Notes under the pieces: model-generated | Databases searched by the model: none | Seen by the model: the letters and a program-made list of their open reading frames with translations, nothing else | What the model was told of the DNA's origin: nothing | From: Magnetococcales bacterium | GTDB taxonomy: Bacteria > Pseudomonadota > Alphaproteobacteria > UBA2136 | Length of the DNA: 53,776 bases | Assembly (NCBI GenBank): GCA_002689455.1 | Contig: NZGE01000015.1 | Location: forward strand, 1-53,776 | Direction: 5' to 3' | Translations under genes and position numbers: made by a program | Shown here: positions 1-53,776 of the stretch, piece after piece | Numbering within the stretch: position 1 is the first letter of the stretch | Layout of the letters: each line of letters begins with the position of its first letter

Positions 1-11
1 ATATATTAAAT

Positions 12-623
12 TTATTTTTCAGAAGATTCAGGACGTTGAACAAGAACCTCATCCACTAAGCCATATTTCTTAGCTTCTTCTGCTGTCATGAAGTAATCGC
101 GGTCCGTATCTCTAGAAATATCTTTCAATGATTTACCTGTGTTTTCAGACATAATTTTATTCAAACGTTCACGTAGTTCCAAAATTTCTTTTGCATGAAT
201 TTCAATATCAGAAGCCTGACCTTGGAAACCACCAAGTGGTTGGTGAATCATGATACGGGCACTTTCAAGTGCATAACGCTTACCTTTTGTACCAGCACTT
301 AATAAAAATGCGCCCATTGAACATGCCTGCCCCATGCAAATAGTTGCAATATTCGGACGAATATAACGCATTGTATCAAAAATAGCCAAACCAGCTGTTA
401 CGGAACCGCCTGGGCTGTTAATATATACAGAGATATCGGCTTTAGGGTCTTCAGACTCAAGAAAAAGAAGCTGAGCTACAATTAAGTTAGCCATATTATC
501 TTCAACCTGCCCGTTTAGGAAAATTACACGTTCCTTTAACAGTCTTGAAAAAATATCGTAAGATCTTTCACCTTTTGCTGTTTGTTCAACAACCATTGGA
601 ATTAAAGATGATTGAATTGTCAT
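12..623 (-). CDS. clpP: ATP-dependent Clp protease proteolytic subunit
   Basis: [25 protein letters not shown], catalytic GQACSMG (Ser), MIHQP (His), DRD (Asp). Confidence 0.98.
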
Positions 624-733
624 AAACCCGAACTTTCTTTTTATTTAAATAACGAAAATAACATAACAGAATTACACCAATTGATACAACATAAACACAA
701 CTTATCAAGGCGTCTCATGTGTCATTAAAGCAA

Positions 734-758
734 AAAAACCTCCCATTGGGAGGTTTTT
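734..758. terminator. Intrinsic terminator hairpin
   Basis: AAAAACCTCCC-ATT-GGGAGGTTTTT, just downstream of the minus-strand small ORF. Confidence 0.8.
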
Positions 759-773
759 AATAAATTACAAACA

Positions 774-968
774 CTACATAATGCGTGCACGACCTTCATC
801 AGCTTCTTGCACTTCATGCATTTTAACATGGCTCATATTATCCAGCATAGAATTTGGTGATTTTAATTTTTGCTCATACTCACCAAACTCTCCCATATTG
901 TACTGCAAAGAAGAACCGTTTGCTTTAGCAAGCGCTTTTGGTAGTTTTACTTGAGTTAAAATATCCAT
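774..968 (-). CDS. Small hypothetical protein (64 aa, MDILTQVKLP...)
   Basis: 3' part of the 107-aa track ORF; ATG at 968 follows an AAGGTGA SD-like sequence and a terminator lies downstream. Confidence 0.55.
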   Translation of the reverse strand: MDILTQVKLPKALAKANGSSLQYNMGEFGEYEQKLKSPNSMLDNMSHVKMHEVQEADEGRARIM

Positions 969-1097
969 TTCATCACCTTTTAATGGTTTAAATTTCTTAT
1001 ATAATGTTCCAATTGTAGTTTTGTATACGAACTTTTGCAAGGACATTACGCTATTTTTTTTCAATAACGAACATACAGAATATAGACCGTGGCACAA

Positions 1098-1946
1098 TTA
1101 GCGCATGTTTTCTCTATATTTTGCAAAAGCATAGCACCCAACAACATCAATTGAATTTGTATGACTTTTAAGCTTATTTAAAGCTTCAATCATAGGCTTT
1201 TTCTGTGTATGCCCTTCTACATCTATAATAAAATGTGCTGTTTTAAAGTTTGAAGAATCCGTGTAGCTCTCAAGTTTCAGAAGGTTTAAACCCTTATCTG
1301 CAAAAACCTTCAAACAATCCAACAATGCAGAAGGTTTATTACTTACATCAAAAAGCAGTGTTGTTATATATTTTCCATTTTCGTTATAAGGCTGAAAATC
1401 CATTGTTTTCTTAAGAACAACAAACCGAGTTGTATTATTTTCTAAATCCTGAAAACCTTCTTTTAAAATTTCCATATCATATTCTTGTGCAGCATATGAT
1501 GATGCAATCGCAGCACATTCCATATTATCCATTTTTTTTACTTTGGTAACTGCCCCACCCGTATCGGCTGTAGACACACGAGAAAATCCGTGTTCATAAA
1601 CATTGTGTTCACATTGCATCAATGCTTGAGGATGTGAATATACAGTTTTAATATCATGAATATTAGCCCCCTTTAAACCTATTAAACAATGTTGAATGGG
1701 CAAAAAATCCTCAGCTACAATATAAAGAGGTTTACTTTTAAGAAGCAAATGTACATCTGCAACTCGACCCGCCGTTGAGTTTTCAATAGGGATCATAGCA
1801 CAGTCACATTCTTCGCTTATAACAGCATCAAAAGCTGCTTGAAATGAATCACAAGCAATTGCACTGACACTTTCACCAAAAAGTTCCTTAGATGCAATAT
1901 AAGAGTAAGCACCTTTAACACCTTGAAATGCAACCTTCATACTCAA
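1098..1946 (-). CDS. pheA: Prephenate dehydratase (stand-alone, PDT + ACT)
   Basis: VAFQGVKGAYS, PIENSTAG, SHPQALMQC, NNTTRF, NLLKLESY motifs. Confidence 0.95.
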   Translation of the reverse strand: MSMKVAFQGVKGAYSYIASKELFGESVSAIACDSFQAAFDAVISEECDCAMIPIENSTAGRVADVHLLLKSKPLYIVAEDFLPIQHCLIGLKGANIHDIKTVYSHPQALMQCEHNVYEHGFSRVSTADTGGAVTKVKKMDNMECAAIASSYAAQEYDMEILKEGFQDLENNTTRFVVLKKTMDFQPYNENGKYITTLLFDVSNKPSALLDCLKVFADKGLNLLKLESYTDSSNFKTAHFIIDVEGHTQKKPMIEALNKLKSHTNSIDVVGCYAFAKYRENMR

Positions 1947-1959
1947 GTCCTTTTTGCGA

Positions 1960-4470
1960 TTAGAATAGCTCTGCTATTTTTTCTGGTCTATTAGGTTTAC
2001 CAAGTGCAAATCCTTGCACGTTTTCTATACCAATATTCTGAAGGAACCTAATCTGGTCTTCAGTTTCAACACCTTTAGCAATAAGGTCAATATTTAATTT
2101 ATCTGCAAGTTTTGCTAACGATAAAAGAGTATTTTTATCTTCATTACTATTCATAGCGCTTTGAACAATTGCATTTGAAACCTTAAACCCGGATAATGGA
2201 ATATCACCCAACTGCTGAAGCGATGTATGACCTGCCCCCAAATCATCAATATAAATCAAGAAACCTAGGTTTGAGAGTTGTTTAAGTTTTTCTATCATGC
2301 TTTCATCTGCATCCACTATCATAGACTCTGGCAATTCAAGCGCTACAGACGAAGCGGGTATATTTCCATGCTCAAAAGCCTTAACAACACGTTTTACAAG
2401 ACTTTCATCCTTTAACTGCCTTGGTGATAGGTTCATTGAAAACACAACTTTATCCGATGACATCTCTTGCCACTTTTTAGCTCTCGTTGCAATTGTTCCT
2501 AAAACAAATTCACCAATTGGCAAGATCATACCTGTATTTTCTGCAATACTTAAAAACTGCCTAGGCTGCAGAAGACCTGCTTGAGGGTGCTTCCACCTTA
2601 CTAACGATTCAACACTTTTAACCGTTTTAGTTTTTAAGTTCATCACAGGCTGTAAAAATACTTCAATTTCATCTTTTTGAAGTGCAGTTCGAATATGGCT
2701 CTCAAGTTCACGCTGTGTAACACCTGTACCATTAGCATCAACAGACTCTGGTTTATGAAGCTCCCCAGCTTCAGCTTGAGCATTCTTTTCATCGGTATAA
2801 AAATTCGCTTGGTTTTTACCACCTTCTTTAGACCAGTACATAGCTGTATCAGCTTTTTTCATAAGCTCGGCACTAGTACTACCATCAGTTGGATACATAC
2901 TAATACCAATACTTGTAGAAACGTAAACATCGTGGTTTCCAAGTTTAAACACTTCGTTAATACTCTTAATAATTTTTTGTGCAACGTGCATTGCATCTTC
3001 TTCAGAATTAACACCATTTAAAATAACTGTGAACTCATCACCACCTAGTCGAGCAATTGTATCTGTATCACGCACACAAGCTTTCAACCTTGTGGCAACT
3101 TCTTTAAGCAGCATGTCCCCAATGTCGTGACCCAAGTTATCGTTAATACCCTTAAATCCGTCCAAATCAAGGAAAAAAAGTGCGACTTTACCTAAGTTCC
3201 TGTATGCATGCGCTAGTGACATTGTTAAACGGTCATAAAATAGCTGACGGTTTGGTAAACCTGTTAAAATATCGTGGTAAGCAAGCTTATGCTCACGCTC
3301 ACGTTGTTGTTCAATCTTCTCTTTATCGTGATGTAATTCAGTAATAATTGTCGCATACATCACAAAACCTTGAATTTTGTCGCCCACACCCCAAGGTGAA
3401 AGTTCCCACTGAACCATTTCATCTTTGCCATTTAAATGGAATGGCATTCCTTCACTTCTAACCACTTTACCTTCAACAAGCTGACCCTCTAGTGCAGGCC
3501 ACTTACCTGGTAACCGTGGAAGTAATGCTTTATGATTTTGACCAACCAATGTTTCACCTTTCATCATAAAGGCTTCTTTCCATTGTTTAGTAACCATTAG
3601 GTAGTTCCACTGTCTATCCATAATTGCAATAGCAAATGGGGAAGATTCTGAAAGTGATGAAACCATTGCATCACTCATTTTACGAAGGTTTTCAGGTGTT
3701 TTATCGGCTGTAATATCACGCATATAAACATATGCTGTATCACCCCCTGTTGGATAAACACGCACCTGAATCCATCTGTTAATACTTTCAAAATGAAGTT
3801 CTTTTTGCCATGTTAATTTTTTAGATATTGCATCTTGCACACAAAGCGATAAACCAGAAGCATGATAATCTGGAATAAACGCCTCAACTGGTTGCTGTGA
3901 ATAATGCCTTAATGATTTTGGTGTTTTATTCCATTTTGCCAGAAACTGAACCGCAACACGATTAAGATGGTGGAACCTCTCATCTTTGTTAATCACCATA
4001 AAACCTTCAGTCAATTGATCATGCATCTGATTTAAATGATCTTCAGATTTTTCAAGCTGCATTAAAGCATCTTTTTTACGTTGACGCTCTTGAAGAATCA
4101 CACGACGACCCTGTTCAACACGATCAATCAAGTCCTTCACCATAATTCGACGACTAAAAGCCATAATCCATACTAAAAAAACAGAAAATATAAAAACAGG
4201 AATAGATAAAAATGATTTATCTTGCGAGAGAATTTTCATGTAAAGGTCATACTTGACATAAGCCTTACTAAGAATATTTTTATCGGTTAAACGATCAAGC
4301 TGTAAATGATAATCTTCAACAGCAAGCTTTTGAACCTGTGTAGGATTCACTAAAGCAACTTCAATTGAGGTAACAAGCCCTGCAATACTTGCAATAATCC
4401 CAATCACAAAAAAAAGTGCCAGCATAAACCCGCTTGCTTTGCGTACAGAAACCTCTTTAACCTTTGACAT
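1960..4470 (-). CDS. Membrane-anchored PAS-PAS-GGDEF-EAL protein (EAL probably degenerate)
   Basis: Two N-terminal TM segments, PAS-like regions, HDILTGLPNR, DLDGFK, RLGGDEF; EAL domain reads ESLVRW, DDLGAG, IAKGVET. Confidence 0.92.
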   Translation of the reverse strand: MSKVKEVSVRKASGFMLALFFVIGIIASIAGLVTSIEVALVNPTQVQKLAVEDYHLQLDRLTDKNILSKAYVKYDLYMKILSQDKSFLSIPVFIFSVFLVWIMAFSRRIMVKDLIDRVEQGRRVILQERQRKKDALMQLEKSEDHLNQMHDQLTEGFMVINKDERFHHLNRVAVQFLAKWNKTPKSLRHYSQQPVEAFIPDYHASGLSLCVQDAISKKLTWQKELHFESINRWIQVRVYPTGGDTAYVYMRDITADKTPENLRKMSDAMVSSLSESSPFAIAIMDRQWNYLMVTKQWKEAFMMKGETLVGQNHKALLPRLPGKWPALEGQLVEGKVVRSEGMPFHLNGKDEMVQWELSPWGVGDKIQGFVMYATIITELHHDKEKIEQQREREHKLAYHDILTGLPNRQLFYDRLTMSLAHAYRNLGKVALFFLDLDGFKGINDNLGHDIGDMLLKEVATRLKACVRDTDTIARLGGDEFTVILNGVNSEEDAMHVAQKIIKSINEVFKLGNHDVYVSTSIGISMYPTDGSTSAELMKKADTAMYWSKEGGKNQANFYTDEKNAQAEAGELHKPESVDANGTGVTQRELESHIRTALQKDEIEVFLQPVMNLKTKTVKSVESLVRWKHPQAGLLQPRQFLSIAENTGMILPIGEFVLGTIATRAKKWQEMSSDKVVFSMNLSPRQLKDESLVKRVVKAFEHGNIPASSVALELPESMIVDADESMIEKLKQLSNLGFLIYIDDLGAGHTSLQQLGDIPLSGFKVSNAIVQSAMNSNEDKNTLLSLAKLADKLNIDLIAKGVETEDQIRFLQNIGIENVQGFALGKPNRPEKIAELF

Positions 4471-4617
4471 TTTGGCTACCTACCCTTGTCTTTTTTATTG
4501 TTTTTCACCAATTCTTTTATACAATTCACACGAATTAGCTGGTAAGAACTCTAAAAACATCTTACATTATATTAATGTAAAGTGCCACGAAGAAACACAT
4601 AGGAAAATAAAAATAAT

Positions 4618-6723
4618 ATGTTTAAAAACCTAAAACTACTTTGGCTTTTTGTTTTAACACAAATATTTATCACCACAGGGTCAGCACATGCGTTTGACCC
4701 AACAGCACACCTTCAAGCTGAAATTGTAAGCAAGCAAGAAACGCTTCATACGTCGGAACCGTTTGAAATTGGTGTAGCATTCCGCATTGATCCAGGCTGG
4801 CACATATACTGGGATAATGCAGGTGATTCAGGTTATAAAACAAGCATCGAATGGACCTTTGATAAAAAAGTTAAAATCCTAAAAGAAAACGTAACACCAA
4901 CCCCTGAAGTGTTTAACAGTGACGGTATTGTGGACTATGGTTTTAAACGTAACGTACTATATAGCACAACAGCCCAATTAGAAGATGACCCAAAAGCCTT
5001 TTCAATTTTCGTAGAAGCCGATATTAAATACCTTATTTGTAAAGACATTTGTCTACCAGGTGAAACCAAAATTTCAAAAGCATTCACACTTGGTACAGAC
5101 AATGAACCTTCTATAAATGCAGGTATGTTCCTGATTCAAGAAGAGCGTTTAGCCAAAGAAGATGAAAGCTTAACCATTTCCTCAATCGTTGAAGGTGATA
5201 ACTACAAAATTCTCATTGACGGTTTAACCAACCCAGAAAAAATTCACTTCATTCCTCAACACGAAGGCATGATTGTTGATAGTGCAGAGCAAGCGTTATC
5301 AACATCAGGTACAACCACAGTCCTTTCAATTGAAAAAGATACTAAAAGTAAAAAAGAATTTACCGAACTTGAAGGTATTTTAAATGTTGATGAAAAACAT
5401 TTTGTAAAAGTAAAAACCACACCCGAATTCAAACAAGAAATCACAGTAACCCTTCCAACTGAAGTGTCACCAACTGAAGTTAAAACATATACAGTTGAAG
5501 AGGTTAAAACAGACAAAACACTTCAATTAACCCTTCTGTTTGCATTTTTAGGTGGTTTAGTCCTTAACTTAATGCCATGCGTATTACCTGTACTATCATT
5601 AAAAGCCCTAAGCTTACTACACCATGCAAACCATAAGCTAAGTTGGTGGTATGGTTTAGTTTACACCGCAGGTATTATGGCTACCTTTATAGGCTTTGCC
5701 TTTATTATGGTATTTTTCAAACAAAATGGCCACGAAGTAGGTTGGGGCTTCCAGCTTCAGTCTCCTGTTTTTGTTGCAACCCTTTCACTCATTATTATGA
5801 TGGTAGGTTTACAGCTTTCAGGCGTGTTCCATATTGGAACGTCACTCGGTCGCTTACAAAACCTTGTTTCAGGCCATGGTACAATTTCAACATTGTTTAG
5901 CGGTATGCTTATTACATTAGTTGCAACACCATGCACAGCACCGTTTATGGCAGCCGCAGTTGCATTCGCCTTAACCCAACCAAGTGAAATTACTTACCTT
6001 ACCTTTGGTGCCATGGGATTAGGTTTAGCATTTCCTTACCTTGCAATGACATTCATGCCATTTTTACTACGCTTATTGCCAAAACCTGGCGCTTGGGAAA
6101 TCACCTTCCAAAATTTCCTTGCATTCCCAATGTATGCTACTGTTTTATGGTTGGTTTGGGTTTATGGTCAACAAACCTCTATGATAGACCTTTTTAAACT
6201 TATTATTGCTTTATTTGTTGTAAGTTTTGGTGTTTGGGTTTTTGGAAAAACAAATGTTTTAAGCGCACGCTTTATTAAAAAAATTGTTGGATATCTATTC
6301 CTGATTGCAAGCTTACTTTACTTTTACTTTAACGCCGGTGTGTTTGATGAATATGTTAAAAAGTACATCCCTCAATCAAACATCAGCATTGAATGGAACG
6401 AGTGGTCTATTCATGAAATTGAGAAAGGATTGTCTGAAGGTCGCCCTGTATTTGTTAACTTTACTGCCGATTGGTGTATCACATGTAAAGTAAACGAACT
6501 TACAACATTTAAAAGCGAAGCTGCTGCAAAATTTGTAGAGTCAAAAGGTATTTTAATGCTGAAAGCGGATTGGACAATGAAAGATGAGAGCATCCGTAAG
6601 GAACTTCAAAAGCATGGTCGTTACGGTGTACCGTTATATTTAATGTACACACCAGAAAACCCTGCAACACCAAAAGTTTTGGAGCAAGTTCTTACATTAG
6701 ATAAATTCAAAAAGTCACTGTAA
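4618..6723 (+). CDS. dsbD: DsbD-family thiol:disulfide interchange protein
   Basis: Signal peptide, PGWHIYW, CKDIC, TM domain with LMPCVLP and ATPCTAP, C-terminal thioredoxin FTADWCITC. Confidence 0.9.
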   Translation: MFKNLKLLWLFVLTQIFITTGSAHAFDPTAHLQAEIVSKQETLHTSEPFEIGVAFRIDPGWHIYWDNAGDSGYKTSIEWTFDKKVKILKENVTPTPEVFNSDGIVDYGFKRNVLYSTTAQLEDDPKAFSIFVEADIKYLICKDICLPGETKISKAFTLGTDNEPSINAGMFLIQEERLAKEDESLTISSIVEGDNYKILIDGLTNPEKIHFIPQHEGMIVDSAEQALSTSGTTTVLSIEKDTKSKKEFTELEGILNVDEKHFVKVKTTPEFKQEITVTLPTEVSPTEVKTYTVEEVKTDKTLQLTLLFAFLGGLVLNLMPCVLPVLSLKALSLLHHANHKLSWWYGLVYTAGIMATFIGFAFIMVFFKQNGHEVGWGFQLQSPVFVATLSLIIMMVGLQLSGVFHIGTSLGRLQNLVSGHGTISTLFSGMLITLVATPCTAPFMAAAVAFALTQPSEITYLTFGAMGLGLAFPYLAMTFMPFLLRLLPKPGAWEITFQNFLAFPMYATVLWLVWVYGQQTSMIDLFKLIIALFVVSFGVWVFGKTNVLSARFIKKIVGYLFLIASLLYFYFNAGVFDEYVKKYIPQSNISIEWNEWSIHEIEKGLSEGRPVFVNFTADWCITCKVNELTTFKSEAAAKFVESKGILMLKADWTMKDESIRKELQKHGRYGVPLYLMYTPENPATPKVLEQVLTLDKFKKSL

Positions 6724-6855
6724 TAATTAAAAAATTATACGGGCAAACAATAAGTGCTTATGCCTATTTTTTAGGCATGGCACTTGTCTTTTATCATACT
6801 TTTTGTTTACCATAGCAGACGCAAAATATATTAAAAACAAATCACAGGTGTATTT

Positions 6856-8274
6856 ATGAAAGAATTTGAATCGCAGCTATTAAGCTTTTTTGGTGAGATT
6901 AGTGCCTTTTTATGGGGATGGCCACTACTTTTACCTTTAGTTATAACGGGTATTATTTACACCATTGGCTTAAAAGGGATTCAATTCACAGGCTTAAAAA
7001 AAGCCCTCACACTTACATTTTTCAGTAAAAAAGGTGACAGCTCAGACGGTGACGGTGACATTTCCCACTTTCAAGCACTAATGACAGCTTTAAGTGCCAC
7101 AGTAGGTACAGGTAACATTGCAGGTGTTGCAACAGCTGTAACAATGGGTGGTCCCGGGGCAATTTTTTGGATGTGGTTGACAGGATTAATTGGTATGGCG
7201 ACAAAATATGCCGAAGCAACACTGGGTGTACACTACCGTGAAAAACATGCAAACGGTGAATATTCAGGTGGTCCAATGTACTATATCGTCCACGGACTTT
7301 CTAAAAAGTGGCATATACTCGCTTACGCATTTGCATTCTTTTTATTTATTGCTGCCCTTGGTATTGGCAACATGGTTCAAAGTAATTCAATTGCAGATGT
7401 GATGGAATCAACCTTCCATATACAACCTTGGATCACAGGTGTAGCAGTTGCTTTATTTGCAGGATTGGTGGTTTTAGGTGGAATTAAGCGTATTGCGGAT
7501 GTTGCGTCTAAAATCGTTCCTTCTATGATTGTTATCTACGTAACTGCTGGTATTACAATTTTAGTGATGAATGCCGACATGATTGACGATGTATTCGCCC
7601 TTATTTTTAACGACGCTTTTGATAGTATTGATGCGCTTTTAGGTGGTGTTATTGGCGATGTTGTAAGTAAAGGTGTAGGTAGGGGAGTATTCTCAAATGA
7701 ATCAGGTCTTGGTAGTGCCCCTATTGTTGCCGCAGCAGCTAAAACCGACCACCCTGTATCGCAAGCACTTGTATCAATGACTCAAACATTCATCGACACA
7801 ATTATTGTATGTACATTCACAGGGCTTATTATTGTTATGTCAGGTGAAGCTGCAAATGTAGATGTGGGTGGCGCTGCCCTAACAGGTTCCGCCTTTAGTG
7901 CTGGCTTTAACCATGCAATGTTTATGGGGTATGAAATTGGTGAGCTTATCATTAGTATCACACTTATGTTCTTTGTATTCTCAACCATTATTGGCTGGTA
8001 TTACTATGGTGAAAAAGGCTTTGCATTCTTATTTAAAGATGAAAAAATTGTTTACTACAAGGTGCTATTCCTTGCGATTAGTTTCTTTGGTGCCATTATT
8101 ACAGTTGAACTTGCATGGACACTTGCAGAAGTCTTCACAGCCCTTATGATTTTACCAAACGTGATTGCGCTGATTATGTTGAATGGTAAAGTAAGACAAC
8201 TTACAACAGATTACTTTAAGAACCATCTAAGTGGTGGAAAATATGAAGTAAAACCTTTCCATAATGAAAATTAA
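6856..8274 (+). CDS. Alanine/glycine:cation symporter (AGCS family)
   Basis: ATVGTGNIAGVA, GGPGAIFWMW, GGPMYY, FSNESGLGSAP motifs. Confidence 0.95.
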   Translation: MKEFESQLLSFFGEISAFLWGWPLLLPLVITGIIYTIGLKGIQFTGLKKALTLTFFSKKGDSSDGDGDISHFQALMTALSATVGTGNIAGVATAVTMGGPGAIFWMWLTGLIGMATKYAEATLGVHYREKHANGEYSGGPMYYIVHGLSKKWHILAYAFAFFLFIAALGIGNMVQSNSIADVMESTFHIQPWITGVAVALFAGLVVLGGIKRIADVASKIVPSMIVIYVTAGITILVMNADMIDDVFALIFNDAFDSIDALLGGVIGDVVSKGVGRGVFSNESGLGSAPIVAAAAKTDHPVSQALVSMTQTFIDTIIVCTFTGLIIVMSGEAANVDVGGAALTGSAFSAGFNHAMFMGYEIGELIISITLMFFVFSTIIGWYYYGEKGFAFLFKDEKIVYYKVLFLAISFFGAIITVELAWTLAEVFTALMILPNVIALIMLNGKVRQLTTDYFKNHLSGGKYEVKPFHNEN

Positions 8275-8278
8275 AACT

Positions 8279-8300
8279 AGCCTCCGTTTGGAGGCTTTTT
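8279..8300. terminator. Terminator between convergent symporter gene and ftsB
   Basis: AGCCTCC-GTTT-GGAGGCT followed by a T-run. Confidence 0.75.
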
Positions 8301-8610
8301 ATTTTAAGAAAATAACCGTTTCATTTTTATGAACACGTGGTAGGTTTTTTCTGATTTGTTCATCTAAATAATCGGGGTCAAAGCTTTCAGCCTTTAACCG
8401 TTTAATTTTAACATCTGTAAGACTTACTTGCTCGGCTAACGCATTATTTTGCGTTTCAATGTCCCTTACTTGCGTTTTAAGGTCATACCAAACCATAGCA
8501 CCATGGTTACCTGTCATCATTTGGTAATAACTGTAAAATAAAATCAGCAAAAATATAAAGGGAACCAGAAGCTTGTGAAAGCGATTCTTAAGTTCCCTAA
8601 ATAAACGCAT
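8299..8610 (-). CDS. ftsB: Septum formation initiator (FtsB/DivIC family)
   Basis: N-terminal TM, GNHG, coiled coil, DPDYLDEQIRKNL; canonical position after eno. Confidence 0.85.
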   Translation of the reverse strand: MRLFRELKNRFHKLLVPFIFLLILFYSYYQMMTGNHGAMVWYDLKTQVRDIETQNNALAEQVSLTDVKIKRLKAESFDPDYLDEQIRKNLPRVHKNETVIFLK

Positions 8611-8631
8611 TTATATATTACCTTTATAAGT

Positions 8632-10805
<2,174 letters not shown>

Positions 10806-10844
10806 TTTTAATATCCTTTACCTTATAAAAAAATTATAGCGAAC

Positions 10845-11435
10845 TTATGCTTCACCTACAAAACCTGAATAATTATTAAAATCAAAGCCCATGGTTTCAG
10901 CTGCGGCTCCAAACCTTTCATCTACTGGTGTATCGAAGAGAACTTCTGTTGTTGCAGGCACAACAATCCAGTCATGTTCAGCAATTTCCTCTTCCAGCTG
11001 AAGCGGGCTCCAACCACTATATCCCATACAAAGGTTGTATTTTTTAGGACCTTTGCCTTTGCAAATATCTTCAATAATTTTAGCCGTAGAACTTAAATAA
11101 AAATCGGGTGTTAATTCTATTGTACCTTCTGCTTTATAGTCATTTGAATGGAGAACTAGGCCTTTTTCAATTTCCACAGGCCCACCCGCAAGCAAACTTG
11201 GCCATTCTTTAACATCTTCTGTTTTAATATGAATTTCGTTAAATAGGCTATCCAAAATATCATCAAAACTCATTTCAATCATCTCTTGGTTTACAACCAA
11301 ACCTAATGTCATATCAGGTTCATGTGTACAAATAAAAACCAAGGCATCTTCAAAGTAGCTATCTGCCAAATTTTCTGTCGCCATAACAAAATGGCCAGAC
11401 AAGTTACTAATTACTCTATTTGATTTTTCAGTCAT
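10845..11435 (-). CDS. YqgE/AlgH family protein
   Basis: GLVVN, GGPVE, GYSGWSPLQLEEEI motifs. Confidence 0.92.
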   Translation of the reverse strand: MTEKSNRVISNLSGHFVMATENLADSYFEDALVFICTHEPDMTLGLVVNQEMIEMSFDDILDSLFNEIHIKTEDVKEWPSLLAGGPVEIEKGLVLHSNDYKAEGTIELTPDFYLSSTAKIIEDICKGKGPKKYNLCMGYSGWSPLQLEEEIAEHDWIVVPATTEVLFDTPVDERFGAAAETMGFDFNNYSGFVGEA

Positions 11436-11881
11436 TATATATTTTCTACTTTTAATTTCGCTTCCTCTGAACCTTTAACGGCTAATGAGTCTGCACGCTC
11501 ATTCCCTTCAATACCACTATGACCTTTAACCCATTGCCACGATACTGAGTGTTTAGCAAGTTCAGCGTCTAACTCTTGCCAAAGGTCAGCATTTTTTAAA
11601 CCGCCCTTTTTGGTCCAACCCTTTTTCTTCCAACCTTCCATCCATTGCATGGCACCATCCATTACATACTTCGAGTCGGTATATATTTCAACAGGCATAT
11701 GCCTTGTAATCGCTTTCAAACCTTCAATAACAGCTTTTAGCTCCATGCGATTATTCGTTGTTTCTGTTTCACTTCCATAAAGTTCTTTTTCATGCCCTTT
11801 ATAACTTAAAACAACGCCCCAACCACCTGGGCCTGGGTTACCACTACATGCACCATCTGTATATAGAATCACTTTGTTCAA
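11435..11881 (-). CDS. rnhA: Ribonuclease HI
   Basis: [41 protein letters not shown]. Confidence 0.98.
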
Positions 11882-11896
11882 CGTTAGCCTTATATC

Positions 11897-12838
11897 TTAA
11901 AGTTGTTGGTGGTAACTTAGGCGTTTTTGCCAATTTTGAAAAGGTCTTTGTGCTCCCAAATTCTTTTTATCGCCCTTGATTTCATCATAAAGTCTTGTAG
12001 CCATAAAGCGAAGCGCTGCAAGCCTAAGCATATCAGGCAATGCCTTTCTTTCTAATTCGGTCAATTCTCGTCTATGCAAATAACCTTCTAAAAAGCTGTT
12101 ATAATGTACTTCTGAAAACTCACCTTTTATAAAACCCCAAGCATTTAAAGCAATAGCAAGATCATAAACAAAGTAATCGACACAAGAAAACCAAAAGTCT
12201 ATCACACCACTTACAAAATTCTCGGTAAACAATACATTATCTTTAAAATAATCCGCGTGAATAAAGCCTGTTGGCAAGCCTTTATGGTATAAACTTTTTT
12301 GATATTGAATTTCTTCATTGACCATTTTAACTGCATGCTTGTGGTCATCTGTCAGGTTTTCTGATTTAATCTCATAAATCAATTCACAAATGCTGGGTAA
12401 ATCAACAGCATTGTCAATTTGAGGCGTTTGAATTGTTAATGAAGTTGTGTGAATATTCGCTAAAGTTTTACCCGCTGAAAAGCATTGTAAGTCAGAAGGT
12501 TCGTCAATATCATCACCGTCCATAAATGTTTGTAAAATACATGTTTTACCATTTTCAAGCTTAAAGCGTCTTTGCCCTGTGTGCGCCGCAATAATACGCG
12601 GGCAAATAATATTTTCTTCTGAAAGCCTGCACATCATATCCAATATAAATGGGATACTTTCTTGTTCTACACGCCCTTCAAATATCGTTAAAATATATTT
12701 TTCTTTATCTGTTTCAATAAAGTAATTTGTATTTTCAGTGCCTTTGTGAATGCCTATAGCTTGTTTTAATGAAGAAATAGAAAAATGAGAAAGAATTTCC
12801 ACAATTTCAGATTCCGTCAACTGAGTAAAAACCGCCAT
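11897..12838 (-). CDS. thrB: Homoserine kinase type II (APH-like)
   Basis: MAVFT start, GTENTNY, YILTIFE, IHADYFKDNV, IDF, LRFMATRLYD; thrB-rnhA order typical of Alphaproteobacteria. Confidence 0.9.
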   Translation of the reverse strand: MAVFTQLTESEIVEILSHFSISSLKQAIGIHKGTENTNYFIETDKEKYILTIFEGRVEQESIPFILDMMCRLSEENIICPRIIAAHTGQRRFKLENGKTCILQTFMDGDDIDEPSDLQCFSAGKTLANIHTTSLTIQTPQIDNAVDLPSICELIYEIKSENLTDDHKHAVKMVNEEIQYQKSLYHKGLPTGFIHADYFKDNVLFTENFVSGVIDFWFSCVDYFVYDLAIALNAWGFIKGEFSEVHYNSFLEGYLHRRELTELERKALPDMLRLAALRFMATRLYDEIKGDKKNLGAQRPFQNWQKRLSYHQQL

Positions 12839-13030
12839 TTCAAGTGCTTAACCTATATTCAATTTATGAGTTATTTACTATAACTTAAACCACCTTCTTA
12901 TGCCACCCTTAAATACATTAAATACGCTAAAAACCCATAAGAATATTAGCTTATAGATTAATTAAAGTTAACATTGCAAAAATACGCATATTTTGGCATA
13001 TTCTAAGCATTAAAACGAAAGAAGTAGAAA

Positions 13031-14350
13031 ATGATTCCTGAATTTGCACAACAAAACGTAAAACGAACAAAAGGTCGCTATGATGTTAGCAATCAGCTTT
13101 TTTCACGTGCTGAAGAATTGATGCCAGGAGGTGTAAATTCGCCTGTACGTGCTTTTAATGGTGTTGGTGGAAAACCTGTTTTCATTGCAGGTGCATCAGG
13201 TGCAATTATTCAAGATATGGATGAAAACCAATACATCGACTATGTGCTTTCTTGGGGACCAATGATTTTAGGACATGCTCATCCGCATGTTATTAAATCG
13301 GTAACTGAACGATTAGCACTCGGAACATCCTTCGGCGCACCAACAGATATGGAAACATATCTCGCTGATATTTTATGTACAAGACATAAAAGCGTGGAAC
13401 AAGTTCGACTTGTAAACTCGGGTACTGAAGCAACTATGAGCGCCATTCGTTTAGCACGTGGTTTTACAGGTAAGAAAGGCATTATTAAGTGTGATGGCTG
13501 TTACCATGGCCATGCAGACTCGCTACTTGTAAGCGCAGGGTCAGGCCTAGCCACTGGTGGGAACCCAAGCAGTGCAGGTGTGCCTGAAGAAATTGCTAAA
13601 CTTACACACGTTATTCCATTTAACGACAGTGAAGCTTTAGAAACTTTAATTAAAGAAAACCAAGATATTGCATGCTTCATTTTAGAACCCATTGCAGGTA
13701 ACATGGGGTGCATTCCTCCACAAAATGGATACCTTACAAAGGTGCGTGAAATTTGCACGAAATATAATGTTGTGCTGATTATTGATGAAGTAATGACAGG
13801 GTGTCGTGTAGCCTATGGTTCTGCTCAGGAAATTTATAATGTAGAAGCGGACATCACCTGCTTTGGTAAAGTTATTGGTGGCGGTATGCCACTGGCTGCA
13901 TATGGTGGTAAAAAAGAAATTATGCAAAAACTTGCACCTGTGGGTGATGTTTATCAAGCAGGTACATTATCCGGTAACCCACTTGCCGTTTCGGCAGGTT
14001 GTGCAACACTTGAAATGTTACCTAAAGAAGCATACACAAAATTGAACGACATCAGTGTTACAATTGTAAAAGAAATAAGTAATATTTTAACACATCATAA
14101 TATCGTTCACAGCACCACACAAGTTGGTGGAATGTTCAGCGTTTTCTTCCAAGAAAATGCACCAAAAAACTTCCAAGAAATCAGCAAGCTTCACGTTGCA
14201 AAATACAGCAAATTCTTCCATAAACTATTGGATAACGGCGTTTACATTGCACCTTCAGCATACGAAACATGTTTTACATCGCTGGCGCATGATGCTGACA
14301 TGTTAAACTTAACATTCAAAGCAGTTGAATTAGCTGCAAAGGAGCTGTAA
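13031..14350 (+). CDS. hemL: Glutamate-1-semialdehyde 2,1-aminomutase
   Basis: MPGGVNSPVRAF, NSGTEATMSA, GCYHGH, DEVMTG, FGKVIGGGMP, YQAGTLSGNP. Confidence 0.97.
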   Translation: MIPEFAQQNVKRTKGRYDVSNQLFSRAEELMPGGVNSPVRAFNGVGGKPVFIAGASGAIIQDMDENQYIDYVLSWGPMILGHAHPHVIKSVTERLALGTSFGAPTDMETYLADILCTRHKSVEQVRLVNSGTEATMSAIRLARGFTGKKGIIKCDGCYHGHADSLLVSAGSGLATGGNPSSAGVPEEIAKLTHVIPFNDSEALETLIKENQDIACFILEPIAGNMGCIPPQNGYLTKVREICTKYNVVLIIDEVMTGCRVAYGSAQEIYNVEADITCFGKVIGGGMPLAAYGGKKEIMQKLAPVGDVYQAGTLSGNPLAVSAGCATLEMLPKEAYTKLNDISVTIVKEISNILTHHNIVHSTTQVGGMFSVFFQENAPKNFQEISKLHVAKYSKFFHKLLDNGVYIAPSAYETCFTSLAHDADMLNLTFKAVELAAKEL

Positions 14351-14360
14351 GGATTAAATT

Positions 14361-15044
14361 ATGACAGATAAAAAACGTCAAATTATTGGTGGAAAAACAA
14401 AGTTTAAAAGCCAGCTTTCAAAGTCCTCTAAGGAATATTTATTAAGGCAGGCAAAAGACCCTTACGTTAAAAAAGCCATTAAAGAAGGCTACCATTCTCG
14501 TGCGGCCTTCAAGCTAAAGGAAATTAACGATAAACATAAAATTATTCGCCCAGGCATGGTTGTTGTTGACCTTGGCGCAGCGCCTGGTGGTTGGTGTCAG
14601 GTTGTGAAAGAAGAAATGGCTAAAGGTGGCCGTGGCCTTGGTGGTGGTAAAATTTTTGGACTTGATAAAATTTGGATGGAAGACGTTGAAGAAGTAACCT
14701 TTATTAAGGGCGACTTTACAGAAAATGAAGTTTATGAAAAGCTTCTAGCCGAATGCCCAGAAAAAGTAAACGTTGTACTTTCGGACATGGCACCAGAAAC
14801 CAGCGGACACGACGGAACAGACCACTTGCGTATTATGGGGTTGGTTGAAATGGCAGCCGACTTTGCATTGAACATGCTTAAACCCAAAGGTGCTTTTTTA
14901 ACGAAGATTTTTCAAGGTGGTGAAGAAATTAAGTTCCGTGAAGAGATGCGTAAGCATTTTGATAAGGTTCAGTTCATAAAACCGAATTCATCACGTAAAG
15001 AGTCTCGCGAAGTTTTCCTACTTTGTACTGGTTTTAAAGGATAA
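14361..15044 (+). CDS. rlmE: 23S rRNA Um2552 methyltransferase
   Basis: SRAAFKL, DLGAAPGGW, SDMAP, KPNSSRKESRE. Confidence 0.96.
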   Translation: MTDKKRQIIGGKTKFKSQLSKSSKEYLLRQAKDPYVKKAIKEGYHSRAAFKLKEINDKHKIIRPGMVVVDLGAAPGGWCQVVKEEMAKGGRGLGGGKIFGLDKIWMEDVEEVTFIKGDFTENEVYEKLLAECPEKVNVVLSDMAPETSGHDGTDHLRIMGLVEMAADFALNMLKPKGAFLTKIFQGGEEIKFREEMRKHFDKVQFIKPNSSRKESREVFLLCTGFKG

Positions 15045-15056
15045 AACGAAAACATT

Positions 15057-15089
15057 AAAAAAGCCTCACCAAAATGGTGAGGCTTTTTT
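15057..15089. terminator. Bidirectional terminator
   Basis: AAAAAAGCCTCACCA-AAA-TGGTGAGGCTTTTTT between convergent genes. Confidence 0.85.
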
Positions 15090-15095
15090 TCGTTT

Positions 15096-15551
15096 TTAAG
15101 CAGAAGCGCCAGGAATAGCCTGACAAGTATTCAAGCTAATGAAGCCTTTATAATAGTATGGGCTTCCTTCTTTTTTAATTGAAGAAATAACTTCACCAAT
15201 GGCTGAAGCTGTTTCAGCAACATTCAAAATAAATGAATTGGGCAATTGTTCATCCGATTCCTTTTCACTGCAAAGCACAGCAAACAATTTATTGCCCAGC
15301 GCCTTTTTAAGAAGCGTTACCAGCTCATCACTGTCTTGTTTAAACCATACAGTTTGATGTTCAGCACCTGAACCATTTTGTTTAGCTGTATAAGCTTCAA
15401 CATCGGAAGCTTTATGAAAAGTGCGTAACTTATTTTGGTCCGTTACAACAACGGCAACAACATTTTTACCTGTAATTTTTTTAAAAAAACTTTTTACATC
15501 TTTTAGAAACTGATTGGACGACATAGACATCTCCTTGAATTCAGATCGCAT
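15096..15551 (-). CDS. Hypothetical protein
   Basis: 151-aa ORF between two terminators; AAGGAG SD-like sequence precedes internal Mets, so the start may be ~15530; no family recognised. Confidence 0.65.
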   Translation of the reverse strand: MRSEFKEMSMSSNQFLKDVKSFFKKITGKNVVAVVVTDQNKLRTFHKASDVEAYTAKQNGSGAEHQTVWFKQDSDELVTLLKKALGNKLFAVLCSEKESDEQLPNSFILNVAETASAIGEVISSIKKEGSPYYYKGFISLNTCQAIPGASA

Positions 15552-15624
15552 AAAAGCATAGGTGTTTTGTTACAAGTGTTGGTATACAAGAAAGAAGTTA
15601 TAAAATCAACCCTTAGCTTAAAGA

Positions 15625-15654
15625 AAAAGCGCAAGAATTAACCCTTGCGCTTTT
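15625..15654 (-). terminator. Terminator after gmhA
   Basis: AAAAGCGCAAG...CTTGCGCTTTT inverted repeat. Confidence 0.7.
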
Positions 15655-15674
15655 CACATTAAAAAACCGGACTC

Positions 15675-16304
15675 TTAAAAACCTAAGTTCTCTTCAACCA
15701 ATGCACACAGCATGTGTAAAAATGTAATGTGACATTCTTGAATGTGTGCTGTAGTTGGGTATTCTACACAGAAGTTATAGTCGCATAAACCGTGCAATGT
15801 ACCACCCTTTTTACCTGTTAAGCTTACCGTTTGAATACCTAACTGTTTAGCGCTTGCAACGGCTTTAATAATGTTAGCACTGTTGCCTGATGTTGAAATG
15901 GCAATTAACACGTCACCTGTTTTACCCAAACCTTCCACTTGGCGAGAGAATACTTCATCATAGCCATAATCATTACCAACAGCTGTTAAAATAGAAGTGT
16001 CGGTTGTAAGAGCGATGGAAGCCAATGCACGGCGGTTATTCACAAAACGCCCCACAAATTCAGCTGCAATGTGTTGTGCATCGGAAGCACTGCCACCATT
16101 ACCACAAAGTAAAACCTTGTTACCATTATTAATCGCTTTTGAAACTGTTAAAGCTAACGCTTCAAGCTGAGTAGCATTTTGCATAAAGAAGCCATTCACC
16201 GCTTCAATGTGCGCATCCACCATAGATTGGATCATTCCCTGCTTCGAATCACCTTTTGTCATACTTGCGCATGGGTTCATCGTTTCAATTACATTTTCCT
16301 GCAT
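15675..16304 (-). CDS. gmhA: Phosphoheptose isomerase
   Basis: CGNGGSASDAQHIAAE, TAVGNDYG, ISTSGNS, IQECH. Confidence 0.96.
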   Translation of the reverse strand: MQENVIETMNPCASMTKGDSKQGMIQSMVDAHIEAVNGFFMQNATQLEALALTVSKAINNGNKVLLCGNGGSASDAQHIAAEFVGRFVNNRRALASIALTTDTSILTAVGNDYGYDEVFSRQVEGLGKTGDVLIAISTSGNSANIIKAVASAKQLGIQTVSLTGKKGGTLHGLCDYNFCVEYPTTAHIQECHITFLHMLCALVEENLGF

Positions 16305-16323
16305 ATTGCCATACCACTTTTCA

Positions 16324-18195
16324 TTAATTTTCTATGAACATATTAATCCACAACTCAATCACAAGCAAGGATAATATTGTATACGAACCATCTGTCTTAC
16401 CTGTCTTAGTATTCTCTAAAAGTTTTTTCACAGTAGCAGCATTAAACAACCCACGTATCATTGCCTGCTTTGAAAATAAAACACTGCGAACAAATTCTTC
16501 TTCTTTTAAAAGCCAATGCCTTACTGGTGCACCAAAACCAGCTTTAGAACGGTATAAAATTTCAGGAGACAACCTTTTTTCGAATGCCTTTTTAAGCAAC
16601 CACTTGGCCTCACGCCCTTGCACTTTTTGGTGTAACGGCAATTTAAAGGCAAAATCAATTATTTTTTTAGATGTAAAAGGTGTGCGCACTTCCACGCCTG
16701 AAGCCATAGACATTTTGTCTGTATAGTTTAAATTATGGTCTGGTAAAAAACCATGAAGCTCCAAATTCAACTGACGATCCAAACTTGAAAAGTCTTTTGA
16801 GCTTTCCAACACTTTCTCCAAATAATCAGCTGTTTGGTGGTCATAAGCTTGCTTTAATTCCGCCCCTAAAAGGGAGTATAGTACTTTAGGTTCTGTATAG
16901 TAAAACGCATGTAACAAGCGCTTATCTTTTGGCGATTTCAAAATTTCGTGCAACTTCGATAAACGGCGTTTTAAATATTTTTTATGAGCTAGATTTTTAA
17001 GCACACCCACTGCCAAGGTTTGCAATTTTTCTGGTATAAAGTCATATTTTTCAAGCATAGCTGTTACTTGATGTCGGCGGTACCCAGAAAAAACATCATC
17101 ACCACCAGAGCCTGAAAGCATGACTTTAACGCCCTTTTTTTTGGCTTCTTTACAAATACGTTTTACAAACAACGGTGCAGGGTCGGCTTGTGGTTCATCT
17201 AAGTTATAAACCATGTCTTTTAGGTCATGTACAAAGTTTTCTTGAATGGTAATGTGGTGCAAGTTCACACCTGTTTGTTTTGCAACTTGGTTGGCATAAA
17301 AAGCGTCATTGCTAAAACCTTCTTCTGCCATTTCTTCACCTTCAAAACCAATACAAAATGTATCAAAAGGTTCGCCTAAATGCTTTTTCATGGATGTTAC
17401 AATGGCACTTGAATCGACTCCACCTGACAAAAAAGCACCCACAGGCACATCGCTCACCGTTTGGTCGGCAACAACTTCATCAAACAAGCTTAAAAGCTCT
17501 TCCGGTGTCTTCTCTTCATGGTTTTGGGTAAGTGGCACGTCATACCATTTTGAAATCAGGCATAAGCAGTCTTCACTCACAGTCATAAAATGTCCTGGTA
17601 AAAGCTTTTTAACACCTTTAAGCATAGTGTGTTCACCCGCACACCATAAGTAGCGTACATAGGAAAGCACAGCTTCATGGTCAATTTCCCTTTCAAGCTG
17701 TTCTATTTCAAGCAATGCTTTTAATTCAGATGAAAAAACAAACCCTTTGGAGGTTTCAGCATAATAAAAGGGCTTCATCCCCAAATGATCACGTGCGGCA
17801 AACAAACTTTTTTCTTGCTTATCCCAAATAGCAAAGGCAAAAATACCATCTAATTTATGTACCATACTTTCGCCGTAAGCATCATAAAGTGGGGCTAAAA
17901 TTGCGGTATCGGAATTTTCATTAAAAACATAGCCTTTGTCTTTAAGGTCGGCAGCAAGAGCTTTAAAGTTATAAATCTCACCGTTAAAAACAATTTGATA
18001 ACGCCCTTCAACCGCTTCCATAGGCTGTGATGCCTGCTCTGATAAATCAATAATAGATAACCGACGGTGCCCTAACCCAGCTTCTTGGCACACCCAATGA
18101 CCAGAACCATCAGGCCCACGGTGTGCAATTTTATCGGTCATCTTTTTCAAGATGCTTTCGTTAAAATTACCAACGTAGCCTGCAATTCCGCACAT
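16324..18195 (-). CDS. asnB: Asparagine synthase (glutamine-hydrolysing) family amidotransferase, probably polysaccharide amidation
   Basis: MCGIAG N-terminus, HRGPD, FNGEIYN, LSGGVDSS, SGSGGDD; sits in a sugar-nucleotide cluster. Confidence 0.93.
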   Translation of the reverse strand: MCGIAGYVGNFNESILKKMTDKIAHRGPDGSGHWVCQEAGLGHRRLSIIDLSEQASQPMEAVEGRYQIVFNGEIYNFKALAADLKDKGYVFNENSDTAILAPLYDAYGESMVHKLDGIFAFAIWDKQEKSLFAARDHLGMKPFYYAETSKGFVFSSELKALLEIEQLEREIDHEAVLSYVRYLWCAGEHTMLKGVKKLLPGHFMTVSEDCLCLISKWYDVPLTQNHEEKTPEELLSLFDEVVADQTVSDVPVGAFLSGGVDSSAIVTSMKKHLGEPFDTFCIGFEGEEMAEEGFSNDAFYANQVAKQTGVNLHHITIQENFVHDLKDMVYNLDEPQADPAPLFVKRICKEAKKKGVKVMLSGSGGDDVFSGYRRHQVTAMLEKYDFIPEKLQTLAVGVLKNLAHKKYLKRRLSKLHEILKSPKDKRLLHAFYYTEPKVLYSLLGAELKQAYDHQTADYLEKVLESSKDFSSLDRQLNLELHGFLPDHNLNYTDKMSMASGVEVRTPFTSKKIIDFAFKLPLHQKVQGREAKWLLKKAFEKRLSPEILYRSKAGFGAPVRHWLLKEEEFVRSVLFSKQAMIRGLFNAATVKKLLENTKTGKTDGSYTILSLLVIELWINMFIEN

Positions 18196-18223
18196 ATGCC
18201 TAACAATTCCCTATCGGTTTAAG

Positions 18224-20377
18224 TTAAAAGTTTACCTTTAAAGGTTTGCCTTCCACCATACTTTGAGAAGCTAAAAGTGTTAAACGACTTGTTTTAAACA
18301 TACCTTCAACATCAAGCTGATTATTGCCTGAAACAGCACCAACAAATTCTGCAAGTTCATTATTGTGCCCTTTATCCTGAGAGCCACCTAAGAAACCATT
18401 TTTCACGCGAATTTTACGGCGCTTGCCATTTGAAATAATAGACGCTTTACGGAAGTTATCAATCACTGCAACGCTTCCACCTGCGTATACTTCAACAAGT
18501 TCTTTAGAGAATGAGCTATCTCCTTCTGATGTGTAAAGTAATGTGGCTGTACTACCGTTTTCAAAACGGATAACAATATTGTAAACATCTTGACCTTCGC
18601 CTGCGGTTGCATAAACTTCAGTGGGTACTGAACCGGCTAAATAAAGTGCAAGGTCAATAAAGTGACAAGCTTCACCCACCAAGCGTCCGCCACCTGTTTT
18701 AGGGTCATTTTGCCAGTTATCACTTTCAAGTTTACCAGCATTAACACGAATCATCACTTGGCGTGGTGTTAGAATTCTTTCAAAATGGTCATTTATTGCC
18801 ATTGCATATGGTGAATAACGGCGGTTAAAGCCAACCATAAGAACTTTGTTACTGTTGCGGTATTCACGTTCCACCATATCAAGTTCTTCAAAGGTCATAC
18901 CCAAAGGTTTTTCAACAAAAACGTGTTTACCTGCTTGCAAGGCTTGCCCGACTAAGTTTGCATGTGTGTTATGTTGCGTTGCAATAGCAACCGCATGAGT
19001 TGAAGCGTCGTTAATAATTTCGTTTTCGTTACCTGCAACATAATTAAAACCAAATTTATCACCTGCTAAACGCGCACTAACACCACCTTTTGATACAATA
19101 CCCGTTAAGTCCACTTCATCTGCACCTTTTAGTGCTGGTAACAGAACCCCACGTGCAAAACTGCCTGCACCAATAAAGCTTAAGCCAACTTTACCAGTTA
19201 CAATTTCAGTTGGACGTAAGTTCATACGTGACTTTAAGCGTTCTTCAAACGGCGACTTATATTCAAGTACCACACCCATGCTTGGAATGTCCTTTGAAAG
19301 GACAAGTGCGTAAGCATCCTTCGCTTCTTCAATTGGGAAACTGTGTGAAATAAGCTGTTCAATGTTCAAAGCGCCAGTGCTCATTAAATGAAGGGCTTCT
19401 TTTAAGTTTTCACGCTCACACCAACGCACAAAACCAATTGGGTAGTCTTTGCCACGTTCTTCATATTCTTTATCGTAACGACCTGGGCCATATGAACGAG
19501 AAATAATAAAGTTCAGTTCTTTTTTCATAAAGTCCGCATATGGAATGTTACTGCCAACTTTACCTGTCATAACAATATTTGCTTTATCACGTGCAAATTG
19601 AATAGCTTGTTCGATTGGGTCATTAGAGTCGGTTGCAGCGCAAATAATTACACTGTCAAAACCATTGCTTTCCGTAAATGACTTCACCAAGCTTTCAGTA
19701 TTACCAGCACTTAAAGCGTGCACCATATCGGCACCTGTTTCTTCAGCTAATTTAATACGCTCTGCATCAAAGTCTACTGCAAAAACCTTACAGCCAGCAG
19801 CTTTTAAAAGTTGAACAGTAAGCTGACCCACAAGTCCAAGCCCCATCACCATCACACGGTCACCTAAAGTAACTTTTGCATTGCGAACACCTTGCATGGC
19901 AATTGAAACCAATGTTGCAAAAGATGCATGGTTATCTGGCACATTTTCAGGAATTTTAGCCACCAAATTTTTAGGAACAGAATTCACTTCAGCGTGGTTT
20001 GCAAAACCAGCACCAGCCATTGCAACACGTTCACCTACTTGGAACTGTCCTTTTAAATTTTCGCCCACTGCTAAAATTTCACCAGCAGCACTATAGCCCA
20101 GTGGCAAAGGCTCCTCTAATTTTGAAAACACCGATGAAAGCGTTGCTGACAAACCGTCACGTTGCATTTTATCAAGCACTTTTTGAACAAGGTCAGGACG
20201 TTCTTGCGCTTTAGACAGAAGCGACTTTTTCGCAAAATCGATTAACATTTTTTCTGTACCTGCGCTAATGAGAGATGCTTTAGTTGCAACCAAAACCTCC
20301 CCTTTTCCAACTTGTGGAGCAGGTACATCTGTTAAATTCATTTGACCGTTTTTAACGCTTTGTAAAACTTGTTTCAT
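18224..20377 (-). CDS. Bi-domain oxidoreductase (MDR-type dehydrogenase + Gfo/Idh/MocA)
   Basis: SLISAGTE, PLGYS, GLGLVG, SRSYGPGRYD, then GAGSFA, VFVEKP, VGFNRR, GEACHFID. Confidence 0.93.
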   Translation of the reverse strand: MKQVLQSVKNGQMNLTDVPAPQVGKGEVLVATKASLISAGTEKMLIDFAKKSLLSKAQERPDLVQKVLDKMQRDGLSATLSSVFSKLEEPLPLGYSAAGEILAVGENLKGQFQVGERVAMAGAGFANHAEVNSVPKNLVAKIPENVPDNHASFATLVSIAMQGVRNAKVTLGDRVMVMGLGLVGQLTVQLLKAAGCKVFAVDFDAERIKLAEETGADMVHALSAGNTESLVKSFTESNGFDSVIICAATDSNDPIEQAIQFARDKANIVMTGKVGSNIPYADFMKKELNFIISRSYGPGRYDKEYEERGKDYPIGFVRWCERENLKEALHLMSTGALNIEQLISHSFPIEEAKDAYALVLSKDIPSMGVVLEYKSPFEERLKSRMNLRPTEIVTGKVGLSFIGAGSFARGVLLPALKGADEVDLTGIVSKGGVSARLAGDKFGFNYVAGNENEIINDASTHAVAIATQHNTHANLVGQALQAGKHVFVEKPLGMTFEELDMVEREYRNSNKVLMVGFNRRYSPYAMAINDHFERILTPRQVMIRVNAGKLESDNWQNDPKTGGGRLVGEACHFIDLALYLAGSVPTEVYATAGEGQDVYNIVIRFENGSTATLLYTSEGDSSFSKELVEVYAGGSVAVIDNFRKASIISNGKRRKIRVKNGFLGGSQDKGHNNELAEFVGAVSGNNQLDVEGMFKTSRLTLLASQSMVEGKPLKVNF

Positions 20378-20426
20378 TCGTGAATTTCTTTTCTATTTCT
20401 ATATTTATTTTATAAATTAAAGCCAA

Positions 20427-20825
20427 TTAATTTTCTTTATATTTATTATATGAAAGAACGCGGTTTCTAAAATCGGCTGGCGTGTTTTTAATAGTTGGGT
20501 TTGGTACCAAAACATAGTCATAGTACTCAAGCATTTTTTCAATACGTTTAGGGTCGGTGCTTTCCATTAAGGCAATGTAACTTGTCATAAAACGGCCTTT
20601 GCAAGCTTCTTTAAAAATGGATAAATCTTTTTCGCTTAGCGGGCGCAAGCGAATGTCAAAAACTATTTCACATTCCTTGGGTATATCATCCCCTGGACAC
20701 CATAACCTTACACCATGCTTACCAAGGTTCAGTGTACCCACCTGCCCTGCAAATGCACGCTCCAAATTTAATTCAGACGGTTCATTGCTGACATTAATAA
20801 CAAGTTTTTGTTTTTCAGAGAACAT
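20427..20825 (-). CDS. Hypothetical protein
   Basis: 132-aa ORF whose ATG overlaps the wecC stop codon (translational coupling). Confidence 0.65.
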   Translation of the reverse strand: MFSEKQKLVINVSNEPSELNLERAFAGQVGTLNLGKHGVRLWCPGDDIPKECEIVFDIRLRPLSEKDLSIFKEACKGRFMTSYIALMESTDPKRIEKMLEYYDYVLVPNPTIKNTPADFRNRVLSYNKYKEN

Positions 20826-22033
20826 TAGTTAATAGACCCTCTTGTATCGATTAATTGTTTACCCTTTAAATTTTCTAAAGTAATTGTTTTAAAAGCGTCA
20901 TGGTCGGTTAGCATTACTAGAACATCCGCTTTTTCTAAAATTTCTTCTTGGCTTACAAGTGTAAAACCTTCCAATTCTTCAACATAAGGCTCGCAAGCAA
21001 TAATATTAGCTTTAAGGGCCGATTTTAAAAGGCTAGCAACTTTTAAAGATGGGGATTCACGCAGATCATCCACATTTGGTTTAAAAGCTAAACCAAGTAA
21101 ACCAACGGTTGGGTTTTCTTTATTTGTTTTGGCAACCGCTTCAACAACTTTTCCAACAACCCAGTGCGGCTTACCATCATTAATTTCACGTGCTTGCTTC
21201 ATAAGCTTTGCATTGCCAGCCTTTGATGCTGCAACAATAAACCAAGGGTCAATGGCAATACAGTGCCCACCTACACCAGGGCCTGGCTGTAAAATGTTTA
21301 CACGTGGGTGGTGGTTGGCTAAACGAATAACATCCCAAACGTTAATCCCCAATTCGTCACACACAATTGAAAGTTCATTGGCATAAGCAATGTTCACATC
21401 ACGAAATGCGTTTTCTGACAGTTTAACCATTTCGGCAACTTTATCGTCTGCTGGTAAAATAGCACCTTTTATAAATGTGCTGTAAAAAGCCACTGCTTTT
21501 TCGGTTGATGCTTCGTTAACACCGCCAACAACACGGTCATTATGAATCAATTCATACAGCGTGTTTCCAGGAATGGCACGTTCTGGGCAAAAGGCATAAT
21601 GAACTTTACCCTTCAATTCTGGGCGCGTTTTTTCAATAACCGCCATCACATCTTGTCGTGTAGCACCTAGTGCGGAAGTAGATTCCAGAACAACTAAATT
21701 CCCTTCTTCTAAAACAGGCGCTAAATTTTCGCACGCACTGTGCACATAGGACATATCGGCTGATTTATCTTCTTCAATAAAAGGTGTTGGTACAATAATA
21801 AGATGAACGTCGGCCTTTTGTGGAGATTGAGATGCCTTAAGCAAACCAGAACCAACGGATTCCTCCACCAAATTCTTCAAACCTTTTTCTTCAAAGTGTG
21901 GTAACCCTGCGTTAATTTTATCAACCACTTCCGCTTGAACGTCTACCCCTAAAACTTGGTGACCTGCCTGTGCTAAAAGACCTGCAGTTGGTAGGCCTAT
22001 ATAACCTAAACCAATAACATTTACTTGTGCCAA
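20825..22033 (-). CDS. wecC: UDP-N-acetyl-D-mannosamine dehydrogenase family
   Basis: GLGYIGLP, VPTP, LEST, CPER, KLSENAFRDVNIA, GPGVGGHCI, GLAFKPNVDDLRESP; TTG start. Confidence 0.92.
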   Translation of the reverse strand: MAQVNVIGLGYIGLPTAGLLAQAGHQVLGVDVQAEVVDKINAGLPHFEEKGLKNLVEESVGSGLLKASQSPQKADVHLIIVPTPFIEEDKSADMSYVHSACENLAPVLEEGNLVVLESTSALGATRQDVMAVIEKTRPELKGKVHYAFCPERAIPGNTLYELIHNDRVVGGVNEASTEKAVAFYSTFIKGAILPADDKVAEMVKLSENAFRDVNIAYANELSIVCDELGINVWDVIRLANHHPRVNILQPGPGVGGHCIAIDPWFIVAASKAGNAKLMKQAREINDGKPHWVVGKVVEAVAKTNKENPTVGLLGLAFKPNVDDLRESPSLKVASLLKSALKANIIACEPYVEELEGFTLVSQEEILEKADVLVMLTDHDAFKTITLENLKGKQLIDTRGSIN

Positions 22034-22116
22034 AATGAATACCTTTAATTTCTAATAATTATTAGTTTCAAGTTATATATCTATATGTTTAAAAGGTCAA
22101 CGAAAAGGCTTTATTT

Positions 22117-24147
22117 TTATTCATCCCAAATACGCAAAGTGGATGGTGTAAAAGTTTGATATTTCATCGAACCTTTACTTAGAAATATCTTTTGCGCAAC
22201 TGCACCTTCGTTATTTTTGAAAAATGTTTTACAAGTTCCATTAAAACTTTCATCTCCAATAACCATTGATGCTATTTGACAATCTTCAAGTGACGGTTCC
22301 ACACCTGCATGAAGTAGTAAAACTTTATGATTATTCCGTTCCACCACACAACCAACAGAATCACAGGGGAAATGTTTTTCATAACCTGTTTCATGCGCTT
22401 TGTAATGTTCGAATATGTGCTTTTCACCAACCGAACCATCTTGCTTAAAAACATAATAACCATCACCAGCCTTTCCTAAAAGAATGGTTTTCCCATTTTG
22501 TAGCCAAATAATATCCGCCACAGGTACACTTGCATAAGTTATCCAAATAGAAACAGATGTTAATAAAGCAAAAGACAATTTACAAAAACGTTTAAAATAA
22601 AGTGAAGAAATAAACAGAAAACAAGCCATACTCAAGTAAACAACTTCCGACTTTTCAACCACAAAATGTCCATAAGGTAAAGCGCTTCCCAAGTAAGCAA
22701 TATCATTTAAAATATCCACACCATATAGCGCCACTTTAAAAAACAAAGAATGCAAACCGAATGGCATAAATAACAACCCTAAAAAAGCAAAAGGCATTAC
22801 CACAAAACCAGTCACAGGAATTGCCAACACATTCACAATAAAGCCTGCAAAATGAATTTCACCAAAATGCCAAGCGGCAACAGGCATTGTGGCAGCCCCC
22901 GCCACCAGCGATGTTAAGAAAACGCCTTTGGTGTATGTCATACCTTGTATGATTTTAATTTTAGAGCGCACTTCTTTTTCTTTAATTTCATTAAAAAGTG
23001 TAAGTGCAAAAACAGCCACGAAAGACATCTGAAAAGAAGCTGTAATAATACTTTCTGGCCATATAAAAAGCACCAATATTAAAGTAAGCATAAGAATGCG
23101 CAATGTATTATGTAAACGCCCTAATAAAAGTGCGAAGAAAATAAAGCTAACCATTAAAAAGGCACGTAAAGTTGGTAACGTTGCCCCTGCAATGGCTGTG
23201 TAAAACAAACAAGCGAACACTGCTAAAATAGCAGCAGGCATTTTTAAATTATAATTTAAGGCTAAAAACGGCGAAAAGGCTAAAACTTTTCGCAAACCAA
23301 AAAAAACAAAACCTGCCACCAAACCAATATGCAAACCTGAAATGGCTAATAAATGTGCCAAGCCACTGCTGCGGTAAGCATTATAAATTTCTTCCGTTAA
23401 ATATGTGCGCTTTCCTGCCAACAAAGCCACCAAAACAGATTCACTTTCACCAACCTCATCTGTTTCATTTTTATAAACCACTTTACTAGAAATGTTGGTT
23501 CGTAATTTTTGAAGCCAGTAACTGTTATGCTTAAAACCTTCTGGCCAACTTGTTTTATAAATACTTCCCATCACAAAGCCTGTGGCACCAATTTCATGCA
23601 TCCAGTAATACTGCCTTAGGTTAAAGTCCTCCTCAAAGCTTTGCGCTTTTGGTGAAAACAATTTAGCCTCTAAAGATATCCAGTCCCCCACAAAAAAATC
23701 CGACAATCGCCCCTCACTGCTGGAAATACGAATTTTCTTAGGCGTTAAAGTTTCATCAACGCCGTATATTTTCACATTTTCAAGCGTTACTTTATCGCGT
23801 CCGTCATACGTCGCACTTTTAGCAATTTGCCCCACAACCCAGTGCCGACCCTGTTCATATTTTCGGGGTAGAAAAACAGTTTCTTTGTTTTGCACAACGT
23901 AAGCAGTATTGGTTAAAAAAACACAAGAAGAACTGAACAAAACAAAGATTAAAAACACCTTAAAATAAAAACGTGTGAAATAGCTAATCACAAGCGAAAC
24001 TATTGACAATAATAGAAAGAAAGGTACACTCACCTCAAACGGCAAGTAAAAGTATAAAAATGTACCAATCAATGCACCCAGCGCCATAAATAACGGCACT
24101 GCATAACTTTCAAATTGAGTTTTAGGTTGTACATTTTCAAATAACAT
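22117..24147 (-). CDS. comEC: ComEC/Rec2 competence membrane protein
   Basis: SGLAHLLAISGLH, PTLRA, SFQMSF motifs; divergent from gltX. Confidence 0.92.
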   Translation of the reverse strand: MLFENVQPKTQFESYAVPLFMALGALIGTFLYFYLPFEVSVPFFLLLSIVSLVISYFTRFYFKVFLIFVLFSSSCVFLTNTAYVVQNKETVFLPRKYEQGRHWVVGQIAKSATYDGRDKVTLENVKIYGVDETLTPKKIRISSSEGRLSDFFVGDWISLEAKLFSPKAQSFEEDFNLRQYYWMHEIGATGFVMGSIYKTSWPEGFKHNSYWLQKLRTNISSKVVYKNETDEVGESESVLVALLAGKRTYLTEEIYNAYRSSGLAHLLAISGLHIGLVAGFVFFGLRKVLAFSPFLALNYNLKMPAAILAVFACLFYTAIAGATLPTLRAFLMVSFIFFALLLGRLHNTLRILMLTLILVLFIWPESIITASFQMSFVAVFALTLFNEIKEKEVRSKIKIIQGMTYTKGVFLTSLVAGAATMPVAAWHFGEIHFAGFIVNVLAIPVTGFVVMPFAFLGLLFMPFGLHSLFFKVALYGVDILNDIAYLGSALPYGHFVVEKSEVVYLSMACFLFISSLYFKRFCKLSFALLTSVSIWITYASVPVADIIWLQNGKTILLGKAGDGYYVFKQDGSVGEKHIFEHYKAHETGYEKHFPCDSVGCVVERNNHKVLLLHAGVEPSLEDCQIASMVIGDESFNGTCKTFFKNNEGAVAQKIFLSKGSMKYQTFTPSTLRIWDE

Positions 24148-24183
24148 ATACTGCCATATTGTAATGAAATTAAAGGTTTGTAA

Positions 24184-25605
24184 ATGACGAAAATGGTAAA
24201 AACACGTTTTGCGCCTTCCCCAACAGGCATGCTACACATTGGCGGAGCAAGAACTGCGCTATTCAATTATTTATTCGCAAAGGCGAACGGTGGTGAATAC
24301 CTGCTGCGCATTGAAGACACAGACCAAGAGCGTTCCACAGAAGAAAACAAAGAAATTATTAGAGAAGGCTTGGATTGGCTTGGCCTTGGCCCAACAGACG
24401 GTAAATGGGTGTTACAGACTGACAGTTTGGAGCGTCACAAACAAGCGGTTCAAAAACTTTTAGATGAAGGCAAAGCATATGAATGCTTTACATCAAAAGA
24501 AGAACTTGAAGCCATGCGTGAAGCACAAAAAGAAAAAGGCGAAACCATTCGCTACGATGGTCGACACCGCAACCTCACTGAAGAACAAAAACAAGCCTTC
24601 CGTGATGAAGGTCGTGTAGCGGTTATTCGCTTAAAAGTTGAAGAAGAAGGTACAACTTCTTGGGACGATGCCGTACAAGGCACTATTAAAGTACCAAACT
24701 ACACACTGGATGACTTTATTATTATGCGTGCAGACGGTTACCCAACCTATAACTTTGTGGTTGCACTTGACGACCATGACATGGGCATTACACATGTTAT
24801 TCGTGGCGACGACCACATAAACAACACCCCGAAACAAATGTTTGTTTACCAAGCTATGGGCTATGAACTTCCAATTTTTGCCCACGTACCAATGATTCAC
24901 GGTAAAAACGGTAAAATGTCCAAACGTGACGGGGCAACAAACGTCCTTGAATATAAAGAAGCCGGTTTCTTACCAGAAGCATTAAACAACTACCTTATGC
25001 GTCTAGGTTGGTCCCTTGGTGATGAAGAAGTTATTTCCATGGAACGTGCAACAGAACACTTTGACATTAACAACGTTAACAAAAGCGCATCTGTTTTTGA
25101 CCAAGTAAAACTAGAATGGTTTAACGCACAATACATTCGTGAATTAAACGCTGAACAGCTTTTAACACATCTTGAATACTTCTTTACTAAAGAAGGCTTA
25201 ACACTGAACGATACCATTCGTGGTTATTTATTAAACGGCGGCATTAACGCTGTTAAAAACAAAGCGAAAAAATTACCGGACCTTGTTAAAGCATTAGAAT
25301 TTTTCTTTAAAGCACCACCATTTAACTTTGAAGAAAAAGAAGTTTCCATACTAGAAACAGATGGTTACAAAAACAACCTACAGCTTTTTGTGAACAAAGC
25401 ACAAAACATTGAAGGAACAGTAAACCACGACACTGTTTCAGAAATTGTGAGCGAATTGTGTGAGGAAACCGGTTTGAAATTTAAAGATTTTGGCATGCCA
25501 CTGCGTGTTGCTCTAACAGGTACAACACAAGCACCAGGTGTTGGCGATATTGTTGAAATTTTTGGTAAGGATGAAAGCATAAAGCGTATTCAAAGCGCCT
25601 TATAA
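24184..25605 (+). CDS. gltX: Glutamate--tRNA ligase
   Basis: RFAPSPTG, HIGG, LRIEDTD, RGDDH, KMSKR. Confidence 0.98.
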   Translation: MTKMVKTRFAPSPTGMLHIGGARTALFNYLFAKANGGEYLLRIEDTDQERSTEENKEIIREGLDWLGLGPTDGKWVLQTDSLERHKQAVQKLLDEGKAYECFTSKEELEAMREAQKEKGETIRYDGRHRNLTEEQKQAFRDEGRVAVIRLKVEEEGTTSWDDAVQGTIKVPNYTLDDFIIMRADGYPTYNFVVALDDHDMGITHVIRGDDHINNTPKQMFVYQAMGYELPIFAHVPMIHGKNGKMSKRDGATNVLEYKEAGFLPEALNNYLMRLGWSLGDEEVISMERATEHFDINNVNKSASVFDQVKLEWFNAQYIRELNAEQLLTHLEYFFTKEGLTLNDTIRGYLLNGGINAVKNKAKKLPDLVKALEFFFKAPPFNFEEKEVSILETDGYKNNLQLFVNKAQNIEGTVNHDTVSEIVSELCEETGLKFKDFGMPLRVALTGTTQAPGVGDIVEIFGKDESIKRIQSAL

Positions 25606-25632
25606 AAACATCCAACCTCAAACAATAAATAA

Positions 25633-25658
25633 AAAAGCCCTGCTTATGCAGGGCTTTT
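25633..25658. terminator. Bidirectional terminator
   Basis: AAAAGCCCTGC-TTAT-GCAGGGCTTTT. Confidence 0.85.
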
Positions 25659-25676
25659 CTCGTTTATTAATTCAGC

Positions 25677-26072
25677 TTATTCGGCCAATTCAGTAGCTTC
25701 TGCTTGAGGCGGGAATAAAACATCTCCAATTTTGTCCAGCACAATGGCCAAACCTTTAAAAGACAGAACTGCAACAACAAGCAGCGCCAGCATTGAAACA
25801 ATGGTCAGCAACATTTTAGCGCCAAAGAAAACAGCAACGCCAATAATCAAACCAAGCACACCGCCAAAGGCCGCATATGTAAAGCCACTGGCTTTTTGCC
25901 ACGATTCGTTGGCTTCATATTTCATTTCAAACAGGCCGTACGAACACAAAATTGCCAAAACAGGCACAATCACGCTCAGCGCCATGTTAATGTCCAGACC
26001 ATCCAGTAAACCAAAGCCAGCAACAACCAACAGCGCCACAGCACCAAGTATAGAGTAAACAAGTTTAGACAT
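25677..26072 (-). CDS. Hypothetical membrane protein (~4 TM, 131 aa)
   Basis: ATG at 26072 (MSKLVYS) follows AAGGAGA SD; hydrophobic helices. Confidence 0.75.
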   Translation of the reverse strand: MSKLVYSILGAVALLVVAGFGLLDGLDINMALSVIVPVLAILCSYGLFEMKYEANESWQKASGFTYAAFGGVLGLIIGVAVFFGAKMLLTIVSMLALLVVAVLSFKGLAIVLDKIGDVLFPPQAEATELAE

Positions 26073-26144
26073 AATGTCTCCTTGAAATGTAAAAGGAAAA
26101 AGAAGTGTCATTTGACGGACTATATGTATGAAATTAATGATAAA

Positions 26145-26223
26145 TTGTCAAGTTATTGACAAAACAAATTCAAATTATTTGAAAAAATAAAGCAAAGTGG
26201 TTGTCAAAGTGGTTGTCAAAGTG
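26145..26223. promoter_or_regulatory. Palindrome plus tandem repeat in a divergent intergenic region
   Basis: TTGTCAA-GTTA-TTGACAA (26145-26162); CAAAGTGGTTGT x2.6 (26193-26223). Confidence 0.5.
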
Positions 26224-26319
26224 AATTTTAATACTTAAACTATTAGTAACAAATACTTTAACGTTTATCTTTAAACACTGTGCAATCCATTTGCACCTCA
26301 ACACCTTACAGGTACTCCC

Positions 26320-26685
26320 TTGATCAAAAAAACAACTTTTAAGTATGGCACATTGGCACGCCAACTTATTCCAACAGCCCGTACTGTTCATAGCAAAATA
26401 AAAAAGGCCAACACACGTAGTGAAGCTGAATCAGTCTTAAACATGTCCCTTTTTTCGCTGTTGCAAATGATTAGTCAAATGCAATCACTGAAGGATGAAG
26501 AATCATCGCTGGGAAATGAAAAAGGACAAGAGTGCATGTTCTTTGAAACAGCACTTATTTGCGCAGGTTTGGCTGTGCGATTCATGCAAATGCGTGTTGT
26601 TACACCAGAAAACAAGCCCGAGCTTTTAAAGCTTACAGCTGGTGTTTACGAGCATCTTAAAAAGTCTGCAAAAACAATCGAGTAA
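26320..26685 (+). CDS. Hypothetical protein
   Basis: 121-aa ORF (TTG start uncertain) ending at a terminator. Confidence 0.55.
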   Translation: MIKKTTFKYGTLARQLIPTARTVHSKIKKANTRSEAESVLNMSLFSLLQMISQMQSLKDEESSLGNEKGQECMFFETALICAGLAVRFMQMRVVTPENKPELLKLTAGVYEHLKKSAKTIE

Positions 26686-26713
26686 AAAAAGCCCGCATTT
26701 GCGGGCTTTTTTT
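26684..26713. terminator. Bidirectional terminator
   Basis: A7-GCCCGCA-TT-TGCGGGC-T7. Confidence 0.85.
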
Positions 26714-26716
26714 ACT

Positions 26717-28375
26717 TTAAGAAGCTAACAACTTGGCAGCGGCGGCTTTTGCCTCAGCCGTAACATCACGCCCTGATATCATGCGTGATAATTCATCCAA
26801 ACGCTCCTCGTCTGAAAGTTGAACAAGCGTTGTTCTGGTTGCCTCACCATCGGATTTTTTAAATATTTTAACGTGCCTATGCCCTTTTGAAGCCACCTGC
26901 GCTAAATGCGTTATTGAAAAAACTTGATGCTTTTCAGACAAGTTCTTCATAGCAAGCCCCATGGCTTCAGCCACATGGCCACCTACCCCCGTATCAATCT
27001 CATCAAACACAAGGCTTGTTGCAGCAATGTCTTTATAAAACACTTGTTTTAAAGCAAGCATTAACCTAGACACCTCACCACCAGAAGCAACTTTAACAAG
27101 GGGCGCTAGCGGTTGCCCTTTATTGGTAGCCACCATAAACTCAACACGTTCAGCACCTTTATCGTTCCAGTCTTCACTGGCAAGCGGTAACAAATGTGCT
27201 TCAAACCTTGTTTCAGGCATTTCAAGAAAGGCAAGCGACTTTTCAACTTCTTTTGAGATATCCTTCGCCACTTTTTGACGTGAGGCTGTAAGTTTTTGGC
27301 AAACCTCTTCATAGGATACACGCAAAGCCATGACTTCATGTTCTAAAGAAGAAATATCACCTTGCAAGTTATTCAATCCTTCCAACCTCTCCTGCATTTC
27401 TGATAGTTTTTCAGGAAGCTCATCAATGGTAATGTTATGTTTACGTGCAATGTCCTTTAAAGCAAACAAACGGTCATCCACCTCTTTCAAACGTTCTGGG
27501 TTAGATTCCATATTTTCACCCAAACGCTCAACATCGTTTACCAGCTCTGAAACCTCAAGTGAAACACTTGAAAAACGTTCACAAAGATTATTCATCTCAG
27601 AAGAAACCTCTGCAAGTGGTGAAAGTGCCGACTCTGCATGACGCAAAGCAGATGCAATATCAAAATCTCCCGAAAGAACACCAAGCGCTTCATTTAAAGC
27701 TATTGTCATTTTTTCAGATGACATTAAAAGCTTGCGCTCATCCGCCAGCTTTTCAGCCTCCCCTACTTCAACATTTAATTTTTCAAGCTCATCAATGTAA
27801 GCACTCAGTAAAATTTGCTCATCGGCTTGGTTTTTAATGCGCTCTTGGGCATCTAGTAATTTATTATAGCTCGAACGCCAAGCGTTATAGGCTTTTAAAA
27901 CAGCGCTACGTTCAGTTTTTAACCCACCGAATTGATCTAACATGTTCACATGATTTACAGGCTTTAAAATCAGCTGACCATCATATTGCCCATGAATATC
28001 AACCAACTTTTCACCTAAAGACTGCAACTGTGTTTGTGTAACTTGCGCACCATTGACAAAAGCACGGCTTTTATCACGACTTAACACACGGCGCAAGAAA
28101 AGCTCACCATCTTCAAGTTCTAGGCCATAGTCGGATAAAATATCACAAACAGGGTGTTTTTCATCAAGTGAAAAGCGAACTTCAATAGAAGCTTTTTCAG
28201 CACCATGGCGAATTAAAGAAGTGTCAGCTCTTGCACCTAACCCAAGTGAAAGCGCATCAATGAGCATAGATTTACCAGCACCTGTTTCACCCGTAATAAT
28301 GGTAAAACCTTCTTTAAAGGTAACCGAGCATTGCTCAATTAAGCCGACATTGTGAATGTTTAAATGCGCTAGCAT
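26717..28375 (-). CDS. recN: DNA repair protein RecN
   Basis: ITGETGAGKS, DIHGQ, ASGGEVSR, FDEIDTG, ITHLAQVA. Confidence 0.98.
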   Translation of the reverse strand: MLAHLNIHNVGLIEQCSVTFKEGFTIITGETGAGKSMLIDALSLGLGARADTSLIRHGAEKASIEVRFSLDEKHPVCDILSDYGLELEDGELFLRRVLSRDKSRAFVNGAQVTQTQLQSLGEKLVDIHGQYDGQLILKPVNHVNMLDQFGGLKTERSAVLKAYNAWRSSYNKLLDAQERIKNQADEQILLSAYIDELEKLNVEVGEAEKLADERKLLMSSEKMTIALNEALGVLSGDFDIASALRHAESALSPLAEVSSEMNNLCERFSSVSLEVSELVNDVERLGENMESNPERLKEVDDRLFALKDIARKHNITIDELPEKLSEMQERLEGLNNLQGDISSLEHEVMALRVSYEEVCQKLTASRQKVAKDISKEVEKSLAFLEMPETRFEAHLLPLASEDWNDKGAERVEFMVATNKGQPLAPLVKVASGGEVSRLMLALKQVFYKDIAATSLVFDEIDTGVGGHVAEAMGLAMKNLSEKHQVFSITHLAQVASKGHRHVKIFKKSDGEATRTTLVQLSDEERLDELSRMISGRDVTAEAKAAAAKLLAS

Positions 28376-28387
28376 TCCAAGTAAACC

Positions 28388-29221
28388 TTAGTTATGTTGT
28401 TCAGAAACGGAACTTTTAATACCTTTCCAGATAGAGCCTAACCATGAAGTTTCTTCTACCTGTGTTGGTACTTTAAGGTTACGTTCACCCAGCAAGGCAT
28501 ATGCCTTCGCATACCAAGAAGAACTTGGGTAGTTGTAACCTAAAACAGCTGCTGATTCAGTGGCTTCGTCTTCAATACCAAGCGCTAAATAGCTTTCAGT
28601 AATACGGTATAAAGCTTCTGGTGTTTGGCTTGTTGTTTGGTAATTTTCAATAACCGTACGGAAACGATTAATGGCAGCCATATAACGTTCATCTTTTTGG
28701 TAATAACGACCCACCATCATTTCTTTGCCTGCCAAGTGGTCTAAGCATAGTGTAATTTTAAGTTTAGCGTCTTTGGCATAGTCAGAAGCAGGGTAACGCT
28801 CTGTCAGCTCATTAAACGCTTTAAGCGCCTCTTCCGTAAATTGCTGGTCACGACGTACATCGCTAATACGGTTATAGTGTGACATACCCTTTAAATATAG
28901 CATGTATGAAATATCTTTATGACCAGGGTGTGATGCGATAAAACGGTCCGCAGCTGGAACAGCTTCGTCATAACGTTCGCTGGTGTAAAGAGCAAAAACA
29001 ACCATCATTTGTGCGCGCGTAGCCCAGCCCGAATATGGATGTTGACGCTCTAGTTCTTCAAAAGCGTGAATAGACTCACCATAAGAGCCTTCAGATAAAT
29101 AATCCATTCCTTGGTTATAAAGTAGTTCAACTTCACCCACCAATTCTTTGTTTTCAGTCGTTGAAGAACAAGCGGTAAGAGCCATAGATGCAACGATTAC
29201 TGATAGCTTAAGGAATTTCAT
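28388..29221 (-). CDS. bamD: Outer membrane assembly lipoprotein BamD
   Basis: Lipobox LTAC, TPR repeats, RQHPYS, AAINRF, LGYNYPSSSWY; bamD-recN order. Confidence 0.95.
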   Translation of the reverse strand: MKFLKLSVIVASMALTACSSTTENKELVGEVELLYNQGMDYLSEGSYGESIHAFEELERQHPYSGWATRAQMMVVFALYTSERYDEAVPAADRFIASHPGHKDISYMLYLKGMSHYNRISDVRRDQQFTEEALKAFNELTERYPASDYAKDAKLKITLCLDHLAGKEMMVGRYYQKDERYMAAINRFRTVIENYQTTSQTPEALYRITESYLALGIEDEATESAAVLGYNYPSSSWYAKAYALLGERNLKVPTQVEETSWLGSIWKGIKSSVSEQHN

Positions 29222-29430
29222 ATTATAACCTTTATTTTTTATGATTTTTAAACCTCACAAAATTAACATTTTTAAAAACGGTTTTCCACTTTAAAAACAA
29301 ATTTTAATGACTTTACATCCTTTAGGGCTTGTTAAATTAAATTGATAAGCATATATAGTAACTTAACTGGGATTAAACCCTTTACTTTACATGCCTTTCA
29401 ACTGCTACCAAATGTAGCTAAGGACCTTTT

Positions 29431-30003
29431 ATGCATTGCCCCCAATGCCTTGCCCTTGAAGATGAGTTAAACAAAGCTTATGTCGAAATTGAACAACTAA
29501 AGGCGGAACTATTAAAGGTTAAACGTACGAACCCTCTAACAGGTCTACCGAACAAAGTTGCATTAAATGAGAAGCTAAGAGAAGCCCTGGCACAGTCAAA
29601 ACGTGGCCGTAAAACATACATTCTATTCATTGATTTAGATAATTTCAAAGAACTGAATGATACTTACAGCCATGAACTGGGTGACGAAGCGCTTAAAGCT
29701 GTTGCACTAACTTTAAAAAACACTGTTCGTTTGACTGATACTGTTTTTCACATGAGTGGTGATGAATTCGCGGTGATGGCAGAGACAAAGAATGTTTCCG
29801 CTGTTCTCTATAAAATTATAGATGCAATACAGAATACATCCGTACAAGTAAATGAAAAAAATATCATTAACTTAGGCGCATCTATAGGTTTTAACCTTAT
29901 TGAGGGGCCTGATGTACGCACTGTTTTAGAAGGGGCTGATAAATCCCTTCAATCCGACAAGCACATGCGTGAAATTCAAGGTTTTCGACACAAACGTGTT
30001 TAA
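29431..30003 (+). CDS. Small GGDEF-domain protein (SGDEF variant)
   Basis: PLTGLPN, FIDLDNFKELND, RLTD I-site, MSGDEF; N-terminal CPQC and coiled coil. Confidence 0.88.
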   Translation: MHCPQCLALEDELNKAYVEIEQLKAELLKVKRTNPLTGLPNKVALNEKLREALAQSKRGRKTYILFIDLDNFKELNDTYSHELGDEALKAVALTLKNTVRLTDTVFHMSGDEFAVMAETKNVSAVLYKIIDAIQNTSVQVNEKNIINLGASIGFNLIEGPDVRTVLEGADKSLQSDKHMREIQGFRHKRV

Positions 30004-30029
30004 ATTTACGCCCACCATCGAAATATAAA

Positions 30030-30058
30030 AAAAACACCCTCAAAATGAGGGTGTTTTT
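30030..30058. terminator. Bidirectional terminator
   Basis: AAAAACACCCTCA-AAA-TGAGGGTGTTTTT. Confidence 0.85.
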
Positions 30059-30078
30059 ATTCGATACATAGTTAATAA

Positions 30079-30456
30079 TTACCAGAACCCGAGGGATTGC
30101 CCCATATAATAGCCTGAAATAAGAAGAATCATCCCAACAACACCAATGGTTATCCCTTTCACACTTAAAAAAGGTTTATCATTTTTTGTTTTTTCATCTG
30201 AAACTTCAACATCACGTTCCGCATAGTCTTTCGGCGCTTGTGGTTCTACTTCTTGCGCCTGAACTTTGGGTGCTGAATCTCTTTTGGCATCCAGCTCCAT
30301 AGCTGCCGATGCCGCTTCTGGCTGGCATGACGACGTTTCTTCAGCTTTCGTTGCGCTTTCGTTTGCATTTGAACCATCCTGTTTTTGCTTTGCTTTACGG
30401 CTTCGCATTTGACGTTTTCTTTGAGACTGCTTACGGTTATATGAATTTGACATCAT
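30079..30456 (-). CDS. Hypothetical tail-anchored membrane protein
   Basis: AGGAG SD; basic N-terminus, low-complexity acidic middle, single C-terminal TM. Confidence 0.7.
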   Translation of the reverse strand: MMSNSYNRKQSQRKRQMRSRKAKQKQDGSNANESATKAEETSSCQPEAASAAMELDAKRDSAPKVQAQEVEPQAPKDYAERDVEVSDEKTKNDKPFLSVKGITIGVVGMILLISGYYMGQSLGFW

Positions 30457-30594
30457 AATCTCCTAAGGAAAGAAAAAAGCAAAAGATATTTTGCTTTTAA
30501 GGTCAATGCCTAATGTCATCATTAGGCTATAAAAAATAAAGTATCTAAATATGTATACATAATTTATACACGCACAATCTCAAACATTCAAGAA

Positions 30595-31446
30595 TTATTT
30601 TTTAGATGCTTTTGAAGGCTTTTTAGCTGTTTTAGCTTTTATCTTTTTTTCAGCAGCTTTTTCAGATGCAATACGCTGAGCAGTTATAGCCTTAGCTTCT
30701 TTCACATCTTTACTTGTAACTTTTGGCACAATCACATTTTCACGGTCTTGTTTTTTCTGTTCTTTTTGTAAAGCGTCGTAACCTTCAGCTGTGGTAGGAG
30801 TAATAATACCTGCTGAAATCACCATTTTAACACCTTGCTCCACAGTCATATGCAGAGGCTTTAATTCAGACCTTGGCACAAACAATAAAAAACCTGAAGT
30901 TGGGTTTGGCGTTGTTGGTAAAAACACGTTCACTAAATCACATTTTTGACTACGCCCCACTTCACCCTTTGTTTCCCCTGTTACAAAAGCAATAGCCCAA
31001 AGCCCTGGGCGCGGGTATTCAACCATCACAACCTCACGAAATGAAGAAGAATTTGAAACAGAGACTGTATCAATCACCTGTTTAACTGCACCATAAATAG
31101 AACGCACGCCTGGAATGCTTGTAACAATATTTTCAGCCCATTTCACAAGCTTTGCACCCACAAAGTTACGTACAGAAATACCAATAAACACAAGCGCTAA
31201 AACACCCATAAACAACTCAACACCGGGGATATCATATGGCAAGAAATTGCTTGGTGCAAAACGTGGTGGGAAGAAAGATTCCGCAACATTATTCACAACA
31301 CTCACTGTAAACTTAATAATATAAAAAGTAATAATAATTGGTAAAACAACCAATAAACCTGTTAAAAAGCAACCACGCAACCAAGACAAAAACCCTGGTT
31401 TTTTAGTTTGTGTATTTTTACTAGATTTTTTTTGTTTTTTCGCCAT
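30595..31446 (-). CDS. DUF502 family membrane protein
   Basis: FLTGLLVVLP, IPGVRSIY, VEYPRPG, FLPTTPNPTSG. Confidence 0.93.
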   Translation of the reverse strand: MAKKQKKSSKNTQTKKPGFLSWLRGCFLTGLLVVLPIIITFYIIKFTVSVVNNVAESFFPPRFAPSNFLPYDIPGVELFMGVLALVFIGISVRNFVGAKLVKWAENIVTSIPGVRSIYGAVKQVIDTVSVSNSSSFREVVMVEYPRPGLWAIAFVTGETKGEVGRSQKCDLVNVFLPTTPNPTSGFLLFVPRSELKPLHMTVEQGVKMVISAGIITPTTAEGYDALQKEQKKQDRENVIVPKVTSKDVKEAKAITAQRIASEKAAEKKIKAKTAKKPSKASKK

Positions 31447-31522
31447 TTTTTTTACCCTGTTTTATATTGCAATAGAACTATAAAGCACAAACAAGTTTAC
31501 GACAATCATTACTTTAAAACGA

Positions 31523-32425
31523 TTATACATGCGGTGCAATGTAATGTGGCACAATACCCGTTTTCTCAATATACTCTTTTGCTAAACCACCCGTAAAAAT
31601 CCCGCTTTCAACAAGCAAAGTTTTAAAACCCATATTCAAACCACCTAAAATGTCGGTGTGTAAGCTATCGCCCACCATCAACACATTTTCAGGCTTACCT
31701 TTATAATCCATAAAATCCAATGCATATTGGAAAATTTTAGCATCAGGCTTACCTAGAAGTGTTGGCTTTTTACTAAAGCCCGTCCGCATATAAAAGTCGT
31801 GCATGTAAAGGCCAGGTGTTGGCACAAAAACACTGCCACTTGGCGCGCCCACATCGGGGTTTGCAATCAACACTTCTTCTAATTTTTTAGCAGATGTAAC
31901 TAAATTGTCTTGCCAATTTTTTTGCCAACCAGCACCCACCAAATACATTAGTCTTTTAACATCAGCATGCAATAAACCTTCCGTTGCATTCAGGTTATGT
32001 ATTTTAGGAAAATCGTCTTGAATTGGGTTTTGACCATAACAAGTTGCCGCAATGTTTTCATGACTATCTGTATTTTTAAGGTAATGTTCTGTCACATCTA
32101 AGCTAGTTACAATTTCTGATTTTTTAAAACCAAATCCAAGTTTTTGATACTTCCCTTCCACCGTACGCCAACCATTCATACTGTCATTTGAAACAATGCA
32201 AAAAGGAATATTTTTTTTGCGTAACATATCAATCGCATGTAAAGCTTCATGAATAACTTCTGGCCCACGGCATAGCACACCGTAAGAATCAAGAAGCACC
32301 AATTCCACACCATCTAAACAGCCTTCTAAAGAAGGTACTTCTCTGGATAACTTTGGCATTTCACTTGGGTATTCATACCAATGTTTACTTGTTTCATATA
32401 CGCTTATAATATCATCTAACTGCAT
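31523..32425 (-). CDS. HAD-superfamily IIA hydrolase
   Basis: LLDSYGVL, VSND, ANPD, GKPD, MVGDSLHTDILG. Confidence 0.88.
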   Translation of the reverse strand: MQLDDIISVYETSKHWYEYPSEMPKLSREVPSLEGCLDGVELVLLDSYGVLCRGPEVIHEALHAIDMLRKKNIPFCIVSNDSMNGWRTVEGKYQKLGFGFKKSEIVTSLDVTEHYLKNTDSHENIAATCYGQNPIQDDFPKIHNLNATEGLLHADVKRLMYLVGAGWQKNWQDNLVTSAKKLEEVLIANPDVGAPSGSVFVPTPGLYMHDFYMRTGFSKKPTLLGKPDAKIFQYALDFMDYKGKPENVLMVGDSLHTDILGGLNMGFKTLLVESGIFTGGLAKEYIEKTGIVPHYIAPHV

Positions 32426-32436
32426 GATACATTCCC

Positions 32437-33426
32437 TTATATTTGTACAAACAATGGTTCGTGTAAGTTTGCCATTTGCTCTTTAAGGTCAAGCAAGTGA
32501 CGGTTCCAAAAATCAATATCTTGAAAAAATGGAAAACTGCGTGGAAAAGCTTTATCTTCCCACCTTTTAGAAATCCACGCCGTGTAATGAATCATACGCA
32601 ATGTACGAAGGGCTTCAACCAATTGAAGCTCACTGTAATCAAAGTCTCGAATTTGGGTATATCCCTCTAACAGCAAACCAAACTGCTTCGCCATTTCAGC
32701 CCTATCTCCATTAACGAACAACCATAAGTCTTGCACAGCAGGCCCACTCATAGAATCATCTAGGTCCACGAAGAAAATATCACCATTATCTAAAATATTC
32801 CCAAGGTGTGCGTCTCCGTGCAAACGAAGGTTAAACTGTCTATCACCCCAAATGGCGTCTAGATGGGTTAAAATATTTGTAACAGTTACATCGTAATTTG
32901 TTAACATATCCGCTGGTATGTGACCACTTTTGCGTAAGTGAACCAAATTGTCCCACCCCATAGACTTAACCGTAAGTGCAGGACGGTGGGAATAATGATC
33001 CCATGAACCAACGGTATGGATACGTGCAATTAAACGCCCCATATGACGAAAGTCTTCCTCTGTTTTTAGCTCAATGGAACGACCGCCACGTTTAGGATAA
33101 AGGCTAAACAAATAACCTTCATATTCAAATATAGTTTCACCATCAATTTCCATAGGTGCAACCACAGGCACTTCATGTTCTTCTAATTGTAAAGCAAATC
33201 GATGCTCTTCTAACAACTGGTCTTTGCTCCACCTAAAAGGGCGATAAAATTTTACAATAACATTTTCATGGTCTTCAATTCCTACATCATACACCCTATT
33301 TTCATAAGAATTTAATGTGAAAAAGTTCCCTGTACATTCAAAACCTAAAGACTCCACAGCGTTTAAAACCATCTCTGGAGAAAGGTTGCCATAAGGCTCG
33401 GAAATATTTAAAGCTTGTTTTTGCAT
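32437..33426 (-). CDS. srkA: Stress response Ser/Thr kinase SrkA (YihE/RdoA)
   Basis: LNSYENRVY, KFYRP, RLHGDAHLGN, VDLDD, GPAVQDLW, AFPRSFP. Confidence 0.93.
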   Translation of the reverse strand: MQKQALNISEPYGNLSPEMVLNAVESLGFECTGNFFTLNSYENRVYDVGIEDHENVIVKFYRPFRWSKDQLLEEHRFALQLEEHEVPVVAPMEIDGETIFEYEGYLFSLYPKRGGRSIELKTEEDFRHMGRLIARIHTVGSWDHYSHRPALTVKSMGWDNLVHLRKSGHIPADMLTNYDVTVTNILTHLDAIWGDRQFNLRLHGDAHLGNILDNGDIFFVDLDDSMSGPAVQDLWLFVNGDRAEMAKQFGLLLEGYTQIRDFDYSELQLVEALRTLRMIHYTAWISKRWEDKAFPRSFPFFQDIDFWNRHLLDLKEQMANLHEPLFVQI

Positions 33427-33527
33427 AGGTTACATCTTAGTCAGAATTCATAATTTTCACAAAAGATTAATGAAAACCATTTGCATTTGTTGTATTATAT
33501 TTAAGCATTAAATAATAAGGATATTCC

Positions 33528-34865
33528 ATGAAGGACTTTGCAAAATTACACCCACAGCTTAATGAACTTCTTTCACAAGTGTATGTATATTTTCCCGAAT
33601 TTACAAAATACAACAAGCAAATTGAAGCATTAACACCGTATGCCATTCAAGCATTTGCTATTTTTATTCTTTTTATTGTTGCCAAAGCACTTTCAAAAGG
33701 AACAAGCAACTTTGCCTTAAACCATAAAGCAACCTTTTTTAAATACTTAGGTGCCTTAAACACATCTAGTTTTGCTGTTGCGCTCTTATTACTTTTAAGT
33801 GCTACACTTAAATACATTGATTTTGGTGCCAGCTTAGTGGATGCATCCATTTTAATCCTAGCAATCCGCGCTTTACCAAACATGGTCAACCACACAAACC
33901 TAAAGGATGTTTCCAAAAGAAGGTTTGTTATTTTTGGATGGATTATTTTAGCCCTTTTACTCACCAAAAGCATGACCCCTATTATTGACTTTTTAGACAC
34001 TGCCAAATTCGGCGTAGGAGAAAAGAACATTTCTGTTTGGGCCATTATTAAAGCTGTTATTATTTTTGTGATGTTGATTTGGTCTGTTGGAAAAATCACA
34101 ACAATTGTTGAAAGAAACTACCTAAGGAACAACCGTAAAATTTCACCTTCTGCACGCACTTTAATTGTTAAAATAACCCATATTTCAGGGCTTGTTATTG
34201 CCTTTATGATGACCCTTGACATTATTGGTATAGACTTAGCAGCCTTTGCATTCTTTGGTGGTGCTTTAGGTATTGGTATTGGTTTTGGTTTACAAAAAGT
34301 TGTAGGTAACCTTATTAGTGGCATGATCCTTATTATGGATAAATCTATCAAGCCAGGTGATGTTATTACATTGGCTGATACATATGGTGAAGTAACCGCT
34401 TTACATGCCCGCTACGTTGTTGTGCGTAAGCGTAACGGCACAGAAGTTCTTATTCCCAACGAAACATTAATGACCAATGAAGTAATTAACTGGAGTTACG
34501 AAAACAAAAACGTACGTATTGTGGTTGAAGTGGGTGTTAGCTATGACAGTGACCTTGAACGTGTGCAACAAATTTTACACGATGTAGCCGTTGAATGCCC
34601 ACGCGTGCTAAACGAACCCGACCCGAAAGCCTTCATCACATCTTTTGGAGACAGCGGCATTAACTTTGAAATTCGCTTCTGGGTAAACGACCCTGAAGCA
34701 GGCATTGGTGCCATTCGTAGCGAGATTTTCATGCAGGTGTGGAAACGCTTTAAAGCTGAGGGCATTGAAATCCCATTCCCACAGCGTGTGGTGCATATGG
34801 CCGATGATACCAAAAAAGAAAAAGCACTTAAAACGCTTACCATCAAAACAGAAGGTGAAGCATAA
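33528..34865 (+). CDS. Small-conductance mechanosensitive channel (MscS family)
   Basis: GALGIGIGFGLQ, IKPGD, IPN, VGVSY, FGDSG, GIEIPFPQR. Confidence 0.95.
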   Translation: MKDFAKLHPQLNELLSQVYVYFPEFTKYNKQIEALTPYAIQAFAIFILFIVAKALSKGTSNFALNHKATFFKYLGALNTSSFAVALLLLLSATLKYIDFGASLVDASILILAIRALPNMVNHTNLKDVSKRRFVIFGWIILALLLTKSMTPIIDFLDTAKFGVGEKNISVWAIIKAVIIFVMLIWSVGKITTIVERNYLRNNRKISPSARTLIVKITHISGLVIAFMMTLDIIGIDLAAFAFFGGALGIGIGFGLQKVVGNLISGMILIMDKSIKPGDVITLADTYGEVTALHARYVVVRKRNGTEVLIPNETLMTNEVINWSYENKNVRIVVEVGVSYDSDLERVQQILHDVAVECPRVLNEPDPKAFITSFGDSGINFEIRFWVNDPEAGIGAIRSEIFMQVWKRFKAEGIEIPFPQRVVHMADDTKKEKALKTLTIKTEGEA

Positions 34866-34866
34866 A

Positions 34867-34892
34867 AAAAGCCCTCCACATGGAGGGCTTTT
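34867..34892. terminator. Bidirectional terminator
   Basis: AAAAGCCCTCCA-CA-TGGAGGGCTTTT. Confidence 0.8.
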
Positions 34893-34911
34893 CATTCGAT
34901 GGCTTAAACCT

Positions 34912-35340
34912 TTAAAACCAAGGTTTTCTTTTGACATACGTGTAAAACTCTTTTATTTCTGCGCGCCATGTGTACATGTAAAAGGCAATACAACTCCATA
35001 CGACCAGGTGAGCAATTGATATCCGAAAGTCAAATATAGTATCAAAAATAAAGCTCAAAGATAAAACTGTCATAATGCACTGCAATATAACCGAAAAAAG
35101 ATAAAACTTGCACCCTATTGCATAAAGCATTAGCTCTCGCCTGCAACACTGTACAAAAATTAAGAAGATACTCATTAATGACAAGAATGTCGCAATATTG
35201 GTCAAACTCAAGACAAGCAAAACTGCGTTAATAATGCTGTTGTTAAACGCAATTTGTTCTTTCTGCTCTTCCGTCTCTGGGAAGTTCCAGCGCAATTCGC
35301 CAGTGAATGTTTTATCAGTAAATGGAATTTTAATTTCCAT
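34912..35340 (-). CDS. Hypothetical membrane protein
   Basis: Strong AGGAGG SD; several hydrophobic helices. Confidence 0.75.
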   Translation of the reverse strand: MEIKIPFTDKTFTGELRWNFPETEEQKEQIAFNNSIINAVLLVLSLTNIATFLSLMSIFLIFVQCCRRELMLYAIGCKFYLFSVILQCIMTVLSLSFIFDTIFDFRISIAHLVVWSCIAFYMYTWRAEIKEFYTYVKRKPWF

Positions 35341-35497
35341 GATATTCCTCCTAAAGGAAAAAAGGGAATAATGTGAATATATCCAATATTATGTAAGCAT
35401 AAACACCCTTTATTTCAACATCCTAACAACAATTAAAAGCACAATGTATACATGTGGTATATTTATTTAGACAAAAAAACATCACACCCACCCTATA

Positions 35498-35526
35498 TTG
35501 TGTTTTTTTGTGTTGATGAATACAAT
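35498..35526 (+). promoter_or_regulatory. Putative sigma70 promoter for candidate ncRNA
   Basis: TTGTGT-17 bp-TACAAT; overlapped by an 11-bp inverted repeat (35471-35481 / 35501-35511). Confidence 0.5.
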
Positions 35527-35532
35527 TTATTA

Positions 35533-35794
35533 AGGGATAATTCACTTACCTTATCGGGTGATTGCGATGACCTGAGCTCACGTTTCGAAGCTCATTATCT
35601 GTTTATACGTTCTGGATTAAACCTGCAAAAATAATAATAAAAATTAACGTTTGTAGGCTGTAAAGCATAAATGTAATAATAATAAAAACATTTGAAACAC
35701 CTATGAGAATAGGTTTGAGGGAAGCTTTATAGAAAACCAACTTCAAGCGACTTAAAGGAATCACTTTTACCCAGAAAAAAAGTGGTTCTTTTTT
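35533..35794 (+). ncRNA. Candidate structured non-coding RNA (~260 nt), family not recognised
   Basis: Upstream promoter, multiple stems with plus-strand G-U pairs, two AATAATAATAAAAA loops, GAGA tetraloop, U-tailed terminator; no credible ORF. Confidence 0.55.
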
Positions 35795-36152
35795 ATTTTC
35801 CTTTAGGCGTACCTTGATGAAAAATTATCTGCCATTTACCACCTTCAAACTTCCATAAAGAACTGCGAAGAGCTTCTTTTACAATATTCTTTTTTATATC
35901 AGTTGTTTTAGTTTCAAACAAAACCCGTACCAAACCCTCTGTCAAAACTTTCACAGAAAAGTTAAAAGCTTCAATATCCACAGTTTTCGAGGTACTTAAT
36001 CCCTTTAAAGCGTCTAACTTTTTATATGTCGTACCACTTTGTGTAATCTCCATAAAATCGTCGTGTAAAAGCTCATTTAATTTTTCACGCGACATACGAA
36101 TTTCATCGATTATCAGCTCTTTTTAAAGATCAATAAACTTCTGCATTTCCAT
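35793..36152 (-). pseudogene. DUF4440/NTF2-like protein interrupted by in-frame TAA
   Basis: GAGGGAG SD then MEMQKFIDL*KELIIDEIRMSREKLNELLHDDF...RSSLW...WQIIFHQGT; stop at 36123-36125. Confidence 0.75.
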
Positions 36153-36254
36153 TTTGAACTCTCCCTCATCTTATAAAGGCATTATATAACAATGTATATA
36201 AAACTGATAAATGGTAATTGCTATAAATTGAACACCTAAGGATTTTATAAATGA

Positions 36255-39200
36255 TTAGAGAATCTCAACACCTGCGATAGATTCCAGCTGATACATCAAA
36301 CGCTTACCTGCTTGTACAGGACGGTTTAAACCAACCACCACCTCACCAACATTCGGTGCATTGTAAGTAACCTTACACTCTGTTTGACCACTTTCTTGCC
36401 CTGCCCAAATTTCCTTTAGTTTTTCAATTGCACTTACATCTTTAAGGTGAATGTGCAATGAATTTTCTGAAGAAAGTGTACTTTCAAGGTCTGACATATC
36501 TTCCACATTCATGCGTACACGCTCCCCATCCACACCAAGTGAAATTTTCATAAAGACAGGGCGTCCCTTATCAATTGTTTCTTCAAACTTAATATAATCT
36601 TTCGGGAACACAGCCACCTCTTCTTGCCCTGATGTATCAGAAATAAGAAGAATCGCCATACGGTCGCCACGTTTGGTTTTAAGCTCACGTTTTTCGTGAA
36701 TAATAGCCGCAATTTTTGCTTTTTTAATATCATCTAAAGCAAGGGCATTCAAGTTTGCGACTTCCTTTAAATCTCGCTTCGCGCGAAGTTCGGCATCATA
36801 AATATTTAATGGATGTGAAGACAAATAAAAACCAATAGCTTGCTGTTCCCTATCCAAAGCTTCAAACGGGTCCCATTTATCCACATCTAAGCGTAGTTTC
36901 GGACGCTCCAATATCACTTCACCACCACCAAACAAGCCAATTTGGTCACTGTTTTTTTCTTTATGGTAGGTTTGCATATAAGCCAGTAAAATATCGGTAT
37001 TTTTAAACAACACTGAACGCTCATAGCCCATCGCATCGAAAGCACCTGCTTTAATAAGAACTTCCAACTGCCTGCGGTTCATATACTCAGGTGGAATACG
37101 TTCCATAAAATCATAAATGTCTTTATACTCACCGTTTTCTTGACGCTCTTTTTCAATAAACGCAACAGCGTCTTCACCACTTCCCTTTAATGCCGCAAGT
37201 GCAAAGCGAACAGAATCACCATTTTCAACACGAAACTCTAGACCAGACTTATTAATATCAGGGTTTAGAAGCGGCACTTTCATACGTTCTAGTTCACGTT
37301 TAAACTTAAGAACCTTATCGCTGTTACCACGGTCAAGCGTCATGGAAGCTGCCATAAATTCAAGCGGAAAATGTGCTTTTAAATAAGCCGTTTGATACGA
37401 CACCCACCCATAAGCAACGGTGTGCGCTTTGTTAAAACCATAACCCGCAAAGTTAGCCATTAGGTCGAAAATAGCGTCAGATTCTTCGCGCTTTAAATTA
37501 TGTAACTTTGCAGATCCTTCAGCAAAAATTTCACGGTGTTTTGCCATTTCAGATGGTTTTTTCTTACCCATAGCACGGCGCAACATATCGGCCCCACCAA
37601 GGCTGTAACCTGCCATAACCTGCGCCATACGCATCACTTGCTCTTGATAAACAGGCACACCGAATGTTTCACCAAGAATCGGTTCTAACGCTGGGTGTGG
37701 GTATTTAGCCTCCTGCCTACCGTGCCTACATTCAATAAAGTCATCTGTCATACCTGACTCTAAAGGTCCCGGCCTGTAAAGTGCTACAACATCTGAAAGG
37801 TATGAGAATTTATCAGGTTCCATACGTACAAGGAAGTCTTTCATCCCTTTACTTTCCACCTGAAACACACCAATTGTATGCCCAGCTTTTAACAGGTCGA
37901 AAGTTGCCTTATCTTCCATAGAAATAAGGTTGATATCGAAGTTATATTCAGGTTCGTCGCCACGTTCACGAATAAAGCGCATGGCTGTTTGAATAACGGT
38001 TAACGTTTTAAGCCCCAAGAAATCAAACTTTACAAGCCCCGCAGGTTCAGCGTCATTCATATTTAACTGAATAGCTGGCATTGGAGATGACGGATCTTTA
38101 TAAAGCGGGCAAATTTCGTCAATAGAACGGTCTGCAATAATAACACCGGCTGCATGGAGTGATGTATGACGGTAAGCCCCTTCTAACTGCATGGCAGTAT
38201 CAAGAACGGCTTTAATATCTTCATCATCATCGTAAAGGGCACGTAAGCGTTCATCATCTTCCATTACACCTTCAATGGTAAAGTTCCCCGGTCCTTCTGG
38301 TACAAAAGCTGCCACACGGTTAACCTGTGAATAAGGCATTTCCATCACACGCCCTACATCACGAATACAAGCCTTTGCTTTCAGAGTACCGAAAGTTACA
38401 ATTTGCGATACTGCTGGGTCGCCATATTTTCGGCGCACATAGTCAATCACCTCACCACGACGATCACGACAAAAATCAATATCAAAATCGGGCATAGAAA
38501 CACGTTCTGGATTCAAGAAACGTTCAAAATACAAATCAAATGGAATAGGGTCAATGTCGGTAATATCTAAACACCAAGCCACCAAAGACCCCGCACCAGA
38601 ACCACGCCCTGGCCCAACTGGAATGTCATTTTTTTTAGCCCAGCGAATAAAGTCGGAAGTAATTAAAAAGTAACCTGGGAAACCCATGCCCGTAATAATG
38701 CCAATTTCATAGTCTAATCGCTCATTATATTCTTTCCATTTTGCTTCAATTTCCTCTTCACCATCGCAGGTTGGTTTAACAAAAGTTTCAAAGCGGGGTT
38801 TCAAACCTTCTTTGGCTTCATCAATCATAATTTGGTCAACGGTGCGTTCATCGCCATCTTCTTTAAACCATTGCGGCATATAATATGTACCTAGCGGCAC
38901 TTTAAAGGCACAACGCTTCGCAATTTCTAAGGTGTTTTCTGTTGCTTCAGGCAGGTCCTTAAAAAGTTCCAGCATCTCTTCTGGTGACTTGAAGTAATGT
39001 TCAGCTGTAAATTTACGGCGGTTTGGATTGGAAACCGTTGTTCCATCCCCAATGCCCAACATAACATTAAAAGCCTCTTCGTTTTCCTTTTTCAAAAAGC
39101 GAACATCGTTGGTGGCAACAAGTGGAATATTATGTTGATATGCCCAGTCTAACAGATATGGTTCAGCCTTTATTTCTTCTTCCATACCATGACGTTGAAG

Positions 39201-39752
39201 CTCTATATACAATCGGTTTTTATCGAAAATACTTTTTAAAGTTTGAATAAATTTTTCAGCATTTTCAAACTGGTCTTTACCAATAAGCTTACCTACAAAA
39301 CCTTCACGTGCACTGGCTGTTAAACAAATAAGGCCTTCAGAATATTGCTTTAAAGTTTTAATTGAAATTTGAGGCGTGCCCAACTTATCCCCATTTAAAG
39401 AACCAATAGAAGAAATTTTTGTTAAGTTACGCCAACCTTTTTCATTTTGAATAAGAAGGGTAATAAGGCCTGTTTCAGCAACCAACTGGTTTGGGTCGTC
39501 TTTTTCCATGGTAATGGAAACACCAGAACCAATAATTGGTTGCACGCCAAAATCTGGAATTTTTTCACCGATTTCAACCGAACCGAACAAGTTATTTGTA
39601 TCTGCCACACCAATAGCAGGCATGCTATATTCAGCCGCTTTTTTACCAAGCGCTTTAACCGAAGGAATAGCTTCTAACAAAGAATAGCTAGAATGTGCAT
39701 TTAAATGCACAAATTTTGCCATTGGTGGTTTCGGTGTCGTTTCATCACTCAT
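36255..39752 (-). CDS. dnaE: DNA polymerase III alpha subunit
   Basis: PHP domain, GPGRGSGAGS, PDFDIDF, KFDFLGL, YGFNKAH, OB fold. Confidence 0.99.
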   Translation of the reverse strand: MSDETTPKPPMAKFVHLNAHSSYSLLEAIPSVKALGKKAAEYSMPAIGVADTNNLFGSVEIGEKIPDFGVQPIIGSGVSITMEKDDPNQLVAETGLITLLIQNEKGWRNLTKISSIGSLNGDKLGTPQISIKTLKQYSEGLICLTASAREGFVGKLIGKDQFENAEKFIQTLKSIFDKNRLYIELQRHGMEEEIKAEPYLLDWAYQHNIPLVATNDVRFLKKENEEAFNVMLGIGDGTTVSNPNRRKFTAEHYFKSPEEMLELFKDLPEATENTLEIAKRCAFKVPLGTYYMPQWFKEDGDERTVDQIMIDEAKEGLKPRFETFVKPTCDGEEEIEAKWKEYNERLDYEIGIITGMGFPGYFLITSDFIRWAKKNDIPVGPGRGSGAGSLVAWCLDITDIDPIPFDLYFERFLNPERVSMPDFDIDFCRDRRGEVIDYVRRKYGDPAVSQIVTFGTLKAKACIRDVGRVMEMPYSQVNRVAAFVPEGPGNFTIEGVMEDDERLRALYDDDEDIKAVLDTAMQLEGAYRHTSLHAAGVIIADRSIDEICPLYKDPSSPMPAIQLNMNDAEPAGLVKFDFLGLKTLTVIQTAMRFIRERGDEPEYNFDINLISMEDKATFDLLKAGHTIGVFQVESKGMKDFLVRMEPDKFSYLSDVVALYRPGPLESGMTDDFIECRHGRQEAKYPHPALEPILGETFGVPVYQEQVMRMAQVMAGYSLGGADMLRRAMGKKKPSEMAKHREIFAEGSAKLHNLKREESDAIFDLMANFAGYGFNKAHTVAYGWVSYQTAYLKAHFPLEFMAASMTLDRGNSDKVLKFKRELERMKVPLLNPDINKSGLEFRVENGDSVRFALAALKGSGEDAVAFIEKERQENGEYKDIYDFMERIPPEYMNRRQLEVLIKAGAFDAMGYERSVLFKNTDILLAYMQTYHKEKNSDQIGLFGGGEVILERPKLRLDVDKWDPFEALDREQQAIGFYLSSHPLNIYDAELRAKRDLKEVANLNALALDDIKKAKIAAIIHEKRELKTKRGDRMAILLISDTSGQEEVAVFPKDYIKFEETIDKGRPVFMKISLGVDGERVRMNVEDMSDLESTLSSENSLHIHLKDVSAIEKLKEIWAGQESGQTECKVTYNAPNVGEVVVGLNRPVQAGKRLMYQLESIAGVEIL

Positions 39753-40422
39753 GACTTAACACACCTTTTTCCATGGTAAACACTTTATCCATCCCCTTAG
39801 CCATTTCATGGTTGTGCGTAACCATTAAAATAGAAAGACCTTCTGCATCCACCAAGCCCTTCAACAGTTTTGAAACGTCCATTGCTGTTTGCGGGTCAAG
39901 GTTACCTGTGGGTTCATCTGCAAGCAAAAGCATAGGCTTATTCATTAACGCACGAGCAATAGCTACACGCTGTTGTTCACCGCCACTCATTTGTGAAGGA
40001 AAATGACCTTGACGATCCAAAAGCCCAACCTTTTCAAGTAAGGACAATGCATACTCTTTATCCTCAGGTGACACTCGTCCTTTAATTTTAGCAGGAATAA
40101 GCACATTTTCCAGTGCTGTAAAATCGCCAAGTAAATGATGACTTTGATAAACGAAACCAAATTTTTCCAGACGCACATTTGACTTTTCGCGGTCGGACAT
40201 TTTAGAAGCATCTAAACCTTCCACATAAATGTCGCCCGATGTAGGGGAGTCAAGAAGACCAGCAATTTGTAAAAATGTACTTTTACCGCTTCCGCTTTGA
40301 CCAATAATGGCAATTTGTTCACCCTTACCAACCGTAAGGTTCACACCCTCAAGCACATTTAAAGTTTCAGCGCCCGAAGTAAAGGACTTATGTAAGTTTT
40401 CAATTTTTAAAAGGTTACTCAC
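39745..40422 (-). CDS. lolD: Lipoprotein-releasing ABC transporter ATP-binding protein
   Basis: GQSGSGKS, GFVYQSHHLL, MSGGEQQRVA, ADEPTGNLD; GTG start at 40422 with GGAGG SD. Confidence 0.93.
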   Translation of the reverse strand: MSNLLKIENLHKSFTSGAETLNVLEGVNLTVGKGEQIAIIGQSGSGKSTFLQIAGLLDSPTSGDIYVEGLDASKMSDREKSNVRLEKFGFVYQSHHLLGDFTALENVLIPAKIKGRVSPEDKEYALSLLEKVGLLDRQGHFPSQMSGGEQQRVAIARALMNKPMLLLADEPTGNLDPQTAMDVSKLLKGLVDAEGLSILMVTHNHEMAKGMDKVFTMEKGVLSHE

Positions 40423-41650
40423 TACGCAACACCTCCACAGGGTCAAGTTTTGCAGCACGGCGCGCAGGCTCTAAAGCGGCAGCCACAGAAAGAACCATTG
40501 AAATAATAATTGTTAATCCAATATCGTTCCAATTAACAGCGGTTGGTAGTTCTTCTAAAAAGTAAGCTTCCCCACTGAAAATAGAAACTCCGAAAATGCC
40601 CTCTAAAACGCTTACAATGCTTTGCAAGTTATAAACAATAACCAAGCCCGAAACAACGCCAAGGGTTGTACCAATAAGCCCAATAATAGAACCGCCAAAT
40701 GCAAACACTTTTAAAATATCGTGCTTACCAGCCCCCATACTTCTTAAAATAGCAATTTCACCACGCTTGCCGTTTACGCTCATCATTTGACCTGTTAAAA
40801 CATTAAAAGATGCAAGCGCAACCAAGAGCGATAGAATAATAAACATTGAGACCTTTTCAACCTCTAGGGCTTCAAAGAACTGCTGGTTGCTGTCCTTCCA
40901 AGTCATCACATAAGCGCTTGGATTTCCAATTTCCCTTTCAAGCAATGCACGGTACGTTGAAATTTTCATCGGGTCAGTAACCTTTAGTTCAATTCCTGTT
41001 ACGTTATCCCCCATTTTAAGGAATTTTTGTGCTGTGGGCATGGACGTGTAAACCCACGTTTCATTGTAAAGATTCATCCCAACATCATAAACTGCAACAA
41101 CTTTAACTTTAACCATACGCGGAATAAAACCAAATGGCGTGGTAGAGCCTTGTGGCGCCACCAAGTTAATAACAGAGCCAACACCGGCTTGAATTTTATG
41201 GGACAATTCTTTACCAATTGCAATGGTATTCATTTCTGAAAGCTTTGAAAGGTCTCCCGCCAGTAAAAAATTATCTTTAAAGACAAAGTTTTTACGTTTT
41301 TCAGGGTCAATTCCACGTAGTAAAACACCAGAAGCGGAACCACGATTCATAACCAACGCTTGTCCTTGAACAAAAACCTCAGCTTTTTGTGTAAAATCTA
41401 ATTTTTCCAAACCAGTGGCAAGTTTTTCAGCTTCTGCTGTTTGAGCATAAGGAACATGCGCTGTGGCATGCCCACTCATCCCCAAAATTTTACCCATTAA
41501 CTCCCCACGAAATCCATTCATAACCGACATAACAATAATAAGTGCAGCAACACCCAAAGTAATACCAATGAGTGAGAATGTTGACACAACCGATACAAAC
41601 CCCTTACGAGCCCTAAAGTATCGCCATGCCATGTAGGTGTGAAATGACAT
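40415..41650 (-). CDS. lolE: Lipoprotein-releasing ABC transporter permease (LolC/E family)
   Basis: GVAALIIVMSVMNGF, EIAILRSMGA, PARRAAKLDPVEVLR. Confidence 0.9.
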   Translation of the reverse strand: MSFHTYMAWRYFRARKGFVSVVSTFSLIGITLGVAALIIVMSVMNGFRGELMGKILGMSGHATAHVPYAQTAEAEKLATGLEKLDFTQKAEVFVQGQALVMNRGSASGVLLRGIDPEKRKNFVFKDNFLLAGDLSKLSEMNTIAIGKELSHKIQAGVGSVINLVAPQGSTTPFGFIPRMVKVKVVAVYDVGMNLYNETWVYTSMPTAQKFLKMGDNVTGIELKVTDPMKISTYRALLEREIGNPSAYVMTWKDSNQQFFEALEVEKVSMFIILSLLVALASFNVLTGQMMSVNGKRGEIAILRSMGAGKHDILKVFAFGGSIIGLIGTTLGVVSGLVIVYNLQSIVSVLEGIFGVSIFSGEAYFLEELPTAVNWNDIGLTIIISMVLSVAAALEPARRAAKLDPVEVLRSE

Positions 41651-42906
41651 TAAGCCGCTTTACCTATAGTTACAGTAAAAGATTGTGGTAATTCCCCAAG
41701 TGGTAGTTCCATTTTTTCACCTGTTTTACGATTCTTCCATTCCATAACGCCATTTTCAAGCCCTTTTGGCCCAATAACACATTGCCAAGGTAAACCAATA
41801 AGATCCATTTCATTAAACTTTTGACCTGGCGAAACATCACGGTCATCTAATAAAACTTCAATACCTTGAGATTGCAAGTCGGCATATAGCTTTTCAGCGG
41901 CTTCCTTAACATCGTCGTTTTTCATTTTCATTGCAATGATACCCACTTTAAACGGCGCAATTGAATCTGGCCAAACAATACCATTTTCATCGAAGTTTTG
42001 TTCAATAGCTGCCGCTACTAAACGAGAAACACCAATACCATAGCACCCCATTACAACGGGAACAGGTTTACCGTCTTGAGCAACAACTGTTGCGTTCATT
42101 GGTTTAGAATAAACATCTTCAAGCAAGAAAATGTGCCCTACTTCAATACCTTTTTTCTGTTCAAGCTGATCTTTAGGTTTTGGTGCTTCGGCTTCAACAT
42201 ATTTTTCAACGTTTACAGCATAGTCACCTGTTGGGTCGAACAATAAATCATCTTCACCTGTTTCCGCCAAAACGTGAAACTCGTGTGAGTAATTACCGCC
42301 AATAGCACCTGTATCGGCTAAAACTTGACGATACTCCAAGCCTAAACGTTTAAAAATAGCATGATAAGCTAAACGCATTTTTTCATATGACTCTAATGCA
42401 CTTTCGCGGCTAACATCAAAGCTGTAGCAGTCTTTCATCATAAATTCACGGCCACGCATTAAACCAAAACGCGGACGAATTTCATCGCGGAATTTCGTTT
42501 GAATTTGATAAAGCATTACAGGTAACTGCTTGTAGCTTTGAATGTTATTACGGTACAGGTCTGTCACCACTTCTTCGTGTGTTGGGCCAAGGCAGAAATC
42601 ACGGTCGTGACGGTCCTTAATGCGGCAAAGTTCTGCGTCCATTTTATCCCAACGGCCTGTTTCTTGCCAAAATTCAGCAGGTTGAATCATTGGCATCAAA
42701 ATTTCTTGTGCGCCTGCACGGTTCATTTCTTCACGCACTATATTTTGAACATTTTGTAAAACTTTTAAACCAAGCGGCAACCAGTTATAAACACCACTTG
42801 TTACTTGACGGATCATACCCGCACGCAGTAGTAAACGATGCGACGGAACCTGAGCCTCAGCTGGGTTTTCTTTTAAAGTTGGTAAAAATGTTTGTGAAAG
42901 GCGCAT
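41650..42906 (-). CDS. proS: Proline--tRNA ligase (short form without editing insertion)
   Basis: [50 protein letters not shown]. Confidence 0.98.
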
Positions 42907-43123
42907 AGAACCTATTTCCTTATATAAAATTATTTAGCATATGACCGACAATGTCATAACAAATAACAGCATAGAGAAACAGCCCAAAAAGTCAACGCAT
43001 TTAGCGTTAAAAATGCACTTAAAAAAACACAAAAATGAACCATAAAGCAACTTTATTCAAACAAGTCACACCCGCAACAATACAAACCAACATGAGTTTT
43101 TTTATTTTTGTGCATAAACACTA

Positions 43124-43151
43124 TTGACAAGAAAAATTTTCAGGTTATGAT
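43124..43151 (+). promoter_or_regulatory. sigma70 promoter of tRNA-Met
   Basis: TTGACA-16 bp-TATGAT. Confidence 0.75.
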
Positions 43152-43168
43152 GCAAAACGTTCATACAT

Positions 43169-43245
43169 GGCGCTTTAGCTCAGTTGGTTAGAGCAGTGGA
43201 ATCATAATCCAAAGGTCCGGGGTTCAAGTCCCTGAAGCGCCACCA
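43169..43245 (+). tRNA. tRNA-Met (CAT), elongator type
   Basis: GGCGCTT/AAGCGCC acceptor stem, GGAATCATAATCC anticodon arm, GTTCAAG T-loop, encoded CCA. Confidence 0.93.
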
Positions 43246-43417
43246 TTTTCCCAATTAAATTAAATTTTAAACACCTCATAAATTTACACGCAATCCGTGT
43301 ACACACGCTCTTACTATATACCCCTTAAGAGATACAAGGTATTGTTTTTCTTGATATTCAAGTTTAATTTACACATAATAAAAAAAGGGTTATTAGGGTA
43401 GTTTTAAAGGGGTAAAT

Positions 43418-43735
43418 ATGATTCGTTGTACATTTAGCGACGCTTTAAAAATTAAAGAAGACGCTATTACACGCAACGTTGTTGTTAATTTTGAACACGG
43501 TTTTCGTGTAAACATTGACGTACACATTGCGCAAACTGAAGAAAATAAAATTGGCTGGCGCATTAATATGCATGGTAACAGCGAAGTTATTAAAGCCGCC
43601 AAGAAAGAACTTTTCGAACACACAGTACACTACCTTGAAAAACGCCTACGCAAAACTTTAAACACAATTTCGTTTGAAGACATTATACTTCTCACACAGG
43701 CAAAGCCCATTAAATCTGTATCAAGGAATGACTAA
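43418..43735 (+). CDS. Hypothetical protein
   Basis: 105-aa ORF with AAGGGG SD, coupled (TAATG) to the CBS gene. Confidence 0.65.
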   Translation: MIRCTFSDALKIKEDAITRNVVVNFEHGFRVNIDVHIAQTEENKIGWRINMHGNSEVIKAAKKELFEHTVHYLEKRLRKTLNTISFEDIILLTQAKPIKSVSRND

Positions 43736-44142
43736 TGATTTTACAAAACCTCGTAACGCATGATTCACGTAATATTAAAACCGTTATGGATAACATCACC
43801 ATTTATGATGTTGCAGACATCATATTTAAACAAGGATTATCGTCTGTTCTTGTTTTAAACAAAGCAAAAAAATCAATTGGCATTGTGACTGAGCAAGATG
43901 TTGTTTTAGCCATTAAAACATTTAAACAAAAAATTTTAGAGCTCAAAATCACTGAAATTATGTCCGTTGATTTGATGGCCTGCCACCCTGACGAAGCAAT
44001 TGACGAAGCTGTAAGGGTTATGGGAGCATATAAAATAAGAAACTTACCCATCATCACCGAAAGTGGAAATTTATCAGGATTTATTGACCTAAACACCATT
44101 GCACGTGCCCAACTTTCTCACATTATTCAGCGCTGGGGCTAA
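43735..44142 (+). CDS. CBS-domain pair protein
   Basis: GIVTEQDV, EIMS, IRNLPI, GFI Bateman-module pattern. Confidence 0.88.
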   Translation: MILQNLVTHDSRNIKTVMDNITIYDVADIIFKQGLSSVLVLNKAKKSIGIVTEQDVVLAIKTFKQKILELKITEIMSVDLMACHPDEAIDEAVRVMGAYKIRNLPIITESGNLSGFIDLNTIARAQLSHIIQRWG

Positions 44143-44158
44143 ACCTTTAAATTTATTC

Positions 44159-44191
44159 AAAAAAGCACACCTTTTAAAAGTGTGCTTTTTT
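44159..44191 (+). terminator. Intrinsic terminator
   Basis: AAAAAAGCACAC...GTGTGCTTTTTT. Confidence 0.8.
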
Positions 44192-44338
44192 TACATCAAA
44201 CCCAAAAATAACAAACTTTTAACTATGAATTTGTATGATAAATAACATATTGATTTTTAATAACATGTTTATTTTTTAGCCAATCTGTGAAAATGTGTCT
44301 ATTGTATCAAAATTAAAAGGTCTTTATATTCACCTTCC

Positions 44339-44464
44339 ATGAAATGGATAACTCGTACAGCTGCGCCTTACTTATTAATCACATGGGTGGTTACATCTTT
44401 TGTTATTTGGATGTCGCAATACGGGTCTGTTATCGAAAATATTATGAACACCTTATTACACTGA
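44339..44464 (+). CDS. Small single-TM protein (41 aa), probably leaderless
   Basis: MKWITRTAAPYLLITWVVTSFVIWMSQYGSVIENIMNTLLH; TTGTAT-17-TATATT (44302-44330) places the start site near the ATG. Confidence 0.5.
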   Translation: MKWITRTAAPYLLITWVVTSFVIWMSQYGSVIENIMNTLLH

Positions 44465-44492
44465 ATTACATAATAATAACAAGGTCTACGCA

Positions 44493-46397
44493 GTGGAATT
44501 TTTACAACTAATGCTCATTTTACCGTGGGTTTTTGCATTTGTTTTAACAGGCAGGTTTACGCTTCGCTTTTTTGGTATTACACATTTAAAGGGTATTTCG
44601 TCTTTCACCTTTAACTACTGGGCAGGCTTTTCAATCATCAGCCTTATTCTTTTCATATACACAAGCTTATTTACATTGAATCTAACCGCAGTTACTTCTA
44701 TATTTTCAATTGCATTTCTTGGCTTCTTACCAAGTAAAACACAAACAATGAAAAGCCACTTTAAGTCATTTGATCAAGGTCATTTGCTTAGTTCTTTATT
44801 TGTGCTTGCATGCCTTATCACCCTACCTGCAGCCATGACAGCCCCACTAGCTGGCTCAAGCCTAGAATATCACCTAGCCATTCCCAAAGCTATCGCTGAA
44901 ACAGGCGAAATGTCACTAACAATGGATAGTTTTATTCAATCAGGCCCCCTATTATCACATAACATAAGCGCCGCTGCATATTTAGCAGGCGGTGAAAAGT
45001 TGATGATGTTACATGGCTGGTCACTATTCTTACTTTCTGGGTTAGCTGTTTTCACATTGGCACGCCGCCGTTTACGTGTGGGTTCTTCATGGATTTTCAC
45101 ATCATTGGTTATGAGCTTACCCGCATTAACTTACAGTGCAGGAAGTGGCATTATAGAACCAAGACTTTTAGGGCTTGTAACACTGGCTGCTTTTTCTCTT
45201 ATTTACTACGCACGCAGTGAAAAGCTTTCATGGCTTGTTTTAAGCGCATTGTTTATTGGTACAGCAGCGCAAATGCATATTATTGGTATATTTACCTACA
45301 TGGCCTTTTTAATAACCGCCATCTTAATCCAAAAAGACTTTGGCCTTAAAAAAGGTCTTAGTCACTTTGCATTATTTACCATTTTATGCACATTTATTTC
45401 AGCACCTTTTTATCTTTGGGCGTACTCTGAAACGGGTAAAGTTCTTATTCCGTTTATGAACGACCTTTCAGGTATGACAGGCTGGAGCGATATGCAACAA
45501 GCTTTATATAACCAAGAAGCTTTAACGCAATCAAACTTTGTAGAGCGCACAAAGTCAAACTGGCTATTCACTTACCCACTTGCAATGACCCTAAAAGCCA
45601 AAGAATGGGGCACAAGCCACCTTGGATTGGGACCCTTATTTTTAATGTCGCTTATACCTGGCCTTATCCTTGTATTTAAAAGGTTTTCATACATCAGTCC
45701 AATAGCTAAACCAATAGGCACACTTGAGCTTCACGTTTACCTATTCATGACCTTTTATGCACTTTGGTTCTTTTATGGCATGTCTATGGAACCACAAAGC
45801 CTGATACCAATGCTACCTCTACTTATGCTTCCAGCATGGGTTATGGCGGAAACACTCATTGCACGCAGCTCATTTGCCATTCGAAGCAGCATTATCACAG
45901 CAACCTTTGCAATCATGGCTGTACAATATGGTATTTCATCTAAGTTAAACCAACCTGCCATAGCGCTTTTCTTTAAAAAAATACCTTTAGAAACTTACAT
46001 TGCATATAACATGCCTGAAGTAAACGTAGCTCAATATTTAAAGCGCACCATGAATGATGGCGATAAAGTACTCTACACGCAAAACGGTAAAATGAACTAT
46101 GTGCTTGGACGTAAAGGGTTTTATGCCCCAGCCGTATTCCAAGAAAAAATCCCAGTTGCATTTGGCACAAGCACCGATATTATCAACAGTGCTTTAAGTG
46201 AAAATATAACCATGTGGGTTACTGAAAATGATGCGACAAACCCAAGCTACGACAGTGACTTTAACGCACACAAACACCTAAGAAAACTTATAAATTACGG
46301 CTGCTTTAGAGAAGACGGTTACATTGAACCTGTCCCGAATAAAAGTTTTTACGTGTATAGGTTTATTCACAATTGCCAAGGCCGTGCAACGTTATAA
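44493..46397 (+). CDS. Polytopic membrane protein, GT-C (ArnT/PMT-like) glycosyltransferase-like
   Basis: Many TM helices, LEYHLAIPK loop motif, soluble C-terminal domain; GTG start. Confidence 0.6.
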   Translation: MEFLQLMLILPWVFAFVLTGRFTLRFFGITHLKGISSFTFNYWAGFSIISLILFIYTSLFTLNLTAVTSIFSIAFLGFLPSKTQTMKSHFKSFDQGHLLSSLFVLACLITLPAAMTAPLAGSSLEYHLAIPKAIAETGEMSLTMDSFIQSGPLLSHNISAAAYLAGGEKLMMLHGWSLFLLSGLAVFTLARRRLRVGSSWIFTSLVMSLPALTYSAGSGIIEPRLLGLVTLAAFSLIYYARSEKLSWLVLSALFIGTAAQMHIIGIFTYMAFLITAILIQKDFGLKKGLSHFALFTILCTFISAPFYLWAYSETGKVLIPFMNDLSGMTGWSDMQQALYNQEALTQSNFVERTKSNWLFTYPLAMTLKAKEWGTSHLGLGPLFLMSLIPGLILVFKRFSYISPIAKPIGTLELHVYLFMTFYALWFFYGMSMEPQSLIPMLPLLMLPAWVMAETLIARSSFAIRSSIITATFAIMAVQYGISSKLNQPAIALFFKKIPLETYIAYNMPEVNVAQYLKRTMNDGDKVLYTQNGKMNYVLGRKGFYAPAVFQEKIPVAFGTSTDIINSALSENITMWVTENDATNPSYDSDFNAHKHLRKLINYGCFREDGYIEPVPNKSFYVYRFIHNCQGRATL

Positions 46398-46496
46398 AAT
46401 CATACAAAAGGGGCAAAACATTTAAAACAAACAATAGCTTATTTCATATAGGATTTTTTTAGAAAATAATTATTGTTTTAGGGTTGAAGTTTATCC

Positions 46497-46515
46497 ATTA
46501 TTTTCATATATGAAA
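46497..46515. repeat. 19-bp repeat copy 1 / putative operator
   Basis: ATTATTTTCATATATGAAA, containing the perfect palindrome TTTCATATATGAAA; identical to 48257-48275. Confidence 0.8.
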
Positions 46516-48153
46516 GTAACAGACAAAAAAAACCCATACATGAAACCGGACCTAAAAATGGATACATTATTCAGAAATATTGCCAAACAGCTAAAAAAAG
46601 CAATTGAAGAAAAAGATATTTCTATTTCAGAACTTGCTAAAAAAGCAGATGTATCCGATGCCACACTAAGCCGTATTTTATCAGGTGAGGCCAACCCTTC
46701 TTTTGATAAAATTGTACGTATTGCAAAGTCCTTAGAAATAAGCCTAGACAAACTAACGGGCTTACCTATTAAGGAAGTGGAAAGTAACGCCCCCACCCTT
46801 GAGCAAGAGGATTATTCAAATGAAACCGACATTCTAGCCAGTTTTGAAATAAGCGATACAGACTTAACACCTTCCCAAGCATCTCGTATGCTTACAAGCG
46901 CTGCCAACGGCACATGGATAGCGCACCCACACGACAGTTTGATTAAAGAAAACACACCGCGTGTTAAGCCTATTTTTTGCATGCAAACTGGCACACGTAA
47001 AATATGTGTGGATTTAGCATTCCCACACACCTACGTTGAAGAAGGTTCCATTGCCAGCCTTATTGGTGTTATTGGTTCAGCCCTTGCAGGTACACAAGCC
47101 AAACTTATGGATATTCGCATACCTACAGCGTTGGTGCGCACCTTTAAAGCCCCTTTTAATGGCAGACAATCTATTTTGGAAAAAATGTCTGAAACCCCCC
47201 GCCCGTTGCTAAGCGTGACCATGCGCCCTATGACAGGCTTAACACCACAGCACTATGCAGATACTGTATATAAATTGCTAAAAAACGGTGTTGACTTCAC
47301 ATGCGACCCCACCATGATGCATTCACTTCCTGAACACGACTTTCGTGAGCGTGTAAACCGCATTGCAGAAGTAATCAATGAGCTAAAATATGAAGAGTCA
47401 CTTCGAAATAAGCACCACATGGTGAATGTAAGTGCAGCCACCACAGAAGAAGTGATTGACCGTGCACGCCATGCTGTTTATGCAGGGTTAAAATACCTAT
47501 TAATCGACACCTCCGCAACGGGCTTTAGCACACTACAAAGCCTACGTAAATTTGCAGAAGAACATGACGTTATTATTGCAGCCATGGGCGCCCGTGGCAT
47601 GCAAACAGCCACCATGAGCGAACAAGTTATTGCAAAACTTTTACGCTTTGCAGGGGCAGATATTGTAAGTATTCCAAGCCCGCTAGGGGAAAGCTTTCAA
47701 AACTCACGCCGTCAAGTTAAAGGAACTATTTTATCCCTTATCGGTGATGACCCAATTGCGCAAGACCACTTAGGCCTTTCCTTCGACCAACCAACACTTT
47801 GCATGAAACAATCCATTCCAGCAGTTGGTGGTGGGCACAACCCATGGCACTTTCCACGCATTATAGACACGGTAGGCGCAGGCTGCATTATTCAATGTGG
47901 CGCCAATGTTATGAGCCATCCAAACGGCATTGAAGCAGGTGCAAAAGCAAATATTGCAGCCGTTACAGCGCTGATGGAAGCATCCAAAAAGGGCCAAAGC
48001 CTTGCCGTTGAAGGAAAGAAGATATTGCAAGAATCCGCAAGACACAATGAAGCCTTAAAAGAAGCCTTAAAACATTGGAGCGAAGGCGCATTTCTATTTG
48101 GGGTTATTGAAGGCGACAAAACCAACATATCAGGCACCATTAAGGTCGTATAA
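46510..48153 (+). CDS. XRE-family HTH fused to a catalytically degenerate Form I-like RuBisCO large-subunit domain
   Basis: aa ~24-84 HTH_3 (SELAKKADVSDATLSRILSGEANPS); aa ~104-530 collinear with RbcL (TDILASF, GTW, EEGS, RPLL, GVDFTCD, AKLLRFAGAD, GLSFDQ, HPNG...AGAKAN). True start may be Met11 or Met17. Confidence 0.9.
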   Translation: MKVTDKKNPYMKPDLKMDTLFRNIAKQLKKAIEEKDISISELAKKADVSDATLSRILSGEANPSFDKIVRIAKSLEISLDKLTGLPIKEVESNAPTLEQEDYSNETDILASFEISDTDLTPSQASRMLTSAANGTWIAHPHDSLIKENTPRVKPIFCMQTGTRKICVDLAFPHTYVEEGSIASLIGVIGSALAGTQAKLMDIRIPTALVRTFKAPFNGRQSILEKMSETPRPLLSVTMRPMTGLTPQHYADTVYKLLKNGVDFTCDPTMMHSLPEHDFRERVNRIAEVINELKYEESLRNKHHMVNVSAATTEEVIDRARHAVYAGLKYLLIDTSATGFSTLQSLRKFAEEHDVIIAAMGARGMQTATMSEQVIAKLLRFAGADIVSIPSPLGESFQNSRRQVKGTILSLIGDDPIAQDHLGLSFDQPTLCMKQSIPAVGGGHNPWHFPRIIDTVGAGCIIQCGANVMSHPNGIEAGAKANIAAVTALMEASKKGQSLAVEGKKILQESARHNEALKEALKHWSEGAFLFGVIEGDKTNISGTIKVV

Positions 48154-48162
48154 ATCTTAAAA

Positions 48163-48249
48163 ATTTGATGCGTATCATACGCATATCATACGAAAAAAAG
48201 GTGCATCACCAACGTATCGGTGCGTTCAATACGCATCAAATACGCATCA
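48163..48249. repeat. Cluster of ATACGCAT motifs, direct and inverted
   Basis: Copies at 48168-75 (reverse), 48177-84, 48229-36, 48240-47; 13-bp inverted repeat 48163-75 / 48229-41. Confidence 0.75.
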
Positions 48250-48256
48250 CGGACAA

Positions 48257-48277
48257 ATTATTTTCATATATGAAAAT
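48257..48277. repeat. 19-bp repeat copy 2 / putative operator
   Basis: ATTATTTTCATATATGAAA; perfect 18-bp palindrome ATTTTCATATATGAAAAT at 48260-48277. Confidence 0.8.
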
Positions 48278-48370
48278 TAATACGAAACATATGGCGTATG
48301 AAACCTGCACAAAGCACCAATGATAAAGAAACGGAAAAGATATTGTATTTACAGATTCTTTCTTAAAGCC

Positions 48371-48405
48371 AATAAAAAAGGAGGCTAATCGCCTCCTTTT
48401 TTATT
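48371..48405. terminator. Bidirectional terminator overlapping the stop of the convergent gene
   Basis: AATAAAAAAGGAGGC-TAATC-GCCTCCTTTTTTATT. Confidence 0.8.
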
Positions 48406-49224
48406 TTCCTGTGGTAACTCTGGAATAATCTTCAAGCGGTTTTCTGGTTCTTCCAACAGTCGCTTTAATGCTTTAACCTTGGTAACACCACTGTCGCCCA
48501 ACCTATCCACCGTTTGCAGAAAGCTTTGGTATGCAAAAGGTGTTAAAAGAGAAGATAAATATTCTGCGTAAATTTCATTGCTTAAAGGCTCTACTTCTTT
48601 ATGCAACTTATGCTTTTTAAGGCTTTTATCATCACGCAAAGTTTCTACCGTAAAATCACTTCGATCAAGCAGGCTATATGAATGTAAAGGCATTCCCATT
48701 AAACTACCAACCGCCTTTGAAACCACATGCACCGAACAAGGGTTTGACAACTTCTGCCCTGTTATATGTGCCAGTGCAATGTTAATTCGTGAAATATCTG
48801 TCATATTAAAATGCATTTTTTCACCTAATTTTTGTGAAGCAAACACCTCTTTACAGTCAACTTCATTGGTGGAAAGCCCCCAGCTGTGCGTATCGAACCC
48901 TATAAACATTTTGTCACGCCCTGGGTTGCGTGAAAAACGAGCTTTAGGTAACGAACGTTCTAAAGGTACAACGTTAAAGCTATATGCTTTTTCGTAATCT
49001 TCTTTGGTAAAAATAAACTGCGCCTTGCGAGTGTCGTAGTAATATTCACCCTTTAAAGGTAAACCAGAAAGCTTCGCCACACCTTCATCATCTACTTCAA
49101 TGTAAAATGTTAAATATGCGTCCTTAATTTTCATGCCGTATCCAGCAAAAGCCTCACTTACAAAAAAAAGTGAAGATAAAAGCATAAAAAAGATTGTTTT
49201 TTTAATGTTGGCAGTTGATTTCAT
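48385..49224 (-). CDS. Hypothetical exported protein
   Basis: Sec signal peptide ending AFA; no family recognised. Confidence 0.75.
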   Translation of the reverse strand: MKSTANIKKTIFFMLLSSLFFVSEAFAGYGMKIKDAYLTFYIEVDDEGVAKLSGLPLKGEYYYDTRKAQFIFTKEDYEKAYSFNVVPLERSLPKARFSRNPGRDKMFIGFDTHSWGLSTNEVDCKEVFASQKLGEKMHFNMTDISRINIALAHITGQKLSNPCSVHVVSKAVGSLMGMPLHSYSLLDRSDFTVETLRDDKSLKKHKLHKEVEPLSNEIYAEYLSSLLTPFAYQSFLQTVDRLGDSGVTKVKALKRLLEEPENRLKIIPELPQENKKGGD

Positions 49225-49280
49225 AAACGTCTATTGCTACTTTGTCTTTTATATTTCTAAACTATTTAAGGATGACATCC

Positions 49281-49844
49281 ATGAGAATTAATGGCAACCA
49301 AATTCGCCCAGGTATGGTACTTGAGCACCAAGGCCGTTTGTGGCGTGTTGCAAAGATTTCGCACACTCAGCCTGGTAAAGGTGGCGCATACACCCAAGCC
49401 GAAATGAAAGACATTGTTTCTGGCACAAAACTAAACGAGCGTTTCCGTTCTTCTGAAACAGTTGAACGTGCACGTTTAGAGCAAGTTGAAATGCAGTACC
49501 TATACGACGATGGCATGGCCTTAAACTTCATGAACACAGAGAACTATGAACAAGTTGCCCTAAACTATGACATGGTGGGCGACCTTAAAGTTTGGCTACA
49601 AGAAAACATGATGGTTCAAATTGAGTTTTATGAAGACAAAGCCATTGGCATTGAACTTCCTGAAAAAATTGTTATGGAAATTACAGAAGCTGAAGCTACT
49701 GTTAAAGGCCAAACACAATCATCTTCATTTAAACCTGCGGTTGTTGAAAACGGTGAAACCGTTATGGTTCCACAGTTCATCAGCTCGGGTGAAAAAATTG
49801 TCATCAACACAACCGATGGCTCTTACGTAGAGCGTGCAAAGTAA
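49281..49844 (+). CDS. efp: Elongation factor P
   Basis: MRINGNQIRPG, HTQPGKGGA, KPA, VPQFI, YVERA; AAGGA SD before the ATG at 49281. Confidence 0.97.
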   Translation: MRINGNQIRPGMVLEHQGRLWRVAKISHTQPGKGGAYTQAEMKDIVSGTKLNERFRSSETVERARLEQVEMQYLYDDGMALNFMNTENYEQVALNYDMVGDLKVWLQENMMVQIEFYEDKAIGIELPEKIVMEITEAEATVKGQTQSSSFKPAVVENGETVMVPQFISSGEKIVINTTDGSYVERAK

Positions 49845-49981
49845 AAGAAACATCTTTTCACTTGCAACATTGCATACAATACATTACAACACCCTTAAAC
49901 CCTAACCGGTTTAAGGGATGTTAATAGACCATTTTGGCAGTTATCGTTATAATAACCGTCAAATAAACAAATTTACAAAAG

Positions 49982-49992
49982 GCTCTTTGATA
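49982..49992 (+). promoter_or_regulatory. boxA-like Nus-factor element upstream of suhB
   Basis: GCTCTTTGATA versus boxA consensus GYTCTTTAANA, immediately before the suhB start. Confidence 0.55.
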
Positions 49993-49994
49993 AT

Positions 49995-50819
49995 ATGAAA
50001 CAGAACATGAAGCAAAGTCGTGAACGTACCATGGCTTTTTCGGACAACGCCCAACTTAACATTATGGAGCGTATGGCAAGACGTAGCGCTAAACCATTTA
50101 AATTAGCGTTTGTTGACATTGAACGTAAACTTGTAACCAAAGATGGCGCTGCCAACTTAACAAGCGAAACGCTTTCTAAAATGGAGCGATTCTACACACA
50201 AGATATCACCGAAAAAGCACCTGACGATGCTTTAGTATTCACAACAGGCAGCAGCTTACCAACAGAAGGTAGCGCTTGGCTAGTAAACACATGTGGTAGT
50301 GCTATTAACTTAGCCCACGGCCACGAACCTGTGAACGTTTCATTTGCTTACATGGTAGACGGCGTTATTCAATGCGCCCTTGTTTATTACCCACTAACAG
50401 ATGAAATTTTTGCCATTGAGCACGGTAAAGGTGCTTACAGCCATGAAGGTCGCTTACGCGTTTCGGGCAAAGACCTTGTTGAAAACAGCCTTGTTTCTAT
50501 TTTCTCACCAGTGACAAACACACAAGACGAAGATACATACTTCAACCTTGTAAAACTTGCACGTAAAAACAACTGCCACGTACGTACTTCTGGCAACCTA
50601 ATTCACGATGCAATTACGCACTGTAAAGGTAAACTAGACAGCATTATTTCCATCAACCAAAAACCTGTTGATGTTTTCATCAGCCAATTCATTATTCGTG
50701 AATCTGGTGGTTCTGCATGCGAACTAGGCAGTAAAGCCATTGAACTTGGCAGCACAGAAATTTTAGCTGCAAACAGCAAACTTCAAGGTAAATGGTTGCG
50801 TTTATTAGCTGCTAAATAA
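49995..50819 (+). CDS. suhB: SuhB/inositol monophosphatase family protein with degenerate catalytic motifs
   Basis: AQLNIMERMARRSA N-terminus, YYPLTDEIFAIEHGKGAY, RLRVS, VRTSG, KPVD, IRESGG; efp-suhB order. Start may be 50031. Confidence 0.8.
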   Translation: MKQNMKQSRERTMAFSDNAQLNIMERMARRSAKPFKLAFVDIERKLVTKDGAANLTSETLSKMERFYTQDITEKAPDDALVFTTGSSLPTEGSAWLVNTCGSAINLAHGHEPVNVSFAYMVDGVIQCALVYYPLTDEIFAIEHGKGAYSHEGRLRVSGKDLVENSLVSIFSPVTNTQDEDTYFNLVKLARKNNCHVRTSGNLIHDAITHCKGKLDSIISINQKPVDVFISQFIIRESGGSACELGSKAIELGSTEILAANSKLQGKWLRLLAAK

Positions 50820-50829
50820 CCTGTTTCAA

Positions 50830-50867
50830 AAAAAGAAAAAGGAGGCTTTCACCTCCTTTTTCTTTTT
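50830..50867. terminator. Bidirectional terminator
   Basis: AAAAAGAAAAAGGAGG-CTTTCA-CCTCCTTTTTCTTTTT. Confidence 0.85.
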
Positions 50868-50871
50868 AAAT

Positions 50872-51771
50872 TCATTCTTCAAACACACTCATAACAGTTG
50901 GCTTAAACCATTTAGATTGAGGACTAAATCGGTGTGACTTCATAAAATAAAGCTTACCTTTTTCTATATCACCCACAACGTAATATGCTGTTGTTCCATC
51001 TTTGGAAAGCGAAACTTCAGCATGGTACATATTCACTCCTAAATTTTCTGGTTTACTACCAACCCAACCTTCGCCTTCTTTGTATATAGCTAGCATATTT
51101 CCTGCCGTATTATCACGGCTAAAACGTAGTTCATTGCGCCATACAAAGGGCTGGTCTTCCTTGGCAGATGTATTCACATCTCCTTTAACTTTTTCAGGTT
51201 TGCCCCATGTGGAGTCATTTATTCTTTTACTTTGCCAAATATCAAAACCCCCACTTCGGTTAGATGACCAATATAAAATTTTGCTTTCGGCATCATAATG
51301 AGGGTTAGTGTCAATTTTTTCACTATTAATGTTTAATGCCTCACCTTTACCCCATTCACCTTTTACATATTCAGCCTTATAGATATTAGACTCATATTGA
51401 TAAAAAATTTCATTTTCAGAGATCATTGCACAACAGTTTGCCTTGCCGTCATTTAGTGGAAAGTTAATCGCCTTGCTCCAATTACCATTTGCATCCTTAT
51501 ATTTAAAATAAAGATCACTATCACTCCACGGGTTTACATTATTTTTATGGTGCCCTTTAGGTCTAAAACCTGTCACTTTTAAATCATCTTTTCCCAGTAT
51601 GACCGAATTAAAAAAGTTATACCTTGTGTACATAAAAAGCATCATGTCTTCATTCGGTGAAACCCATAAGCTGTCAACCATACCACCTTTTAAAAATGAA
51701 TCATCACCCGCATAAACGCCTTGCGGGATGACACTTATAAGAGCTGTTAATGCAAGTTTAAACATGCTCAC
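50872..51771 (-). CDS. Exported PD40/TolB-like beta-propeller protein
   Basis: Signal peptide; repeats such as INSEKIDTNPHY...LYWSSNRSGGFDIW and WGKPE...VNTSAKEDQPF. Confidence 0.7.
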   Translation of the reverse strand: MSMFKLALTALISVIPQGVYAGDDSFLKGGMVDSLWVSPNEDMMLFMYTRYNFFNSVILGKDDLKVTGFRPKGHHKNNVNPWSDSDLYFKYKDANGNWSKAINFPLNDGKANCCAMISENEIFYQYESNIYKAEYVKGEWGKGEALNINSEKIDTNPHYDAESKILYWSSNRSGGFDIWQSKRINDSTWGKPEKVKGDVNTSAKEDQPFVWRNELRFSRDNTAGNMLAIYKEGEGWVGSKPENLGVNMYHAEVSLSKDGTTAYYVVGDIEKGKLYFMKSHRFSPQSKWFKPTVMSVFEE

Positions 51772-52319
51772 TTTTTAAATACCTTATTCACCAAGTCATG
51801 CAAATTCTGAAAATAAGGTGCGCCTGTGGCAGCATATTCTTCGCTGGTGTGTTTACCAAGGTCATTCGGCACAAATGCAAAGTCTAGTTGTGCATTCTGC
51901 GCCGCGTAAAAGTCCCTTAAACTGTCTCCTACAACCAAAACATCATCTGGGTTTAAATTATGTTCTTTCATGCAATCAAACAACATGCCTGGCTTGGGTT
52001 TTGAGCAAGCACACTCAGCATCAACCAAATGCGGGCAGTGATAAAAAGCATCAATCGCTGCGTTTTCGCCTAACAAAGCATTCAATTTTTTATGAATTTC
52101 GGTTAATTCTTCCTCAGTTAAAAGCCCTTTGCCAATACAACGCTGTTGAGTAAAAACATACAGTTTCAGCCCCTTGTCCTTTAGCTTTTTCAAGCTTTCT
52201 TGAACAAATGGCAGCAGCGTTAAGTCATCAGCACATAAAACATAGCCTCCTTCACTTCGGCTCGTTGCATTTAGGGTACCGTCACGGTCAAAAATAATAG
52301 CTTTATATGTTTTGTTCAT
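51768..52319 (-). CDS. gmhB: D-glycero-D-manno-heptose 1,7-bisphosphate phosphatase (HAD IIIA)
   Basis: FDRDGTLN, CPH...CACSKPKPGM, VGDSLRD. Confidence 0.85.
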   Translation of the reverse strand: MNKTYKAIIFDRDGTLNATSRSEGGYVLCADDLTLLPFVQESLKKLKDKGLKLYVFTQQRCIGKGLLTEEELTEIHKKLNALLGENAAIDAFYHCPHLVDAECACSKPKPGMLFDCMKEHNLNPDDVLVVGDSLRDFYAAQNAQLDFAFVPNDLGKHTSEEYAATGAPYFQNLHDLVNKVFKK

Positions 52320-52355
52320 GTTCTTACTTGCGCTTTAGCTTTATTTAAATTCATA

Positions 52356-53300
52356 ATGTCAGGATATAAAAAGAACAACAATAAGGCAATTTTTGAATTC
52401 ATGGACGCTTTGTTTATTGGCCATAACTACACCGATGTAACCTTCGTAACCGATTATATTCCAACAGGTGATGAAAAATACGTTGGCGATGATTACGCAT
52501 TTGGTGTGGGTGGTAACGCAGTTGTAGCAGCCTTTACCTGTGCAAAGTTTGGTTTAGATGCAGGGCTTATTACCCAAGTTGCCGACGACCGTTTAGGCGA
52601 CATTTTCCTACAACGGGCAGCAAGGCACGGTATTCGCATTTTTCCACGCACAGTAAATAAAAGCTCTTTATCACTTATTTTACCCAATGGCGGTGATAAA
52701 CGCGCTATTTTGCGTTGCCGTGATACGGACTATCTGACAAAACCGCATCAAGTACGTTTAAAAAACGTGGATGCTATTCATGTAGACGGTCACATGCCAC
52801 GCGTCGCTTTAGATGTTTTAAAAAAAGCACGCGACAAAGGCATTCTAACATCCTTAGATGGTGGCGCAGACCGCCCTTTAATTGATGATATTTTAGAATA
52901 TATAGACATTGCTGTGATGAGCGAAGATTTTTCTAAACAAAAGAAAATGACTGAAGAAGAAACCTTTGAATTTTTAAAAGGTAAAGGCGTTAAAGTTGCT
53001 GCCATCACCTATGGTTCCAAAGGTGTAAACGTTTACGAATTCGAAACAGGTAATCAATATCACATTGGATCAGTTCCTGTACCCCTCGAAAAAATAGTGG
53101 ACACCACAGGCGCAGGCGATGTTTTTCACGGTAGTTATTTATATTCTTACATTGAAAACCCTGAAAAACCTTGGGTTGAACACTTTAAATTTGCACGATG
53201 CGCTTCAGCACTTTGCATTCAACGTATGGGAGCAGAACCTGGCATTCCATTGCTTACAGAAGTGCAAGAGCTTTACGCCGAAACGGCAGACCTACCTTAA
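52356..53300 (+). CDS. PfkB-family sugar kinase
   Basis: GGNAVVAA, DGH, SLDGG, DTTGAGDVFHG; start may be 52401. Confidence 0.92.
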   Translation: MSGYKKNNNKAIFEFMDALFIGHNYTDVTFVTDYIPTGDEKYVGDDYAFGVGGNAVVAAFTCAKFGLDAGLITQVADDRLGDIFLQRAARHGIRIFPRTVNKSSLSLILPNGGDKRAILRCRDTDYLTKPHQVRLKNVDAIHVDGHMPRVALDVLKKARDKGILTSLDGGADRPLIDDILEYIDIAVMSEDFSKQKKMTEEETFEFLKGKGVKVAAITYGSKGVNVYEFETGNQYHIGSVPVPLEKIVDTTGAGDVFHGSYLYSYIENPEKPWVEHFKFARCASALCIQRMGAEPGIPLLTEVQELYAETADLP

Positions 53301-53370
53301 GTATTACAACACCTTACAAACCGAACGCCACCCTTTTGTGCAATTTATTCAAAAAAGGGTTAAAATTCGC

Positions 53371-53399
53371 TTGCAAAGACAAAATAACACCGTTATATT
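53371..53399 (+). promoter_or_regulatory. sigma70 promoter of tRNA-Phe
   Basis: TTGCAA-17 bp-TATATT. Confidence 0.65.
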
Positions 53400-53429
53400 C
53401 CCCATTACCGATAACCAACGGTTTCCTGG

Positions 53430-53505
53430 GGGCAGGTAGCTCAGTTGGTAGAGCAAAGGATTGAAGCTCCTTGTGTCGGGGGTTCGATTCCCTCCCTGCC
53501 CACCA
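53430..53505 (+). tRNA. tRNA-Phe (GAA)
   Basis: GGGCAGG/CCTGCCC acceptor stem, AAGGA-TTGAAGC-TCCTT anticodon arm, GTTCGATTC, CCA. Confidence 0.95.
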
Positions 53506-53515
53506 TTCTTTATTA

Positions 53516-53568
53516 AATCAAACAGTTAAAAGTAAACTTACCTAAGTGAGACAAAAAGGTGAGACAAA
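53516..53568. other. Possible attachment-site arm after tRNA-Phe
   Basis: AATCAAACAGTTA matches IHF consensus WATCAANNNNTTR; GTGAGACAAA at 53546-55 and 53559-68. Confidence 0.45.
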
Positions 53569-53776
53569 CTTGGCTTTTAATCCTACGTACATATGTCCAT
53601 AGTCACTGGCTATGAAATAATATCTAATCGTATAAACCATTCTTACACCCCTTATTTAATATAATAAAAATATTCATCCAATAATTTTTTTTTCAGAATC
53701 GCTATAAACACTAATTAATACCGATGTATTACTGATTAATGAATCGGAAGAGCAACTGTAACGCTTCTGCTTTGGG

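Follow-up and report, generated by a model that had tools for sequence, protein, structure and literature searches.

The window analysed here, a stretch of DNA of 53,776 nt, carries a gene for a RuBisCO-like protein with an N-terminal helix-turn-helix (HTH) domain. The gene is bracketed by two identical copies of a palindromic 19-mer, one in its upstream region and the other 104 nt past its stop codon, in the spacer between this gene and a convergent one. The coordinates of these and other features are collected in Table 1. The order of genes around the locus (a 634-aa protein of unknown function, the HTH-RuBisCO-like gene, a 279-aa protein of unknown function, EF-P, and a SuhB-like protein) does not vary among the four genomes of the genus.

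Table 1 Features of the HTH-RuBisCO-like locus (positions are those of the window)
Position	Strand	Feature	Basis and remarks
46442..46455	.	Degenerate copy of the palindrome, 11/14	Probably chance; without a counterpart in the congener G001
46484..46489	+	Putative -35 hexamer TTGAAG	Read from the sequence; aligns with TTGAAT of G001
46497..46515	.	Upstream 19-mer, proposed operator O1	Exact repeat; instance of the TTSCATATATGSAA motif
46502-46515		Core 14-bp palindrome TTTCATATATGAAA of the upstream 19-mer	
46507..46512	+	Putative -10 hexamer TATATG, inside the palindrome	Inferred
46532..46545	.	Degenerate copy of the palindrome, 10/14, right half intact; possible weak auxiliary site	
46558..48153	+	HTH-RuBisCO-like gene from its likely start	ORF; the longest ORF starts at 46510 (547 aa)
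46591..46755	+	HTH_3 (XRE-type) domain, residues 28-82 of the 547-aa ORF	PF01381
46810..48078	+	RuBisCO large-subunit N-terminal domain and barrel, carboxylase residues replaced	Pfam, structure alignment
48166..48251	.	Four clustered ATACGCAT motifs, one part of which (48168-48184) is a perfect palindrome of 17 bp	
48257..48275	.	Downstream 19-mer, proposed second binding site O2	Exact repeat, independent assemblies
48371..48405	.	Bidirectional intrinsic terminator, common with the convergent gene 48385-49224	Conserved in G001

The HTH_3 domain is recognized with 51.8 bits (cut-off 23), and the body of the protein matches PF00016 with 144.4 bits (cut-off 30.1) and PF02788 with 20.9 bits (cut-off 20.7). 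An AF2 model contains a confident five-helix N-terminal HTH (pLDDT 79-91), a disordered linker (residues 72-87), and a RuBisCO body that is likewise modelled with confidence. Among solved structures, the HTH chains of Pli0006, SinR, and CylR2 are the closest (E 5e-5 to 5e-3), and an alignment of 19 sequences revealed that the recognition region of the HTH is conserved throughout the family. Both HTH_3 and RuBisCO_large were present in 57 of 60 database homologues. At 50 % identity, the family forms about six clusters in a set of 1.84 billion representatives, and its hosts are small-genome, uncultured marine Alphaproteobacteria. Proteins with 98, 89, and 80 % identity to the one described here exist (P0002, P0003, and P0004, respectively), and a metagenome scan returned five loci, the closest of which has 75 % identity.

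The best solved relatives of the body are form I large subunits (7qsw_A, 2.2e-58 over residues 96-533). Catalysis by RuBisCO depends on a carbamylated Lys, the metal ligands Asp/Glu, Lys175/Lys177, His294, and Lys334 (spinach numbering). In the alignment with 7qsw_A, tiKpK is replaced by tmRpM and ftKdDE by ftCdPT, a gap stands opposite the HR of lhRam, and loop 6 has GE in place of GK. The same replacements occur throughout the 19-sequence family alignment. Judged from its sequence, the RuBisCO body is catalytically dead and form-I-derived. It stays below the NCBIfam cut-off for form I (NF003252, 256.1 bits vs 438) and below those of the form IV models (NF007095 for MtnW-type enolase, 121 vs 409; TIGR03332, 95.5 vs 513.6; NF042437 for OiaX, 56.5 vs 700), while four of the seven scanned nearest sequences from outside the family pass the form I cut-off and are bona fide form I large subunits. 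A small-subunit gene (PF00101) directly follows the orthologue in 16 of the relatives' 24 loci but in none of the four genomes of this genus, three of which are 96-97 % complete. A profile made from the small subunits of 16 relatives detected no remnant among the six-frame ORFs of this genome at E<=10 and gave only noise (E 0.4 or worse) against the 3' spacers of this genome and of G001.

To our knowledge, the roles described for RuBisCO homologues are those of carboxylases or of enzymes in sulfur or sugar-acid metabolism, and DNA-binding regulation is not among them. Neither full-text literature searches nor passages of PMC12168267 yielded a description of a RuBisCO fused to an HTH.

Scans of the window and of the whole assembly confirmed that ATTATTTTCATATATGAAA occurs as an exact pair with a distance of 1760 bp, as claimed in the preliminary description, and that the window holds these two copies only. 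When up to three mismatches were allowed, four matches were obtained in the window, namely both sites and their own reverse-strand readings, against 0.09 expected from shuffles; four matches were reached in none of 100 shuffles. In the assembly of this genome (G000; 1,611,762 nt in 75 contigs), the 19-, 14-, 12-, and 10-mers are each confined to these two places. Base composition predicts 0.04 exact 14-mers, the probability of a second 19-mer is 2e-4, and 20 block shuffles of the genome contained no exact copy. The genome-wide scan proposed earlier thus places the 14-bp core nowhere else in the 1.61-Mb genome. Both 19-mers were also present, with zero differing letters, in contigs from three other public DNA runs from three studies, and the repeat is therefore not an assembly artefact. 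The contigs of these three further studies are essentially clonal with this genome and are uninformative about constraint. Local alignment of the flanks was no better than that of shuffles (p=0.51 and 0.98), so that no similarity extends beyond the 19 nt, and a longer duplication as the source of the repeat was dropped. The hairpins that both palindromes could form are weak (-2.8 and -3.6 kcal/mol); this favours duplex sites for a protein over structural elements, and a hairpin function was likewise discarded.

The upstream palindrome is located 43 nt before the likely start codon. It does cover the first ATG, at 46510, as had been noted before, but the N-termini of relatives with 89, 80, and 75 % identity begin at the equivalent of residue 17 of the longest ORF, and this conserved N-terminus indicates that the ATG at 46558 is the likely real start. 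The overlap of the site with a possible -35/-10 pair was borne out: TTGAAG and TATATG are present with a 17-nt spacer at 46484-46512, and the string GGTTGAA(G/T), 17 nt, TATATG aligns between this genome and G001, a 75%-identical congener and the nearest relative compared by locus. O1 is orthologous to TTCCATATATGATA in G001. A consensus promoter scan did not list the TTGAAG/TATATG pair because its rule accepts a -10 hexamer only if it ends in T. A simple hexamer search in the other orthologues gave promoter-like hexamers at inconsistent positions relative to the motif, so that either repression or activation may result from binding. In the RNA library X15, assembled contigs, to which carry-over of DNA may have contributed, were found only within 46535-48080 and cover neither of the 19-mer sites nor the 3' spacer.

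The related palindrome TTSCATATATGSAA precedes the orthologue, at a distance of no more than about 150 nt, in each of the relatives' 25 loci with upstream DNA and in six of six further loci from other collections. The pattern was derived from the first 12 loci, in which 21 sites occurred in 1800 nt of upstream DNA and 7 in 52,039 nt elsewhere, and was tested on the 13 loci outside that set. With up to three mismatches, the test loci contained 18 sites in 1950 nt upstream as compared to 2 in the other 52,207 nt, and each had at least one upstream site (odds ratio 243, Fisher p=2e-24, for related genomes that are not independent). A frequency matrix made from 30 loci describes a candidate operator of 14 bp with conserved, nearly invariant outer half-sites of 5 bp, a variable AT-rich centre, and unconserved flanks. 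As the genes upstream of the orthologue vary among the loci, the motif travels with the HTH-RuBisCO-like gene. At least 10 of these 25 loci, and also L054 and L061, have sites in tandem at 17-27 nt, most often 21 nt, from one another, which fits cooperative binding by more than one dimer. Two congeners have kept the syntenic locus with only an HTH-less ORF (open frames of 187 and 209 aa); in both, the left half of the palindrome persists while the right half has decayed, with four mismatches each. A palindrome at the 5' end of the gene, as is predicted by autoregulation of the XRE type, is thus conserved across an alphaproteobacterial order. Since the motif was kept upstream of the gene in every relative examined, the upstream site would most likely be the protein's own operator.

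The preliminary description had also listed two degenerate copies on roughly the same helical face as the main site. Their match counts of 11/14 and 10/14 are correct. With 12 sites of up to three mismatches in the window against 8.8 expected, and 66 sites of exactly four, both belong to the background, and neither, taken singly, exceeds chance. Their offsets, 60 and 30 bp, amount to 5.7 and 2.9 turns of the helix, and the copies are therefore only loosely in phase with the main site. The copy at 46532-46545 aligns with a second good site in G001, CTGTATATATGGAA, which is 27 nt from the first site of that genome.

No regulon beyond the protein's own gene emerged from scans of this genome and of five relatives. 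Searching this genome with its own site gave two exact matches, three with one mismatch (1.35 expected), and 29 with two (22.4 expected); 11 of 13 inspected near-matches are located inside ORFs of at least 90 aa. A relaxed palindrome pattern had 12 matches, against 3.1 in shuffles and 18 for a reversed-pattern control, and the strict motif gave 0-2 matches per genome in the five relatives, equal to the control. The genes adjoining the extra matches (a YgjP-like peptidase, an epimerase, a methyltransferase, and Fur) have no common theme. A regulator that controls itself alone would be odd, which counts against the explanation preferred below.

The data are probably best explained by a HTH-RuBisCO-like factor that recognizes the 14-bp palindrome and represses its own gene, with the downstream copy as an auxiliary site. 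The RuBisCO-type body would hold a dimer together, and its two HTH domains, linked to the body by flexible tethers of about 16-25 residues each, would be placed on the half-sites TTNCA and TGNAA. We infer that occupancy of the upstream copy represses rather than activates the gene (negative autoregulation), because this copy overlaps the -10 of the putative promoter. A small molecule in the remodelled, strongly conserved RuBisCO pocket would presumably modulate binding. The downstream copy should be bound whenever the upstream one is, since it contains the whole site in a more perfect palindrome. It may be a recent acquisition of this lineage, made when a short patch with the operator was copied, and could act as an auxiliary operator, either by raising the local concentration of the repressor or, if the protein is at least a tetramer, by allowing a loop of 1.76 kb to be formed. 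With the small subunit lost in the genus, the protein may or may not reach the degree of oligomerization that a loop would require. If this explanation holds, the palindrome provides the protein with a concrete DNA target, a defined 14-bp candidate operator of which natural variants exist across 30 loci, and the identical pair is a simple system in which to ask whether distant DNA sites can be bridged by a scaffold of the RuBisCO type. Should the protein not bind them, the HTH of the fusion requires another explanation.

A less probable, though serious, alternative accepts the upstream palindrome as the operator and takes the downstream copy to be a neutral, recent by-product that would at most titrate the repressor slightly. 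Such a copy could possibly have originated by short-patch duplication or by template switching at the palindrome, perhaps during decay of the small-subunit gene. The downstream site is unique to this genome: with up to two mismatches allowed, it was present in none of 24 other loci with 3' DNA, including that of G001. The comparative data therefore lend no functional support to it, and looping would at best be a species-specific addition; of the conservation of both sites that was to be expected around homologues, only the upstream half stood. The identity of the two copies also runs five bases (ATTAT) past the 14-bp core into positions that are not conserved in the family, for which the chance is about 0.001, and this suggests that the bases were copied and not selected for binding. 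The site lies between convergent genes, a consensus scan of the spacer found no promoter-like pair, and the locus is one in decay within the genus, the small subunit having been lost in four of four genomes and the gene being truncated in two of four. Against a neutral origin, the patch that was copied corresponds precisely to the operator, and its new flanks lengthen the perfect palindrome from 14 bp upstream to 18 bp (48260-48277), which is unexpected for a random remnant. There is no graded similarity around the copy, unlike what a larger duplication in decay would leave, and the copy is identical in the assemblies of the three further studies, essentially clonal though these are.

A more far-reaching version of the preferred explanation is regarded as rather improbable. 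It holds that a form I RuBisCO without its former catalysis has been turned into a metabolite-sensing multivalent factor. Across most of the order, as many as eight tethered HTH domains would be displayed on a scaffold resembling L8(S8), and in this organism, which lacks the small subunit, the factor would form an autoregulatory loop of 1.76 kb between the two identical sites, a circuit of the lambda CI kind on a RuBisCO body. RuBisCO large subunits oligomerize, and the small subunit bridges dimers in form I RuBisCO; the idea of a multivalent display derives from such knowledge of the family.

A different regulator could own the upstream motif, for example one of the LysR type such as a CbbR-like protein, or the motif could be a promoter element, with the HTH binding elsewhere; this is considered unlikely. 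LysR boxes have the form T-N11-A, and the LysR-type CbbR acts at RuBisCO operons. The palindrome formally fits such a box, and LysR genes are present in G000 (2), G001 (2), G004 (1), and G005 (1). However, the LysR_substrate genes of G000 are located on contigs C44 and C32, not on C16, so that a LysR gene adjacent to the site and usually divergent from the promoter, as would be expected, was not found. In G009, which is 92 % complete, no LysR gene was found, yet two sites lie upstream of its HTH-RuBisCO-like gene. The right half of the palindrome decays precisely in both genomes that lack the HTH, and other parts of the genomes contain no excess of the motif, which also argues against such a regulator.

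Slightly less likely still, the downstream copy could be the operator, or the start region, of a small gene or an sRNA that has escaped annotation, lies between 48276 and the terminator, and is co-regulated with the HTH-RuBisCO-like gene. About 95 nt are available between the site and the strong terminator, whose 15-nt arms match perfectly and lie between runs of A and T, and an ATG-AAA within the palindrome opens a frame of 17 codons. Folding of the region 48154-48410 was well below that of shuffles (z=-6.2), but the low energy originates from the ATACGCAT hairpin and the terminator rather than from the stretch behind the site, and it is not retained in G001 (z=-1.6). The ATACGCAT cluster is the sole one of its kind in the genome, and similar motifs are present in the 3' spacer of G001. 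A -35 hexamer at the right distance is lacking, in line with the scan mentioned above, G001 has no counterpart of the small ORF, and a search of Rfam gave no family at or above threshold, with every sub-threshold match on the terminator. That the direct repeats around this one gene are a recombination or insertion scar (a target duplication or att-like repeats) left by a mobile gene, an alternative already raised in the preliminary description, is highly improbable and was rejected because of the conserved synteny and because the two congeners hold decayed remnants of the gene in place of an empty site; in addition, 24 of 25 genomes from the order's other families contain homologues, the left copy belongs to a motif conserved order-wide, the single gene between the repeats has no recombinase domain and no recombinase accompanies it, and G001 is without the repeat.

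The locus can be compared with several known systems. In its large-subunit fold and family, and in the small-subunit gene that accompanies it in most loci outside the genus, the protein resembles form I (L8S8) RuBisCO, while the absence of carboxylase residues is a trait shared with form IV RuBisCO-like proteins. It differs from both in its N-terminal HTH, in staying below every NCBIfam cut-off for RuBisCO and RuBisCO-like proteins, and in the absence of the small subunit from the genus. Lambda CI forms long-range loops between the operator sets OL and OR, which are kilobases apart. The likeness to CI consists of a HTH_3/Cro-C1-type domain, a weak match to Phage_CI_repr (24.5 bits, cut-off 22), palindromic sites at the gene's own promoter, and a second, distant site that an oligomer could bridge. 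In contrast to CI, the body is a RuBisCO large subunit instead of the CI C-terminal domain, the two sites bracket a single gene, there is no phage context, and the distal site is not conserved. Two separated candidate operators, as in the systems of the looping repressors lambda CI, LacI, DeoR, and GalR, can be recognized at this locus from the DNA sequence.

The operators of phage 434 are 14 bp long and have an AT-rich centre that is not contacted. The HTH_3 domain and the 14-bp site with its variable AT-rich centre liken the present system to the XRE regulators with such operators (phage 434 repressor and Cro, SinR, and CylR2), although the HTHs share little sequence identity, the half-site has a sequence unlike theirs, and the protein, of about 530 aa, has an enzyme-derived body. 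The dyad-symmetric candidate operator upstream of the gene, seen in 25 of 25 plus 6 of 6 loci, is what is typical of XRE regulators. In BzdR, NadR, and 'trigger enzyme' regulators, effector domains that derive from enzymes are fused to XRE-type HTHs. The HTH part of the present protein is not a member of the NCBIfam family of the anaerobic benzoate regulator (23.9 bits, cut-off 204), and its body, a RuBisCO with a small-subunit gene in most relatives, is a different one. What is shared with BzdR and NadR is the architecture of an N-terminal HTH_3 domain, a linker, and a domain of enzymatic descent that presumably senses a metabolite.

Comparison across the order supports well the preliminary proposal that the HTH-RuBisCO gene, a fusion of an XRE-type HTH with a form-I-like RuBisCO large subunit, would be autoregulated through the palindrome upstream of it. 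The two exact copies of the 19-mer ATTATTTTCATATATGAAA said to flank the gene were confirmed, and genome-wide the exact site is restricted to them. Searching the window with up to three mismatches returned just both copies and their own reverse-strand readings (0.09 expected), and in the whole assembly (1,611,762 nt, 75 contigs, 38.9% G+C), of which the window is contig C16, the 19-, 14-, 12- and 10-mers were confined to the same two places. Exact 14-mers were expected 0.04 times from composition, and 20 block shuffles gave no exact copy. Both copies were present without a differing letter in contigs independently assembled from three further public DNA runs belonging to three studies, so the repeat is not an assembly artefact; the populations behind these runs are essentially clonal and thus uninformative on constraint. 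No similarity was detected beyond the 19 nt, and the flank alignments did not surpass shuffled sequence (p = 0.51 and 0.98). The scores of the two degenerate copies of the 14-bp core palindrome were also as described, but their reading as phased sites found no support, since such matches occur at background frequency: core sites with up to three mismatches numbered 12 against 8.8 expected, and the window holds 66 with exactly four.

Positions of the features discussed (window coordinates unless a contig is named)
Feature	Position	Description
Upstream neighbour	44493-46397	634 aa
Degenerate copy	46442-46455	11/14 core matches
Upstream copy	46497-46515	14-bp perfect palindrome
HTH-RuBisCO ORF	46510-48153	547 aa; three Pfam domains
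HTH_3	residues 28-82	51.8 bits (Pfam)
RuBisCO_large_N		20.9 bits, barely above cut-off (Pfam)
RuBisCO_large	residues 222-523	144 bits (Pfam)
Degenerate copy	46532-46545	10/14 core matches
ACGCAT cluster	48166-48251	four ATACGCAT motifs, one inverted; two tandem ATACGCATCA
Palindrome within cluster	48168-48184	17 bp, perfect, formed by the inverted motif
Downstream copy	48257-48275	same 19-mer
Palindrome at downstream copy	48260-48277	18 bp, perfect
Downstream neighbour	48385-49224	279 aa
Mini-ORF, L028	G002:C5, ~2944-3435, minus strand	congener locus
Mini-ORF, L029	G003:C2, ~3025-3327, minus strand	congener locus
TTTCATATATGCAA	C57:21823-21836	matching AT-rich flanks
TTCCATATATGCAA and half-site-like GCATATATGGA	L064 (G009:C6), ~1971-2014	first perfect; ~28 nt apart

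The consensus TTSCATATATGSAA was drawn from the sequence upstream of the gene at an initial 12 loci. The windows in which it was tested span -160 to -10, counted from codon 24, and L017, whose contig ends at the gene, was omitted. With up to three mismatches the consensus was found 21 times in 1800 nt upstream versus 7 times in the other 52,039 nt of these loci, with a site at 12/12 loci. The later 13 loci, independent of the derivation, gave 18 matches in 1950 nt upstream versus 2 in the other 52,207 nt of the loci and a site at all 13 (odds ratio 243, Fisher p 2e-24, a significance overstated because the genomes are related). Further loci from genome and metagenome collections carried a site no farther than 100 nt from where the match starts in six of six cases, three of them with 0-1 mismatch; the L063 site is the same as that of L026, and the two may be the same organism. 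The best sites of 30 loci gave the matrix T29 T29 S27 C30 A27 T22 A22 T24 A23 T24 G29 S22 A29 A28 and unconserved flanks; as sites were picked by pattern match, the core columns are biased and the flanks are not. G+C-rich members keep the outer TTSCA/TGSAA half-sites while the centre drifts, as would be expected for a HTH dimer with a non-contacted centre. At least 10 of 25 loci have tandem sites spaced 17-27 nt apart, with 21 nt the commonest spacing. The upstream neighbours vary among loci, so the motif goes with the HTH-RuBisCO gene.

Several near-matches elsewhere in the genome sit on ATG-AAA gene starts, and a start-codon context effect accounts for part of the genomic background; it leaves unexplained the order-wide dyad, whose distance from the start varies. 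The motif is also compatible with the LysR (CbbR) box, defined as T-N11-A. However, LysR genes lie on contigs other than that of the HTH-RuBisCO locus, and G009, a relative in the order, has kept the sites although no LysR gene was found there. The preferred reading remains autoregulation by the fusion protein itself. In the alignment with the congener G001, GGTTGAA(G/T) is followed after 17 nt by TATATG, and the palindrome lies over this -10; repression by occlusion of the putative promoter is the natural reading from these two genomes. A simple hexamer search gave no consistent promoter position in the other orthologues. In G001 another good site follows 27 nt downstream of the first; at that place the studied genome has just the 10/14 copy with its right half intact. 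The true start codon is probably ATG 46558, which would place it 43 nt from the palindrome end; the G001 protein starts at the equivalent residue, and those of relatives with 89% and 80% identity open with MDTLF/MDKLL.

Two further congeners, G002 and G003, share the synteny of the unknown 634-aa gene, the HTH-RuBisCO locus, the unknown 279-aa gene, EF-P and a SuhB-like gene. All that their locus holds is an intact ORF that fuses the RuBisCO N-domain to the C-terminal tail and lacks both HTH and barrel; its open frames measure 187 and 209 aa. This ORF reflects a recent in-frame deletion or, alternatively, is a mini-protein that was retained. The promoter position, once aligned, reads TTACATACATATAA and TTGCATATATATTT in these congeners, with the left half and TATAT retained and the right half-site lost. 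Such decay in two related HTH-less genomes gives modest support to a dyad maintained for the HTH. The suggested recombination or insertion scar is ruled out by the synteny, order-wide inheritance and these remnants, which stand where an empty site had been envisaged. Both neighbours are kept, in synteny, across the genus, yet neither scored above threshold for any Pfam or NCBIfam family.

Conservation around homologues held for the upstream site at all tested loci and failed for the downstream copy: none of 24 other loci having 3' DNA has a downstream site with up to two mismatches. L052 has a weak three-mismatch match about 160 nt beyond the gene, and in G001 the position that aligns with the copy carries unrelated sequence. 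The copy lies 104 nt past the stop in the 230-nt spacer that separates convergent genes, with a bidirectional terminator 95 nt further on. Five additional identical bases (ATTAT) fall outside the conserved core (chance match p ~0.001), so that a short copying event in the lineage of the studied genome is its most likely origin. As it holds the entire site, a protein that binds the upstream copy must bind this one as well; it may serve in cooperative repression or looping, act as a decoy or have no role, and looping through both copies is possible but would be species-specific. At the downstream copy, a -35 at the right distance and a promoter-like pair were both absent, and a small downstream gene or sRNA was without support. 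The adjacent ACGCAT cluster is the sole one in the genome with at least four ACGCAT per 110 nt and contains three of the six ATACGCATCA present genome-wide. As RNA it forms a long hairpin (region z = -6.2), unconserved in G001 (z = -1.6), whose spacer has similar GCGCAT/ACGCAT motifs; the entire spacer is missing in G002 and G003.

Away from the locus, the best other match to the order-wide consensus in the studied genome is TTTCATATATGCAA, which overlaps the probable ATG-AAA start of an ORF for an M48-like peptidase (HELGH motif); no support was found for it as a regulator target. The pair in G009 is intergenic, some 90 nt ahead of a gene for a YgjP-like metallopeptidase and not at the HTH-RuBisCO locus of G009; it is a possible second target in this relative.

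The closest solved structures are form I large subunits (e.g. 7qsw_A, 2e-58, residues 96-533). In the 7qsw_A alignment, with positions in spinach numbering, Lys175/Lys177 are replaced by Arg/Met, the carbamylated Lys201 and Asp203/Glu204 by Cys, Pro and Thr, and Lys334 by Glu, while His294/Arg295 lie opposite a gap. Identical replacements are kept across the family alignment (n = 19) beside strongly conserved new positions, so the pocket was remodelled rather than merely decayed. The protein falls under every cut-off of the NCBIfam RuBisCO and RuBisCO-like models. In an AlphaFold2 model (mean pLDDT 83.7) the five-helix HTH domain and the RuBisCO body are both confident, and the linker (residues 72-87, numbered from Met17) and the tail are disordered. 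One RNA-library contig carries a frame-shifting extra A in the A7 run at 46592, absent from three DNA runs and probably an assembly or reverse-transcription slip.

HTH-bearing homologues occur in 24 of 25 genomes from other families of the order, the exception being 54% complete; the G001 copy is 75% identical. The genomes with homologues are recorded as MAGs of uncultured Alphaproteobacteria or Proteobacteria, and the exact stretch is present in marine, cold-seep, vent and estuary metagenomes. HTH_3 and RuBisCO_large were combined in 57 of 60 database homologues (E <=1e-20), whose source annotations go no further than 'RuBisCO large subunit C-terminal-like domain-containing protein' or 'large chain'. 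An E value <=1e-30 was reached by just 11 of 1.84 billion representatives at 50% identity, the score falling from 334 to 181 bits past about six family members; the hits ranked next are true form I large subunits, four of seven scanned exceeding the form I cut-off. No description of a HTH-fused RuBisCO emerged from full-text literature searches or from the passages located by term in PMC12168267.

The next gene begins M..RFETFSFLPPL in 16 of 24 loci with sufficient 3' DNA; a RuBisCO small-subunit gene lies directly 3' in L003-L009, L011, L016, L018-L020, L022 and L024-L026, two examples matching Pfam RuBisCO_small (PF00101) with 87 and 75 bits. Beside a dead HTH-fused large subunit, this implies L-S assembly retained without carboxylase chemistry. 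PF00101 was found in none of four genomes of the studied genus, three being 96-97% complete; a search with a profile made from small subunits of relatives found nothing in the studied genome or in its and G001's 3' spacers, and the studied genome has no further RuBisCO_large gene.

The chief value of these results is a defined candidate operator for a previously undescribed RuBisCO-derived regulator family, and the systems with which it was compared are lambda CI looping, 434-type operators, BzdR/NadR and the LysR box.

Follow-up and report, generated by a model that had tools for sequence, protein, structure and literature searches.

The ORF at 46510..48153 of the window (the whole 53,776-nucleotide stretch of DNA analysed) encodes a protein in which an XRE-type helix-turn-helix (HTH) domain is fused to a body resembling the RuBisCO large subunit (RbcL) that has lost all three metal ligands. 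With moderate confidence, the fusion protein is read here as a one-component transcription factor that regulates its own gene and whose body descends from Form I RuBisCO but is catalytically dead, with a putative phosphometabolite pocket and, in most of its order, an RbcS-like partner. The initial annotation had proposed that the RuBisCO fold was exapted in a DNA-binding regulator. The core of this idea, a non-catalytic module, is supported because the metal-binding triad is lost family-wide, both domains are under purifying selection, the phylogenetic tree and the AU test agree with it, Calvin-cycle context is missing and the palindromic operator candidate is conserved. The proposal was nevertheless incomplete, since it overlooked the RbcS-like partner.

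The ORF was confirmed as annotated. All three Pfam domains exceed their cut-offs in the HMM search that the initial annotation had recommended (Table 1), and both RuBisCO large-subunit superfamily profiles are matched over full length. The architecture described there, an XRE HTH joined to an RbcL-like body, is corroborated by concordant Pfam, NCBIfam and PDB matches. In the PDB, the RuBisCO large-subunit entries 7qsw and 8u66 rank first (E about 1e-58), ahead of plant and cyanobacterial Form I chains; PDB RbcL chains align to residues 96–533 at E 2e-58. Among the NCBIfam models, NF003252 (rbcL, Form I type) scores highest with 256.1 bits, short of its cut-off of 438 bits; genuine Form I references reach 594–791 bits. 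Lower scores were obtained for the type III (183 bits), MtnW (121/95 bits) and Form II (65 bits) models. The translation start is probably Met17 (46558) or Met11 (46540) and not the annotated ATG, because close homologues begin at the Met17 equivalent and the palindromic operator candidate overlaps the annotated ATG.

Table 1. Features of the fusion-gene locus (window coordinates)
Feature	Position	Strand	Details
Operator candidate O1 at the gene's 5' end: the perfect 14-bp palindrome TTTCATATATGAAA	46502..46515	.	The genome has just one other exact copy (O2)
HTH–RbcL-like fusion ORF	46510..48153	+	547 aa as annotated; Pfam, homologue alignment
XRE/Cro-C1-type HTH DNA-binding domain, residues 28–82	46591..46755	+	HTH_3 PF01381, E 8.5e-14, 51.8 bits (cut-off 23), full profile 1–55; PF13443, E 9e-9
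Linker between HTH and RuBisCO body, residues 83–100	46756..46809	+	Weakly conserved, of variable length in the family alignment
RbcL N-terminal-domain-like region, residues 101–207	46810..47130	+	RuBisCO_large_N PF02788, E 4.4e-4, 20.9 bits (cut-off 20.7); W66 equivalent retained, those of E60 and N123 substituted
RbcL C-terminal (barrel) domain-like region, residues 222–523	47173..48078	+	RuBisCO_large PF00016, E 5.7e-42, 144 bits (cut-off 30.1), profile 5–299/299
Stop codon preceded by a conserved C-terminal tail (…EGAFLFGVIEGD…)	48079..48153	+	F528, L529, F530 and G531 invariant in the family alignment
Operator candidate O2, second exact copy of TTTCATATATGAAA, 109 bp past the stop codon	48262..48275	.	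About 20 nt (AATTATTTTCATATATGAAA) in common with the O1 region
Perfect hairpin with 15-bp arms and A/T-run flanks between convergent genes	48371..48405	.	Inverted repeat, 100% complementary

Catalytic positions were assigned by alignment with Form I sequence P0064, in which the motifs lie at a constant offset of +7 from spinach numbering; the numbering and the list of catalytic RuBisCO residues follow common usage. The window protein carries E60→S130 and N123→A191 in the N-domain, the barrel lysine replacements K175→R239, K177→M241, K201→C265 and K334→E394, and further D203→P267, E204→T268, H294→M359 and H327→S387. The metal ligands K201, D203 and E204 are thus all replaced. These ten changes had been recognised in the initial annotation, which had also listed a change of R295 to glycine. 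The latter does not hold: the L-INS-i alignment pairs R295 with R362, which is invariant in the family, and this phosphate-binding arginine may be retained. Throughout the family (24/24 sequences), K175 is replaced by R, D203 by P, H327 by S and S379 by G. None of K201, D203, E204, K175, H294 and K334 is retained in any of the 24 sequences; the same six residues are kept in 18/18 Form I references, or 17/17 with one partial reference gapped. Having lost the carbamylated lysine, the two acidic Mg ligands and the residues of acid/base catalysis, the protein would be unable to carry out carboxylation or enolisation by the RuBisCO mechanism. The suggestion that the cysteine found in place of K201 senses redox state or metal was rejected, since this position varies (C in 15, A in 8 and F in 1 of the 24 sequences).

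Other parts of the site have been preserved. In the barrel region, T173, D198, N241, D268, the R295-aligned arginine and G380/G381/G403 are retained. Among 25 family sequences 37–89% identical to the window protein, the pocket residues R239, D262, D266, H271, K301, N306, D333, R362, S387, S390, R400, R401, Q427, H443, N444, Q462, C463 and H470 are invariant. With its glycine phosphate cradle, the R295-aligned arginine and many invariant polar residues, the pocket is predicted to bind a phosphorylated metabolite, and this fossil site probably still does so in a manner that modulates DNA binding. The window's clade may deviate from the family norm in its pocket, because 21 of 143 positions conserved in the rest of the family are altered there, including G404 and the loop-6 region.

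The same invariant residues would fit a precise active site no less than a site for ligand binding, which leads to the alternative of a bifunctional enzyme-repressor: an RLP-type body with a new chemistry free of carbamate and Mg, whose HTH ties expression to substrate supply (cf. PutA, BirA and NadR). Known RuBisCO-like proteins (RLPs) catalyse diverse non-carboxylase reactions, and the fusion protein has sub-threshold matches to the MtnW and OiaX models of NCBIfam. However, to our knowledge, the characterised RLP chemistries all rely on the Mg/carbamate enolisation machinery, and here not one of the 24 sequences keeps K175 or any of the three metal ligands. The variation of the K201 position (C/A/F) would also be unusual for a catalytic centre, and no conserved metabolic neighbours were found except the RbcS-like gene. 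An enzyme-repressor is hence considered unlikely.

The relationship to Form I was studied with a careful ML tree of 73 rows, which included the window protein, 23 of the 60 homologue clusters of the family, 13 of 30 Form I loci, 12 of the retrieved Form IV-like loci and 20 of 150 listed representatives. The fusion family (support 100/100), Form I (100/98) and the two together (100/100) were all recovered. The family branches beside the 18 small-subunit-bearing Form I rows, as their sister group and not nested within them (100/100). Its long stem (1.16) could conceal an origin inside crown Form I, the Form I references sampled including no named Form I', I'' or I-alpha sequence. The next outgroup, P0084, is closest to PDB 7qsv, 8u66 and 6ura, Form I-related enzymes without a small subunit. 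The 12 Form IV references cluster apart from the fusion family, and grouping the family with Form IV, a group defined for the AU test after the tree had been seen, was rejected (p-AU 0.0012; constrained tree 62.2 lnL units worse). The fusion protein shares 28–31% identity with proteobacterial Form I RbcL and 21–25% with Form IV RLPs. The earlier impression that it is nearer to Form I than to Form IV is thereby borne out. It would qualify as an RLP under a loose functional definition (a non-carboxylating homologue with a substituted active site), but its sequence does not place it in the Form IV clade.

An RbcS-like gene (PF00101), typically right behind the fusion gene, is present in all 25 genomes of the order that belong to other genera than the window's. 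All six RbcS-like genes tested with PF00101 match (E 1e-16 to 7e-25), and the gene lies downstream on the same strand in 24/24 genomes with both genes on one contig (coordinates compared by eye). Since the family is normally accompanied by this partner, it can be regarded as descending from the complete Form I enzyme, L and S together. Against a profile built from the RbcS-like proteins of the family, RbcS of the two Form I sub-clades scored about equally (62–82 bits), with no hint of a "red" versus "green" small-subunit origin, these labels being a guess from tree position and RbcS length. No RbcS-like match was found in any of the four genomes of the window's genus, the window's own included, and this genus has lost the gene. 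The initial statement that no rbcS lies nearby is accordingly correct for the window and its genus and incorrect for the rest of the family.

The fusion gene is nearly universal in this uncultured alphaproteobacterial order. Full-length or contig-truncated copies occur in 26 of 29 species genomes; two of the others contain a stub, and one (54% complete) contains none. The fusion protein has 60 homologue clusters, 57 of which list both PF01381 and PF00016. Homologues 98% and 89% identical to the window protein are present in other metagenome assemblies, and the DNA itself was found in sequencing runs from 13 studies. An assembly chimera, a concern raised in the initial annotation, is rejected on the grounds of the 60 clusters, the 26 genomes, the runs of 13 studies and an RNA-library contig bridging the HTH and the N-domain; the fusion is real. 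Compared with the nearest species (G001) over 532 codons, the gene shows pN 0.158 and pS 0.707, i.e., dN/dS of about 0.08, with about 0.12 for the HTH and 0.075 for the RbcL-like part. Purifying selection thus acts on both domains.

The window's genus is nevertheless an atypical lineage, in which the partner has been lost and the gene is partly decaying. Two of its four species (G002 and G003) have only a 0.7–0.8 kb stub of the L gene at the syntenic site, still carrying the conserved C-terminal tail. Together with the absence of the RbcS-like gene from all four genomes and the 21 altered positions of the clade, the stubs could mean that the fusion gene of the window's lineage is a leftover heading for loss, with no current function. 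The intact reading frame and the excess of pS over pN argue against such decay, as do the 98% and 89% identical proteins of other assemblies, the perfect operator candidates, the DNA in runs of 13 studies and the RNA-library contigs matching parts of the ORF, and we regard this explanation as very improbable. Although its partner is gone, the window's genus keeps the L fusion under strong purifying selection.

The N-terminal HTH is predicted to recognise the 14-bp palindrome in the gene's own promoter (TTTCATATATGAAA; TTSCA-N4-TGSAA in the family), and the product of the fusion gene seems to act on this site, judging from the distribution of the palindrome. Exactly two copies exist in the 1.61 Mb genome, both flanking the fusion gene and 1.76 kb apart, and the reversed-pattern control gave none; this genome-wide count, made with the exact palindrome of the window itself, is the only operator test free of consensus circularity. 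The downstream copy may have arisen by partial duplication of the control region at the 5' end. Operator tests in relatives took loci L009–L036, with L002–L008 omitted as duplicates of the same genomes and L034 (no full ORF) and L037 (a spurious 17-residue match) dropped. An upstream-window site within two mismatches of TTYCATATATGRAA is present in 11 of 27 orthologous loci; across the entire loci there are 18 such sites, 15 of them in the upstream window. Exact TTBCA-N4-TGVAA occurs upstream in 12 of 25 loci (L031 and L035 were left out for want of a proper upstream window) against a mean of 0.40 and a maximum of 3 for random windows in 1000 draws, an enrichment that is partly circular because the consensus was widened after inspection of the orthologous upstream regions. 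By these criteria, about half of the orthologous loci are without a clear upstream site. The upstream sites are often paired, about 21 bp apart. In relative G444 the only site is upstream of the fusion gene, and in G443 the top-scoring and only exact site is likewise.

Site scans of the window's genome and of relatives revealed no regulatory target beyond the fusion gene itself, and a regulator controlling itself alone would be an incomplete story. Three one-mismatch palindromes in the window's genome lie in or at the edge of unrelated genes and were rejected as probable chance occurrences, as were the extra sites in relative G442 (8 versus 3 in the control), which lie in coding regions; one pair of them, spaced by 21 bp, falls within a small coiled-coil ORF in an apparent prophage region. 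The hairpin between the convergent genes downstream is likely to be a bidirectional terminator, and a simple terminator scan did not list it. Rfam gave nothing above gathering scores over 46300–48500.

The RbcL-like body would supply the geometry for binding such a palindrome. Every RuBisCO form makes an obligate head-to-tail dimer, and by analogy the body is expected to form one and to set two HTHs on the two half-sites. In most of the order, the RbcS-like small subunit may join L in a higher-order L/S assembly. Another alternative is a pure scaffold, in which the RuBisCO body (with RbcS where present) only oligomerises HTHs and the product is a DNA-bridging, nucleoid or looping protein with no small-molecule input. 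RbcS holds L2 dimers together in Form I, so the retention of an RbcS-like subunit in all 25 genomes outside the genus would suit a scaffold, as would the pairing of operator candidates about 21 bp apart in several loci and the two identical candidates 1.76 kb apart that flank the window gene. A scaffold would, however, have no need of the conserved pocket lining (phosphate-cradle glycines and the R295-aligned arginine), and the genus lacking RbcS still keeps the L fusion at dN/dS of about 0.08. The probability of this alternative is judged to be low, and an autoregulatory factor with a ligand pocket remains the preferred reading.

The neighbours of the fusion gene include dnaE, ABC-transporter-like genes, efp and an inositol-monophosphatase-family gene, and the position among housekeeping genes is conserved in the genus and partly across the order. 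No conserved metabolic neighbours were found besides the RbcS-like gene. The initial annotation had noted the absence of prk nearby, and this extends to the whole 86%-complete genome, in which no PRK-family gene (PF00485) was matched; nor was a second RuBisCO_large (PF00016) homologue found there besides the fusion gene. A search for an ATP/ADP translocase (PF03219) is uninformative, since its control gave no match anywhere. XRE HTHs are frequent in phage repressors and antitoxins, the fusion protein has sub-threshold NCBIfam matches to RstR-, HigA- and HipB-type models, and a TIR–RLP fusion exists elsewhere in the superfamily (P0098). It is hardly credible, however, that the gene belongs to a mobile-element, toxin–antitoxin or phage-defence module merely using an XRE HTH, given its conserved chromosomal site among housekeeping genes such as dnaE and efp, its near universality in the order and the lack of any integrase, toxin partner or mobile-element gene among its conserved neighbours.

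Contigs assembled from four RNA libraries are 100% identical to parts of the ORF. They are a weak hint of expression, with DNA carry-over as a possible source, and their lack of coverage at 48082–48447 is informative in neither direction.

A broader version of the preferred reading is offered tentatively, at a fairly low probability: a whole Form I holoenzyme (L+S) would have become a multivalent transcription factor or nucleoid protein with up to eight HTH arms, reading a sugar-bisphosphate-type metabolite via the fossil site, as a core-gene relic of autotrophy in a heterotrophic order with reduced genomes. RuBisCO ranks among the best-studied enzymes. If the autoregulatory reading is true, the protein would be the first known case of a RuBisCO pseudoenzyme and of a transcription factor made from RuBisCO, and its body a new class of effector domain for bacterial one-component regulators. 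The lineage would stand apart in belonging to the L+S Form I side, in having wholly lost the metal site, and in having gained a DNA-binding domain while being maintained by purifying selection in organisms that lack a Calvin-cycle context. It also presents a natural experiment on RbcS without catalysis, the subunit being kept in 25/25 genomes outside the window's genus and lost in a genus with 21 altered L positions. The family may mark past autotrophy in this reduced-genome alphaproteobacterial order and, if its tree position is not a long-branch effect, would be an independent early witness of the L–S partnership that bears on the origin of the small subunit.

Among known systems, the closest in sequence is Form I RuBisCO (RbcL8-RbcS8), with which the family shares collinear full-length N- and C-domains, the sister position in the tree and a downstream PF00101 homologue. 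The fusion protein differs from it in its NF003252 score (256 vs. the required 438 bits), the loss of K175, K177, K201, D203, E204, H294, H327 and K334, the N-terminal HTH, a genome without a PRK-family gene and, in the window's genus, the missing small subunit. Form IV RLPs (the MtnW/YkrW enolase and OiaX-type decarboxylases) are likewise non-carboxylating members of the superfamily in heterotrophs; the fusion family is separate from them in the tree and differs in its lost metal site, RbcS-like partner and HTH. The characterised RLPs that we know of are enzymes far from Form I that keep the carbamate/Mg site and have neither a small subunit nor a DNA-binding domain. The SSUL modules of cyanobacterial CcmM and activase-like proteins also employ the RbcS fold outside catalysis, binding active RuBisCO in carboxysome assembly, whereas the RbcS-like protein described here accompanies a dead, DNA-binding L in organisms in which no active RuBisCO was found.

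With XRE/Cro-C1 one-component regulators, the fusion protein shares the N-terminal PF01381 HTH and a palindromic candidate site at its own promoter region. Full-text literature searches found no description of an XRE regulator with a RuBisCO body, and no prior description of the HTH–RbcL fusion family was found in the literature searched. Passages of four RuBisCO-diversity papers (10.64898/2026.09.21.753380, PMC13454268, PMC12663927 and PMC11707681) mention no HTH, fusion or DNA binding, and the supplements of these surveys may include the clade; according to PMC12663927, about 5,000 RLPs were filtered out. A functional analogy is offered by the MocR/GabR regulators, which combine a DNA-binding domain with a whole, head-to-tail dimerising enzyme fold that binds an effector, and which use repeated promoter sites. 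GabR, as described in PMC5734734, is a wHTH regulator with a fold-type-I aminotransferase-like effector domain. The folds and HTH classes are unrelated: a GntR wHTH and a PLP fold in MocR/GabR correspond to an XRE HTH and a RuBisCO barrel here, and the Pfam search of the fusion protein gave neither a GntR nor an aminotransferase match. Moreover, MocR domains retain their cofactor, whereas the fusion family has lost the RuBisCO metal site.

The HTH plus RbcL architecture proposed in the initial annotation, and the ORF that carries it, were both confirmed by an ORF check and a profile search with HTH_3, RuBisCO_large_N and RuBisCO_large matches. The best NCBIfam model for the fusion protein is the Form I-type rbcL, at 256 bits well below its cut-off of 438; type III models score 183, MtnW 121/95 and Form II 65. 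Among PDB sequences, the RuBisCO large subunits 7qsw and 8u66 rank first (E ~1e-58, residues 96-533), ahead of Form I enzymes of plants and cyanobacteria.

Features of the fusion locus (nucleotide positions in the window unless residues are stated)
Feature	Position	Strand	Remarks
HTH-RbcL-like fusion ORF	46510..48153	+	547 aa
HTH_3 domain	residues 28-82		profile search, E 8.5e-14
RuBisCO_large_N domain	residues 101-207		profile search, marginal (20.9 bits, cut-off 20.7)
RuBisCO_large domain	residues 222-523		profile search, E 5.7e-42
Candidate operator O1, perfect 14-bp palindrome TTTCATATATGAAA	46502-46515		overlaps the annotated ATG; 26-44 nt 5' of the likelier starts
Candidate operator O2, second exact copy of TTTCATATATGAAA	48262-48275		109 nt after the stop codon
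Hairpin with perfect 15-bp arms	48371-48405		3' of the fusion gene
Neighbour of 634 aa	44493-46397	+	no Pfam match; multi-pass membrane protein by eye
Neighbour of 279 aa	48385-49224	-	no Pfam match; signal-peptide-like N-terminus
Antisense ORF of 101 aa	46491-46796	-	overlaps the HTH-coding region; probably a shadow ORF, without support

The fusion gene is real, conserved and under purifying selection. A word-indexed protein search returned 60 homologue clusters (36-98% identity, 487-592 aa), 57 of which list both PF01381 and PF00016; P0022, a representative of one of the other three, has an N-terminally truncated HTH_3 on direct scan. The source names are generic only ('RuBisCO large subunit C-terminal-like domain-containing protein' or 'ribulose-bisphosphate carboxylase large chain'). 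In an exhaustive library of 50% representatives the family forms an isolated block of five representatives with at least 285 bits, below which stand four Form I proteins (160-181 bits) and all others at no more than 129 bits. Compared with its orthologue in the closest species (75% identical), the gene has a pN of 0.158 and a pS of 0.707, and dN/dS is ~0.08 overall, 0.12 in the HTH and 0.075 in the RbcL-like part, the ratios being approximate as dS is saturated.

The source genome measures 1.61 Mb in 75 contigs (86% complete) and belongs to an order of 29 species genomes of 0.9-1.9 Mb. A full-length fusion copy was counted in 26 of them (with one split over two contig ends, another only partly on its contig), two carry only a stub of the gene, and none was found in the remaining one, which is 54% complete and has its RbcS-like gene at a contig edge. 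No fusion was present in the 12 other genomes of the same class in the sample, outside the order, one of which has a genuine Form I L+S pair. Each of the 28 named related-locus records with a genuine match is an uncultured MAG, in most cases labelled Alphaproteobacteria. Public runs holding the window's stretch are marine (seawater, vent, seep, estuary; 13 studies), and none of the organisms concerned is a listed pathogen. One relative, G014, has two full-length copies on different contigs (G014:C3:8291-9916 and G014:C148:926-2518); its assembly contamination is 4%, and the second copy could be a paralogue or reflect a mixed bin. Four RNA libraries yielded contigs that are 100% identical to parts of the ORF; one contig covers 46535-47215 and links the HTH to the N-domain, which hints weakly at transcription. 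Separately, one RNA-library contig (run X15, depth ~9.6) has an extra A after 46592, in an A7 run of the HTH coding region, which would shift the frame; the cause could be an error of sequencing or assembly, strain variation or slippage during transcription.

The affinity of the family is to Form I. By BLASTP, the protein's identity is 28-31% with 31 Form I large subunits of Proteobacteria and 21-25% with 17 Form II or Form IV-like proteins. For the phylogeny, references were labelled with NCBIfam: Form I (P0063-66, P0074, with 13 loci among the top PF00016 matches, 28-31% identical to the window protein, assigned by ourselves), Form II (L071, L073; L070 and L072 by similarity), type-III-like (P0068, P0070-72, P0075) and Form IV (L085, MtnW-like; L075, L078, L079, L083, L084, L086 and L088, OiaX-like and sub-threshold; four further RLP-like loci by similarity). 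The IQ-TREE analysis (73 rows, 470 columns, LG+C20+F+G4 PMSF, Form II root; ultrafast bootstrap / SH-aLRT support) recovered the family (24 rows, 100/100, stem length 1.16), Form I (18 rows, 100/98), the two together (100/100) and these with the outgroup P0084 (98/87). The closest PDB entries to P0084 are 7qsv-type, 8u66 and 6ura (348-389 bits vs ~270 bits for crown Form I), which are Form I-related enzymes devoid of small subunits. A clade of the family with Form IV, a group named after the tree had been seen, was rejected by the AU test (delta lnL 62.2, p 0.0012), which supports the initially claimed likeness to Form I over Form IV. Given the long stem, the family may also have arisen within crown Form I and then diverged quickly.

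The metal and acid-base residues of the RuBisCO site are lost. Substitutions were read from an alignment of 24 family members and 18 Form I large subunits, with columns placed via the tool-derived Form I reference P0064, whose motifs lie at a constant +7 offset from the spinach numbering in which the canonical catalytic residues are given. The window protein has E60->S130 and N123->A191 in the N-domain, K175->R239, K177->M241, K201->C265, D203->P267, E204->T268, H294->M359, H327->S387 and K334->E394 in the barrel. Arg at K175, Pro at D203, Ser at H327 and Gly at S379 occur in 24/24 family sequences, and K334 is replaced by G (20), E (3) or D (1). The initially listed substitutions are therefore essentially correct, except for the loss of R295: the invariant family Arg R362 aligns there, so that R295 may be retained. 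The Cys at K201, put forward as a sensor, is not conserved: across the family this position is C in 15, A in 8 and F in 1. T173, D198, D202, N241, D268, G380, G381 and G403 are kept in all 24 sequences, and G404 in 20, being Ala in the window's clade. An enzyme-repressor with a new chemistry is considered unlikely.

Clustering of ORFs in the fetched loci revealed an ORF of 103-166 aa directly 3' of the fusion gene on the same strand, and each of the six copies tested gives a full-profile hit to PF00101 RuBisCO_small (E 1e-16 to 7e-25). With a profile of 11 copies, the RbcS-like gene was found in 25/25 of the order's genomes that do not belong to the window's genus, and in 0/4 of those that do (86-97% complete). 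The initial statement that no rbcS lies nearby is accordingly valid for the window and its genus and fails elsewhere in the order. Coordinates compared by eye place the S-like gene downstream on the same strand in 24/24 genomes with both genes on one contig, within ~0.6 kb in 23 and at 2.5 kb in one. The family is therefore derived, both subunits together, from an L+S Form I enzyme.

Within the genus, the full L fusion is present in G000 (the window's genome) and G001. In the other two species, G002 (L089:4057-4854, -) and G003 (L090:4158-4860, -), the syntenic slot, bounded by the genes for the 634-aa membrane protein and the 279-aa protein, holds a remnant of 0.7-0.8 kb. It encodes the RbcL-like N-domain fused in frame with the C-terminal tail, while HTH and barrel are gone. 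The two stubs are 47% identical across a stop-free alignment of 186 codons (pN 0.35, pS 0.81) and may persist as functional mini-proteins rather than dead DNA; neither has an operator-like site, and the G002 stub has no obvious ATG. Of 143 positions with at least 90% conservation among the other 20 family members, 21 are changed in the window's clade. Many of the changed positions are also fixed in Form I (W70, R159, K164, G166, E191, G195, A228, E234, G404, R421, E425), which would fit relaxed or shifted constraint after partner loss. That the window's copy is itself a decaying leftover is very improbable.

O1 and O2 are the only exact copies of TTTCATATATGAAA in the whole 1.61 Mb genome, where ~0.05 are expected from base composition by a back-of-envelope estimate; the reversed pattern has no copy genome-wide, and three one-mismatch sites lie elsewhere. 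The O1 and O2 regions have ~20 identical bases and a second short block in common, so O2 may well have arisen by partial duplication of the control region 5' of the gene. Among orthologous loci, 11/27 have a site within two mismatches of TTYCATATATGRAA in the 270-nt window 5' of the HTH, and 15 of the 18 such sites locus-wide fall in those windows. An exact TTBCA-N4-TGVAA site is upstream in 12/25 loci (random windows: mean 0.40, maximum 3 in 1000 draws), with 15 of 20 sites in 414 kb inside upstream windows, and pairs ~21 bp apart recur. Since the consensus was broadened once the upstream regions had been looked at, these enrichment tests are partly circular, which the whole-genome count in G000 is not. 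In a genome-wide scan of five relatives, the top-scoring site in G444 (its only one) and in G443 (its only exact one) is upstream of the fusion gene. No convincing second target was found among further palindrome-like sites in G000 and relatives. Two operator-like sites 21 bp apart at L097:1984-2256 (G442) lie inside a 90-aa coiled-coil ORF of a prophage-like region and were judged a repeated-codon coincidence.

Neighbours in the window comprise dnaE, a CBS-domain protein, efp, an inositol-monophosphatase-family gene, a PD40 protein, a HAD phosphatase and a PfkB kinase; three more (237, 411 and 418 aa), conserved in several orthologous loci, are ABC-transporter-like at a guess. None suggests a pathway link. 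G000 has one PF00016 match and, at 86% completeness, no PF00485 (PRK) match. Synteny of the 634-aa and 279-aa neighbours extends to all four of the genus's genomes, and part of the neighbour synteny is common across the order; a mobile or defence module is a highly implausible reading of such a locus. In G001 the fusion gene is separated from the 279-aa-gene homologue by a 262-aa ORF (cluster c22) present in three tandem copies. The convergent intergenic region 48154-48384, the slot where RbcS sits in relatives, contains O2, several ATACGCAT-type short repeats (~48168-48250) and a 10-codon ORF after the operator, as well as the hairpin at 48371-48405. Rfam gave no match above threshold there, and the region may give rise to a small regulated transcript or may be a relic.

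The fusion protein is probably a sequence-specific autoregulator, the HTH of which would bind the palindrome and control its own gene. The RbcL-like body could supply the head-to-tail dimer that pairs two HTHs, and higher-order L/S assemblies may form where RbcS is present. The kept phosphate cradle, the R295-aligned Arg and the invariant polar residues could make up a metabolite pocket tuning DNA binding; ligand gating itself is put forward tentatively. A ligand-free oligomeric DNA scaffold, which would leave such a pocket without a role, seems rather improbable. The combined reading, an autoregulator built on a dead Form I RuBisCO and possibly ligand-responsive, is held with reasonable confidence.

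Full-text searches and look-ups in recent RuBisCO-diversity papers brought up neither an HTH-RuBisCO fusion nor an inactive clade on the Form I side, though the supplements of such surveys may list one. Seven other unusually long RuBisCO-family representatives gave no further DNA-binding fusion. Instead, these metagenome representatives include a TIR_2 + RLP fusion (P0098, 583 aa), which hints at defence-type use of an RLP, and IF-2B-family + RuBisCO (P0147, 726 aa) and RuBisCO + APH-type kinase (P0127, 1265 aa) fusions. An HTH joined to an enzyme-derived effector domain has a known precedent in MocR/GabR, whose design principle the fusion protein matches. The use of a dead L+S Form I RuBisCO in this role has no known precedent.
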